Assembly (NCBI GenBank): GCA_964016885.1
Contig: OZ024751.1
Span: 36,146,001 to 36,210,000 of the forward strand
Origin: Eledone cirrhosa
Lineage: Eukaryota
Length of the DNA stretch: 64,000 nt
Reading direction: 5' to 3'
The position numbers were made by a program, and so were the translations under genes. The notes below the pieces were generated by a model. The model ran no database searches and had not been told where the DNA came from. It worked only from the letters and a program-made list of their open reading frames with translations. Below are positions 1-64,000 of the stretch, one piece after another. Position 1 is the stretch's first letter, and each line of letters begins with the position of its first letter.

Positions 1-22
1 TGACTATTATAAAAATGATTAC

Positions 23-225
23 TAATTTAGGCACAAGGCCAGCAATTTGGGGAGAGGGGAAAGTCGATTAAATTGACCCCAGTGCATTACTGGTACTTTA
101 TTTTATCAACCCCGTAAGGATGAATTGCAAAGCTAGCCCAGACTGGATTTGAAATCAGAAGGCTAAGGGCTGTAACTCTATGGCACACAGCATGTTGTCG
201 GACACTCTACCGATACTGCCAATTT
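23..225 (-). mobile_element. tRNA-derived SINE (family S1)
   Basis: Reverse complement matches the S1 copies at 12320 and 38772: TGGCAGTATCGGTAGAG A-box-like head, TTCAAATCC B-box-like motif, CATCCTTACGGGGT-GATAAAATAAAGTACCAGT core, GGCCTTGTGCCTAAA tail. Confidence 0.8.
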
Positions 226-384
226 ATCAGATTTTAATGATGATGATGAGGATGATGGTAATGGTGTTGATCATTATGGTGATGATGATGATGATGGTGA
301 CGAAGTGATGGTGATATCAAATGGAAAACATGGTGCATATAAGTGTGATGATGATGTTAAGAGTGTAACAACGACAATGATGGA

Positions 385-1105
385 TGTGGGGAGGAAGGTG
401 GTCGTAATGATGGCGGTGTTGTGAGGAAGGTGGTCGTAATGATGGCGGTGTGGTGAGGAAGGTGGTCGTAATGATGGCGGTGTGGTGAGGAAGGGGGTCA
501 TAATGATGGCGGTGTTGTGAGGATGGCGGTGTTGTGAGGAAGGTAGTCGTAATGATGGCGGTGTTGTTAGGATGGCGGTGTTGTGAGGAAGGTGGTCATA
601 ATGATGGCGGTGTGGTGTGGAAGGGGGTCATAATGATGGCGCTGTGGTGGGGAAGGGGGTCATAATGATGGCGGTGTTGTGAGGAAGGGAGTCGTAATGA
701 TGGCGGTGTGGTGGGGAAGGTGGTCGTAATGATGGCGGTGTGATGGGGAAGGTGGTCGTAATGATGGCGGTGTTGTGAGGAAGGTGGTCGTAATGATGGC
801 GGTGTGGTGTGGTGGGGAAGGTGTTCGTAATGATGGCGGTGTGGTGTGGTGGGGAAGGTGGTCGTAATGATGGCGGTGTGGTGTGGTGGGGAAGGTGGTC
901 GTAATGATGGCGGTGTGGTGTGGTGGGGAAGGTGGTCGTAATGATGGCGGTGTGGTGTGGTGGGGAAGGTGTTCGTAATGATGGCGGTGTGGTGTGGTGG
1001 GGAAGGTGGGCGTAATGATGGCGGTGTGGTGTGGTGGGGAAGGTGGGCGTAATGATGGCGATGTTGTGGGGAAGGTGGTCGTAAAGATGGCGATGTGGTG
1101 TGGAA
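385..1105. repeat. G/T-rich minisatellite, 29-34 bp unit
   Basis: Repeated GGAAGGTGGTCGTAATGATGGCGGTGTGGT(GTGGT)G. Confidence 0.95.
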
Positions 1106-1689
1106 AACTATGCATGCATGTAAGAATAAGACCGTACGATAACGATAGTCAGAGAATAATGGCGACGATGATGTTAAAATGATGACGATGGCGATGGGGA
1201 TATTAATGAGGAGAAGGAAGAGGAAGAGGAGGAGGAGGAGAAGGAAGAGGGAGATAAGGATTGAAGAAATAAGTATGATTAGCTTTAGTCATGTCTTTAC
1301 AATTTCATATAAATATTCCAACCTTAACACGGTACAAGGGAAAACGCCATCTGAGTAAAAGATTCATCTATACGCGAGGGACCATTATCGTTGTAGATAT
1401 ATATATGTATATATTTATATTTCTAATAATATATCTTTATGTACACAATGTACATAGTATTTTACATAATATTTTATTAGCATAATATTCGCTATTTATT
1501 AAAGGCCATAATAGCACGAGGTAGAAATATGGCATTTACATAATACATAAATAACAATTATTTTTCTTTCTTCGCCAAATGTCATAGGAAGTGGTCCCCA
1601 AATATTGCATGCAGATTCATGCCAGTTAGTTTTGTCTTGTTTCATAAGGACATGGCGTATTGTAACCATTAACAATTATCTCTCTGGAG

Positions 1690-1925
1690 GCATTCCATGC
1701 ACGACTTGAGACAGGTTTGCACGAGGATTTTCTTAAAGGAATTAACTGATGAGGAAGAGGAGACTTTCAGGAAATAAACCAGAATCGCAATTCTTTAAAC
1801 ATGTTTAGCCTGTGTTTAAAAAAGCAGACAGTTTGGCATGTACAGCCATTTTGTATTTGTTGTTAACGTAGTAGGAGAGATAAGATCTTAAGAATTAAAG
1901 CTGAAGAACATTTCAAATAAGGCGA
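1690..1925 (-). pseudogene. Possible decayed 3' end of an L2/CR1-group LINE ORF2
   Basis: Minus strand reads ...SSSVNSFKKIL..., resembling the 'WN.LP..L.SSS...FK..L' LINE terminus. Heavily degraded. Confidence 0.3.
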
Positions 1926-2157
1926 TGTTGTTACTATATGTTGTTTATCGTCGTTGAAATATTAGTAAAACTACACATGTACATATTCATATTAAAATAT
2001 GTAGTTGAAAATGTACGTGTTGCCCATATATATATATATATATATACATATATGTGTGTGTGTGTGTGTGTATTTATATATATGTGTATATATATGTGTA
2101 TATATATTTGTGTATATATATGTGTATATATACATGTATATATATATATGTGTATAT

Positions 2158-2215
<58 letters not shown>

Positions 2216-2246
2216 ATATATACGTGTGTGTATGTATATATATATA

Positions 2247-2342
2247 CTGGGTGTCCCCCAAAAAATGTATGCACACATCAACAGCTTACTAATAAATATT
2301 GCCTGTACATGTAATCAAACTGTATACATTTTTGGGCACACC

Positions 2343-2345
<3 letters not shown>
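2247..2345. mobile_element. ~100-bp Tc1/mariner-type MITE
   Basis: Imperfect TIRs C(T)GGGTGTCCCCCAAAAAATGTAT / ATACATTTTTGGGCACACCCTG flanked by TA. An inverted second copy lies at 8877-8985. Confidence 0.75.
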
Positions 2346-2398
<53 letters not shown>

Positions 2399-3865
2399 AC
2401 ACACACACACAGACACACACACACACACACATATATATATTTATATGTATACTTATGTATGTATATACATATATAAAATACCCGTGTTAGTTGGGTGTAA
2501 AATTTAAGGCGTCACAACAAATTTAGTTCCGTGATAAATGTGTGATCTTTGCCGCCGCTTCTTTAGCTGAGAATAATGCGTCAGAAACCCTGTATTGTTA
2601 TGAAGGTCGATCTGACCTACTAAATGGCATGTAAATCTCCATTTTAATTAAAACAGTAAAAATATTTTCTGCTTTCTAAATTCAATTTAAACTTGAATAT
2701 GTCACCTATGCAAATGGCTGTTGAAATATATTGTAGAACAGCCACGATTTTTAACATTTAGTTTGATATTGCTCACATTAATTTATTTGCAAGTTAAATA
2801 ATATATATATTTTCAAACAAAATGTTATATACCTTTTAGGAAATATATGAAGCATTTTGTACTGTAGCACACATACAAAAAAAAAAAAAGATATATATGT
2901 ATTGACGATATTGCTAACATAATTTAAATTTACAGTGACATATGCATTTTCCATTATCGAGTGTAAATTACAACTTAATGTATTTTCATTCTCTCCTTTT
3001 TTTTAGCTGATCTCCCATCACTTGTTTTCCCATTAAGGCTTAAGTCGTGGAAACAATCAGAGAAACCATTGAATGCAATCTATAAAGTAATAGACAATGA
3101 GAAAAGAAGTATTATTTTATTGAAATAAATGAAAGGAAGTGTATAAATTGATATATTGTCAAGTGATGAATATATAACTTATGCTCACATATGAAAAACA
3201 ACTAAAGTAATTTGAAATATATTGTTTTAATTTTGTGTGTTATATATTGTATTTCAATTTCAAATATATAACTAGACATCTAGAATCATGCATTGTCGTC
3301 AAAAGCAAGTATATAAGAGATTCAAAATCAAACTAAAAGGATATTTAAACAAACAGATGAATAGAAACAGCAGTATATCTCATTGAAATCAATCCATAAA
3401 GTTAAATATTCCACTATTCTCAACCATTATCTCGCAGCTGGTACCGATATACAGAATATCTAATACACTCTGAATAGAGATTCATCTTGAATTACGAAAT
3501 GCATCAAAAGATGTGAAAATCGCAAGCATTTTGAAATATAACATATAAATTAAAGTGAACACATTTATAAAAAAAAACAACAAAAAAAACATATTTCTAT
3601 ACTAGAACATTTACTGAAATAGGTTCGAAATAACAAGGAAGTAACGAGAGAGTCATATTACTAAACGCCCACAAATTCTTGCTAATTTTCAAAATTATTT
3701 GAAAACGAAAGATAGTGCAGTTGATTAGAATATGACGATGGAAGTGTTATGTTCCAAATACTAATTTAACGATGTGCAAATTAGTTACTTGTATATTACT
3801 AATTCCCAACAAATAGTGCCTTTCATTGTACATATCTAAAAACCTTCCATCATAATTTTATATAA

Positions 3866-4073
3866 GTCATCACCATCATCATCACTCGTCGACTACTGTC
3901 GAGATGATGGATCTCACTCTCATGCCCCAGAATCCCCTGTCCCCCATCGCTGCCCCCAGGTCCTGTCTGCTGATTCCCGTATCCCTAGAGATAACGTCAG
4001 GGAATGACAGCTTCCTACTCCTAGTCAGGCTGGAGTCAGGGTTCCAGAGCAACTGTGTTAAGATACATACCAA
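3866..4073 (-). pseudogene. 3' end of an RTE-X-like LINE with (TGA)n tail
   Basis: Translation LLWNPDSSLTRSRKLSFPDVISRDTGISRQDLGAAMGDRGFW fits the RTE-X C-terminal pattern 'LLW.P...D....DTG....L..AM.DR..W'. A short TGA repeat follows. Confidence 0.7.
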
Positions 4074-4084
4074 ACAACATTTTA

Positions 4085-4350
4085 ATAATGAGAGAACTCC
4101 GATACTATGGGCATGTGATGTGGCTAGAATCTCTCAGGAAAGAATCATTGGACAGATATTTAGGGGCCAAACCAACTGGTAGAAGACGCTGGAGTAGACC
4201 CCCCGAGTAAGATGGCTAGATAATATCTGAGGAGTTTGGCTGGTCTCGTTTGGGAGATCCAGTGGGATCAGTTGGAGATGGTTGCTTCTGATAGGACCCC
4301 TGGAAGTAGTGTTTGAGGACTCTGTCCCCGAGACCCTTTCCGGAATAAGG
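4085..4350 (+). pseudogene. 3' end of an RTE (Expander/Rex3-like) LINE, frameshifted
   Basis: Pieces LRYYGHV / RISQERIIGQIF / KPTGRRRWSRP / VRWLDNI / LSPRP match the RTE C-terminus. Followed directly by a GAA-type tail. Confidence 0.75.
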
Positions 4351-4792
4351 GAGAAGAAGAAGAAGAAGAAGAAGAAGAAAAAAAAGAAGACGAAAAAGAA
4401 GAAGAAGACGAAAAAGACGAAGAAGACGAAAAAGACGAAAAAGACGAAAAAGACGAAAAAGACGAAAAAGACGAAGACGAAAAAGACGAAGACGAAAAAG
4501 ACGAAGACGAAGACGAAAAAGAAGACGAAAAAGAAGACGAAAAAGAAGAAGACGAAAAAGAAGAAAAAGAAAAAGAAGAAAAAGAAGAAAAAGAAGAAGA
4601 AGAAGAAGAAGAAGAAAAAGACGAAAAAGACGAAAAAGACGAAAAAGACGAAAAAGACGAAGACAAAGAAGTAGAAGAAAAAGAAGAAACAGAAAAAGAA
4701 GAAAAAGAAGAAAAAGAAGAAAAAGAAGAAAAAGAAGAACAAGAAGAAAAAGCAGAAGAAGAAGAAGACTAGAAGATAAAGAAGACGAAAAA
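4351..4792. repeat. (GAA/GAC/AAA)n compound microsatellite, expanded LINE tail
   Basis: Direct reading. Source of the poly-F/K/S pseudo-ORFs. Confidence 0.95.
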
Positions 4793-5335
4793 GAAATTAC
4801 ATTCCTCCAAATTCTTGATTATTTCAAAATTGTTTGAACATCTTTTAAAGTGTTACGTTTCTCTCTGACTACAAATTGTATTTATTATAAACCTTTATTA
4901 TTTTCACAATTCAATTCTAACCGGTCTCTAAGTTTTATGATGTATCAGGGTAATAGTGTGTTGGTTCTGTGCTTCAGGTTACACCAATATCATAGTATTT
5001 ACCTGTGTAATCTTCCGTGTGGTGAAACCAGGAGGTTGAATCATTCGTCAATGTTATATAATATTAGTTCTTGATAATTTCATATTGGCTAAGCTAAATC
5101 AGCATCATAGAGTTTAGTTAGGAACAGAGAAAGAGAGAGATGGTAGGAAGAGGGAGAGAGTGTGAGCGGAAGAGAGAGAGAGAGTGAGAGTGAGAGAGAG
5201 AGAGAGAGAGTGAAAGTGGGAGAGAGAGAGAGTGAAAGTGGGAGAGAGGGGAGAAGAGGGAAGGACAACGAGGAGTAAAGAGTTAAAGAGTGAGAAAGAA
5301 TGAGAGAGAGCGAGTGAGAGAGAGCGAGAGAGAGC

Positions 5336-5397
<62 letters not shown>

Positions 5398-5662
5398 GAG
5401 TGTGTGTGAATGAAAGAACGCAGAGCAAAAAAAAAGGAATAACTCACAGTGTCAACGCCAGTGGAAATGATTGTGACGTTTAAGACTATGACGACAGTGG
5501 CGCTGAAGGTACTGCTGCTGCTGCTGCTGATGATGATGATGGTAGAATTGATGGTGACGATGGCGATAAAGATATTGTAATAATGTTGGAGAAGGTAAAG
5601 GTGGAGCGGACGATAAACATGAAACTGTGTCTATGATAATGACGTCAATGACGATAACTATC

Positions 5663-5950
5663 ATTATCGGTAGAGCGTCAGACACCATACTTTGCAGCAT
5701 AGAGTTATGGCCCCTTACATTCTGAGTTTGAGTTCAAATCCCAGCGAGGTTAACTTTACGGGGGTCGATAAAATGAAGTAATACACTGTGGGGTAACTGT
5801 TGGCCTTGTACCAAAAGTAGAACGATAAAATAAAGTACCAGTAATACACTGTGGGGTAACTGTTGGCCTTGTACCAAAAGTAGAACGATAAAATAAAGTA
5901 CCAGTAATACACTGGGGTAACTGTTGGCCTTGTACCAAAAGTAGAAACAA
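5663..5950 (+). mobile_element. S1 SINE with triplicated ~60-bp 3' segment
   Basis: Head TATCGGTAGAGCGTCAGAC, GAGTTCAAATCCC, then three copies of CGATAAAAT...AGTAATACACTG..GGTAACTGTTGGCCTTGTACCAAAAGTAGAA. Confidence 0.85.
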
Positions 5951-5961
5951 TTATTAATATT

Positions 5962-6140
5962 ATTGGCAGTATCGGTAGAGGGTTGGATTATGCTTTCCAG
6001 CAGAGTTACGTCCCTTTACGATCTGAGTTCAATTCCCGCCGAGGTTAACTTTGCCTTTCATCCTTACAGGGTCGATAAAATAAAGTACCAGTAATGCACT
6101 GGGACAATTGCTGGCCTTGTGCCTAAAGTAGAAACAATTA
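5962..6140 (+). mobile_element. S1 SINE, tandem with the previous copy
   Basis: TTGGCAGTATCGGTAGAG...GAGTTCAATTCCCGCCGAGGTTAACTTTGCCTTTCATCC...GTAGAAACAATTA. Confidence 0.9.
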
Positions 6141-6189
6141 TTATTGTTGTTGTTTTTGTTATTAATACCATTATTACTATTAGGACACT

Positions 6190-6452
6190 GATGGGTAGGG
6201 GGTAGGAGGGTGTATGAGTAGGGGGAGGAGGGTGTATGAGTAGGGGGAGGAGGGTGTATGAATAGGGGGAGGGTGGTGTGTGAGTAGGGGGAGGAGGGTG
6301 TGTGAGTAGGGGGAGGGTGGTGTGTGATTAGGGGAGAGGGTGTATCATTAGGAGGAGGGCTGTATGAGTAGGGGAGGGGTGTATCATTAGGAGGAGGGGG
6401 TATATGAGTAGGGGAGGAGGTGTATCATTAGGAGGAGGAGGTGTATGAGTAG
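6190..6452. repeat. G-rich ~21-22 bp minisatellite
   Basis: Repeated GAGTAGGGGGAGGAGGGTGTAT. Confidence 0.9.
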
Positions 6453-6664
6453 TAGGCTGTAATGAAGATATGGTAACAATGTCTTGCTCAGCGCCATTGC
6501 GATTCAAATTCAGTTGTTTGTTTGTTTGTTCTTTTTCCCCCTCTCTGTTCGGGATTGTCTCTGGCTTGGCTGTTGTGTGGTTGATATAATTATATGTTGT
6601 AGAGGTGGCTCTTCAATGTCACACTTAAACATCCCCCGTCATATTGCCAGCAGAAAATAATTGA

Positions 6665-6685
6665 CACATCACCATTATCATAATT

Positions 6686-6719
<34 letters not shown>

Positions 6720-7275
6720 ATCATCATCAGAAAAATTATCATCATAGCCTCATCATCATCATCATCAACGTCATCATCATCGTCATCATCATCGTCATCA
6801 TCATCACCATCATCAACATCAACACCATAACCAGAATCATCATCATCATCATCATCATAGTTATCATTATCATCAACACCACCTCAAAACATTATCATCG
6901 TATCATCACCATCACCATCACCATCATCGTATTCAACACCATCACAATCAACATCGTCAACACCATCACTATCGTTATCATGATCGTAGTCGTCATCACC
7001 ACTACCATCATCGTCATCGCCGTCATCACCATCTTCGTCGTCATCACCATCACCATCATAGTCGTCAAACACCATCACCATCATCACCATCACCATCACC
7101 ATCGTCGTCAATATCATCACCATCACCGCCATCACCATCATCGTCAACATCATCACCATCATCACCATCATCGTCAACACCATCACGATCATCACCATCA
7201 TCCTCGTCAACATCATCACCATCATCACATCAACACCACCAACATCATCATCATCATCATCATCGGTATCATGAT
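6665..7275. repeat. Degenerate (CAT/CAC/CGT)n microsatellite
   Basis: Direct reading. Confidence 0.95.
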
Positions 7276-7793
7276 CGTTATCAGTAACCATCCGTGGTCT
7301 AACATAGAGAAGTAATACTGTAACAGCTATCAAACGTAATATCTGTTTCGTCGTCCTCATCTTCTCCTCAGCCGCCATTACAACATTCCCTTACGTCACC
7401 AGGATCAACACAAACATCCGTACTACCACCATTATAATTATTATTATTGTTATTATTATTATTGACAACATTATCAACAGCAATACGGTCATTATAAGAT
7501 TACAATAAGTTTATATATCATAATCGATACAATGTTGTGATGATATCGGTAGAGTGATTGGTGGGCAATCATTACATCGTTGTAGAAACTTTGGAAATAT
7601 TAATATCCGGGTATATAATGGAAATAATTGAGATGTTCCACCATGAAACTGGAGTAGAATTATCAATAATGACGAAGATGGCGTCATTCTTAGTGACAAC
7701 ACTTACAAGTATGGCAGTGTTTACATTTATGCAATGGAAAATTCAAGAACAGATTTCACACTCTACTGAGGAATCAAATATTATATTATATAC

Positions 7794-8021
<228 letters not shown>

Positions 8022-8025
<4 letters not shown>

Positions 8026-8468
8026 AATGAATAATAACAGGTAGACATCATAAAAAGGTAATTTATTCTGTGTGCTTACAAATGTTTCCACGGTGGTTGT
8101 ACAGTCTAGTTTTGCTACGTGCAAATTTATAACTATTTGCAAAACTCAATTATCAAATGCTGTGACCACTGTATCATCAGAGCAGAATGGTTAAAATGTA
8201 CAATGTAAATACCCTTAAGGGAGGTTATTGTGGAAGATAGAGTAGAAAGGGAAGAGAGAAAAGAATGGGAGAGGGAGAGAGAGAGATATGCAGGGGTTGG
8301 AGAAATGGGAGAGAGTGGTTTGTAGATATCTTAATCAAAATGTTGTGGTAGGGGTTTTATTATACTGGTTACTCTTAAAGCGACCACCTTAAGCGATGCG
8401 TTGATAGTCAAGGTTGGAATTATTTATTGCCACAGAGGGCAGGTTCATAGATGTGGAGAGGGAGGTGG

Positions 8469-8541
<73 letters not shown>

Positions 8542-8850
8542 TGGATAGAGAGGGAGAGATAGAGAGGGGACAGACGAAAGCTTTGGGAAGGGTGTACATT
8601 GAATTCATAGTAGTAGTCTACAAATTGCACTAAGTTTCCATTTATAGTGATAAGCAGGGTATTGTCTTGTAGTGTGGGGGAAGAGAAAGTGGTTAGCTAG
8701 ATGGCAATGTTAAAGTTACGGGTTCGAATGTTAAGTTATTTTATAGTGAGAGAATTTAGCCTTCAGTTTGTGGTTGCAGTATAATGATCGTTCGATTCTA
8801 TCATTTAGTAATTTATTTTTGGATTTTAAGATGTAAAATCCTATACCTAA
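8022..8850 (-). mobile_element. Strongly 5'-truncated Penelope-like element (endonuclease C-terminal tail + 3' UTR + HHR) in (TA)n
   Basis: Minus strand 8841-8731 translates GFYILKSKNKLLNDRIERSLYCNHKLKAKFSHYKIT*, resembling the 'I....LLN.R.E....C.H' tail of PLE GIY-YIG domains. A (CT)n-containing UTR follows, then an HHR and AATAAA. (TA)n lies on both sides. Confidence 0.7.
8073..8184 (-). ncRNA. Type I hammerhead ribozyme motif (H1)
   Basis: TGCT-CTGATGA-TACAGTGGT...ACCACCGTG-GAAA-CATTTG-TA-AGCA: stem I TGCT/AGCA, long stem II, short stem III, GUA cleavage site. Confidence 0.75.
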
Positions 8851-8876
8851 TATATATATATATATATATGTGTATA

Positions 8877-8985
8877 TAGGGTGTCCCTAAAATATGTATG
8901 AACACTTTGATTACCTGTACAGGCAATATTTATTATAATACTGTTGAAGGGTGTATACATTTTTTTGGAGGGGGGGGGCACCCTG
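8877..8985. mobile_element. Tc1/mariner-type MITE, second copy
   Basis: Same TIRs as 2247-2345. Internal TTTGATTAC.TGTACAGGCAATATTTATT is the reverse complement of that copy. Confidence 0.75.
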
Positions 8986-8997
8986 TATATATATATA

Positions 8998-9185
8998 TTG
9001 CTTAATGGGTCTGGGGTCGTTCTCCTTAGTGGTCCAAGAAGCTTGATCGTGCGTAGAGCCGACCAGGTCCATCAATGACCTACATCACTAATGTTCTTGT
9101 ACCAGCTCTTCTACGTCCTCCATGTTAAGGTCGAGCCTCTGGAGATCTTCCTTAACCCAATCCAAACATCTAGATGCGCAACACA
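8998..9185 (-). pseudogene. 3' end of an RTE-type LINE
   Basis: Translation RCLDWVKEDLQRLDLNMEDVEELVQEH resembles the RTE terminal 'RW.D.V.EDL.......E...DR..W' helix. Confidence 0.55.
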
Positions 9186-9249
9186 TGGTGTAAATATCAA
9201 GATACTGAGTAACGAGAATTATTAATACAATAATAACATCGTCACTAAA

Positions 9250-9999
9250 TATAATAGAAATTATAATAGCAACAGCAGCAACAACAATAGCCATTGCAGC
9301 AACAACAATAACAACTACAGCAACAGCAGCAACAACAACAATAACCATTGCAACAATAACAACAACAGCGGCAGCAGTTTCAACAATAATGGTATCCAAG
9401 TGTAGATTTTTTTTAGTTAATCCCAGCAAGAAAAATAAGAATAGCTACAATTGTAACATTAATAAGATGGAGAAAATGGTATGGAATAAAAATATATCAA
9501 AAAACAACAGCAAAATATGTGGCAACAACTAAATATTAATAAAAACAACAACAACAATTACGGGATCAAGAGCAAAAGCTGTAGAAACAACAGCACAGCA
9601 ACAACAACAACACGAACAACACAATCAACCAGAGCAATCAACTCTTTGGATTGTAATAATGTTATAAAATGCAATAACAATAACAGTTGAAATAGAGAGG
9701 AAAATAATTGCAACAACAGCAACAGGAACAACAACAACAACAACAACAACAGCAACAGCAACAACAACAACAACAACAGCAACAGCAACAGCAACAACAA
9801 CAACAATGTTAAAAACCACAACAAAAGCCACAACAGCGGTTATAATACCTGCAAATATGGCGGCATAACAACATTGCAGGATCTAATAAACAACAAGAGC
9901 AGCAGTAGCAATAGTAGTGGTGGTGGTAGTAGTAGTAGTATTAGTAGTAGTAGTAACAGCAACAATAATAATAACAAAAATACCAACAACAGCAACAAT

Positions 10000-10034
<35 letters not shown>

Positions 10035-11435
10035 AAGCAACAACAACAACAAAAAACACCAACAATAACAACAACAGCACCAAAGACTACTACCATTACA
10101 ACTACAACAACAACAGCAATGACTACTACTACCACAACAACAACAACAGCATCAAACACTACTACTACCACTACAACAGCAACAACAACAACAACAGCAT
10201 CAAACGCTACTACTACCACTACAACAGCAACAACAACACCACCAAACACTACTACTACCGCTACCACAGCAACAACAACAACAGCATCAAACACTGCTAC
10301 TACTACCACTACAACAGCAACAACAACACCACCAAACACTACTACTACCGCTACCACAGCAACAACAACAACAGCATCAAACACTGCTACTACTACCACT
10401 ACAACAGCAACAACAACACCACCAAACACTACTACTACCGCTACCACAGCAACAACAACAACAGCATCAAACACTGCTACTACTACCACTACAACAGCAA
10501 CAACAACACCACCAAACACTACTACTACCGCTACCACAGCAACAACGATAACAGCATCAAACACTGCTACTACTACCACTACAACAGCAACAACAACACC
10601 ACCAAACACTACTACTACCGCTACCACAGCAACAACAACAACAGCATCAAACACTGCTACTACTACCACTACAACAGCAACAACAACACCACCAAACACT
10701 ACTACTACCGCTACCACAGCAACAACGATAACAGCATCAAACACTGCTACTACTACCACTACAACAGCAACAACAACACCACCAAACACTACTACTACCG
10801 CTACCACAGCAACAACAACAACAGCATCAAACACTGCTACTACTACCACTACAACAGCAACAACAACACCACCAAACACTACTACTACCGCTACCACAGC
10901 AACAACAACAACAGCATCAAACACTACTACTACCGCTACCACAGCATCAAACACTACTACTACTACTACCACTACAACAACAACAGCACCAAGCACTACT
11001 ACTACCACTACAACAACAACAACAACAACAACAACGACTAGAATGATATAACGAAGACAGTCATTAACAGCAACAAAATTAGTAAAAACACCAGTAATAA
11101 ATAAAACAACACCACCACCACCAGCATCAATACCACCTACACCATCAATACCACCACCTACACCACCACCACCAATGCCACCACCACCACCAATACCACC
11201 ACCACCATCAATACCACCACCAATACCACCACCACCACCATCAATACCACCTACACCACCACCACCAATACCACCACCACCACCAATACCACCACCACCA
11301 CCAATACCACCACCACCACCAATACCACCACCACCACCAATACCACCACCACCACCAATACCACCACCACCAATACCACCACCACCACCACCACCAATAC
11401 CACCACCGCCATCAACAACAATAATAATAATAATA
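9250..11435. repeat. Trinucleotide-derived (CAA/CAG/TAC/CAC) low-complexity region with a 60-bp tandem array at ~10150-10940
   Basis: About 13 near-identical copies of a 60-bp unit beginning AACAGCATCAAACACTGCTACTACTACCACTACAACAGC, then a (CCA)nATA tract. Confidence 0.95.
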
Positions 11436-11550
11436 ATGTTCTGTGGAACAATATTATCACCGTTGACGATTGCAGTGACAAAAAAACGCAATTGTAAAAA
11501 TAGGGAAATTAATCTCTAAGTATTGAATATATATATATACATATATATAT

Positions 11551-11638
<88 letters not shown>

Positions 11639-11644
11639 ACATAC

Positions 11645-11678
<34 letters not shown>

Positions 11679-12319
11679 CATACAGAATACGAGAATAAGA
11701 GAATAAAAGAATGAAAAGGAATAATAAGGAAGGATAAAAAACAATAGCCAGAAAAAGGAAGGAAATGAAAGGAACTATTTTACGGTGACCTCTGGTCTTT
11801 AACAAACAGCATGCTATCAATCAGCGTACTCAAAAGGATAAATGGCTTCCACACAGTTTCATAACACAGGCATTCTTCTCTCTCTTCTCTTTCTCACACT
11901 CTCACTTTCTCTCTATCCATCTCTCTCCTACTCCTCCTCATCTCATTTTTTTTTATCTTTCTTTCTTTCTTTTGCTCTCTTTACCTCGCTTTCTGTCTCT
12001 CTATCTATTTCCCCATTTCTCTATTCACACAGTTTCATAACACACAAATTCCTCTCTCTCTGTCACTGTTCCCCTTTCTCACTCTCCTTCTTTCTCTCGA
12101 CCCATCTCTCCTCCTCCTGCTTCTCTCAATATCTCCTCCATCTCTCTCCATCTCCTCCCACTTTCGTCTTTCTGTTCCTCTCTTTCCCTCGCTCTTTGTC
12201 TCTCCCTCTATCTATTCCCCCCTCCCCACCTCTCTATTCTACTCTCTGCTATTTGCAATTCACCATTTCCATCTTTCGTTTGTTTATTTCACAAAAATCC
12301 TAATTATATTATATTATAT

Positions 12320-12506
12320 GCGGTGGATTGGCAGTATCGGTAGAGTGTCGGACGCCATGCTTTCTAGCATAGTTACGTCCCTTTACGATCTGAGTTCAAA
12401 TCCCGCCGAGGTTGACTTTGCCTTTCATCCTTACGGAGTCGATAAAATAAAGTACCAGTAATGCACTGGGTAATTGCTGGCCTTGTGCCTAAAGTAGAAA
12501 CAATTA
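12320..12506 (+). mobile_element. S1 SINE, near full length
   Basis: GCGGTGGATTGGCAGTATCGGTAGAG head, GAGTTCAAATCCC B box, TTTGCCTTTCATCCTTACGGAGTCGATAAAATAAAGTACCAG core. Confidence 0.9.
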
Positions 12507-12508
12507 TA

Positions 12509-12697
12509 TGTGGATTGGCAGTATCGGTAGAGGGTCGGACGTCATGCTTTGAAGCATAGAGTTACCTCCCTTTATGATCTGACTTCAAATCCCGCCGAGG
12601 TTAACTTTGCCTTTCATCCTTACGGGGGTCGATAAAATAAAGTACCAGTAATACACTGGAATAATTGCTGGCCTGGTGCCAAAAGTAGAAACAATTA
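12509..12697 (+). mobile_element. S1 SINE, head-to-tail with the previous copy
   Basis: Same motifs as 12320-12506. Confidence 0.9.
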
Positions 12698-13033
12698 TTT
12701 TTATATTGAATACAATGCAAGATTATTTCATCTGGTACCCTCTATATTCTAGCTACTTTGCCATCCCTTCTATAAGTCTTCAATGATTATCTTCTATAAA
12801 CCTCTTGGTGCTTCTCTGTTGTCATTTTATCTGTTTAACGCCATCACACCTCATCTGTTTGCTCCACAATTGTTCTTTTTTATACAATGGTGGGGATATC
12901 TCAGACAGGAGAAAGTTGATTTGCACGCTTTATTGGGAAAAAAAGAAAAAAAAAATTTCGATAATTCATCGTTGAAAATTACAATTTCCTCAAGGATCGA
13001 TCGATATTGTCTATTATCCGTCAGGTTAAAGGG

Positions 13034-13034
<1 letters not shown>

Positions 13035-13112
<78 letters not shown>

Positions 13113-13562
13113 CATACACACATACACATATATATATATATATATATATACACATTAACACACATATATATATATATATATATACATTAACACACATATA
13201 TACATACACACAGATATATACATACATATATCTATACAAATATACATATACATACATATATATATACATATATATATACATATATATATACATACATATA
13301 TATATACATATATATATACACATATATATATACACATATATATATACACATATATATATATACACATATATATATACACATATATATATACACATATATA
13401 TATACACATATATATATACACATATATATATACACATATATATATACACATATATATACACACATATATATATACACATATATATACACATATATATATA
13501 CATACATACATATATACATACATATATACACATATATACATACATATATATATATACATACA

Positions 13563-13598
<36 letters not shown>

Positions 13599-13778
13599 CA
13601 TATATATACATACATATATACATATATATACATACATATATATATATATACATACATACATATATATACATACATACATATATATATATACATACATACA
13701 TATATATATACATACATACATATATATATACATACATACATATATATATACATACATAAACATACATACATACATACA

Positions 13779-13814
<36 letters not shown>

Positions 13815-14715
13815 TACATACATATATATATACATACATACATACATATATACATACATACATACATATATACATACATACATACATATATACATACATA
13901 TATATATACATACATACATATATACATACATACATATATATATACATACATACATATATACATACATACATATATATATACATACATACATATATATATA
14001 CATACATACATATATATATACATACATACATATATATATACATACATATATATATACATACATACATATATATATACATACATATATATATACATACATA
14101 CATATATATATATACATACATACATACATATATATATACATACATATATACATATATACATACATATATACATACATGTATACATACAGACATACATACA
14201 TATATACATACAGACATACATACATATATACATACATATATACATACATATATACATACATATATACATACAGACATACATACATATATACATACAGACA
14301 TACATATATACATACATATATACATATATATATATACATACATATATACATATATATATATACATATATATATACATATATATATACATACATATATACA
14401 TATATATATACATATATATATACATATATATATACATATATATATATACATATATACATACATATATACATACATATATACATACATATATACATATATA
14501 CATATATACATACATATATACATATATATATATACATACATATATACATATATATATATACATATATATATATTTCGTTTCTGAATTTGTTTAGCAAGAT
14601 TCTTTATCTGAAATCGTGTGTTGAAACCGATATTGTTATACATACATACATATACATACATACATATATACATACATACATATATACATACATATATACA
14701 TACATATATACATAT

Positions 14716-14775
<60 letters not shown>

Positions 14776-14836
14776 TATATACATATATACATATATATAT
14801 ATATAGATATATACATATATACATATATATATATAT
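13035..14836. repeat. (TA)n/(CATA)n microsatellite, interrupted at 14574-14640
   Basis: Direct reading. Confidence 0.97.
14574..14640 (-). mobile_element. Diverged solo fragment of the PLE 3' terminus
   Basis: Reverse complement TATAACAATATCGGTTTCAACACACGATTTCAGATAAAG matches 17116-17155 with several mismatches. Confidence 0.75.
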
Positions 14837-15096
14837 ATATTGTTATATTTGGGGAGGGTCATATTTGCGTAATATTGCCAGAATTAATAACAGAACACAC
14901 TCACTGTTTGGTTGGTTTTCGCTTCTCGCTGTCTTTTATATATATATATCTGCGATCTAACTTACTCGGTCCTCAATGTTGCCATTGACTGACCGGCGGT
15001 CAAAAATAATACAGATACAATATAGACAAACACATATATATATAGTTTACATAATTTACATAAATCTTTCGTTGCACATCTGCAACATCGTCAGTG
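14837..15096 (-). repeat. Inverted copy of the PLE 3' pLTR (260 bp)
   Basis: Reverse-complement match to 16867-17126 with no mismatch seen by eye. Confidence 0.95.
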
Positions 15097-16591
15097 CCCT
15101 AGTAGACCTATAAGAGGTAGACCCCCCACCATAACCTCAATGGCTAAAAAGACTCCCATAGGAAGGTGGATTGGGTGGACCAAAGCTATACGGACCCCCC
15201 AAAACACTGATCAGGTAAGAAAAATGGTCGCACATGCAATAGGGGCTAGTATCCAAACTACCCTAAAGGGCCACATATTTAAGTTCAATGAAAAAATCTA
15301 CACCCAAAATGAGGGAGCAGCCATCGGCGTCAGCATAGCTGGTGATGTTGCCAACCTTTTCATGGTATGGTGGGAAAGGAGACTTAAAGATCTCCTTAAT
15401 GAAAGCTCCATAGACCTCATCATGTACTCTCGTTATGTAGACGATATCAATATAGTTATAAGAACACCCCCACTAGAGAGCACTAACAAGTTTGATTTAG
15501 AACGTAGCACGATGGAAAGCATCCAGCAGATAGCTAATTCCATACACCAGAGTATAACTGTAACTATAGACTTCCCTTCCAAACACCCTAACAATAGACT
15601 ACCTGTATTAGACACAGAACTCTGGATTAACACTATAGACGAGAGAGCCCAAATTCTCCACTCACACTATGCTAAACCCATGGCCTCCAAATACCTGATA
15701 CTCAAAAACTCAGCAATGTCCAGTAGTGCTAAGTTTAATATTCTGATCGCAGATTTGGTACGAGTGATGAAGAATGTGTCCAGCATGTGCGACCCAACAT
15801 AAATGGAAGGACACATCCAACACTTCATCAACCGCATGCAGTTCTCTGGCTACAACCAAAGAGACAGAGTCAGAGTATACGAAGGAGCCATGGAAAAGTA
15901 TAAGACCCTCATAGAACTGGACATGAAAGGAATTTGCCCACTATACAGGAGCAAATCATGGAATAGCTTAGATAGGGCTAGACATAAGATAGGGAAGGCC
16001 ACATCATGGTACGACAACCAGAGATATCAGAGTGTCATGTTTGTGGACGCCACCCCTGGAGGGAAATTAGCTAACCAGTGTAGAAAGGCCCTGAGAAAGA
16101 CCCACTTAAAAATAAAGGTGGTAGAAAAGCCAGGAACCACCATAAAATCCCTGATCAGCAAAACCTACCCTTTTAAGAAAACCCACTGTACCAATAGGAA
16201 ATGTATCATATGTAAGGTGAACCCCCGGATAAACTGTAAAACTAGAAACGTAATCTATAGCATAAGATGTACAGAGGGTACTTGCAGAAACACGACAACA
16301 ACATACATAGGTGAGACAGCTCGTAGCATAGGTGAAAGGATAGACCAACACTGGGGGGAACTAAAAGGACGAAAAAACGGGTCAGTACTATACGAACATG
16401 CTAGACAACAACATGACGGTAACATAGACAACATAGAAATTAGAATAATATCTAAACATAGGAATGACCCAGCAGATAGGCAAATCAGAGAGGCCAGTGA
16501 AATAGAAATTAGAAGACCAAAGCTAAACAGAAAGAATGAGTGGAACAACAACAACACCCAAATAAACAACACTGACCTAAGAGAAGTATAA
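15095..16591 (+). pseudogene. PLE polyprotein: C-terminal part of reverse transcriptase, Cys linker, GIY-YIG endonuclease; single in-frame TAA at 15800-15802
   Basis: RT motifs YTQNEGAAIGVSIAGDVANLFM, RYVDDI, LPVLDT, HYAKP; linker CTNRKCIIC...C; endonuclease VIYSIRCTEGTC...YIGETARSIGERIDQH...EH...REA...LN. ORFs 15140-15802 and 15803-16591 share one frame, which stays open back to the inversion junction. RT motif A is absent. Confidence 0.93.
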
Positions 16592-16861
16592 ATAAATAAG
16601 TAAATTAAATTAAAATAAAATAAGATAAATAAATACATACACAAGCACATAAACACACACTAGTCACCCAGCAGACACAACACTATACACACTAGTCACA
16701 CATCACACATAACACTATACACACACGCAAACGCATGCGCAAAGAAGACAAAATAAAATAAGATAAACAAACAAGCAAATAAATAAATAAATATATAGAC
16801 AGACTGAACAAAAAAAAAAAATGGCGTAGACATACAACACAACAGGAGGAATAATGAATAT

Positions 16862-16936
16862 AACACCACTGACGATGTTGCAGATGTGCAACGAAAGATT
16901 TATGTAAATTATGTAAACTATATATATATGTGTTTG
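16862..16936 (+). ncRNA. Hammerhead-like motif at the start of the PLE pLTR (stems I/III imperfect)
   Basis: CTGACGA-T-GTTGCA-GATG-TGCAAC-GAAA core is clear. Stem III and stem I (AACAC/GTGTT, offset by a TA run) are uncertain. Confidence 0.55.
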
Positions 16937-17182
16937 TCTATATTGTATCTGTATTATTTTTGACCGCCGGTCAGTCAATGGCAACATTGAGGACCGAGTA
17001 AGTTAGATCGCAGATATATATATATAAAAGACAGCGAGAAGCGAAAACCAACCAAACAGTGAGTGTGTTCTGTTATTAATTCTGGCAATATTACGCAAAT
17101 ATGACCCTCCCCAAATATAACAATATCTGTTTCGACACACGATTTCATATAAAAAAACCTCGCAAAACTAATTCATCGCCGC

Positions 17183-17944
<762 letters not shown>

Positions 17945-18513
17945 TGGTGGCTGCCAACTCGTTTTCGAGTACGGCCACCACTTTATATCCATGTAGGAGA
18001 ACCCCTACCGATGCACTCTGGTACAAACACTACACTTGTGACAATTATTGACACAGTGCTGGGCCCATGGTACCATGTGACAACAAGTGCAGAGCGATCT
18101 CCAGATATAAAGCAATGCCTGTGCCGTGAAGCTTTTATAGTGAGCAAAGGCACTGCACAAAGCCAGTTCCACTCTCTTAACCAAGATGATATTTACCAAA
18201 AAGAAGAACAAGTCAACATCATTGGATACCATCAGAGTTGCAGGTGTTATATCAGAGTTTTCCATCTCCTAGAATTCTGCCTTGACAAAGGCTAAGGGGT
18301 CATCTCTCCCGGTGATTTTGGAGGGCCATTGACTCTTAAGAGCTCCTTTGCCCTTTGACAGGTTTTGTTTTTAGTCCTGCAGGATGTCCAAAGTCACTCT
18401 CCTCACCAAGAAACCTTGGTGGGGTTGCCAGTTTAGTCGCCAACGACCCGACCATGAGTCAGGTTGTACTGGGAATACATGTTACCAGTAGCACAAACTG
18501 GTGACCTGACATA
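17945..18513 (-). mobile_element. Non-coding repeat resembling an RTE-group 5' UTR (family R5)
   Basis: Close copy at 61104-61650 and diverged copy at 31400-32020. Minus strand has CTAGGAGATGGAAAACTCTGA, a motif I recognise from RTE-group 5' UTRs, plus several hairpins. Confidence 0.7.
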
Positions 18514-18621
18514 CTGATATACCCAGTTCCTGGTTGGGTTGTTATTTCACTGAGGAACTGGAATCATATGATTCCAGTTCCTCAGTGAAATAACAACCCA
18601 ACCAGGAACTGGGCATATCAG
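18514..18621. repeat. 108-bp spacerless palindrome (1 mismatch) at the 5' end of an HHR element
   Basis: Centred on CATATG at 18565-18570. Confidence 0.95.
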
Positions 18622-18682
18622 AGTATTGACAATATTATACACCTCAACAACATATGTACTTGTCTATACCATACTCATTCAA

Positions 18683-18737
18683 ACTGCCTGAAGAGGTCAC
18701 AGCCAAAAATGGCTGTTACTGAAATATATATAGCAGT
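18683..18737 (+). ncRNA. Minimal type I hammerhead ribozyme motif (H2)
   Basis: ACTGC-CTGAAGA-GGTCACAGCCA-AAAA-TGGCTGTTACT-GAAA-TATATA-TA-GCAGT, immediately followed by AATAAA. Confidence 0.85.
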
Positions 18738-18831
18738 AATAAACGAAGCTAAATTTTAAACATTTGACTTTTTATTTAACTTTATATACATACATATATA
18801 TATATATACATACATATATATATACATACAT

Positions 18832-18862
<31 letters not shown>

Positions 18863-18869
18863 CATACAT

Positions 18870-19033
18870 GCTGCTGTATGGGTCTGAGACTTGGACCTGA
18901 CCAAGAAACTCACTCAGATGGTGGATGGGTGCTACACGAGAATTCTGAGGATGGCTCTAAACATTAATCAGTATACACTGAGGAAGAAAAAATCTGAGCT
19001 GTATGGGAGCATCCCAAAAGTCAGCTCAAAAGT
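18870..19033 (+). pseudogene. RTE-X-like LINE RT fragment
   Basis: TWT/LTKKLTQMVDGCYTRILRMALNI...ELYGSIPKVSSKV. Confidence 0.8.
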
Positions 19034-19577
19034 GACACACCTTCTGTCTTATATTCTCTTATATTCTCAGACGTTACACACTTTCTGTCTTATATTCTCA
19101 GACGACACACTTTCTGTCTTATATTCTCAGACGACACACTTTCTGTCTTATATTCTCAGACGTTACACACTTTCTGTCTTATATTCTCAGACGACACACT
19201 TTCTGTCTTATATTCTCAGACGACACACTTTCTGTCTTATATTCTCAGACGTTACACACTTTCTGTCTTATATTCTCAGACGACACACTTTCTGTCTTAT
19301 ATTCTCAGACGTTACACACTTTCTGTCTTATATTCTCAGACGTTACACACTTTCTGTCATATATTCTCAGACGACACACTTTCTGTCTTATATTCTCAGA
19401 CGTTACACACTTTCTGTCTTATATTCTCAGACGTTACACACTTTCTGTCTTATACTCTCAGACGTTACACACTTTCTGTCATATATTCTCAGACGTTACA
19501 CACTTTCTGTCTTATATTGTCAGACGTTACACACTATCTGTCATATATTCTCAGACGTTACACACTTTCTGTCTTAT
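19034..19577. repeat. 28/30-bp minisatellite
   Basis: Repeated ACACTTTCTGTCTTATATTCTCAGACG(TT)AC. Confidence 0.95.
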
Positions 19578-19687
19578 CCTTTCTCTGTTTTCATTATTCA
19601 TATTTTCTCTGTTTCAATTCTATAATATCTGCTGTGTTCCCTAAAATCTTTCATCTCACCTCGTTTCCATTGACATATATTTCTTTA

Positions 19688-19802
19688 CCATTCTGTACCG
19701 TTCTTTACCGTTCTGTACCATTCTGTACCATTATGTACCATTCTGTACCATTCTGTACCATTCTGTACCATTCTTTACCATTCTTTACCATTCTTTACCG
19801 TT
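19688..19802. repeat. 10-bp tandem repeat
   Basis: (CCATTCTGTA)n with variants. Confidence 0.9.
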
Positions 19803-20516
19803 CTTTTCTTCACACAAACCAAAATTCCTTTTATTTTTTTCTCATTTTCAATTTTCATTATACCTTCTTTTTTTTCTTCTAATTCTTCTAACCCTCACCC
19901 TCTTTGCTTCATCACATACAATTCCAGATATTAAACTTCTCCTCTCGTTCGCTCTCAACATTGTTTTTCTCATCTTTTGTTTTCATTCACCCTCTGACTC
20001 TTATTTTCTTTTCATATAAAACCGGATGTTATATTCCTGTTACGGTCTTTGATGCAATGTCGGTCAAACATTCCCCTCCATTCCAACAGAAAGCCATTTT
20101 TAGAGAATATTCAATTGCTTCGAAGCAAATTAACAGCGAAAATCATGGCAAATTTCATTGTATGATTTAAAGTGAAACGAAAAAAAATCAATTAAATAAA
20201 ATTACAAAAATAGAATGAGCGAAGCAGCTTTACTAGAAACACACATATATACATCTAAAAACGGAAAAATTTGATATTAAAAATATCTGCAACCAAAGTC
20301 ATATTACTTCTTTGATTCTTTTGTTTTGTTTTGAATAATATATAGCAAAGGAAACGTAACAAGATGTGTCATTAGGTATTTCCATTCTTTTAAACTCTGA
20401 TCAAGTCAATAAAAGGAAAATTATGGAATTATAACGTTCCACGAACGTTTCAATAATCTATAAAAGAGATTGGATTTTCTGGTCATTAACATATTGATTA
20501 TATTATATTCGGTGAA

Positions 20517-20830
20517 AGGAGTATGGACAAATGGTTTAAGAAGATAGCTACGCAAACATTAGATCCCGGGTTCGAGTCAACTGCATAGAATTTATATTTA
20601 TCGGAGAGTCAAATTGAGCAAAGATTTGTGATAAAAGTTGGGCAACCAGGGATTGTTTAGAGTCAAAGGTTCAGTGAAGCCTTGTTATACTCCATACCAC
20701 ACCGACACTGAACCTGTTTTGCCAGTTATGTTAAAAGGTACAGGTATCTATAGTATACATAGTCACTTACAAGGTGATAAATGAGACACTGACTGCACTT
20801 GTAATTCAAAGAACTGAGAGTGAAATTAGC
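20517..20830 (+). mobile_element. Old tRNA-derived SINE
   Basis: TGGACAAATGGTTTAAG A-box-like and GGTTCGAGTC B-box-like head. Body is diverged. Confidence 0.45.
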
Positions 20831-20959
20831 GGTTCATTGAAGTATTTAAATACTCTTATTCACTCTCAGTGATTCTCTCTGTATATGTATATATATATAT
20901 TATATATATATATAGTGACGAAACATAAGTCAATTGCATGAACTCATAATCCTTTATTT

Positions 20960-21015
20960 ACTGCTATATATATTTCGATGATACCCATTGAATGGCTATG
21001 ACCTCATCAGGCAGT
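20960..21015 (-). ncRNA. Minimal type I hammerhead motif (H2, second variant) in a ~170-bp island within (TA)n
   Basis: Minus strand ACTGC-CTGATGA-GGTCATAGCCAT-TCA-ATGGGTATCATC-GAAA-TATATA-TA-GCAGT then AAATAAA. Confidence 0.85.
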
Positions 21016-21121
21016 TAGTCAGTTCTTAGATATGCCAGCTCTGTGTTTATAGTGTTGATGGTATCAGAGCCTTGGGACATATTATATATATATATATGTA
21101 TATATATATATGTATGTATAT

Positions 21122-21355
21122 AACAAAAACCTATTGGCTTAATTCGGATCTAGCTGTTGAAACAGCCGGAGCTCAGCCGTCGGGGTCCTAAATCCTTTCA
21201 TTCTACATGTTATAACCCTGGAACTGTGCAGCTACCGGCAATGAGTGTATTCTAAGAAAAATATCATTCACAGCAACACATTTGTTTTCACAGTTTATAT
21301 CTACAGAAATGTGTCGTACAACTCTGCTGAATATTGTATGTCAATCTGTTGTAAT

Positions 21356-21358
<3 letters not shown>
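21122..21358 (+). mobile_element. H3-related island in (TA)n with 3' half of a hammerhead
   Basis: TAGCTGTT-GAAA-CAGCCGGAGCTCAGCCG-TC-GGGGT. The CTGANGA half is missing. Confidence 0.65.
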
Positions 21359-21435
<77 letters not shown>

Positions 21436-21517
21436 GTTATTCCGGGTTGAATCGGAGGTAACCACAGTAAGTAAGGTACTCAATACATAGCAGAGTATAA
21501 CAGTTTTAATATAGATG

Positions 21518-21568
21518 AGATTCTACAGGACTAGAACTGTTTCATTCATTAGAAATCATCAGGAATCT
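21518..21568 (-). ncRNA. Type I hammerhead motif (H4)
   Basis: AGATTC-CTGATGA-T-TTC-TAAT-GAA-T-GAAA-CAG-TTCTAGTC-CTG-TA-GAATCT. Confidence 0.85.
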
Positions 21569-21694
21569 GGGTATCAAAAAATAAATATGGTATTTATAGG
21601 TCTCTATCAACCAATGACCTGCACCCATCCCACTCCCCACCCTCTCCTACCACTTGTAGAGACCTATAAATACCATATTTATTTTTTGATACCC

Positions 21695-21745
21695 AGATTC
21701 CTGATGATTTCTAATGAATGAAACAGTTCTAGTCCCGTAGAATCT
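21695..21745 (+). ncRNA. Type I hammerhead motif (H4, one stem III mismatch)
   Basis: As 21518-21568 but CCG instead of CTG in stem III. Confidence 0.78.
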
Positions 21746-21757
21746 CATCTATATTAA

Positions 21758-21820
<63 letters not shown>

Positions 21821-21870
21821 CGTATATATTCATGTATATACAGATGTATAAGTGCGGGTATGTATTCCCC

Positions 21871-21954
<84 letters not shown>

Positions 21955-22242
21955 TAATTATTGCTAATAAGTTCTTATGGAACAAATTGATTTCTGCAGT
22001 TCGTTTTATTTATCTGTACAGAAAACAATAACATAATTCAAATTACATTTCCACAGATATAAATTGATGTATTGTCAACACTTCTAATATAAAAGAGGAC
22101 AATTTGTTAAATATTTCTTTCCTGATATATATAAACGATGCTCTGAATTGAAAATAGAGGAAAGCAATTTATTTCGTTACCCAGCAGCCGCAGGATACAC
22201 ACGCTATCACAGCTACACTGATATATATATATATATATATAT

Positions 22243-22434
22243 AGTTTTAATATAGATGAGATTCTACAGGACTAGAACTGTTTCATTCATTAGAAATCAT
22301 CAGATTCCTGATGATTTCTAATGAATGAAACAGTTGTAGTCCTGTAGAATCTCATCTATATTAAAACTGTTATACTCTGCTATGTATTGAGTACCTTACT
22401 TACTGTGGTTACCTCCGATTCAACCCGGAATAAC

Positions 22435-22435
<1 letters not shown>
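22243..22435 (+). mobile_element. Second H4 fold-back element, opposite orientation to 21435
   Basis: 22302-22435 is the reverse complement of 21435-21568. 22243-22303 is an inverted partial copy. Confidence 0.88.
22302..22352 (+). ncRNA. Type I hammerhead motif (H4)
   Basis: AGATTC-CTGATGA-TTTCTAATGAAT-GAAA-CAG-TTGTAGTC-CTG-TA-GAATCT. Confidence 0.85.
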
Positions 22436-22499
<64 letters not shown>

Positions 22500-22503
<4 letters not shown>

Positions 22504-23035
22504 TATGTATACGTAAATAGATATATGTATACAGACGTACAGTAGTATGTATATATATACATACTACTGTGCGTCTGTATACATTTATGTATGTACATAT
22601 ACATACTTATATTTAAGTAACAGCCGTACTAAGAGTGAGAAATGAAATTTCGTTTCATTTTTTCTATTTATCGTTTTCGGTGCACCCGGCCGATTAACAC
22701 ACTCGATATGCAAATTAGGCTGCTCAGCCGTTAATATGCATAAGGAAAGTATATACTTTCAGACGTTCAATCATCTGACAGGAAGGTATACAGTGCTGAG
22801 GATAGCTAATAAGCTTGAAACTAGTACATCGTTCCTTTGTCAGTGTTGAACAAAAGGGCAACAATAAATGTTCGGTAAATCTATACGTACATATATATAT
22901 GTGTGCATGTATGTATATATATACATACTACTGTACGTCTGTATACATATATGTATGTACGTATACATACTTATATTTAAGTAACAGCCGTACTAAGAGT
23001 GGGAAATGAAATTTCGTTTCATTTTTTCCATTTAT
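22500..23035 (+). mobile_element. Non-coding HHR element (family H5): 364-nt unit, partial tandem, inverted 5' piece
   Basis: Direct repeat ~22555-22670 / ~22920-23032 (offset 364); imperfect palindrome 22500-22610; HHR inside. A third 3' end lies at 37377-37458. Confidence 0.82.
22790..22832 (+). ncRNA. Minimal type I hammerhead motif (H5)
   Basis: ACAGTG-CTGAGGA-T-AGCT-AATA-AGCT-T-GAAA-CTAG-TA-CATCGT: palindromic loop III, GUA site, AATAAA about 30 nt downstream. Confidence 0.82.
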
Positions 23036-24108
23036 ATATATATATATATATACATATGTGCTATATGTGTGCGTGCGTGCGTGTGCGTGTTTGTGTGTGT
23101 GTGTGTGTGTATGTGTGTGTGAGAGAGAGATAGAGAGTGTTATATATCTATCTATACATCTATATATGCATGTATGTATACATAGCACCACACGATGCGT
23201 TGAATCTAACCTCCCACTTCAACAAATATTATTATACACAGGTGTAGAAAAAAGAGACTACAACTGAAAGAGTTGCAGAGAATTCGGTATAATAAGAATA
23301 TCAGAGGTAACTGAATATAGCACAGGTAACACGTTTACCGTCTTCACCTGATGGCTGTCACCTTGGTTATTCTATTAACGTGCATTAGATAACTTGGAGT
23401 TATGTATTTCTTATGTCGTGTAATGTTATACCCGTCCATATTTTGTATTTATATTTTTACCATCAAAGAATTTAGTCTACAATAAATATATGGAAACTTT
23501 TCTTCTAGAAACTTAATATTGACTTAATTCATATTTTCCCCAAGCTAATATTTAGAGGAAAACGTGTTGAGCTTAGCAAACGGAGACACACCAACAGTTT
23601 CGAGGAAATTTTCCAAAATTTGTATAACTTAAATAATACCTTTATACCTTATGTGTGACTCTAACAATGTTCCATGAAAAATATCATTTAGTGTATTTAC
23701 ACTATTATGTAGTAATATTTGCTTATCGTGCCGTGTTCTTAATTGAAACAAATGAAACATTACTGATGAGGTTCCATTGGGCTGTATGGTCTACAAGATT
23801 CACAAGATATCTTTAACTGTTGATGCTGAATTTTAGGGTTAATGAAAAACAAAATATATTATAATAATGATGATGGAGAGAGTGAAATAAATGGCGGAAT
23901 AAATCCATGTAAAAATACACAAAATTCTTATTTAACTTTCTCTATTCCAGGAAGTATTCGAAGAATCCATTTTGAAATGTAATTATTATTCTGTCGAATG
24001 CAAATCCTCACAGGGATTTGTCTTCGACAGTTCAAAATAATGAAATACACGGCAATTAAGAAATTCCATCATTTTTATCTATATATTTATTTATATATTT
24101 GTTACTTC

Positions 24109-24139
<31 letters not shown>

Positions 24140-24686
24140 AAGTAACAAATATATAAATAAATATATATTATTTTAGATATATATTTTTTGTAGACAAAAA
24201 TAGTGGAAACCAACAAGGATATTTCACAGTCGGTGTACGGAGGACTTTTAAAGTTTACAATTGGCAGCGACAAAATGTGACATCGGTGTCATAGCAAGAA
24301 GCAGTATGTTTTGATTTATAGACAAGTATGCCATGAATATCTCCAGAGATTTCGTAAGAATTCGTTATTCGAAATATTCGATTACGTTAACGTGTGACCT
24401 CTGAGAGTTTTCAAAATACATTTTGTGCATGATTATTAGGAAATTAACACCGATTCAAATTCGATATCCATTTCTACGACAGAGAAGGCAGCAAATAGAC
24501 CATCAACAGTTAGACAAAACAAACAAGCATAAATGTCATTCGATTTCCATATTTCCATGAATATAAAATTTGAATTGAAAATGATATCACAGCTCCCAGT
24601 TTCAAGGAAAATAAACCATTTAAAATGAAAATATCAAATAGTACTTTTATAATTATATATAACCATATATATAACCATATTATATT

Positions 24687-24749
<63 letters not shown>

Positions 24750-24788
24750 AGAGAGAGAGTGAGAGAGAGAGAGAGTGAGAGAGAGAAG

Positions 24789-24860
<72 letters not shown>

Positions 24861-24894
24861 AGAGAAGGAGAGAGAGCTTGAATAACATGTACTT

Positions 24895-25180
24895 ATTGGC
24901 AGAGTCGTTAGAAGGTCTGATAGAACACTTTGCAGTATTAGTTTTGGCTCTTTACTCTCTGAGTTCAAATTCCACCAAGGTCAACTTTATCTTTCATCCA
25001 TTTGCGGTCAATAAAAAAAGTTCCAGTCAAATACTGGCGCCGAGCTTTCCTCTGTATATCTTTCTTACTGCATCTCTCTCATTCACTCTCCCTCTCTAAA
25101 AGAAATCTGTTGTATTCATATCTTGAAAAACCTTGGCGTCGTTATGCTTAAACATGCCCTAGAAATATAATTTATAGAAA
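24895..25180 (+). mobile_element. Diverged S1-related SINE with long 3' tail
   Basis: TTGGCAGAGTCGTTAGA head, GAGTTCAAATTCC, CTTTCATCC core. Tail resembles 55440-55580. Confidence 0.65.
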
Positions 25181-26197
25181 CGTCTATGAATAATCCATGT
25201 CTTATTGTGTCTGGCCTTTCTCTGTATGTTGTATGTGTTAGTATAACGTGCCTGAATGTCTTGTACTCCTGTGTTTGTTTGTGTATGTTTGCCTTATGTA
25301 GCCTACACGTTGTGTGTTATATTTTGACTTGTGTGTCGGTGCAATTGTCTACCTTCGTGCTAAACTATTATACTATACAAGTTTTCAGTCGTGGCCATCC
25401 ATAATTATCCTGTCTGACTTTCTATTGAGGCATATTATGAGTAGTGAACAATCTCGTATTTATGGAATATGGCAACAGTTCCACTCTTCAAAATATATCA
25501 GAAGTTATTTTTAAAAAAATCTAGCATAGTGTAGCTGCCTAGTAGTAAAACATCTATAGAAAAATAACTTAGTTATATTTAAATAACTAAATCACTATAA
25601 ATGTAAATCAGGTATATTTATAAATAGCTAGCAGCCAAAACCCAATAATCATATAAAATATATTTCAAGAGAGGTAACGATAAGAACTTTATTCATAATT
25701 AGGCCATAGAACAAAAACAAAACAAGAAAAAATCAGAATGATGGTCCTATGGGTGTCAAAGGATTAATGGCTGATAATCGATGTAAAAACATATAAAAGG
25801 TATCAAATATAAATATGTAAAACACATTACAAAATATAAAATAGTAAACAGACACTGCCTAGTAAATATGTTTTTGTTGAGAAAAAACTCATTTTTATCT
25901 ATTTATTAAATATGTGTCCCTGTAGACAACCAGGTATAAAACATATCAAATGCGAAAAGGCCAAACCTCTATAAGTAAAAATAACAGAATACTTCTAACT
26001 AATAACCTTTTTAGGAAATTTCGAAGTATAGAGTCACTATTAATAACACACACACATGCACGCACCCTCCCCGCCACACGCAGACACACATATATATGTA
26101 CATATATATATGTATATATATATATACGCAGTATGCGCTTCCTCATTCAGTTCTTTTGTAGCCTGCTTGTTGAACCAATTCATGACACAAGCATCTC

Positions 26198-26289
<92 letters not shown>

Positions 26290-26536
26290 ACAGTAGTATA
26301 TGCTGAAATATAATGTAAACGAACCCAAAGCATACTAGAAAACAATCCTGTAAAAACCTTATCGACTCAGCCATAGGTAAATTGTATTCAAACACGTCCT
26401 TCAATGCCATAGTGCATTCTTCACAGTAAACAATGACCAGCCCGTTCCAATTACTGCTATGGGGAAATGACAGACGTCACCAGTCTGCAGCCCTTTTTTA
26501 ACATTGTTTCCATACTACCCTGTTTCCGTCCCCCCT

Positions 26537-26584
<48 letters not shown>

Positions 26585-27701
26585 ACATATATATATATAA
26601 TGTAGTATCCTTACGATTAATATATTTCCCCTTTCTCCGGGTTCTATTACACCTCAGAAAGAATATATAGCATTCGAGGGCTTCCTTGCAATATTAACAG
26701 ATTTTGGAATGCCTCATCATCGATCCCATTCCTTCCTATGAATTGGAGATTAAGCAATCACAACGTTTTCAATCTCGTTTTCACATATTTTAATGTCCTC
26801 CTCTTCACAGGCTAATTGAATTTAAGGCAAAGTATTCAGACATAAGGTAGAATAACTGATCATGTGTTTGATTTCTAATCGAATTAATCTAAGCGATAGA
26901 ACACGCGTTAACATTCTCAAAGCATTTTTACGCATCTTTAAACTTTCTTAACTTTTATCATAAAACTGTAGAGACACTTATTTGACGCAATGTAATTGAT
27001 AACATTGGTTTTTGTCAAGCATAATCGCATATATAATCAGTACGCATACCATTTCCGCTTTTCTAAATAAGCTGTGTAATCTTAGTAAAATCAAAAAGTT
27101 TTCCAGAGACAAGGGGCTGGGTGGTATAAAGGCGTCGAATCAGATTAAATGCAAACCGCTGTCTGGAAGGTTTCATGATTGATTCTAGATAAAAGAAACA
27201 TTTGAGAGCAAAAAGAAAGCACCGGGAAAATGAACCATAATCTAAACATCACAGGAAATTGCAGTATTATATTTGGTTCATTAATGAATCAATTAGATTA
27301 GCTGCAGTTTATTGTGCTATATGTCAGGAAGTAAATTGAAATCATTTATGTTTGGCTTCTTTTCCGCTAACTGAGCAGGAAGACCAGTTCACCATGGTTA
27401 CAAAACGTTACGAGGCGTTGGAAATAAGCGGAATAAAAGACAAGATAAAAGCGATCGTTCTTTGAAGGAAACGCCACTGTTGTTATTAAACCAAAAAGGT
27501 GCATGTTGAACTACGTAAAAGTTTTGTAATAGACGAATTCTTGAAAAGAAATCGTCTAATTAACTGGCAGATTTCATCAAATATTAATGATGGTGTCCAA
27601 CCAATTTAAGTTAACTTAACGTGTAAGGTATTACAAATACTATGCAGATATAGTATACATTCTGTATATACATACCTAAATACAAACACACACACGCATA
27701 T

Positions 27702-27767
<66 letters not shown>

Positions 27768-27797
27768 GCGCATACATATATCCACAATATATATATG

Positions 27798-27872
<75 letters not shown>

Positions 27873-27933
27873 TCGCATACATATATCCATATATATGTGT
27901 ATATACATATATACACGCATACATATATCCATA

Positions 27934-28021
<88 letters not shown>

Positions 28022-28578
28022 CACATACATATAAACATATATACACACATGTTTATGCATATTTGTTCTACGCATTAAACCCATTGAAATGTAATGTCTG
28101 TATATTTTAATTACACCTGGATTCATAAGCTAATCATAACAATATATTACACTACATTCACAACTATACACAATAATCTAAGCACAGCAATAGTACATGT
28201 GTTTACACATTAATACAATTCTAAGTATAATTACTTCAGTAAATTATCCTAATAGAATATCTTGTTATATCTAATGTAATTTAATCATCATATTTTACTA
28301 AGATTTACATCTTTCTAAGAACAAAATAATAAACGGATTTACCACATATATTATGAACCAATTAAAACTGAAAGACATTAACATTAAAATATATCATATA
28401 TACTCAATATTTGCTAGGGTGTATTATAGGTATTTTATAAAATATATTGAAATGGTCACTAAACTATTGATTACATCATATATTCATATAGAGTCTAGTT
28501 ATTGAATATAAGGATTTTATTACTCCCCGATATCAGTACTGTAATTCCCATTATATTCTCATACAAATATGATATACT

Positions 28579-28672
28579 AATTGTTTCTACTTTTGGCACA
28601 AGGCCAGCAATTACCCAGTACATTACTGGAACTTTATTTTATCGACCCTGTAAGGATGAAAGGCAAAGTTAC
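28579..28672 (-). mobile_element. S1 SINE 3' half
   Basis: AATTGTTTCTACTTTTGGCACAAGGCCAGC...TAAGGATGAAAGGCAAAGTTA. Confidence 0.85.
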
Positions 28673-29296
28673 AGCGTGTTTAACAGCGTGTTTAAGGGCA
28701 GTGAACCAGTGGCCTCTGAGGGACGAGCTTCTAGAAAGGGCAACCCAAAACCACTCAGAGAAGTGTGTTCAACCAAACAGAGAGATAGGAAAGACTGTAA
28801 TAAGGAGCGAAATATCACGATAAATTAACGGAGCCATAGAGCCTCGCCATTCCCCGTAAATAATGTGCTCAACGGAAAGAAATCCTGAGATCTTTAAAAT
28901 ACAATATGTTGAAAAGGTAACACACTAGAAGGTAACACACTAAAAGGTAACACACTGGTTCACTGCCCTTAAACATGCTGTGACTTCTCTCTCCAACGTG
29001 TAGCTGGACAGTCACTTTTAAAATTATCTTAGTGTTGTCTGAAATGTATAGCCTTACACACGCTGAGGAATCGGGGTTATTCCATTTCTGTCAACTACTT
29101 ACTGGCGAAACAGATCTCTTTGGATTTGTACGTGTGTTATATAGTTATAGAGGTATTTATTTACGCTTTAATTTATATTTTTAATTATCGTGTCTATAGT
29201 CTGCCTTTCATAGGTTATAGATTCCATACACTGGTGGTTTTTCCCTGTTTTATTGATAGCGCACTGTATATCTCTAGTGTGTTACCTTTTCAACAT

Positions 29297-29302
<6 letters not shown>
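28673..29302 (+). mobile_element. HHR element (family H6) with interleaved inverted repeats
   Basis: IR pairs 28683-28711/28953-28981 and 28899-28929/29272-29302; triple AAGGTAACACACT; ends in (TA)n. Confidence 0.72.
29056..29137 (+). ncRNA. Type I hammerhead motif (H6)
   Basis: ACACACG-CTGAGGA-(weak stem II)-GAAA-CAGATC-TCTTTG-GATTTG-TA-CGTGTGT: 7-bp stem I, 7-bp stem III. Confidence 0.78.
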
Positions 29303-29361
<59 letters not shown>

Positions 29362-29726
29362 GGAAAAAGAAATAGGAATGTATATATAATGATGTGTGAA
29401 TGTGTGTGTGACTCTCTATGTGTACTTGTGCATATGGAAGTGTGACTGTATAAAATGGTGAAGTATTTCCTGGTATTTAAAGATGACTGTTCCTTCGTTT
29501 GGTGTCCTACTTCACCACAGCACCACAATACACAACCAACTGCACTGTTGTGTAAATGCTGGATGATGATTTAATGGAAAACAATATAAAACATATTTTA
29601 TTACTGGTTTTATTGTCGAGTCTGAAGTGTACTTTTAGCTGGTTCCTGTTTAGTTCACACACACACACCCACACCCACAGCGCGCGTGTGCACACACCTT
29701 TCTTTTTCTGCCATCCTCTCTCTAAA

Positions 29727-29840
<114 letters not shown>

Positions 29841-29920
29841 CATATAATTCTCTTTGCAGGTCTCTTTGTTTAAGTTGAATCTCTATATATCTATATATAT
29901 ATCTATATATATACATATGT

Positions 29921-29953
<33 letters not shown>

Positions 29954-29954
29954 C

Positions 29955-30027
<73 letters not shown>

Positions 30028-30052
30028 AATAAATATATCTATATATATATAT

Positions 30053-30111
<59 letters not shown>

Positions 30112-30117
30112 AATATA

Positions 30118-30268
<151 letters not shown>

Positions 30269-30301
30269 ATTTATATATTTATATATATATATGTATATTT
30301 A

Positions 30302-30339
<38 letters not shown>

Positions 30340-30370
30340 TATTATATATATATATATATGTACATATTAC

Positions 30371-30401
<31 letters not shown>

Positions 30402-30728
30402 ATGACGCACATATACGCCAGGTCGTAAAGTGTAGTGCTGCTCGTTAAGTGTCTGCGAATATGTGAGATCTCCTAAAGTGTCACGTAGCTGTCGACACTA
30501 GGACACCATTCCGACTCTACTCCGATGCTTGATATTTATGACTAGTCCACTGAGCTCACACACTGAACGTCTCACCTCCTACACCACCTCTGCTTCTACA
30601 AAACATTTATCTTTGGAACTTCTCCACTCATTGATATTCTCTCTAATTTATTGCCTTTCTTTAACGGCATTTAAACATGTACGTTACTCATCGTAGAGCT
30701 CATCATACAAGTTTTTTTCTAATTCCAA

Positions 30729-30775
<47 letters not shown>

Positions 30776-30783
30776 CTGTGTAA

Positions 30784-30831
<48 letters not shown>

Positions 30832-31399
30832 ACACAACATGTATATACATATCTGTGTATGTCTACACATTCACACACACATAGTATATATATATATATA
30901 TAGTTTATACATATGTATTTGTATATATGTATAACACACACACACACACATACATACATACTTACATATATATATATATACATATATATATATATGTATA
31001 TACATGCTTTTTTGTATTTTCCTTGTCTTTTCTTAGCTCCTTTCCCCTGTATTAAGAGTTTTCTATTTATATAATCACATAGTTACTTCCGCAATTTAAA
31101 ATATTATGGTAAATAGCAATCGGAGTATCGCAGAATAACAATTAGAGTTTGAAGTATGAACATCTTATATGTGTTAATTAGGAAAACAAAAAAACATGTT
31201 CTGAACTTACGAAATAAACAGTAAATATCTTAAAAAAATATGTTCATGATATTCTCTGTAACAAACCAGCCAATAAACCACTAAGGAACCCAAATGAAAT
31301 GACATTCTCCAAATACCTTAGTGATGTACGGCCTTATGTTGAAATACATTAGAAACGCCAGGTGTGCAGAAATACTGACAAATATCCTTACATAGATAC

Positions 31400-32020
31400 A
31401 TATATGATGACTACCCCCTCCTTATCGAGTATGGCCATTGCACGATATAACATTATTAATAATTATCAATCAATTCCATCGTGCAATGCCTGTGCGTGAA
31501 GTTATTTTTTAAAGTGAAGAAAGACTGTGCACTGAGCCAATCCCACTCTCTGAGCGACAGTAACCATAAGCCGAAAAGAAGAAAAGATCAACATCATCGG
31601 TAACTACTGGGCCGTAGGCTTTATGTTGGAGTTATGCCAGTTTCCTGAGTTGCCTTCTCCTAGAAGAATGCCCTGACAAAGGCTAGGGGTCCTTCACTCC
31701 CAGTGGTTTAACCGCGCGATCGGGTATCCAGCATGACTATTTCTATGTTCCCGCACATACACACACACATGCACCCATGTATATACACATATACATACAT
31801 ATATACACGTGTATATACATATTTACACACTTTTGGATGGCCGTTGGCTCTTATGAGTTCTTCCGTCCTTTGTCAGGTTTTGGTTTTTGTCCTGCAGGTG
31901 TCCAAAATCAACCTCCTCACCAAGTAAACTTGCTGGGGTTGCCGGTTTAGTCACCGGCGACCCGACCATGCGACAGGTTGTACTGGGTTACATGTTACCA
32001 GTTGCACTCAAGAGTGACTG
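31400..32020 (-). mobile_element. Diverged R5 copy, interrupted by a (CA/TA) tract
   Basis: Shares CTCCTAGAA...GACAAAGGCTA.GGGTC and GGGGTTGCC.GTTTAGTC.CC..CGACCCGACCATG...CAGGTTGTACTGGG with 17945-18513. Confidence 0.7.
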
Positions 32021-32809
32021 ACATAACATACATATATACGTAATACATACATACATAAACATATATACATACATACAAAGAAACAAGGTGTATAATACAG
32101 TACACCGAAGAAATATATTAGTTTAACACTTTATATGGCAAGAACTGATTCTTCATCAGAAGATAGAATTAGAAAGAGAAAGAGATTGAGAAGTGGACAT
32201 GCTGCATTGTTACTGCAATGCCAGCAGGTCTAGTGACATACTTCAGTTTTACTGCAATGTTAGCAGGTCTACTGACATGTTACTGCGTTAGAAAGCCTCG
32301 AGTCATTTTCTCTATCTCTCTTTCCCTCTCTCAAACTGTTTTTCTCTCACTCACACACCCAATCATCCTCTTTCACTCACTCTCTTTCCATTTATCTATC
32401 TAACTATTTCTCTCTCTTTTTGTACCATTATAGTGTGTGAAGAAATTAAACAAGTTAATTACATAAGATATTCTAATTTAAATTCTGTCAGTTTGAAAGC
32501 TCAGCTGTTTCGTGTAGATTCAACAGTACTCAATAGAAAGACAATTGTTTAGAAATACTTGAACGTCTTTCACTAACGTATCAGCCGTTCAGCGAACTAC
32601 TTATCGTAATTGGCCTTGTAAAGATTGCCAATTACATCAATCGTGGAAAGCAAATTCAAATATTGTAGGATAACTGATCACGGTTCGTTCGTGCTTTATT
32701 AACAACTCTCACTTTATTGCCACAGACGCAAACGTCTTAAACTTAGTTTACACACGATATCTACTATTTTAGACGATAAATAAAACCTCATAGTTCAAAG
32801 TCTTTTTCT

Positions 32810-32988
32810 TCTTCTTCGCGTAACGTTACTCCAAAAACCCTTCCGAGGAACCCCATTTCAGCCGCTTGTATTCGCGATCATATTATTTTGGTCATTACCC
32901 AAGATTCATGCCCATAGTTAAAGGTTGGCACGAATACCGAATTGAAGATAGCGAGTTTAGTTTTTACACCTACCTCCCTTCTGACCAT
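32810..32988 (-). pseudogene. RTE (Expander/Rex3-like) RT fragment
   Basis: Hand translation VRREVGVKTKLAIFNSVFVPTFNYGHESWVMTKII*SRIQAAEMGFLGRVFGVTLRE. Confidence 0.85.
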
Positions 32989-32998
32989 TGAATGCTGA

Positions 32999-33010
32999 AT
33001 GATGTTGATG

Positions 33011-33059
<49 letters not shown>

Positions 33060-33244
33060 GAAGAATTAGAAGAAGAAGAAGAAGAAGACGAAGACGAAGA
33101 CGAAGAAAAAGACGAAGAAAAAGACGAAGAAAAAGACGAAGAAAAAGACGAAGAAGAAGAAGAAGAAGAAGAAGAAGAAGAAGAAGAAGAAGAAGAAGAA
33201 GAAGAAGAAGAAGAAGAAGAAGAAGAAGAAGAAGAAGAAGAAGA
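32999..33244. repeat. (GAT)n-(GAA)n microsatellite
   Basis: Direct reading. Confidence 0.97.
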
Positions 33245-34226
33245 GTATGCTCTTATGGGATATATCATTTTAGACGAAGGTGAAGATTGGACATAAAAAG
33301 CAGATATTGTCATCATTCGGAAAGAGAGGATGTGTACCCTCTTAAAAACAGCATGTCCCTTTGATACCAGAAGTAAATAATAAGAGAAGGAGAAGAGGTG
33401 AGTTTATATCGACCTAAATATGAGATCTTTAAGTGAAGTCAGATCCAGTATCGATCGATGTTCTTGGCATGGTGACATACAAGATTGAGAACAGCGTCGC
33501 GAAGAGAGATTTTGCATCAGGAATTAACATGCTTATTGTGAACAGATCGAATACTGAGAAAGTTTCTCAACTAACTTCAGTAGCTAAATGACAAGGAAAA
33601 ATATGAAAAACTTTGAATTATACTAGACTACTAGTTGTAGCCGGTATCTCCTAAAATAACCGATCAAAAGCAATATCAACGTTGTCCGTGATTATATATA
33701 TATATGTCCATCACAGCTTATATTAGAAAATCTAAAGTAAGTTTCATTGACGTATAAAAGCGGTTTTACGTCAACTTCACGACAATATAGATAATAGTGT
33801 TTCTTTTGTTAAAACAATGAACAATTGTGATTTTTTGTGAAATATTTTTTATTATGTTTGGATTAAACTATATCCGGACAGATACTCTTTTATGTTTAAA
33901 CAAACAACATTTTTAACCATAACGTGATAAACATGATTATTAACCATGACATGACAAAACAACGTTATTAAACCTAACATAACAAACAATAACAGTTCCG
34001 ACACAAGTTTTTATGCTTAAAAATATAATGGAAATAGTTTTTTTTCATATTTTTCTGTATGAACAAAATAAAGAGTCGATTAAATCAACACGGTTTGATA
34101 GAAAACCTATCAAGAATAAGCACATCTGTTGGAATACTGAAGTAACAGTAATATATTGATATGCACAACTGATTCGGATTATACAAGTAGTAACCTACAG
34201 GACGAAGATATGAATAACAATGGTTT

Positions 34227-34608
<382 letters not shown>

Positions 34609-35009
34609 TTTCTAAATGTACATTTAAGAGTATAAATTTGCATATGGTAGTATATGAATAATGTTATATAGTAGAAGATATCAAATAAAAATAATAACAA
34701 AATACCAATTCACTTTAAAAAGATTGAAGCTTATCGAAAAAATGTAAATAAATGACGAAGACAACAACAGCAACAACAACATCAATAAGGACAACTATTC
34801 ACTGCCAACAATAACAACAATAACTACTCTTAGTACATCACTGACAACAATAACAAGAGCAAATATTACTTCTCTGTAAAGACCAATAAATCAACAGTAA
34901 TGACAAGTGGAAAAACTAGAAAATTAATAGAAGGGAATAACACAACTTTAATATGAATTCATGGAATATATTCACATCTATTTCTCTGTGTATTTATTTC
35001 TATCTTCTC

Positions 35010-35102
<93 letters not shown>

Positions 35103-35334
35103 ATTTATGTATATAACATGGTGAGTGCATCTCTGTATAATACTCGCGTGTATATAGTTATACATGCCTTTGAGAATGTACGTGCGTTGCGACATGCTAA
35201 AGGATCTCAGGGAAAGAAAAGCTAATCAAATACCAAACAAAAAGATTGAGATGACGAAAGAAATGTCGAAGAGAAAAGAAGTTTAAAAAAAAATCACTAT
35301 AAACACACACAACACATCCACACATTTATATAAA

Positions 35335-36627
<1,293 letters not shown>

Positions 36628-37113
36628 CTACAAAAGTCACGATAACCAGGAATTGCTATGAAAAGCCAAAGGGAATGTAACTCAAATAATAAAAGTATGA
36701 AAACTACATAGAACCAGTCCTGTGACAGGAAAAAAATAAAACAGAGCAAAATGACTGAAATACTATAAAACACAGGCAGAAAAAAAACTGTAGAAAGATA
36801 TAAGGAAACTAGATGTACATTTTAAGGATTCTAGAACACACTCGGACATCACTTAGGTATTCATTTATTCTGACAAATTATGCAACATTCCACGTTGATA
36901 GCCTAAAGGTATTCTTCTTATATATTCATTTGGTCGCTAGTATTAAATATTTAACGGAACTCCATACCACATACATATATATCCTCTCACAAATATACAA
37001 AGTACAATGAGCAAGAAGTAAAGCATAACACACCTCAAATATCTTTCTTTGCACCCCCAAAATTGAATGCATTTATAGATACAATACGAACATGTATGTA
37101 TGTATATACATAG

Positions 37114-37179
<66 letters not shown>

Positions 37180-37234
37180 ATATATACGTATACGTACAAT
37201 GTGTACATGTTCGTATATACATACACACACACAC

Positions 37235-37350
37235 ATAGGAAAATAGCCGTCGGGGTTAAACATTTTCCTATTTCCCACTCTACTACACTAAGTATCGAGT
37301 ACTCTGGTGAGTTATGGTCCATCTGGTTCCTTACCACACTTCCTTCGTTA
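37235..37350 (+). mobile_element. H3 3' end with small fold-back
   Basis: Begins at GCCGTC-GGGGT (HHR cleavage site) and matches the reverse complements of 41039-41150 and 50233-50356. ATAGGAAAAT/ATTTTCCTAT inversion. Confidence 0.8.
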
Positions 37351-37376
37351 TATATATATATATATATATATATATA

Positions 37377-37454
37377 AGTATGTATGTATACATACTTATA
37401 TTTAAGTAACAGCCGTACTAAGAGTGAGAAATGAAATTTCGTTTTATTTTTTCC

Positions 37455-37458
<4 letters not shown>
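37377..37458 (+). mobile_element. H5 3' end fragment in (TA)n
   Basis: CATACTTATATTTAAGTAACAGCCGTACTAAGAGTGAGAAATGAAATTTCG, as at 22603. Confidence 0.85.
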
Positions 37459-37519
<61 letters not shown>

Positions 37520-37690
37520 TTTTACTACAGACTACCTTTTATTTTCCGTATCTATCCCTTGCGATCCTGTCTCTATTTTCTGTACTCCCGAAGAAGGATA
37601 TAGCCCGACACGTCGATCGTTCTTTCTCCTTTTCCATATAAAGCGTGAAACTTATAAAACATTTTATATCACTATTTTTTCGTTTACTTG

Positions 37691-37738
<48 letters not shown>

Positions 37739-38039
37739 GATGCATATATACACACAATTCGCATAGAAATATATAACGTACCGTAAGAGATTCTAGCTAA
37801 TGTGAATCTATGAAATGCCACTTATGGTGTATTCCGACGTGATCTGAGTTGTTAAATCTGATAACTTTATATGTGTCACGAATATATACGCTTTCCAGAG
37901 AATACACATATCGTCAAAATTTATCCTTACTGAAAATACTGAGTATTTAACATATACTGAAGATAAATTATAATTTTCAATTAAATATTTATATGTATTA
38001 CATCGGAAAGTAGGTGGAATAACTAAAACCGTAAAATAA

Positions 38040-38222
38040 TAGTGATGTTTCCAACCTCCATTCAAATATATTGTACCAGAGCCACAGAACTTTGTTGAGG
38101 AAAAACCGACTATATCTAGCAGGTAGCATCTAGCTTCCTCCGCAAGTTCCGGTTCCTTACCTGTAAAGGTTGTGATGTTCAATGTTCCAATTAAAATAGT
38201 AGATTTACTAAATTTCACCATG
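38040..38222 (-). pseudogene. RTE (Expander-like) APE endonuclease N-terminal fragment
   Basis: IGTLNITTFTGKEPELAEEARCYLLDIVGFSSTKFCGSGTIYLNGGWKHHY. Confidence 0.85.
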
Positions 38223-38771
38223 CCTGTTATTAACCATGTTTTTGAGATCATATTTGCTGGATCCATAAAACTTCACCATAAATCGCATCCTTCATTATAA
38301 CATCTTATGAGAACTGAGTGAAATTGCAACAAATAAACTTGTTGAAATATCAGAGGTTTCTAATAAGTTATTTAAGGATATAATATCAAAGAGAAACAAA
38401 CACACTACAGAAAACTCTTTAAATATTTATATTATAATTATATTACTTTATTGATGTTAGAATCAGTTGAAAAGGTGGCGAAGTTATCATTGATGTACAT
38501 GTAAGAAATATTGAAATATTTGTTTGACCTTAAATACTCAAGAAAGATACAACTAAATATTTATGTAATGAAGTAGTAATGATAAAAAAAGAAATGAAAT
38601 ATTGATATATATTGGTAGATAACAGGTGATATTTTAAACTCACAGAGGAATTAACCAAATTCAAAGAGGAATAAACGTCATTAGAAAGGTTAATTTGATA
38701 TGCTACTTCTCCAAAGTGATCAATGTCAGATATGTCAGATATAAATAAATGATATAATGTTATATATATAG

Positions 38772-38960
38772 GGCGGTGGATTGGCAGTATCGGTAGAGTC
38801 GGACAGCATGTTTTTCAGCATAGAGTTACGACCCTTTATGATCTGAGTTCAAATCCCGCTGAAGATAACTTTGCCTTTCATCCTTACGGGGTCGATAAAA
38901 TAAAGTACCAGTAATGTACTGGGTAATGGCTGGCCTTGTGCCAAAAGTAGAAACAATTAT
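38772..38960 (+). mobile_element. S1 SINE, full length
   Basis: GGCGGTGGATTGGCAGTATCGGTAGAG through GTAGAAACAATTA. Confidence 0.9.
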
Positions 38961-39002
38961 ATATATATATATAATTGTTTCTATTTTTGGCATAATTGTT
39001 TC

Positions 39003-39033
<31 letters not shown>

Positions 39034-39037
39034 GTAG

Positions 39038-39360
39038 TAATAATAATAAATTTGAAGACTAAAATCCAAAGAGGGCTGGATAAGAATATTAGTCTGCGAC
39101 TTCTTTTATACCATAAACGTGGTTTTGTCTTCGCGTGTAATTGTTTTTCACCGCTCCAAATAATGACGTATTATATTCGTTTTTTCCCGTTCTTTGCCAG
39201 GGAACGTTTCCACGAACCAAAGTATCGTCTTCCCGTCTTCCTCCGGTTGCAACGTCTTTTGAAATATTCACTTCTGCGTTCACAGATTGACTTTGTTAGT
39301 CTCAGAAGATCCCGTTAAGGGTGAAATTCTTTGCTTAAACTTTAATCTGTTATTTTAATA
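39038..39360 (+). mobile_element. Island in (TA)n, family H8, degenerate HHR at ~39300-39336
   Basis: Both ends shared with 52437-52585. CAGAAGA-T-CCC-GTTAA-GGG-T-GAAA. Confidence 0.6.
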
Positions 39361-39479
39361 AATATATATATATATATATATATAATGTAGGTGATTCAGT
39401 GAATTACGTTCGGTACCAAAACAAGCACTCTACGCACAGGCAGAGAGTATATATAAAAAAAAAACGATAAGGGTTCGTT

Positions 39480-39577
<98 letters not shown>

Positions 39578-39668
39578 TTCCTGTGGGAGTCATAGGAACA
39601 CCGTAATCAAATGCGTCAATTTAAATGATGGGCATTTTACATCATGGCAGAGCCCATTTCCTCTCCAG

Positions 39669-39711
<43 letters not shown>

Positions 39712-40354
39712 CACAGATAAACAGACATGGGGTTAAAAATATAAAAAGAGAAACTATATGATATACTAGTACGATGTGAGGACCTGGATAGATCTGAAAT
39801 TAATAATAATTACTTCATTTACTTTTAAAAGACGACGGATATATTCATTTCCGCGTGCATATGGATAGAAAAAAACAGAAATACTCCGATTTCAGTTGAT
39901 TCAATCAAAGTAGCCAAGATTTCAGTGTTGCATAAAGCAAGATGGAAAATGTATTTATTCTATCTATAAATAAAATTAGTTTAACGATCTAATCGGATTT
40001 TCACTGAAGTAAACATGATTTTAAATATATAGATTTACGTTTTACCCCTCTCTCTCTTTCTCTCCCTCAAACTCGCACACACGTACGCTCACACATGCAT
40101 TCTCTCTCATCCATGGTGTTTACGTTTGTTTCACATTATTTGTTTTACACGATTGTTTTCTGGTTTTCCATACACTATATCTATCTATCTATCTATCTAT
40201 CATATGTTCTGTCTCTTTCATTATTTCTTTGCTTCTCGCTTTCTCTTTCTATGTATCTCTGTATATGATTATGCATTCAGATGTACATAAATGTATATGT
40301 ATAGACACACACGCTCTCACGCACTCACATACATACATATATATATATATAGAA

Positions 40355-40427
<73 letters not shown>

Positions 40428-40882
40428 TCTGTGTGTGTGTGTGTATAGCTAGTTAAGTAGATAGGTATGTGTATGTGTGTCAGGGTGTGCAGGTATTTAT
40501 TTTCATGTAATGGATATAATAAATATAATGTATATATTTGTATGTATACACTAATGCACACACACACACGCACATATCAGTTGGAGAGTGTAGTTTACAA
40601 TTATATAGACATTAATATTAATATGACAAAATTTGAAAAGGTTATTATCTTAAGCTAGAAATATATATCCTTTTCAATTTAAAGTTTACTCAGTTGCACA
40701 ACTTCTGCTAAAATATCATTATATAACTTGATATATTGTTTCATCAAAACAAAATCATAAAGAAACAAGAGCTTCTTCCCCCAGCACACACATCTTTATA
40801 TATATGTTAATTCCATAACAAATTAGCAAACCATTTGTTGTGGAACTAACTTTATAGCGAACTCGTCCTCTGGACTGAGTGT

Positions 40883-41191
<309 letters not shown>

Positions 41192-41214
41192 CACACACAC
41201 ACACACACATACAC

Positions 41215-41257
<43 letters not shown>

Positions 41258-41399
41258 ATAAGTGCATTTACTGAAACATATTCCCGTGTCCCTAGTTTAT
41301 CTATCATGTCTTGCGGGAATCTTTTCTCCAAGTAACATCTTAAAGTTATAGGATCCTCTTCGTTCTGCTTTTTGCAGGCATCCTATCAAGTTGAGTAAT

Positions 41400-41810
41400 T
41401 AATGTACCAGATCAGGACGTGTGACGAGTAGAGGAGTCGTTAGAGCGTCAGACTGGACTGGATTATATCTCATATTCCCGTGTTTTGCGAGTTTTGCGAT
41501 CGAATACTGCGATCGAATACTCCCTTCCCTATCGTTATATCTATTAGCTTTTATTGATAAAAATATGCGATGAATTGATAGAGTCTTCAGAACGTCGGAT
41601 AAAATGCCGTATTGGATTTGGCTCTCTGTCACCTATCATTTCAAATCGATCCTTTCGATCCGTCTCTGGAAGAAATCTGCTGGAGAACTGGAGAGGAGAG
41701 GAGAGGAGCTCCGCCAGACGTTGAAAGATGCCCTAGAAACAGTAACTGTCAATATGGCGTCACACGACTCACTCCGAGAGTTACGAGTCCATACATATAT
41801 TCATTCATAA
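41400..41810 (+). pseudogene. Possible decayed RTE-type LINE 3' end
   Basis: Fragments MPYWIWLSV...WKKSAG...LKDALETVTVNMA...IHS loosely fit RTE C-termini. Confidence 0.35.
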
Positions 41811-42578
41811 ACGTAAATTAAAGTAAAATTAATTAAATTTACATTTACATTGCCAAACCTATAAAGAATATAAATTCTTTCATAGTATGTTTATTTGCAG
41901 TGCAGTCTTTGTAAAATATTTGAAAGTGACAATCATTTCTGCCGCATTTGACAAGAATTTTCTATATAAAATACATCATGTCGTTGTTATTTGTTAAAAG
42001 ATAAAAGACGAACAATTTTCTAACTACGATTCAAAGTGTTCTACAAATGTTCCAAGTTTGAAAATTTTCTGGAACGTTAGTTTAGAAATTTCATTAAATT
42101 TGTAGTTCTTTAGGCTGAGCTGTTTAGTATTTAGTAATCGTATGAGTTATTTGATATTTTATTCTGTTCTTATTACTACATTTTTGATCTTTGCTTTTTA
42201 TATTCAGAAAATGTTCAGTTTGTAATATAAATTTTAGTCAAGTTTTACCATTGCTGACCTCTCACCCGTAAGGAAGAGAAACTTCGTTGGTGTTTGTCAA
42301 AATAATTGCTATAGGAATTTGGCTATTAAATATCAGCAGAACTTGTGAACCTGTATGTAAAAGAGTTTTGCAGATCTGCATACATCCTCTCATGTGCCTC
42401 TATACATATACTTCATTCCTTCACTAATTCAACTTCAAAAGACAGAAGCGAAACATTCTCAAATAAGATGAAAACTCGAAGAATTTAAATTTGGAATCGA
42501 GTCAAATAAGCTAAGGTAATATAGTTTTAATAAAATATATATATGCTTGTAGTGAGTTACGTCGAAAACCGATGATTG

Positions 42579-42700
<122 letters not shown>

Positions 42701-43019
42701 GGAGAGAGAGTGAGAGTGAGAGTGAGAGAATAACAGAAATAAAGAATAATTCGGACCACTGATATATAAAGGTTTCATATGTGGTAATTAACAAGTGTAA
42801 ATACATTTTTGTAATTCGACCCATAAAGAGAATATTCATATATGAGATTGCCTTTAGGGAATTCAAGATATAGTACGCTATCAAAAGATAACTATTCCCA
42901 TTCTATACACACATAGTTGTGCTTACCTTACGTTGAACTTTATATGAGCTTTAGAATATGAATTAGTGTATATAATTCTAAAATGTCTAATGTCTGTCAT
43001 GAACACGGAAGCTCTTCAG

Positions 43020-43270
43020 GTCACTGTATCTCTGGGTGTTCATGACGTTAAGTGACTGACAGTACAAAACTACCCAGTAAACAGGAGGCTAGTCAATTGT
43101 AGGATTAAACCCACAGATATTACTGGTACACATTTTCAGCTGAGTATATTGGAATAAAGTAAAATGAAATGTTTTGCTCAAGAAAACAACACACAACCCA
43201 GTCAAGGAATCGAACCCACAGCATTATGATTGTAAGTACAACACCCTTACCACTAGGCTACGGGCTTCCA
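43020..43270 (-). mobile_element. tRNA-derived CORE-like SINE (family S2)
   Basis: Minus strand TAGCCTAGTGG A box, GGTTCGATTCC B box, TGTTGTTTTCTTGAGCAAAACATTTCA core-like segment. Confidence 0.75.
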
Positions 43271-43984
43271 CTATATATATAAGTACACGAGTACGAATGT
43301 ATAGGTTTCAAGTGATTTTCTATATATGGTCCACCCATATATTCAATGTATTTACATTTACATCATTAGAGAAAATACTTATTATTTTTGAGTTGTCTTT
43401 GAAGTATATTACAATAACAATCTGAAGAAGAGAACCAAGCTGTAAGCAATATTCTTTTTAACAATTATATATTTTTTGGTATTTAAGTACAAAAATATAG
43501 TCTATTACTATTATTCATGTATACAATACGTGAAATAATACGTAATTATCCCAGACACATCTTATAAATGATACAGCTAAATGACAACTCCTTCTAAGTT
43601 ATTATACTTTTATTTTATGCATGGTAAATGGTAAAACTATTTTAATTTTTATTCCTCCTTGTTAGACTTTCAAGTGGAATCAACTTAATAGATTTCAAAA
43701 GACAATAATAATTAAAATAAAAAGCTAATAACAACGAAGCTACATTTCTTTAATTAAATATTATTTATTACGATGGAAATGTTTTTGTTTTAGTTTTGTC
43801 ATTGTTTGGAAAAATTATTCGTGTCTTAATGAACAGTATTCACATTATTCCAAACTACTTAATAACAAAAATATCAAACGAACAACAGATATCTCCTTAC
43901 AAAGATTCTTCAGTCAATCACATTTAATAAATACGCAATTGGATCCAGGCAATATTCAAATATAATAAAGCTTATGTCACTGTT

Positions 43985-44034
<50 letters not shown>

Positions 44035-44201
44035 AGAAAGAAAGAGAGAGTGCGTGAAAGATAATATATATATATATATAAAATATATACACAAATCTTT
44101 ATGTATGTATTTACACATACACCTTTATGTTTATATGTATATATACACCCATGTATATATACATACACATTTACGTATACATACAGACAACACACACACA
44201 G

Positions 44202-44262
<61 letters not shown>

Positions 44263-44559
44263 ACATTTATAAACATATACACATGTGTGTACATTTGCAT
44301 GTGTTGAGTTGTGTTATGGTGATGTCTGTATATGTATTTTACACATGTTCAACATTCTATAGTAATGTTATATATATTTTTTCTCTCTGCATCAATCAGT
44401 GACAATTAATGTTTTGTGTCATTATGTTGTCGTTCGAGCCTCAAGGAGAATCATTAACAAATGTAATAAACTATAGCATAACAATCCATTAGACACACTT
44501 TTAATTATATCACATAAAATATTACCCACTTAACCACACTTTCTCAACTATACCAGACG

Positions 44560-44634
<75 letters not shown>

Positions 44635-45814
44635 AACATAATATGTGTGCGTATACCCCTCTCTATATATAAATGTGTGTGCGTATACCCCTCTCTAGAT
44701 ATAAATAATGTGTGTGTGTATATCTATCTATATATAGATAATGTGTGTGTGTAAATCTATCGATATATATACATAATGTGCCTGTATATATATATATAAA
44801 ATAATGTGTATGTGTATATATCTCTATATATAAATAATGTGTGTATATATATATGCCTAATGTATATATTTATGTGTATATATATATATTTATATATAGG
44901 TATTAGTATATATGAAATGTCGATATGTGTATATGTTATTTATATACACACATATATATATAAATATATAAAGAAACATAAATGCATATGTATATTTACA
45001 AAGGCGCTGGCACATATGTTAAAAATATGTATTTAAAATATATATCAATATATATAATACTATATATAACTATATGCATACATATGTATGTATAAATATG
45101 TATTTATTTATTTATTTACTATATATAAATACATACCTGTATATATGTACTTTGTCTATAATATACACACTATACACAATATATATATGAAACGTATTCT
45201 TATAAATTGTTTAATTTTTTTTCCTTTCGAAAACACGTCACTTTAAGATGTTTATACCTTTTGAAATAAATAATAAAATAATAAAGCAAGCTAAAATGAA
45301 GGGCTTATTCAATTGTAATAGGAAACAGAAGAGTTCAATATGTCACATTGCAAATATTATTAAGAGAAACAAGAACGCAATTTCCTCCTCTTGAAACAGG
45401 CAATGTGTTTGCCCTATCAATATATATACAAGCAGACCTGTTAATAACAGGTTTCAAACTGAAATATATTCATGTGAATCAAACTGCAACATTGCAGTTC
45501 CTCATGAATTTTATATATACATATATACATATATCTATCTCTCCCTCTATATACACATACACATACACATACACACACATATATATATATACATGTAGTA
45601 TATGAATATATATATAAACATAGTTATATAAATATATATAGACAGTTATATATACATACAGTTATATATATATCCTAAAAACCGCCAGACAATAGAAATT
45701 ATGTAAACACTTGTTTAAATTTGTTTACTCTGAAAAACATAATACGTATTTGCAACTACAAGTGGGCTTCATGAAATTAGATATTATGTAAGAATAGATT
45801 CATGCAACATTACC

Positions 45815-45845
<31 letters not shown>

Positions 45846-46194
45846 GGGGGGGGGGAGACAGAGAGTGGGAGAGAGAAAGACAAAGTGAAAGTGAGAGAGT
45901 GTGTGTGTGAGAGAGAGAAGGGGAAGTTTAGGTACCTATTTATTAATAGTTAGATCTAGAGTAATTGTTTAGCTTAGAGTATATTACAATTGATAACATT
46001 AAGAAACATGCAAGAAGATAAAAAAATAAACAATGGGAGGTAATTTATAAATAATTTGCTGTGCAAGTAGTTAAAATGACTGCATTGTCTAACTTAGTGT
46101 AGATATTATTGTTATTGCAGCTTCTACATGGCTTTGGAATTTCAGTAAGTGTAGAATGTCATATGAAAGGCAATGTTTATACGTCCAATATTTT

Positions 46195-46440
46195 TACGTA
46201 CTGAGTTCAAATTCCGCCAAGTTAAACCTTGCGTTTCATCCTTCTGGGATCGATAAATTTAATTACTATAATTTACTGGGATTGAACGTTTCCCTCCTCA
46301 CAAATCGCTGACTATTCACCTAAATCAATAACAATTTCTTCGATAGATTGCCAGTATCACTTTTCGACAACAAGTTATGGCTTTCTTCGCTCTGATTTCA
46401 AACCCTACCGATATCAACTTTCCATTTCATCCTGCAGTTA
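46195..46440 (+). mobile_element. Two old S1-related SINE remnants
   Basis: GAGTTCAAATTCCGCC...TTTCATCCTTCTGGGATCGATAAA and GATTTCAAACCCTACC...TTTCATCC. Confidence 0.55.
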
Positions 46441-48719
46441 TTAAACAAGAATATATCTGCATTACTAAGGGTTAGATTCACTGTAGAATCTCACAGCTAC
46501 AACTGTAGAATCTCACAGCGGATCAGCTAATTAATGAAAATTTACAATTTAGTGAACAAATTAATCATGTTGTTTGAATATGATTTCGAGTTCAGATATT
46601 TTGAGAGAAAAAAAAAAAAGGAATTAATACGATTTGTACATTGATTGATAAAGATAAAACAAAAATTAATCTAAACACTAATTGATATAATTGATAGCTC
46701 AGGAACTCTCTAGAGACTGTATGTATAAACACCTCATATTCTAGACCCTTTTATTTCAATCTTGAATAGGACCGACTATTAAAATTTACAATTAGTTTAA
46801 TAGCTTTATTACTTTTGTGCATGTCGTTGTGTGTAAATATTTGAATGTGGTAATATTGACTATTCTAATGTTTGAAATATAAATTTACCAAACTACCGAG
46901 GTATGACAATTGCTTCTTAAACTCCCTCTGACGTCTATTTTCCTTCAGTTATTTGTGAACCCCTGCCATGTTAAATATCCTCTAATTCGATCTATAAAAA
47001 TAAGGTCTTGGTTAAATTAGTCATCCTCATCGACCCTATTAGCACAGCTGGAAATGTCTCCTTTTACCCTTCTGTTTCTATACTTTAAATATCTTCATGG
47101 GAAGTGTTCTAATAATCGTTCCATTTTGTTGCCACATCCTCAAGAGATGTAAATTAGCACCAGATTTGTATCTTGCTCTCATCCGTTTACAGTTGAAGAT
47201 CCTAAATGCAATCACGAATAATATTCTGATAGCTTCTTCTACCGAATATCTCCCCTGTGGAATTCTCTTCCAGCTTCTTGCTATCCTAACCATTACAGTT
47301 TACAAAATTCCAAACGCAACATCAAATGTCATCTCGTTTCTCATGGGAATATGTTCCCTCTGCCTTATTCTATTCCCTTGTAAGCAAGCCTTTATATTTC
47401 TGTGGCGTTATTACATTCCATAATGTAATACAATCTTAGATATATGTTCATGAAGTGTATTTGATATAAGGGTTGGTTATGAGGGAGTATCTATGATAGT
47501 GGCCAACATATACATTATATGATAATATAGCATGAGAAAGTAAAAGAAAAATTGAACAACAACAAAGATAAAATGCACAGCCATAAAATACCCACAAAAT
47601 ACATTTCTTTCACATAGCATAAATAATACCATTAAAGAATATATGATAATAAACCTTTCCGTATGAATAGAAATACACGGGTACACATTGAAAAACTACA
47701 TACCCGCACTGATATTTATTTAAGTTGTGGAGATGTATGCGTAGGAGGAGATTGTCCATTTGGATTGACATTTACCTTAGGTTTTCACTGAACATAATCA
47801 TCACATTTGGATTTTATTTATGTTAAGGGAAATAAAACCTTTAGGTAAAGGTTCAAAATTATAGACACTATACTGCAATCATTTAACAGAAATGTATAAA
47901 TAGAGTTATAGAAAAAGCTCAACCTGTGCTATGTTACATAATATAAAATATAAAATATTTGAAGAAGTGAAGCCTAGCGTGGAATATAGCTTACAGTAGA
48001 GTTTTATAATAATAGACATTTATTCAGAAAGATCCAAAGTTGTAAGTGAAAAATTTATAATATGGCTTCGCAAGTAGGACAATTAATTACACTTGAAACT
48101 GAGGATCTGTGAATATTCATAACTGTGCGTCTTGCAAGTAAAAATTCTATTGACTCGAAGACTTACATTAGAATTACTATTTACTCTCTTATTTACACAC
48201 TTCCCGGGGTCTTGGTAAGTTAATTAACAGCAGCCGCACGAACAACGCTTCGAAAGTCTTCAAGGCTAGTTGACTTTAATTCATCAATTTTGACGTTATG
48301 TTCTGCTAATGTAGGTTATTGTGCTAATAGCAGGTCATAATAATACAATTTCCTCCAACGATTTTCTACAGCGTAAATGATTATTCAGTCTCGCCATGGG
48401 TTGGACGCAAAGCTTAATTACATCTTGCTTGAGGGTTAGGGTTAAGTTCAAATAATTGTACAACTACTTATAGGTGATCGTTTAAATTTGAAGAAGAGGA
48501 ACTTACAGTAAATCATTAGATTTGAAATAGTTTTATCTATGTGTTATTTCTGTGAGGAATTTTCAATGTGATTATGTGTTAGCTTTTTGTATTTTTCGTT
48601 ATATGTCTTAAATATACATACATTCATATGTGTGTGTATATATACATATATATAGATAGATATGTATATTATATAAATATGCATGTAAATATACATAGAT
48701 ACATATAAATACATATATT

Positions 48720-48774
<55 letters not shown>

Positions 48775-48790
48775 GTATAATATATAAATA

Positions 48791-48855
<65 letters not shown>

Positions 48856-48943
48856 GTATAATATATATATATATATATACATATGTATAATATATAAATA
48901 TGCATATATATATATATATATACATATGTATAATATATAAATA

Positions 48944-49008
<65 letters not shown>

Positions 49009-49024
49009 GTATAATATATAAATA

Positions 49025-49070
<46 letters not shown>

Positions 49071-49270
49071 TGTGTGTATCTGTCTGTCTGTCTGTGTCTT
49101 AGTCATGTCATACGCTGAATTATATAAATAAGGATTGTATACCTTGTGGGACATTAAGGTGTAGAATCCAGTTATACTAAAAATCTCATGAAATCACTGT
49201 CCTAAACTCCATCCTCCCGCATTCTACCACTTTCACTCTCTTAAAATTATCCCTCTTTAACATATTATAT

Positions 49271-49317
<47 letters not shown>

Positions 49318-50209
49318 GAAAGAATGAATCTCCGTCGATATCGACGGTGAGTGTTCTATCGAAGCTGATGTATACGTCTCTCTGTCTGGCTGGCAGGATG
49401 TTTGGAAAGCCTTATCCTTATATGATGTTTAGTTATGTTTCGTAAAAGGAGCAACTGCATACTTATTGATCGGTTAATAGGGTAATAGAATGTGTTGTCA
49501 CATTCTGACAGTCTCAATTACAGCATAAGAAACTTTTTGTCTAAGGCACAATGCGTTTTATCGTCAGAATTTGCTGACGGGAAAAGAATGCTACCTGTCA
49601 GGCACACTAATTAAATACATCACTACTAGCAGTCTACGAGGCGTCTGATTTCGACAGTAAACGGTATATGTTCCTTGGTAATCTTCGAAATATCTGTTTT
49701 TAAAAGGATATTTATTGAGGTTTCCTCTGAGTTTAGAAAATGAACATTGATTATCGGCGATGTTCTGTCGGGGACCGATACAACCACCATTCCATGCAGT
49801 AGTCCCCGTAAAAGCATTTATTATAATGTTTGACTAACGAGGTTATGCGTATGAAAGAAATGTGTTGATGTACGTTGATGCATACACACGAGAATATATA
49901 CATGTTATAACTGTTCGTCGCACATTTGCCTCCCCTCCGGCATAATGTGGCAGGAAACAGAAAAATATAATGTCATAGAATTGAGTAAATTATTAGAAAT
50001 ATTAAGACAAACATTTCTATCACAACGTCAAGGAATGTATCTAAGAAAGTACAATCATTTCATCCAGGTGAACCTAGTATATAATTATTTATAGTTAAAT
50101 TACTAACCACCAATAAAGAGAGATTAAATTCAAAACAACTAGATTACGAAGATTTTGTTGAAACGTTTGTTATGTCGTTATAAAGCTCTGTTTAGGCAGC
50201 ATTTTACGA

Positions 50210-50232
<23 letters not shown>

Positions 50233-50254
<22 letters not shown>

Positions 50255-50697
50255 ACGAAGGAAATGTGGTAAGGAACCAGATGGACCATAACGCACCAAA
50301 GTACTCAATACTTAGGGTAGTAGAGTGGGTAATAGGAAAAAGTATGACCCCGACGGCAGAGCTCAAGCCGTTTCGACGGCTAATTCTGGACTAAATAAGA
50401 ATGTTTAGCCTGGTAAATAAATTTTAATTTCAACGCTTGACTGGGTTTCCTCCACTCCCTCTCCCCCGTTCTTCTACCGGCAAGTTCAGCTACCCCTACC
50501 CTCCACAAAATGCCATGATAGAATCATATGTCTTAACAAGAAACTTTTGACCAATCCTTGTGACAGTCACTATTTTAGCATTATGGAATTACCCCTGAGA
50601 AGTTCGGCTATTTATTTACCAGGTTAAAGATTCTTATTTAGTTCAGAATTAGCCGTCAAAACGGCTTGAGCTCTGCCATCGGGGTCATACTTGTTCC

Positions 50698-50700
<3 letters not shown>
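50233..50700. mobile_element. H3 fold-back element in (TA)n
   Basis: Imperfect inverted arms 50332-50421 / 50610-50700 around a ~190-bp spacer. Confidence 0.85.
50591..50685 (+). ncRNA. Degenerate type I hammerhead (H3)
   Basis: CCC-CTGAGAA-..CGGCTA...TAGCCG-TC-AAAA-CGGC-TTGAGCTCT-GCCA-TC-GGG. The inverted arm keeps the intact GAAA-CGGC...GCCG-TC. Confidence 0.65.
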
Positions 50701-50728
<28 letters not shown>

Positions 50729-50890
50729 AATTAGTATATCTACCAACATATTTATACAGAAGTATACTTATGCTAGCAAGATATAGGTTTTGTCTTAGTA
50801 ACTTTGTGGTTCAATACAAAAATGTAGAACAAATATATGATAGACGTAAAATAAGAACATTATAATAATTAACTTACTTACTTAAGTTTC

Positions 50891-50953
50891 ACTCCAACTA
50901 ATTAGTTTCTGAAAGGGGATATACATGGAGAATTCCTTTCTTCATCAGGGAGT
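50891..50953 (-). ncRNA. Type I hammerhead motif (H7A)
   Basis: ACTCC-CTGATGA-A-GAAAGG...CCTTTC-A-GAAA-CTAATTAG-TT-GGAGT. Confidence 0.87.
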
Positions 50954-51304
50954 CAATTCTCTGCTAGGATCCCTGGCGATAGGCGGACACAGGGATCTCA
51001 AACAAAAATAATACAGTGAATGGAAAAGAAGCAAGTGTTAAAAAGACAGTAGCCAAAATATTATTATGAATCATAGCAGTAATTCAGGCAAATTTTTACT
51101 CAACAAATAATTTAACACCCACTCCTCACTGATTAACCTCGATGTCACGTGATTGATTCTTTTGAATTTACCACTGACTCGGAAGGTAGTGAAATGTTCA
51201 GTGTCTTGAAATTTAGTCCGCGCTTGCTTCTTTTCCATTCACTGTATTATTTTTGTTTGAGATCCCTGTGTCCGCCGATCGCCAGGGATCTTAGCAGAGA
51301 ATTG

Positions 51305-51382
51305 ACTTCCTGATGAAGAAAGGAATTCTCCATGGTTTAGAACACTATGTATATCCCCTTTCAGAAACTAATTAGTTGGAGT
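51305..51382 (+). ncRNA. Type I hammerhead motif (H7A)
   Basis: ACTTC-CTGATGA-A-GAAAGG...CCTTTC-A-GAAA-CTAATTAG-TT-GGAGT. Confidence 0.87.
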
Positions 51383-51417
51383 GAAACTTAAGTATTATAA
51401 TTTTCTTATTTTACGTC

Positions 51418-51447
<30 letters not shown>

Positions 51448-51453
<6 letters not shown>

Positions 51454-52197
51454 TAAGTAAGGAAAAAAATTTTTTTTAAATTTTTTTAAAAAAATATTTT
51501 CTTATTTTACGTCCTTTATATTATTGTTCTGCATTCTCCTGCATTGAACCACCTAGGTACTATGACATAACCTGTGTATTTGCTGGCATGGGCGTGCATC
51601 TGTGCGCTTATGTTAGTTGATATATTAAATTATCTATATTTATCTCCAAATCACTGATTTGTCGAGCAAACTTGTCAAAACCACTTCTAAAAAAAATTTT
51701 TTTTGGGGTGTTAGTAGGCGTCAGTCATCTTACCATCCCATTCCTTCTAACTAGCCTCTGTGTCACGTGATTGATTCTTTAGAATCGGCCATTTGACTTG
51801 AAGCAGTGAGAATTTCGGTACATAGAATCCAGTCCTCGCAAGCTGTTCGATCTACCGAATTATTATTATTTTTATATGAGCCGCCAGTGTCCGCGCATTG
51901 CCTGGAGACTTAACTGAGAATAGACTTCCTGATGACGCAATGAATTCTCGACAGTTGGATTACGTAACTGTCTTTATCCCATTGCAGAAACTAATTAGTT
52001 GGAGTGAAAATTTAAGTAAGGAAAAAAATTTTTTTTAAATTTTTTTAAAAAAATATTTTCTTATTTTACGTCCTTTATATTATTGTTCTGCATTCTCCTG
52101 CATTGAACCACCTAGGTACTATGACATAACCTGTGTATTTGCTGGCATGGGCGTGCATCTGTGCGCTTATGTTAGTTGATATATTAAATTATCTATA
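51448..52197 (+). mobile_element. H7 variant B: 559-nt non-coding unit in partial tandem
   Basis: ~190-bp direct repeat 51448-51638 / 52007-52197 (offset 559); one HHR; no ORF; (TA)n flanks. Confidence 0.88.
51924..52005 (+). ncRNA. Type I hammerhead motif (H7B)
   Basis: ACTTC-CTGATGA-C-GCAATG...CATTGC-A-GAAA-CTAATTAG-TT-GGAGT. Stem II covaries with H7A. Confidence 0.9.
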
Positions 52198-52402
52198 TAT
52201 ATATATATATATATATATTGGTAAACGGAAAAGAAAATGCTGAAAAATTGTTCACAGTGAAAAATAATTTAATTAGGAATAAGTGAAAATTAGTAATAGT
52301 ATTGGTTAGTATTCAGCTTTGGTTTTAAGTTTTACCGGTTGCGCATTTTTAATGCTTTTCAAAAATAATTTTGAGATAGAGCGTCCGTGATGTTTGCTCT
52401 AA

Positions 52403-52434
<32 letters not shown>

Positions 52435-52436
52435 CT

Positions 52437-52585
52437 AATAATAATAAATGTGAAGACTAAAATCCGACGAGGGCTCGATAAGAATAAATATATATCAAAT
52501 ATATAAGAACCCCAGAGCAAATAAAAGATCCCGTTAAGGGTGAAAGCAGCGATTCTTTGCTTAAACTTTAATCTGTTATTTTAAT
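52437..52585 (+). mobile_element. H8 second copy with degenerate HHR
   Basis: AGCAAA-TAAAAGA-T-CCC-GTTAA-GGG-T-GAAA-GCAGCGAT-TC-TTTGCT: stems I and II intact, CTGA box mutated. Confidence 0.6.
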
Positions 52586-52935
52586 ATATATATATATATA
52601 TAATATATCTATATGTATAAAATACTAAATTCAAGCCTAAATCTCACTTGGTGGGGTGGGGTTAGGGTTAGGGTTAGGGGGCATAAGTATAAATACCTCT
52701 CTGAGTGGATTATTCGTTTATTAATAAATCTTATCCCTTTATTGAGATGGCTACGTATTAGTGACAATTTCTTTATAAAGTTGTAAATTAAAGTGTATAT
52801 ATACATATATATATATTTTTATATGTGCGTATTTATATGCATACGTGGAACAGTATGCATGTATCTATGTATGTATACGTATGTATATGAGATAAACTGT
52901 ATTAGAGACAGTTTACTTTATAGAGTTATAGAGTA

Positions 52936-53042
<107 letters not shown>

Positions 53043-53608
53043 ATATGTATGATTGATCTACTTTATATCATGTCATATATCACATCTCAATCTATTGAAA
53101 TAATAATTCAGTCAACATTTATGTCAACGTCTCTTTAATTCGACCATGGATTTATGCTATGTACAGAAAAATGAGCAAACTAAATTCATCTTTATTACTT
53201 TCACTAATTACTGCTTACTTACGTACAAACCTTAGCTACTTCCATCTTCCATTCCTTTTCACTATGATAAGGTTAATTGAGGGCTTTGCACAACAACAGA
53301 TTGCTGCTTGCAAAATTCATTTATGTTATTTATACGAGACAGTTCGTACGATTCATTAATATATTTTATTTCCTTTTCACCTCTCTTGATATATATTCAA
53401 CGGACAGTCCATTCATAAGCGTTAGTTGACATACCGTGCCAGCAATATCATTATGAAGATGTATATATTTTTATCACCTACTGTGTTGGGCTTTTCTATT
53501 ATTTGCAATGCTATCAATTATCTCAGCGTGGCTTTGATGTAAATGCTAGTGTAAATATTTATTTAAGGATTGTAGAATCAAATTCACCCTCCCACTCTCT
53601 CAGTCTCC

Positions 53609-53653
<45 letters not shown>

Positions 53654-53994
53654 CCAAGAAAGAAAGAGGAATGGACATATATATATATATATATACTCTT
53701 TTACTCTTTATATATATATATATATGTCTATTCCTCTTTCTTTCTTGATAATTTACTGACACATGATTACAATTTCTCATGAGTATGCTGATTTCTCAAA
53801 CTATATTTGCTATCCCTCAGTATATGGCCAATAGACTAAATATTATTAACTATATATTGGATTAATGTTTCCTACATATTTACAGACGATTGATTTCAGG
53901 ATACTATCAAATATGAATCGTTTTAACTTTTAAATACAACTGCCGCTACACACACGCGTATTAGTGAAATTATTTCTCCTTGCAATAACTTTTT

Positions 53995-54270
53995 GGTAGC
54001 GAATTGGCAGAAACGTTAGAAGAATTTGTGTATTCGTTCCGTCTCTCTGCTCGTTCTGTGTTCAAATCCCGCCAAGATCAACAGTGTTTTCCATCATTTA
54101 AAGGTCAATAAAAAGTGCCATTTCAGTACAGCGTTTGATTCACATTCTGTGCCTTTATCTCACTTCCCCTTTTTACTTTCCGCCTGTGTCTATACTAAGT
54201 ATGAAATGTCCATGACGCCCAGTGTGTCATAACAACACTCCTACGACACCATCAGGAGTTACAGTTCTAT
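53995..54270 (+). mobile_element. Diverged S1-related SINE
   Basis: GGTAGCGAATTGGCAGAAACGTTAGA, GTTCAAATCCCGCC. Tail shared with 55575-55620. Confidence 0.6.
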
Positions 54271-55287
54271 ACTCACAGCGTATCAAGGTTTTTGGCATGA
54301 AAGTTCTATATATCTCTAAACGATTCTTTACAATTGCATAAGCTGCAACAGGGAAAACATTATTGAGTTAGAGTTATAAAATATATTGTTATATATCAAA
54401 TTGTACACACCTAACACAATCCTATTGTGTGAAGGGATTTGAACGCCAGCCTTTTAGCTGCTATACTAACAGCATATTGACTTATTATGTGGTAATACAT
54501 TTATTAACTGGAAATAGGATAGGGAAGTCTCAGAAATATTTGATTTGCATATGCCAATTCATATAAAGAATACTGAATAATATCGGATATTTGAATATAT
54601 GCCTTCCTTCACGTCAAAAATGCTTTATTAATTTTGCTGAATACTCCAACCAGGGACTGGAATAAACATCACATTACTATTATGTAACGTTTTTCTTTGT
54701 GAACAGAGCCAGTCGAATTAATAGATGCGTGCTTATGTTTGCTGTCTCAGAATTTTTCTGAATAAATATTCTATTGAATAATTTAAGGGGACAATTTAAT
54801 TGAGCTAATTTCAAATGATAATCGTTTTTCTTCGGAATATTCATTAAGCTATTTAAATGTCGCTATATACATTAGAATATTCAATTTTACATTCCGTGAT
54901 ACGGATATCCTCAGACGGAATTGTAATATTCTGTATTATATTAAAACAGCTTTAGTTTTAGAAGGAAGATATTTAATATGAATTTTAACATACACATCCA
55001 GTTAGAATTTTAAAAAATATATCATTAAATCAGTTAAAAATATATGAAGTTTGTACCTTTAAAAGCCATAACCAAATCATTTATGAAATGTTTGAGTGCA
55101 TAATGACATGAATTTCGGAGATTTTGGTGTCACATGTTAGAGTTCAGTTATGATGTATTTCAACTATAGTACCATTAAGAATCGGGCACATGATATACCA
55201 TCATCGCAAAAGGGCACATGATACACCACCAATAACAGAAACGTTCCTTTTGTCAAGTATCATGATGTCTCAATAGATGTTACAGAC

Positions 55288-55620
55288 GGCGGCGAATTGG
55301 CTGAGTCGTTAGAGCGCCGGATAGAATACTTTACGGCATTAGTTTCAGCTCTCTCATCTCTCGTATTTCAAATCTCGCCGACGGAAAAATTACCTTTCAT
55401 CTATTTGAGGGCAATAAAATAGTACCAGTCTAGTACTAGATTCTTCCTCTATGTCTCTTTCTCACTTCTATTCTCTCTCCCTCTCTCTATCCTTCTCTGG
55501 AAGAAATCATCTGTAATCAGACCTGGAGAAGAATAGGCTCCGCCAGGTTTAAATATGACCTACAAAACGCTGTAAGTCCATATCGTGCCCCCTACGACTC
55601 CTTCAGGAGTTACGGGTCCT
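55288..55620 (+). mobile_element. Diverged S1-related SINE with long tail
   Basis: GGCGGCGAATTGGCTGAGTCGTTAGAGCG, TTCAAATCTCGCCG, CCTTTCATC, GTACCAGT. Confidence 0.65.
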
Positions 55621-56100
55621 TGCATACATTCATATAAATATTACAGCAAGAACGGTGGGTGTAATACCTCGTAAACTGGGAAAATATAATTTCGAAAAAA
55701 CATTGCTTTATTGTCAAACTTAACTACACATCCATTTATTATATTCAAAAATATTCTGCAATAAAATGTTGAATTAAAATATAATAGATATGTTCCTAGA
55801 GCTGATTTTTTCTCAATTTATAATTAAAATTATATGTCATGGTATATTTAATGTAAAATCATTTCATAATTATTTTAATCACCTTCAATAAGAAAGTATA
55901 ATTTAAGAAGCGAAATTGTTGTAGTTACATGAAATATTAATTGAATATTGATTAAATTATAAAGAAAAGAATCTGAGAAGTAAATTCTATTATTTTAATG
56001 TAAAGAAAATGTTTTTCGTTATATTTTAATAAATGATATATGTACGTATTCCATCGTTGTATCGGTTCTAAATTATTCGTTCATGTTATCTGATTGTATA

Positions 56101-56139
<39 letters not shown>

Positions 56140-56274
56140 CATATACATATATATATACATATATATATATATTGTAATATTTAATTATATAATTGCCTAC
56201 AGTAGATATCTCTATGCATGTTGTTTAATAATAAATTCCAATATATTGAGCTGTACATTTTTTATAGTATGAAG

Positions 56275-56570
56275 ATCCGTGGCTTTGTGACTTTGTTGTT
56301 AAACTCACAATAGTGAGGTTATCAGTTCGATCTCAATCGGCACGTTATATCTTTCAACGAACAGTTTATTTCATGTCTCTTCAGTCTAGTACGCTAGCAA
56401 AATTGAAATGCATCTTTAATTGAAAAGGCCAGTCTAGTCACACACTGTGTCAGGCTGTATCTCCCAGAGAATTACGTCATGAACACACGTGTTTGTCGAT
56501 TGCATGTTAATAAGACGAACAAGCTAATCAGTTTTGTCGAAACAACTGGAACACTCATCGTTGGAAGCAA
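56275..56570 (+). mobile_element. Old S2-like SINE
   Basis: AGTTCGATCTC B-box-like motif; TACGTCATGAACAC shared with the reverse complement of ~43035-43050. Confidence 0.5.
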
Positions 56571-58405
56571 CAGAGATGTATGAATTATGTTTTCCTTAAA
56601 ATATGAAATAAGACTAATTCGACAGTTCGATTACGGTACTCTTATATAGCATTGGATCCAAACATGGAAATTGCTCCCGACTAACAGATGAGATGAAACA
56701 AGGTTTCTAAATATCTACGTATTTCTGAAAGAATGCATTACGTTTGAACGTAGTAGAAATAGCTCCAAACATAAATCGATTGGGAAACGATGATCGTGCT
56801 TAGCTGGAATCCGAACCGCATAGCGCTTGTCACAAAATGCTGCAATAATTATCTATTAGCAAAGAAAGCTTTCTCGATTCTTTAGTTAATGTGTATAGTT
56901 AACACTTAACAAAAGAAACACAAACCGTTAAATAACTAAACAAATAAATAGTTTCACATTCCTGAATACCTTACGCTCATTGGAATATAAATAGCCCCGA
57001 GTTTTCTTTCAAACCTTCAGACAGATATTCTAATTGGCTACAACATTCATTTGATTATGTAATCTTTAGGGATTTCAGTTTAAGTTTATTTCTTGCATGC
57101 AAAGTAAGTGCCATGATCAGAGAAAATGAATTATGGTAATTCGCTAAATTAGTTGCCAACGAAAACAGACCGGCATACAAAAATACGGCGAGAAGAACAA
57201 ATAATAATACACTAAGCCTAACGTGCGTTAGCTTTCTCTTAATAAAGGAAAGAAAAAAAAAACAAACTGTGTGTGCAGTATTTCTCTTCGTATTGTCTGT
57301 CAAGCTTACGCTCAAGAGATCGTGTTTTAATCATATTTACAGATGGCTGTTGTGGAATAACTCCAAACACTAACATGCTATATGTAGTGACTACAGCAAG
57401 AAGAACTATAACAAAGAAGTAAACTACACTGAATAACAAAAGAAAATAGTAAACAATAAATAAATATAATCATAGTATTATTGAAGTTGAGAAATATGCT
57501 AGGGAAATAGTATTTACATATTAACACCTGTCCCTACTGACATCACAGATAATTGAGTTTAATACATTTCATCACACATACACAGACATACATACACATA
57601 CATTCACAGACAGACAGATACATACAAACAATTCTATAGTCGCTAGACATATTTGATCTTATAAGATTAATGAGTGAGCCTCCGTTGACTAAGGGATATG
57701 CTTCCGTTGCAAGTCAGGCCAAATTGGCTAACATCATTAACGGGGTATGTCTTTGACAAAAGAACCGATATCACGCAATCTCATTTTACTAAAAGTAATA
57801 ATATTCGAGCACAGTAAGAGAGCTTTCAGATACTAACTGAAGTGTAGAGACTTGGGTTGGTATATTCCCGCGCGTTAAAACGTACAAGGCAACAACATTG
57901 CTCCAGTATGGTCGATCTGGCGCAATTCTCTCCACACCTGTGCGGCATGCTCCTTGTGTGTTTGAGGTCGTTCTGGAATATTATGTACCAGGATCTTTTC
58001 TCCGTTTTAGCTTTTCCTATGACTAGGCCATTGCATTTATTTCTGCATGTCCCATAGCTGCCTGGGAGTGGGTGGTGATTTTCTAAACAAAGCTGACACA
58101 GCGCCACAGTATTTTGCAGCGGCCAGGATTTGTTTCATTGAAAACTCTGTCGCTCCAGATTACTTTCAGAATCTTCCGTCGGCAATGTTGGTAGAAAAGC
58201 TTTAGCATCTTACAGATATTTGTTATGGTCTTCCTTAGGCAAGATTCTCAGAGCACCTTTAACATCTGACCAATATCTGATGTCATCTTCCTTAGACAAG
58301 TTTCATAGAAAATATATAGTTTCTTGCCAACATATCTCATCAACCATATTTCTCTGTCATATATAACATATATTTGTGTGCTGATGCGTGTGTGTATGTA
58401 TGTGA

Positions 58406-58492
<87 letters not shown>

Positions 58493-58882
58493 TATATAAA
58501 TATATATATATATATAAATAAATATAGTTACATATAACCAAGATATTGAAGTGAAATAACTCATGGAAACGACGAATCTAAACCACTCATACACAGTTTC
58601 CGACACATTGTTGTTACAGAATAGATTCGAATGAATTTGTTTATATTTATCAAAGCAATCATTTCCCGAACATATTTGAAGTGGAAAGACATAACGTAAC
58701 TGAGACTAAATACAAATAAGTAAATACAAATAAGTAAATACAAAAAGTAAATACAAAAAGTAAATCAAATGCAATAGAGTTTTGTGTAATAAAGGATTTA
58801 TGAATTTATTGAGCAAATTGTAGCATCTATCTAGTATTAACGGCAAAATGGATATCACAGGTTTCATTTGCTTTAGACGAAA

Positions 58883-58946
58883 CAAGATTGAATAACTATA
58901 TATATATATATATATATTTAATCATTCAATCTTGTGTATGAAAGAA

Positions 58947-59018
<72 letters not shown>

Positions 59019-59044
59019 ATCATTCAATCTTGTGTATGAAAGAA

Positions 59045-59102
<58 letters not shown>

Positions 59103-59132
59103 TAATCATTCAATCTTGTGTATGAATGAATG
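58883..59132. repeat. Triplicated 34-bp core separated by (TA)n, preceded by an inverted piece
   Basis: TTTAATCATTCAATCTTGTGTATGAA x3; ACAAGATTGAAT at 58883. Confidence 0.85.
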
Positions 59133-59135
59133 TAA

Positions 59136-59174
<39 letters not shown>

Positions 59175-59339
59175 TATATATACATACATAAGTGTGTGTG
59201 TGTGTACATATCTATATGGACGTGACTGTGCGCATAGTTAACAATTGAATGAGATTCATATACATAGAGGTTGGGAAGAACGCGCATACTGGTATGTGTG
59301 CTTGTTAGTGTAGTTTATATATATATATTAATATATATA

Positions 59340-59417
<78 letters not shown>

Positions 59418-59531
59418 CAGGGAGAAAAAGAAAGAGAGATGAGTATGTATATATATATATATATTAGCTTAGGTTTGCAAAGTTAAAGAATAAAGAAAAA
59501 TATATACATATATATTTCCTACACACGGAGG

Positions 59532-59589
<58 letters not shown>

Positions 59590-60396
59590 GTTTTGTTGAC
59601 TGCAACAATAATGCTAGGCATTGATCGGTTTGAAATGTCTATTTATTTACATGCGTTCTTATCATGTCTTGCAACTGCGGTTTTACAATAGATACAAATG
59701 TGATTAGTTCCACCATTCTTTATATTTTGCAATGAATGGTGAACAGAACTCACCAAATAATAGAATAGTTAAAAAGAATAAATACATATAATACCAAACA
59801 GAAAACAAATTTTAATAAATATACGAATTGTAAATAACATTTTCAGACGAATAAATTGTTTATACGTTTACAGCAAATGTAGTTTTGCTGATTTTCCTTT
59901 TTAATTTTTTTTCTCCCATCGTTCCTTTGTATTTCTGTTTAACCACGTCTCAGATTTGCATAGATAATGAGTGGAAAGGTGATATTATTTAATTGAATTT
60001 CAGATTGATTTCACTCAGTTCGATATGATGTTGTGAAAATGATAAGAATTAGAATGGAATATATTGTGTTACGTCGGAAGCTTTCTACTTACTTACCTTC
60101 ATAAGTTTATGTAACAAAAGGATATATTAACATATATATGCAAATATAGAGACGGCCACGTATTGAGGGAGTGTGAGACTCATACACGTATAGAGATACA
60201 TTCGCCATACACAAAATACTGCTACATAAACACACATTTCACACACACATAAATAAATATAAATATACATACGAGAATACACATATATATACATACACAC
60301 ATACATACATATATATATATCATAGATTGAGTTAAAAACTCAAAAGTCTTTTACAATTAAATAGCTCAAAGAAGGGAATCTTTCCGAGCCGTGTAA

Positions 60397-60541
60397 TATA
60401 ATTGAATATATGAGAGGGATGAACACAGCTATACGTATACATGTGTTCCAATTGCAAATGACCAAGTTAGCTAACTTGGTCATTTGCAATTGGAACACAT
60501 GTATACGTATAGCTGTCTGTGTTCATCCCTCTCATATATTC

Positions 60542-60548
<7 letters not shown>
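60397..60548. repeat. ~150-bp spacerless palindrome (4-bp insertion in right arm)
   Basis: Centred on TTAG|CTAA at 60470/60471; abuts (TA)n. Confidence 0.95.
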
Positions 60549-60576
<28 letters not shown>

Positions 60577-61103
60577 TAAATATGAAGGCACGATTCTAAA
60601 ATTTAAAACTTCAATTTATTAAATAGCGACTGTTATGCACATCGCCCAATTATCAGATTACAATTAATAAGAAATATTGTATGTAAAATCTGGGCATAAT
60701 ATTGGTCAGAATTAAACCATTGACTGTTGTGATGATATAATACAATACGTACGATCAACTCCCATTAATATTATAACAAATATATATACATACATAATAT
60801 TAAGGATACTATTTATAGTTATGTATATTTTTAAACCATAAACAGGGAAGGTCAGTAATTTATTACTACCTTATTACCAGTAAGAGAAATAGCTCAAAGT
60901 AAGAACATCAGTTGTTCTACAGAGCAGTTATATAGAATTCACAAGAATCAAAGCTATGTTCAAAGCATTTATTCACTTACAATTGTTTCATCCAAACCTC
61001 TGATATGTTTTGAGAGTAGACTGTATTTACAGTGAACTTTGATATAAAGATATGGCACTTTGTATGGAAAATTCAATTATAGCACTATATAATAAAGAGT
61101 AAT

Positions 61104-61650
61104 CAACCCCTACCGATGCGCTGAAAAAGTGTGACTTTATAGTCCAGCCAGCGACTTGAAAACTCTGGTACAAACACTACACTTGTGACAATTATTGACA
61201 CATAGTGCTGGGCCCATGGTACCATGTGACGACAAGTGCAGAGAGATCTCCAGATATAAAGCAATACCTGTGCCGTGAAGCTTTTATAGTGAGCAAAGGC
61301 ATTGCACAAAGCCAGTCCCACTCTCTTAACCAAGATGATATTTACCAAAAAGAAGAACAAGTCAATATCATTGGATACCATCAGGGTTGCAGAGACTTTT
61401 CCTTCTCCTAGAATTCTGCCTTGACAAAGGCTAAGGGGTCATCTCTCCCGGTGATTTTGGATGGCCATTGATTCTTAAGAGCTCCTTTGCCCTTTGACAG
61501 GTTTTGTTTTAGTTCTGCAGGATGTCCAAGTGACTCTCCTCACCAAGAAACCTTGGTGGGGTTGCCAGTTTAGTCGCCAACGACCCAACCATGAGACAGG
61601 TTGCACTGGGATACATGTTACCAGTAGCACCAACTGGTGACCTGACATAC
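61104..61650 (-). mobile_element. R5 copy
   Basis: High identity to 18000-18513. Confidence 0.85.
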
Positions 61651-61670
61651 ATACATACAGACACACAGAT

Positions 61671-61729
<59 letters not shown>

Positions 61730-62187
61730 CATCGCATGAGAGTATCTTGGTCAGCCTATGAAGTATAAAGCCGACGCTCGTATATTCAAACTTACTAAGA
61801 TGCGATCCACGAACTTAAGTTCGGTGGCCAAATATCTGTTGACTGAGTCACCTGCAACTTAGCAATAATTTATAAGAAACTCCAAAATAGAACAATAATG
61901 TCTGGCAAAAGAAGTTGATTTACTATATTGATTTTATAAAGTGTCCTCAGTAAAGTTTAAGTGGAAAATACTAAATATATAATTTCTCTTTAACAATCCT
62001 CACTTTTCAATGGCCGTTATAAAAAATGCAATATTGGTTTATTTACACACTCACACACAGACACACGCATATATATATATACACACATACATATATAAAT
62101 ATACATGTACATATATAACTATACTTATGTACATATATAATATATTTATATATCTACGCACAACTACACAAGCACACACATATATAT

Positions 62188-62224
<37 letters not shown>

Positions 62225-62977
62225 CATATATATATTTATATAATATATATAAATATATATAACACATACATATATATATTTATATAATATATATATAAAC
62301 ACATACAACACATACATATATATATTTATATAATATATATATAAACACATACATATATATATTTATATAATATATATATATAAACACATACATATATATA
62401 TTTATATAATATATATATATAAACACATACATATATATATTTATATATATATATATAAACACATGCATATATATATATATAAACACATATATATAAACAC
62501 ATATATATATGTATTATATATAAATATATGTGTATGTATATATATGGGCATGTGGGTTTGTATGTACATCCATGGGTGTGTCTGTAGGTAAAGTACATTA
62601 TGATGTATGACGGAATTTGAAAATGTTCACATTTCTATACCCCCAAGGATATACAACTGGTAAATGGACATTAATGGTATTCTTTTAACTCATTTGGAGA
62701 GATCTCACCGACAGTTCTGCTTTAGATTTATATATTGTTTCTTAAACTTAACTACATAACATTTGCTGAAGATATTTTAAAGTTTTGCAAAATATTTTTA
62801 TTCAACCTAGTATTTTCTAGTTCTTTACTACATTCATACATACACATACTCATTCATAAATACATACACACATACACATATATATATATATGTCGTTTTT
62901 CTCCCCCCCCCCCATTTGTTTTAAATGTCTTTCCCCCACTCCCCCACACACCCTCGGAACTCTCTTCCCACCAACTT

Positions 62978-63046
62978 TTCTCCTGATGAAGGGCTTATTA
63001 CATCGAGGTTGACCATACGGAATGATCAGTTCTATCCAGTGGAGAA
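62978..63046 (+). ncRNA. Degenerate hammerhead candidate (H9)
   Basis: TTCTC-CTGATGA-...-GGAA-TG...CAG-TG-GAGAA: stem I intact, GAAA box and NUH mutated; island in (TA)n. Confidence 0.35.
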
Positions 63047-63056
63047 CCAACAAACC

Positions 63057-63110
<54 letters not shown>

Positions 63111-63362
63111 CCATTGTAAGATGTCTGACGAGCCGTAGATTACAGAGTCGGGCTAGATCGATACAGGTCGAACCTTGAGCTGATCAGTGGCGAAATGCGC
63201 GTCACCAACCAATAAACGTAATGAAGGAGTAACCAATCGTCCTTGTTTTATTTTATTTTACTATAATACACTCTGTCTAGCTCGACACCTCGACAGTGAA
63301 GTGAGCCTAAATATTGAGTGCTCACCCGGGTGAACCTACAGTATCTCCAAGTTACACTCCCT

Positions 63363-63365
<3 letters not shown>
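63111..63365 (+). mobile_element. HHR island (family H10) in (TA)n
   Basis: HHR, AATAAA and shared bulged hairpin, flanked by (TA)n. Confidence 0.72.
63120..63208 (+). ncRNA. Minimal type I hammerhead motif (H10)
   Basis: GT-CTGACGA-GCC...GGC-GAAA-TGCGCG-TC-AC: near-palindromic loop III, GUC site, short stem I, AATAAA at 63211. Confidence 0.7.
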
Positions 63366-63421
<56 letters not shown>

Positions 63422-63428
<7 letters not shown>

Positions 63429-63514
63429 AAAAAAGATGAAATCGAAAATGCAACTGGAGTATTTAAAAAAAAAAGACTCCAGTTGCATTTTCGATTTCAT
63501 CTTTTTTCCTTATA
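63422..63514. repeat. 39-bp perfect inverted repeat with 15-bp spacer, island in (TA)n
   Basis: Arms 63422-63460 / 63476-63514. Confidence 0.93.
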
Positions 63515-63566
63515 CTTTCACTCCTGTAGGACACCTCGGTTATTTTTCATTTTGTAAAAAAAAACC

Positions 63567-63615
<49 letters not shown>

Positions 63616-63618
<3 letters not shown>

Positions 63619-64000
63619 TCAGAAAAGGACTTCCAAATACGTAGAGCCCTGGTTTTGACTAGGTTTCATAAGCTGGATAAAATTTGGAAATCCAATAAAC
63701 CAAAGAAACTTAAAATCAGCCTGTTTAGAACAACGTTAGAGTATATCCTTCTCTACTGCTCTGCAGCTTGTCCATTGCACTCTCGTCAACAGCTTCGTTT
63801 AGAATGATATTACACTATCCTCCTGAGAAAGGCTCAAAATATTTCTTGGTCGCCTCATATGACGCTTAATCAGATATACGGAAAAATCCCAAAAGTAAGT
63901 GCACGACTGACTGAACGTCGTAAAATGTTTGATGGTGATTACTTCACGCAAAACAAGAGATGGGTTCACACCTCTTGCTGTGAGAGGACTCTACCAGAAA
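63616..64000 (+). pseudogene. RTE-X-like LINE RT C-terminal fragment, runs off the window
   Basis: SEKDFQIRRAL...KLDKIWKSNKPKKLKISLFRTTLEYILLYCS...*YYTILLRKAQNISWSPHMTLNQIYGKIPKVSARLTERR. Confidence 0.85.

What the first reader, a model, noticed from the sequence alone, without database searches (positions are those of the whole stretch)
50725..52197. H7 hammerheads: compensatory stem II changes and a candidate loop II / upstream pseudoknot
Seen: variants A and B keep CTGATGA, GAAACTAATTAGTT and stem I, while stem II changes from GAAAGG/CCTTTC to GCAATG/CATTGC (two compensatory pairs). Both keep AATTCTC at the start of the large loop II and GAGAAT(T) just 5' of stem I, which are complementary over 6-7 bp. 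Similar complementarity appears in H6 (GAAATG 29041 / CATTTC in loop II) and more weakly in H10 (TGTAA/TTACA). Established: stem I-loop II tertiary contacts accelerate natural HHRs. Inference: a pseudoknotted HHR subtype under selection, cleaving at an unusual GUU triplet.
Basis: partly seen in the sequence, partly recalled or inferred. Interest (0 to 1): 0.75.

Follow-up and report, generated by a model that had tools for sequence, protein, structure and literature searches.

The report
Tail-braced hammerhead in Penelope-type retrozymes
Thousands of small jumping repeats in this animal genome carry a hammerhead self-cutting RNA motif with an extra-long second arm, and matched mutations show that a short pairing between that arm and the RNA just upstream has been kept by evolution; it likely braces the cutting fold, a trick known from other hammerheads, but cutting has not been tested.

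Summary
Observation confirmed: three type I hammerhead copies, two compensatory stem II changes, a 6-7 bp tail/loop complementarity and a GUU site. The window alone cannot show selection on the pseudoknot, because variants A and B share the same pairing. Genome-wide it holds. The family has 9,158 pattern hits. Across 62 insertions no pair-breaking change lies on an internal branch (11 on tips), and one branch carries a compensatory change. Sister families with unalignable monomers use GGAAA/UUUCC or GAGC/GCUC and GAGU/ACUC at the same spacing. 'Loop II' is really an internal loop capped by a further hairpin. The host element is a 520-560 nt non-coding retrozyme with Penelope-type signatures: (TA)n targets, tandem and inverted arms, and two fixed 3' ends. 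Pseudoknot braces, retrozymes and tails are all known. I found no description of this build in animal type I hammerheads. No RNA or cleavage data; no autonomous partner found; H6 and H10 are inconclusive. The scan noted this family (e1-8664355) and a similar brace in another genome (e1-7804778) before. New variant of a known kind; interest 0.5.

The parts
50722..51113 (-). Variant A insertion, left inverted arm; 3' end at the 'long' site (+174 from the predicted cut), abutting (TA)n; carries internal deletions
50891..50961 (-). Hammerhead copy 1: tail 50961-50955, core 50948-50942, loop strand 50934-50928, predicted cut between 50896 and 50895; hairpin IIb lost by a 15-nt deletion
51111..51426 (+). 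Variant A insertion, right arm; 3' end at the 'short' site (+62), abutting (TA)n
51260..51293 (+). Hairpin upstream of the hammerhead; related subfamilies keep a GTCCNCGC word in its loop, and a second such word lies about 55 nt upstream (51216)
51297..51303 (+). Pseudoknot 5' strand (tail), copy 2
51305..51382 (+). Hammerhead copy 2: stem I 51305-51309/51378-51382, core 51310-51316, A.A at 10.1/11.1, stem IIa 51318-51323/51357-51362, pseudoknot loop strand 51324-51330, IIb 51331-51349, GAAA 51364-51367, palindromic stem III, predicted cut 51377/51378 (GUU)
51448..52202 (+). Variant B insertion: 1.35 units of the 559-nt monomer, starting 7 nt after the predicted cut and ending at the 'long' site (+202) in (TA)n; 196-nt direct repeat
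51762..51769 (+). GTCACGTG word kept in all 8 monomer clusters (also at 51144); candidate internal promoter element (E-box label recalled, untested)
51916..51921 (+). Pseudoknot 5' strand (tail), copy 3
51924..52005 (+). Hammerhead copy 3: core 51929-51935, C.A at 10.1/11.1, stem IIa 51937-51942/51980-51985, pseudoknot loop strand 51943-51949, IIb from 51950, GAAA at 51987, predicted cut 52000/52001 (GUU)

Best explanation
This is a type I hammerhead motif in a high-copy non-coding retrozyme, and a 4-7 bp pairing between the sequence 5' of stem I and an internal loop of an extended stem II has been kept by selection; it likely acts as a pseudoknot brace that holds stems I and II side by side for self-cleavage. 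Shown: core, stems, palindromic stem III, conserved and covarying tail/loop pairing, Penelope-type insertion structure. Inferred: (1) both pseudoknot strands lie on the 'enzyme' half of the RNA and would pair first during transcription, pre-organising it; (2) the weak palindromic stem III would be completed by a second copy (double hammerhead), since a lone copy is predicted to misfold; (3) cutting at GUU would release unit-length RNA that circularises; (4) a Penelope-like RT/endonuclease supplied in trans would start at two fixed sites 3' of the cut, at a break in (TA)n, and copy across the uncut or re-joined site to give tandem and inverted insertions.
For: Abundance: 9,158 exact pattern hits, reversed control 0. 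In 22 hand-picked subfamily representatives the five core pseudoknot pairs are intact in 22, 22, 22, 22 and 21 rows, and one pair changes G-C to A-U. Over 62 separate insertions, 54 pair 5/5 and 60 pair at least 4/5. Internal branches carry 0 pair-breaking and 2 compensatory substitutions; tips carry 11 breaking and 7 pair-keeping ones (7.9 breaking expected on internal branches by length, Poisson P about 4e-4). Sister family G (2,640 hits): C-G in 11 and U-A in 11 of 22 rows, none unpaired; one event on the tree, support 100/100. Fully paired copies: E 33 of 34 (GGAAA/UUUCC), G 32 of 36, D 12 of 18. M, E and G monomers do not align by blastn, yet the helix starts 7-9 nt and 7-11 nt from the core in M, D and all but one E copy. 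Swapping tails between families mostly weakens the duplex. Element: two fixed 3' ends into (TA)n; 35 of 36 classifiable inverted insertions have one short and one long end. Literature: pseudoknot loss lowers hammerhead rates 20- to more than 100-fold and compensatory mutants rescue (PMC3088659).
Against: No cleavage or RNA data. Independent compensatory events are few: one in family M, one in G; the rest are between-family differences. The internal-versus-tip contrast is not significant by Fisher tests (p 0.19; p 0.11-0.66, where one subfamily was misaligned). In one search the 5-mers were picked by likeness to the common motif, which favours conservation. The sixth pair fails in 12 of 22 rows. 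The duplex beats 95% of nearby 11-mers in only 11 of 16 representatives, and some swapped pairs are as stable as the native ones. The same helix can form as a plain nested hairpin, with the core paired (P>0.5) in 4 of 11 cases. 5' truncations cluster at +1..+20 (18 of 150) but only 2 lie within 3 nt of the predicted cut. No autonomous partner among 50 GIY-YIG loci. In an anole PLE, hammerhead mutants did not affect insertion in vitro (PMC11167929).
Confidence: 0.7

Rival explanations
1. The pairing is selected, but as a folding guide or brake: a nested hairpin that forms during transcription and delays or blocks cleavage, so that RNA with an intact 3' tail survives for reverse transcription.
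For: In nested-only folding the tail/loop helix forms with P 0.63-1.00 in 11 of 11 transcript prefixes, and stays dominant over stem IIa in the full motif for 3 of 11. Every terminal copy needed a template that was uncut or re-joined at the site. GUU is not one of the two fastest triplets (PMC3138052).
Against: The core-sequestering extension is not conserved (core paired 0.06-0.42 in 7 of 11 prefixes). The spacing from the core is tight on both arms, as a brace would need. The folding program cannot score pseudoknots.
Confidence: 0.17
2. The folded motif, pseudoknot included, is kept mainly as a binding or assembly platform for the borrowed Penelope protein; cleavage is slow, protein-assisted or dispensable.
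For: The anole PLE hammerhead cleaved only with protein, and its mutants still inserted (PMC11167929). PLE minimal hammerheads are slow in vitro (PMC4209133). Here 10.1/11.1 is a mismatch and the monomer is predicted 2.5 kcal/mol off the active fold.
Against: Catalytic core, A15.1-U16.1 and a cleavable H17 are kept in five families with different stems (the core was part of the search patterns). Arrays of up to 28 near-identical units fit a circular template.
Confidence: 0.09
3. The complementarity is inherited chance: a purine-rich word and a pyrimidine-rich word conserved for unrelated reasons.
For: Short, low-complexity words; few independent compensatory events; non-significant Fisher tests.
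Against: Both strands change together in M and G, and different word pairs sit at the same place in unalignable families.
Confidence: 0.04

Closest known systems
Pseudoknot-braced hammerheads of types I-III (Perreault et al. 2011, PMC3088659; passages and section 8 read; figures and supplements not seen)
   Same: A Watson-Crick pairing between the stem I and stem II sides replaces the loop-loop contact; about 40% of their hammerheads; it can form without the substrate strand.
   Different: The tested cases I read are type II (loop I with 3' tail) and the human C10 motif. Here the acceptor is an internal loop of a long stem II capped by another hairpin, combined with a palindromic stem III, in an animal retroelement. 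Their Figures 2B and S4 may hold a similar type I case.
[quoted passage not shown]
   Same: An extended helix with an internal loop and a capping hairpin; the loop's 5' strand makes a Watson-Crick pseudoknot.
   Different: Mirror image: there the internal loop is in helix I and pairs with loop II in a type III motif; here it is in helix II and pairs with the 5' tail of a type I motif.
Metazoan non-LTR retrozymes (Cervera and de la Pena 2020, PMC7229834, parts 2-3 of 6 read; Li et al. bioRxiv 10.64898/2026.07.22.740005, abstract and section 14 read)
   Same: Non-coding, low-GC tandem repeats with one type I hammerhead per unit, thousands of copies, structured monomer, PLE link.
   Different: Monomers are longer (520-560 nt against about 170-450 nt). 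Their hammerheads have short helix II with non-Watson-Crick loop contacts or none. Circular RNA was shown there and not here.
PLE hammerheads and PLE insertion structure (PMC4209133 parts 1-2 of 4; PMC11167929 parts 1-2 of 4; PMC8557442 and PMC3846280 passages)
   Same: Short stem I, longer helix II, extra nucleotide after A9, palindromic helix III; partial tandems, inverted arms, optional tail on one end, two RT start sites, microsatellite targets.
   Different: PLE hammerheads are described as lacking loop-loop contacts (PMC7761336, passages). G10.1-C11.1 is flanked by an extra A on the 3' side too. The tail is about 112-122 nt against 30-40 nt. No ORF.
PK hammerhead of Zhan et al. 2024 (PMC11300833; passages read)
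   Same: A hammerhead core with a pseudoknot.
   Different: There the pseudoknot replaces helix II; here helix II is present and covaries, so this is not that class.

Membership tests
Type I hammerhead ribozyme | Core CUGANGA ... GAAA ... UH with stems I-III, stem I open | tested here: met
   stems covary
Type I hammerhead ribozyme | 10.1-11.1 pair directly on the core | tested here: not met
   C.A (49) or A.A (13) in 62 insertions, followed by G-C; mismatches here are tolerated in some natural motifs (PMC3088659 section 8)
Type I hammerhead ribozyme | Match to an Rfam hammerhead model | tested here: not met
   0 hits at gathering score; none at E<=10
Type I hammerhead ribozyme | Self-cleavage after H17 | not testable with these tools
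   only indirect: 5' truncations cluster at +1..+20, not at the site itself
Pseudoknot-braced hammerhead (Perreault 2011) | At least 4 bp of conserved, covarying pairing between stem I side and stem II side | tested here: met
Pseudoknot-braced hammerhead (Perreault 2011) | Rate drops on disruption and is rescued by compensation | not testable with these tools
   needs kinetics
PK hammerhead (Zhan 2024) | Helix II replaced by the pseudoknot | tested here: not met
   helix IIa 98.5% paired with both-side changes
Metazoan non-LTR retrozyme | Non-coding tandem units with one type I hammerhead each, high copy, low GC | tested here: met
Metazoan non-LTR retrozyme | Structured monomer | tested here: met
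   circular fold z -3.2 to -6.3 against 20 shuffles for 3 monomers
Metazoan non-LTR retrozyme | Expressed as circular RNA | not testable with these tools
   no RNA run was available to lay
Non-autonomous Penelope-like element | Partial tandems, inverted arms, optional tail, microsatellite target | tested here: met
Non-autonomous Penelope-like element | Homology to the pLTR of an autonomous PLE | tested here: inconclusive
   none in 50 GIY-YIG loci, out of 10,597 first-look candidates

The most novel reading that the evidence does not exclude
A distinct, evolutionarily old hammerhead subtype of animal Penelope-type elements: a dimer-dependent type I ribozyme whose enzyme half is pre-folded by a Watson-Crick brace between the 5' tail and an internal loop of a long helix II. 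It occurs in at least four unalignable retrozyme families (more than 13,000 pattern hits), is missed by Rfam, and is tuned in this family by a GUU site that extends the stem III palindrome onto A14.
Probability: 0.45. Interest if true: 0.65.

Novelty: new variant of a known kind. Interest (0 to 1): 0.5.

Why it matters
The hammerheads of animal Penelope-like elements are usually described as minimal, slow and without tertiary contacts, and their role is open. A brace kept by compensatory change argues that the folded ribozyme is under selection in these parasites. The natural variants (GAGAA/UUCUC, GGAAA/UUUCC, GAGC/GCUC, GAGU/ACUC; GUU against GUA) give a ready-made mutant and rescue panel. 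Motifs with 40-60 nt between the core halves escape the Rfam models, so such families are probably undercounted. The near-strict one-short, one-long ends of inverted insertions give a clean genomic read-out of how the borrowed RT primes on the two sides of a break.

Tried and rejected
Rfam: nothing. Expression: no RNA holder listed; laid DNA contigs only, and the two low-depth holders from other organisms were not used as evidence. Metagenome scan: one hit, in bacterial-looking DNA, ending in GUG with a misplaced stem, taken as chance. Autonomous partner: none in 50 GIY-YIG loci; the copy near the L155 ORF lies beyond that element's own hammerhead and a TA tract. Naiad link: Naiad 'HHR_half_core' entries have the core halves 35-50 nt apart (PMC8557442), which resembles this motif, but I found no Naiad protein in my loci and saw no sequences; earlier AI notes ascribe those entries to a differently wired hammerhead, so I dropped it untested. 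H6 and H10 pseudoknots: inconclusive. Internal-versus-tip Fisher tests: not significant. A triple helix with the U-rich 3' loop strand: fits D and E by eye but not M or G; speculation only. Lunse et al. 2017 (PMC5785218) is not held. Searches for a printed description of this build found none: (0 papers), and 'pseudoknot' does not occur in the 2026 retrozyme preprint. Figures and most supplements were not seen and may bear on novelty.

Full report
OBSERVATION. The interval holds three copies of one hammerhead motif: cores at 50948 (-), 51310 (+) and 51929 (+). Stem I has 5 bp, stem II changes from GAAAGG/CCTTTC to GCAATG/CATTGC (two both-side changes), and the site is GUU. The tail GAGAAT(T) and the loop word AATTCTC are present as stated: 7 pairs in A, 6 in B. 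Folding and covariation show that 'loop II' is an internal loop closed by a further hairpin, IIb (5 of 5 IIb pairs have both-side changes). Copy 1 lost IIb by a 15-nt deletion. An extra nucleotide sits on each side of stem II, giving C.A or A.A at 10.1/11.1. Stem III with the site is a 12-nt palindrome. Rfam sees nothing.

THE ELEMENT. A pattern made of the two core halves has 9,158 hits in the 3.0 Gb genome and 0 for the reversed control. Copies lie in tandem at 521-571 nt spacing; subfamily monomers are 68-74% identical at the extremes and fold well as circles (z -3.2 to -6.3, 20 shuffles each). No ORF is linked. 3' ends fall at two fixed sites, about +62 and +174 from the predicted cut (+80 and +202 in B), and run into (TA)n. 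Of 84 complete insertions, 44 are inverted with both 3' ends outward; 36 of these could be classed at both ends, and 35 have one short and one long end. The exception is this window, where an A insertion (long/short) and a B insertion are stacked; 8 had an unclassed end. These are Penelope-like (PLE) signatures: a tail on one of the inverted repeats (PMC3846280, PMC8557442, passages) and two RT start sites that bound the tail (PMC11167929, parts 1-2 of 4). The tail here is longer, about 112-122 nt. A 2026 preprint derives animal retrozymes from PLE termini (abstract and section 14). I found no autonomous partner in 50 GIY-YIG loci out of 10,597 candidates.

IS THE PSEUDOKNOT REAL? A and B share the same core letters, so the window cannot decide. 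In 22 hand-picked subfamily representatives the five core pairs hold in 22, 22, 22, 22 and 21 rows; a sixth holds in 10. One clade changed G-C to A-U on both strands. Over 62 separate insertions, 54 pair 5/5. Internal branches, which stand for lineages that went on copying, carry 2 compensatory and 0 breaking substitutions; tips carry 11 breaking and 7 pair-keeping ones. By branch length 7.9 breaking changes were expected internally (Poisson P about 4e-4), but the Fisher test gives p 0.19, and the 5-mers were chosen by likeness to the common motif. An earlier column-based test was not significant (p 0.11-0.66) and had one subfamily misaligned. Looser patterns uncovered sister families with the same build: D (18 of 25 hits), E (1,357 hits), G (2,640 hits, a few of other kinds) and an old family C with few decayed copies. 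M, E and G monomers share no blastn match; D has one weak match to M. E uses GGAAA/UUUCC (33 of 34 copies fully paired), D GAGAA/UUCUC (12 of 18), G GAGC/GCUC or GAGU/ACUC (32 of 36) (copies, not independent events). In G the fourth pair is C-G in 11 and U-A in 11 of 22 rows, which is one event on the tree. The helix starts 7-9 nt before and 7-11 nt after the core in M, D and all but one E copy, and mostly 6-7 and 6-7 nt in G. Tail swaps between word types mostly weaken the duplex, with exceptions; the native duplex beats 95% of nearby 11-mers in 11 of 16 representatives. Taken together the pairing is under selection, on few independent events but at several levels of divergence.

H6 AND H10. 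H6 is a high-copy family with a long stem III and other spacing; its relatives are too similar to inform. H10 has the same general build with a palindromic stem III and GUC, but the tail reads TGTAA in only 10 of 26 rows. Both are inconclusive.

MECHANISM (inferred). In known hammerheads a pseudoknot between the stem I and stem II sides raises the rate by 20- to more than 100-fold and forms without the substrate strand (PMC3088659, passages). Here both strands lie on the enzyme half and are predicted to pair as soon as they are made (P 0.63-1.00 in 11 of 11 prefixes). A lone copy is predicted to pair its core with the stem III strand, 2.5 kcal/mol below the active fold, while two palindromes give a -10.8 kcal/mol duplex. 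This fits the double-hammerhead mode of animal type I motifs (PMC4209133, PMC7229834), although invertebrate retrozyme motifs often cut as monomers (PMC7761336). GUU is fixed in 62 of 62 M insertions, whereas D, E and G mostly have GUA. GUU is cleavable but not among the two fastest triplets (PMC3138052, passages), and U17 extends the palindrome onto A14, a possible brake. RT starts 3' of the cut and crosses it, so the template was circular or uncut there. An E array of 28 near-identical units across both arms fits a circle. 5' truncations cluster just after the cut (18 of 150 at +1..+20, p 1.6e-5 against uniform) but only 2 lie within 3 nt of it, and TA microhomology could contribute; this is weak support for cleavage in vivo, and only partly bears out note e1-8664355.

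RIVALS. The same helix could be a nested folding guide or brake, though the core-sequestering extension is not conserved. The fold could be mainly a protein platform: an anole PLE hammerhead needed protein and was dispensable for insertion in vitro. Chance is unlikely.

COMPARISON AND NOVELTY. Pseudoknot braces are known in all three hammerhead types. The nearest build is the mirror-image type III motif of HDV-like RNAs (PMC7936874, passages). It is not the PK hammerhead in which helix II is replaced (PMC11300833, passages). PLE hammerheads are described as lacking loop-loop contacts. Searches found no description of a type I motif with the 5' tail pairing into an internal loop of helix II; figures, most supplements and Lunse et al. 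2017 were not available. The scan's own notes record this family and a similar brace elsewhere; these are unchecked and add no independent support. Verdict: a real, selected structural variant in a known class of element; new variant of a known kind; interest 0.5.

Noticed in passing
L001-L117 (family M insertions): 35 of 36 classifiable inverted insertions have one short and one long 3' end; each end lies just 3' of a predicted hairpin. The anole in vitro study saw no strand difference in start sites, so the near-strict asymmetry is a mechanistic clue.
   Followed up: partly
15-16 nt after the predicted cut (window 52015 region): A splice-donor-like GT(A/G)(A/T)G word follows the cut in 153 of 164 M copies, 15 of 18 D, 10 of 31 G and 0 of 32 E by my pattern; possibly a relic of the PLE 5' intron.
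   Followed up: no
window 51216, 51832, 51889: GTCCNCGC occurs twice per monomer, each in a predicted hairpin loop upstream of the hammerhead, across subfamilies; candidate protein-binding words.
   Followed up: no
G000:C1:156425779-156438442: Family E array of 28 units at a 457-nt period, 19 on one strand and 9 on the other, sharing a variant not seen in the other listed E hits; looks like rolling-circle copying of one template.
   Followed up: no
L148, L149, L155, L156, L159: ORF-bearing PLEs (RT plus C-terminal GIY-YIG, up to 938 aa) flanked by a minimal hammerhead with the U3-A8 core variant.
   Followed up: partly
window 15026-16588 (+): Broken PLE-like RT/endonuclease reading frames; weak RVT_1 match.
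   Followed up: no
window 18688, 21010, 21562, 21701, 22308, 8180: Further hammerhead cores of other families; the window holds several unrelated hammerhead repeats.
   Followed up: no
window 63125 (H10) and L283-L307: High-copy family (2,356 first-look candidates) with long stem II, palindromic stem III and GUC; copies often begin just upstream of the core after a TA tract.
   Followed up: partly
L036:2103-2217 and G000:C1:48836225, 61444034, 64307877: Single examples of still other long-stem-II hammerhead families, with pyrimidine-rich loop words at the pseudoknot position.
   Followed up: no
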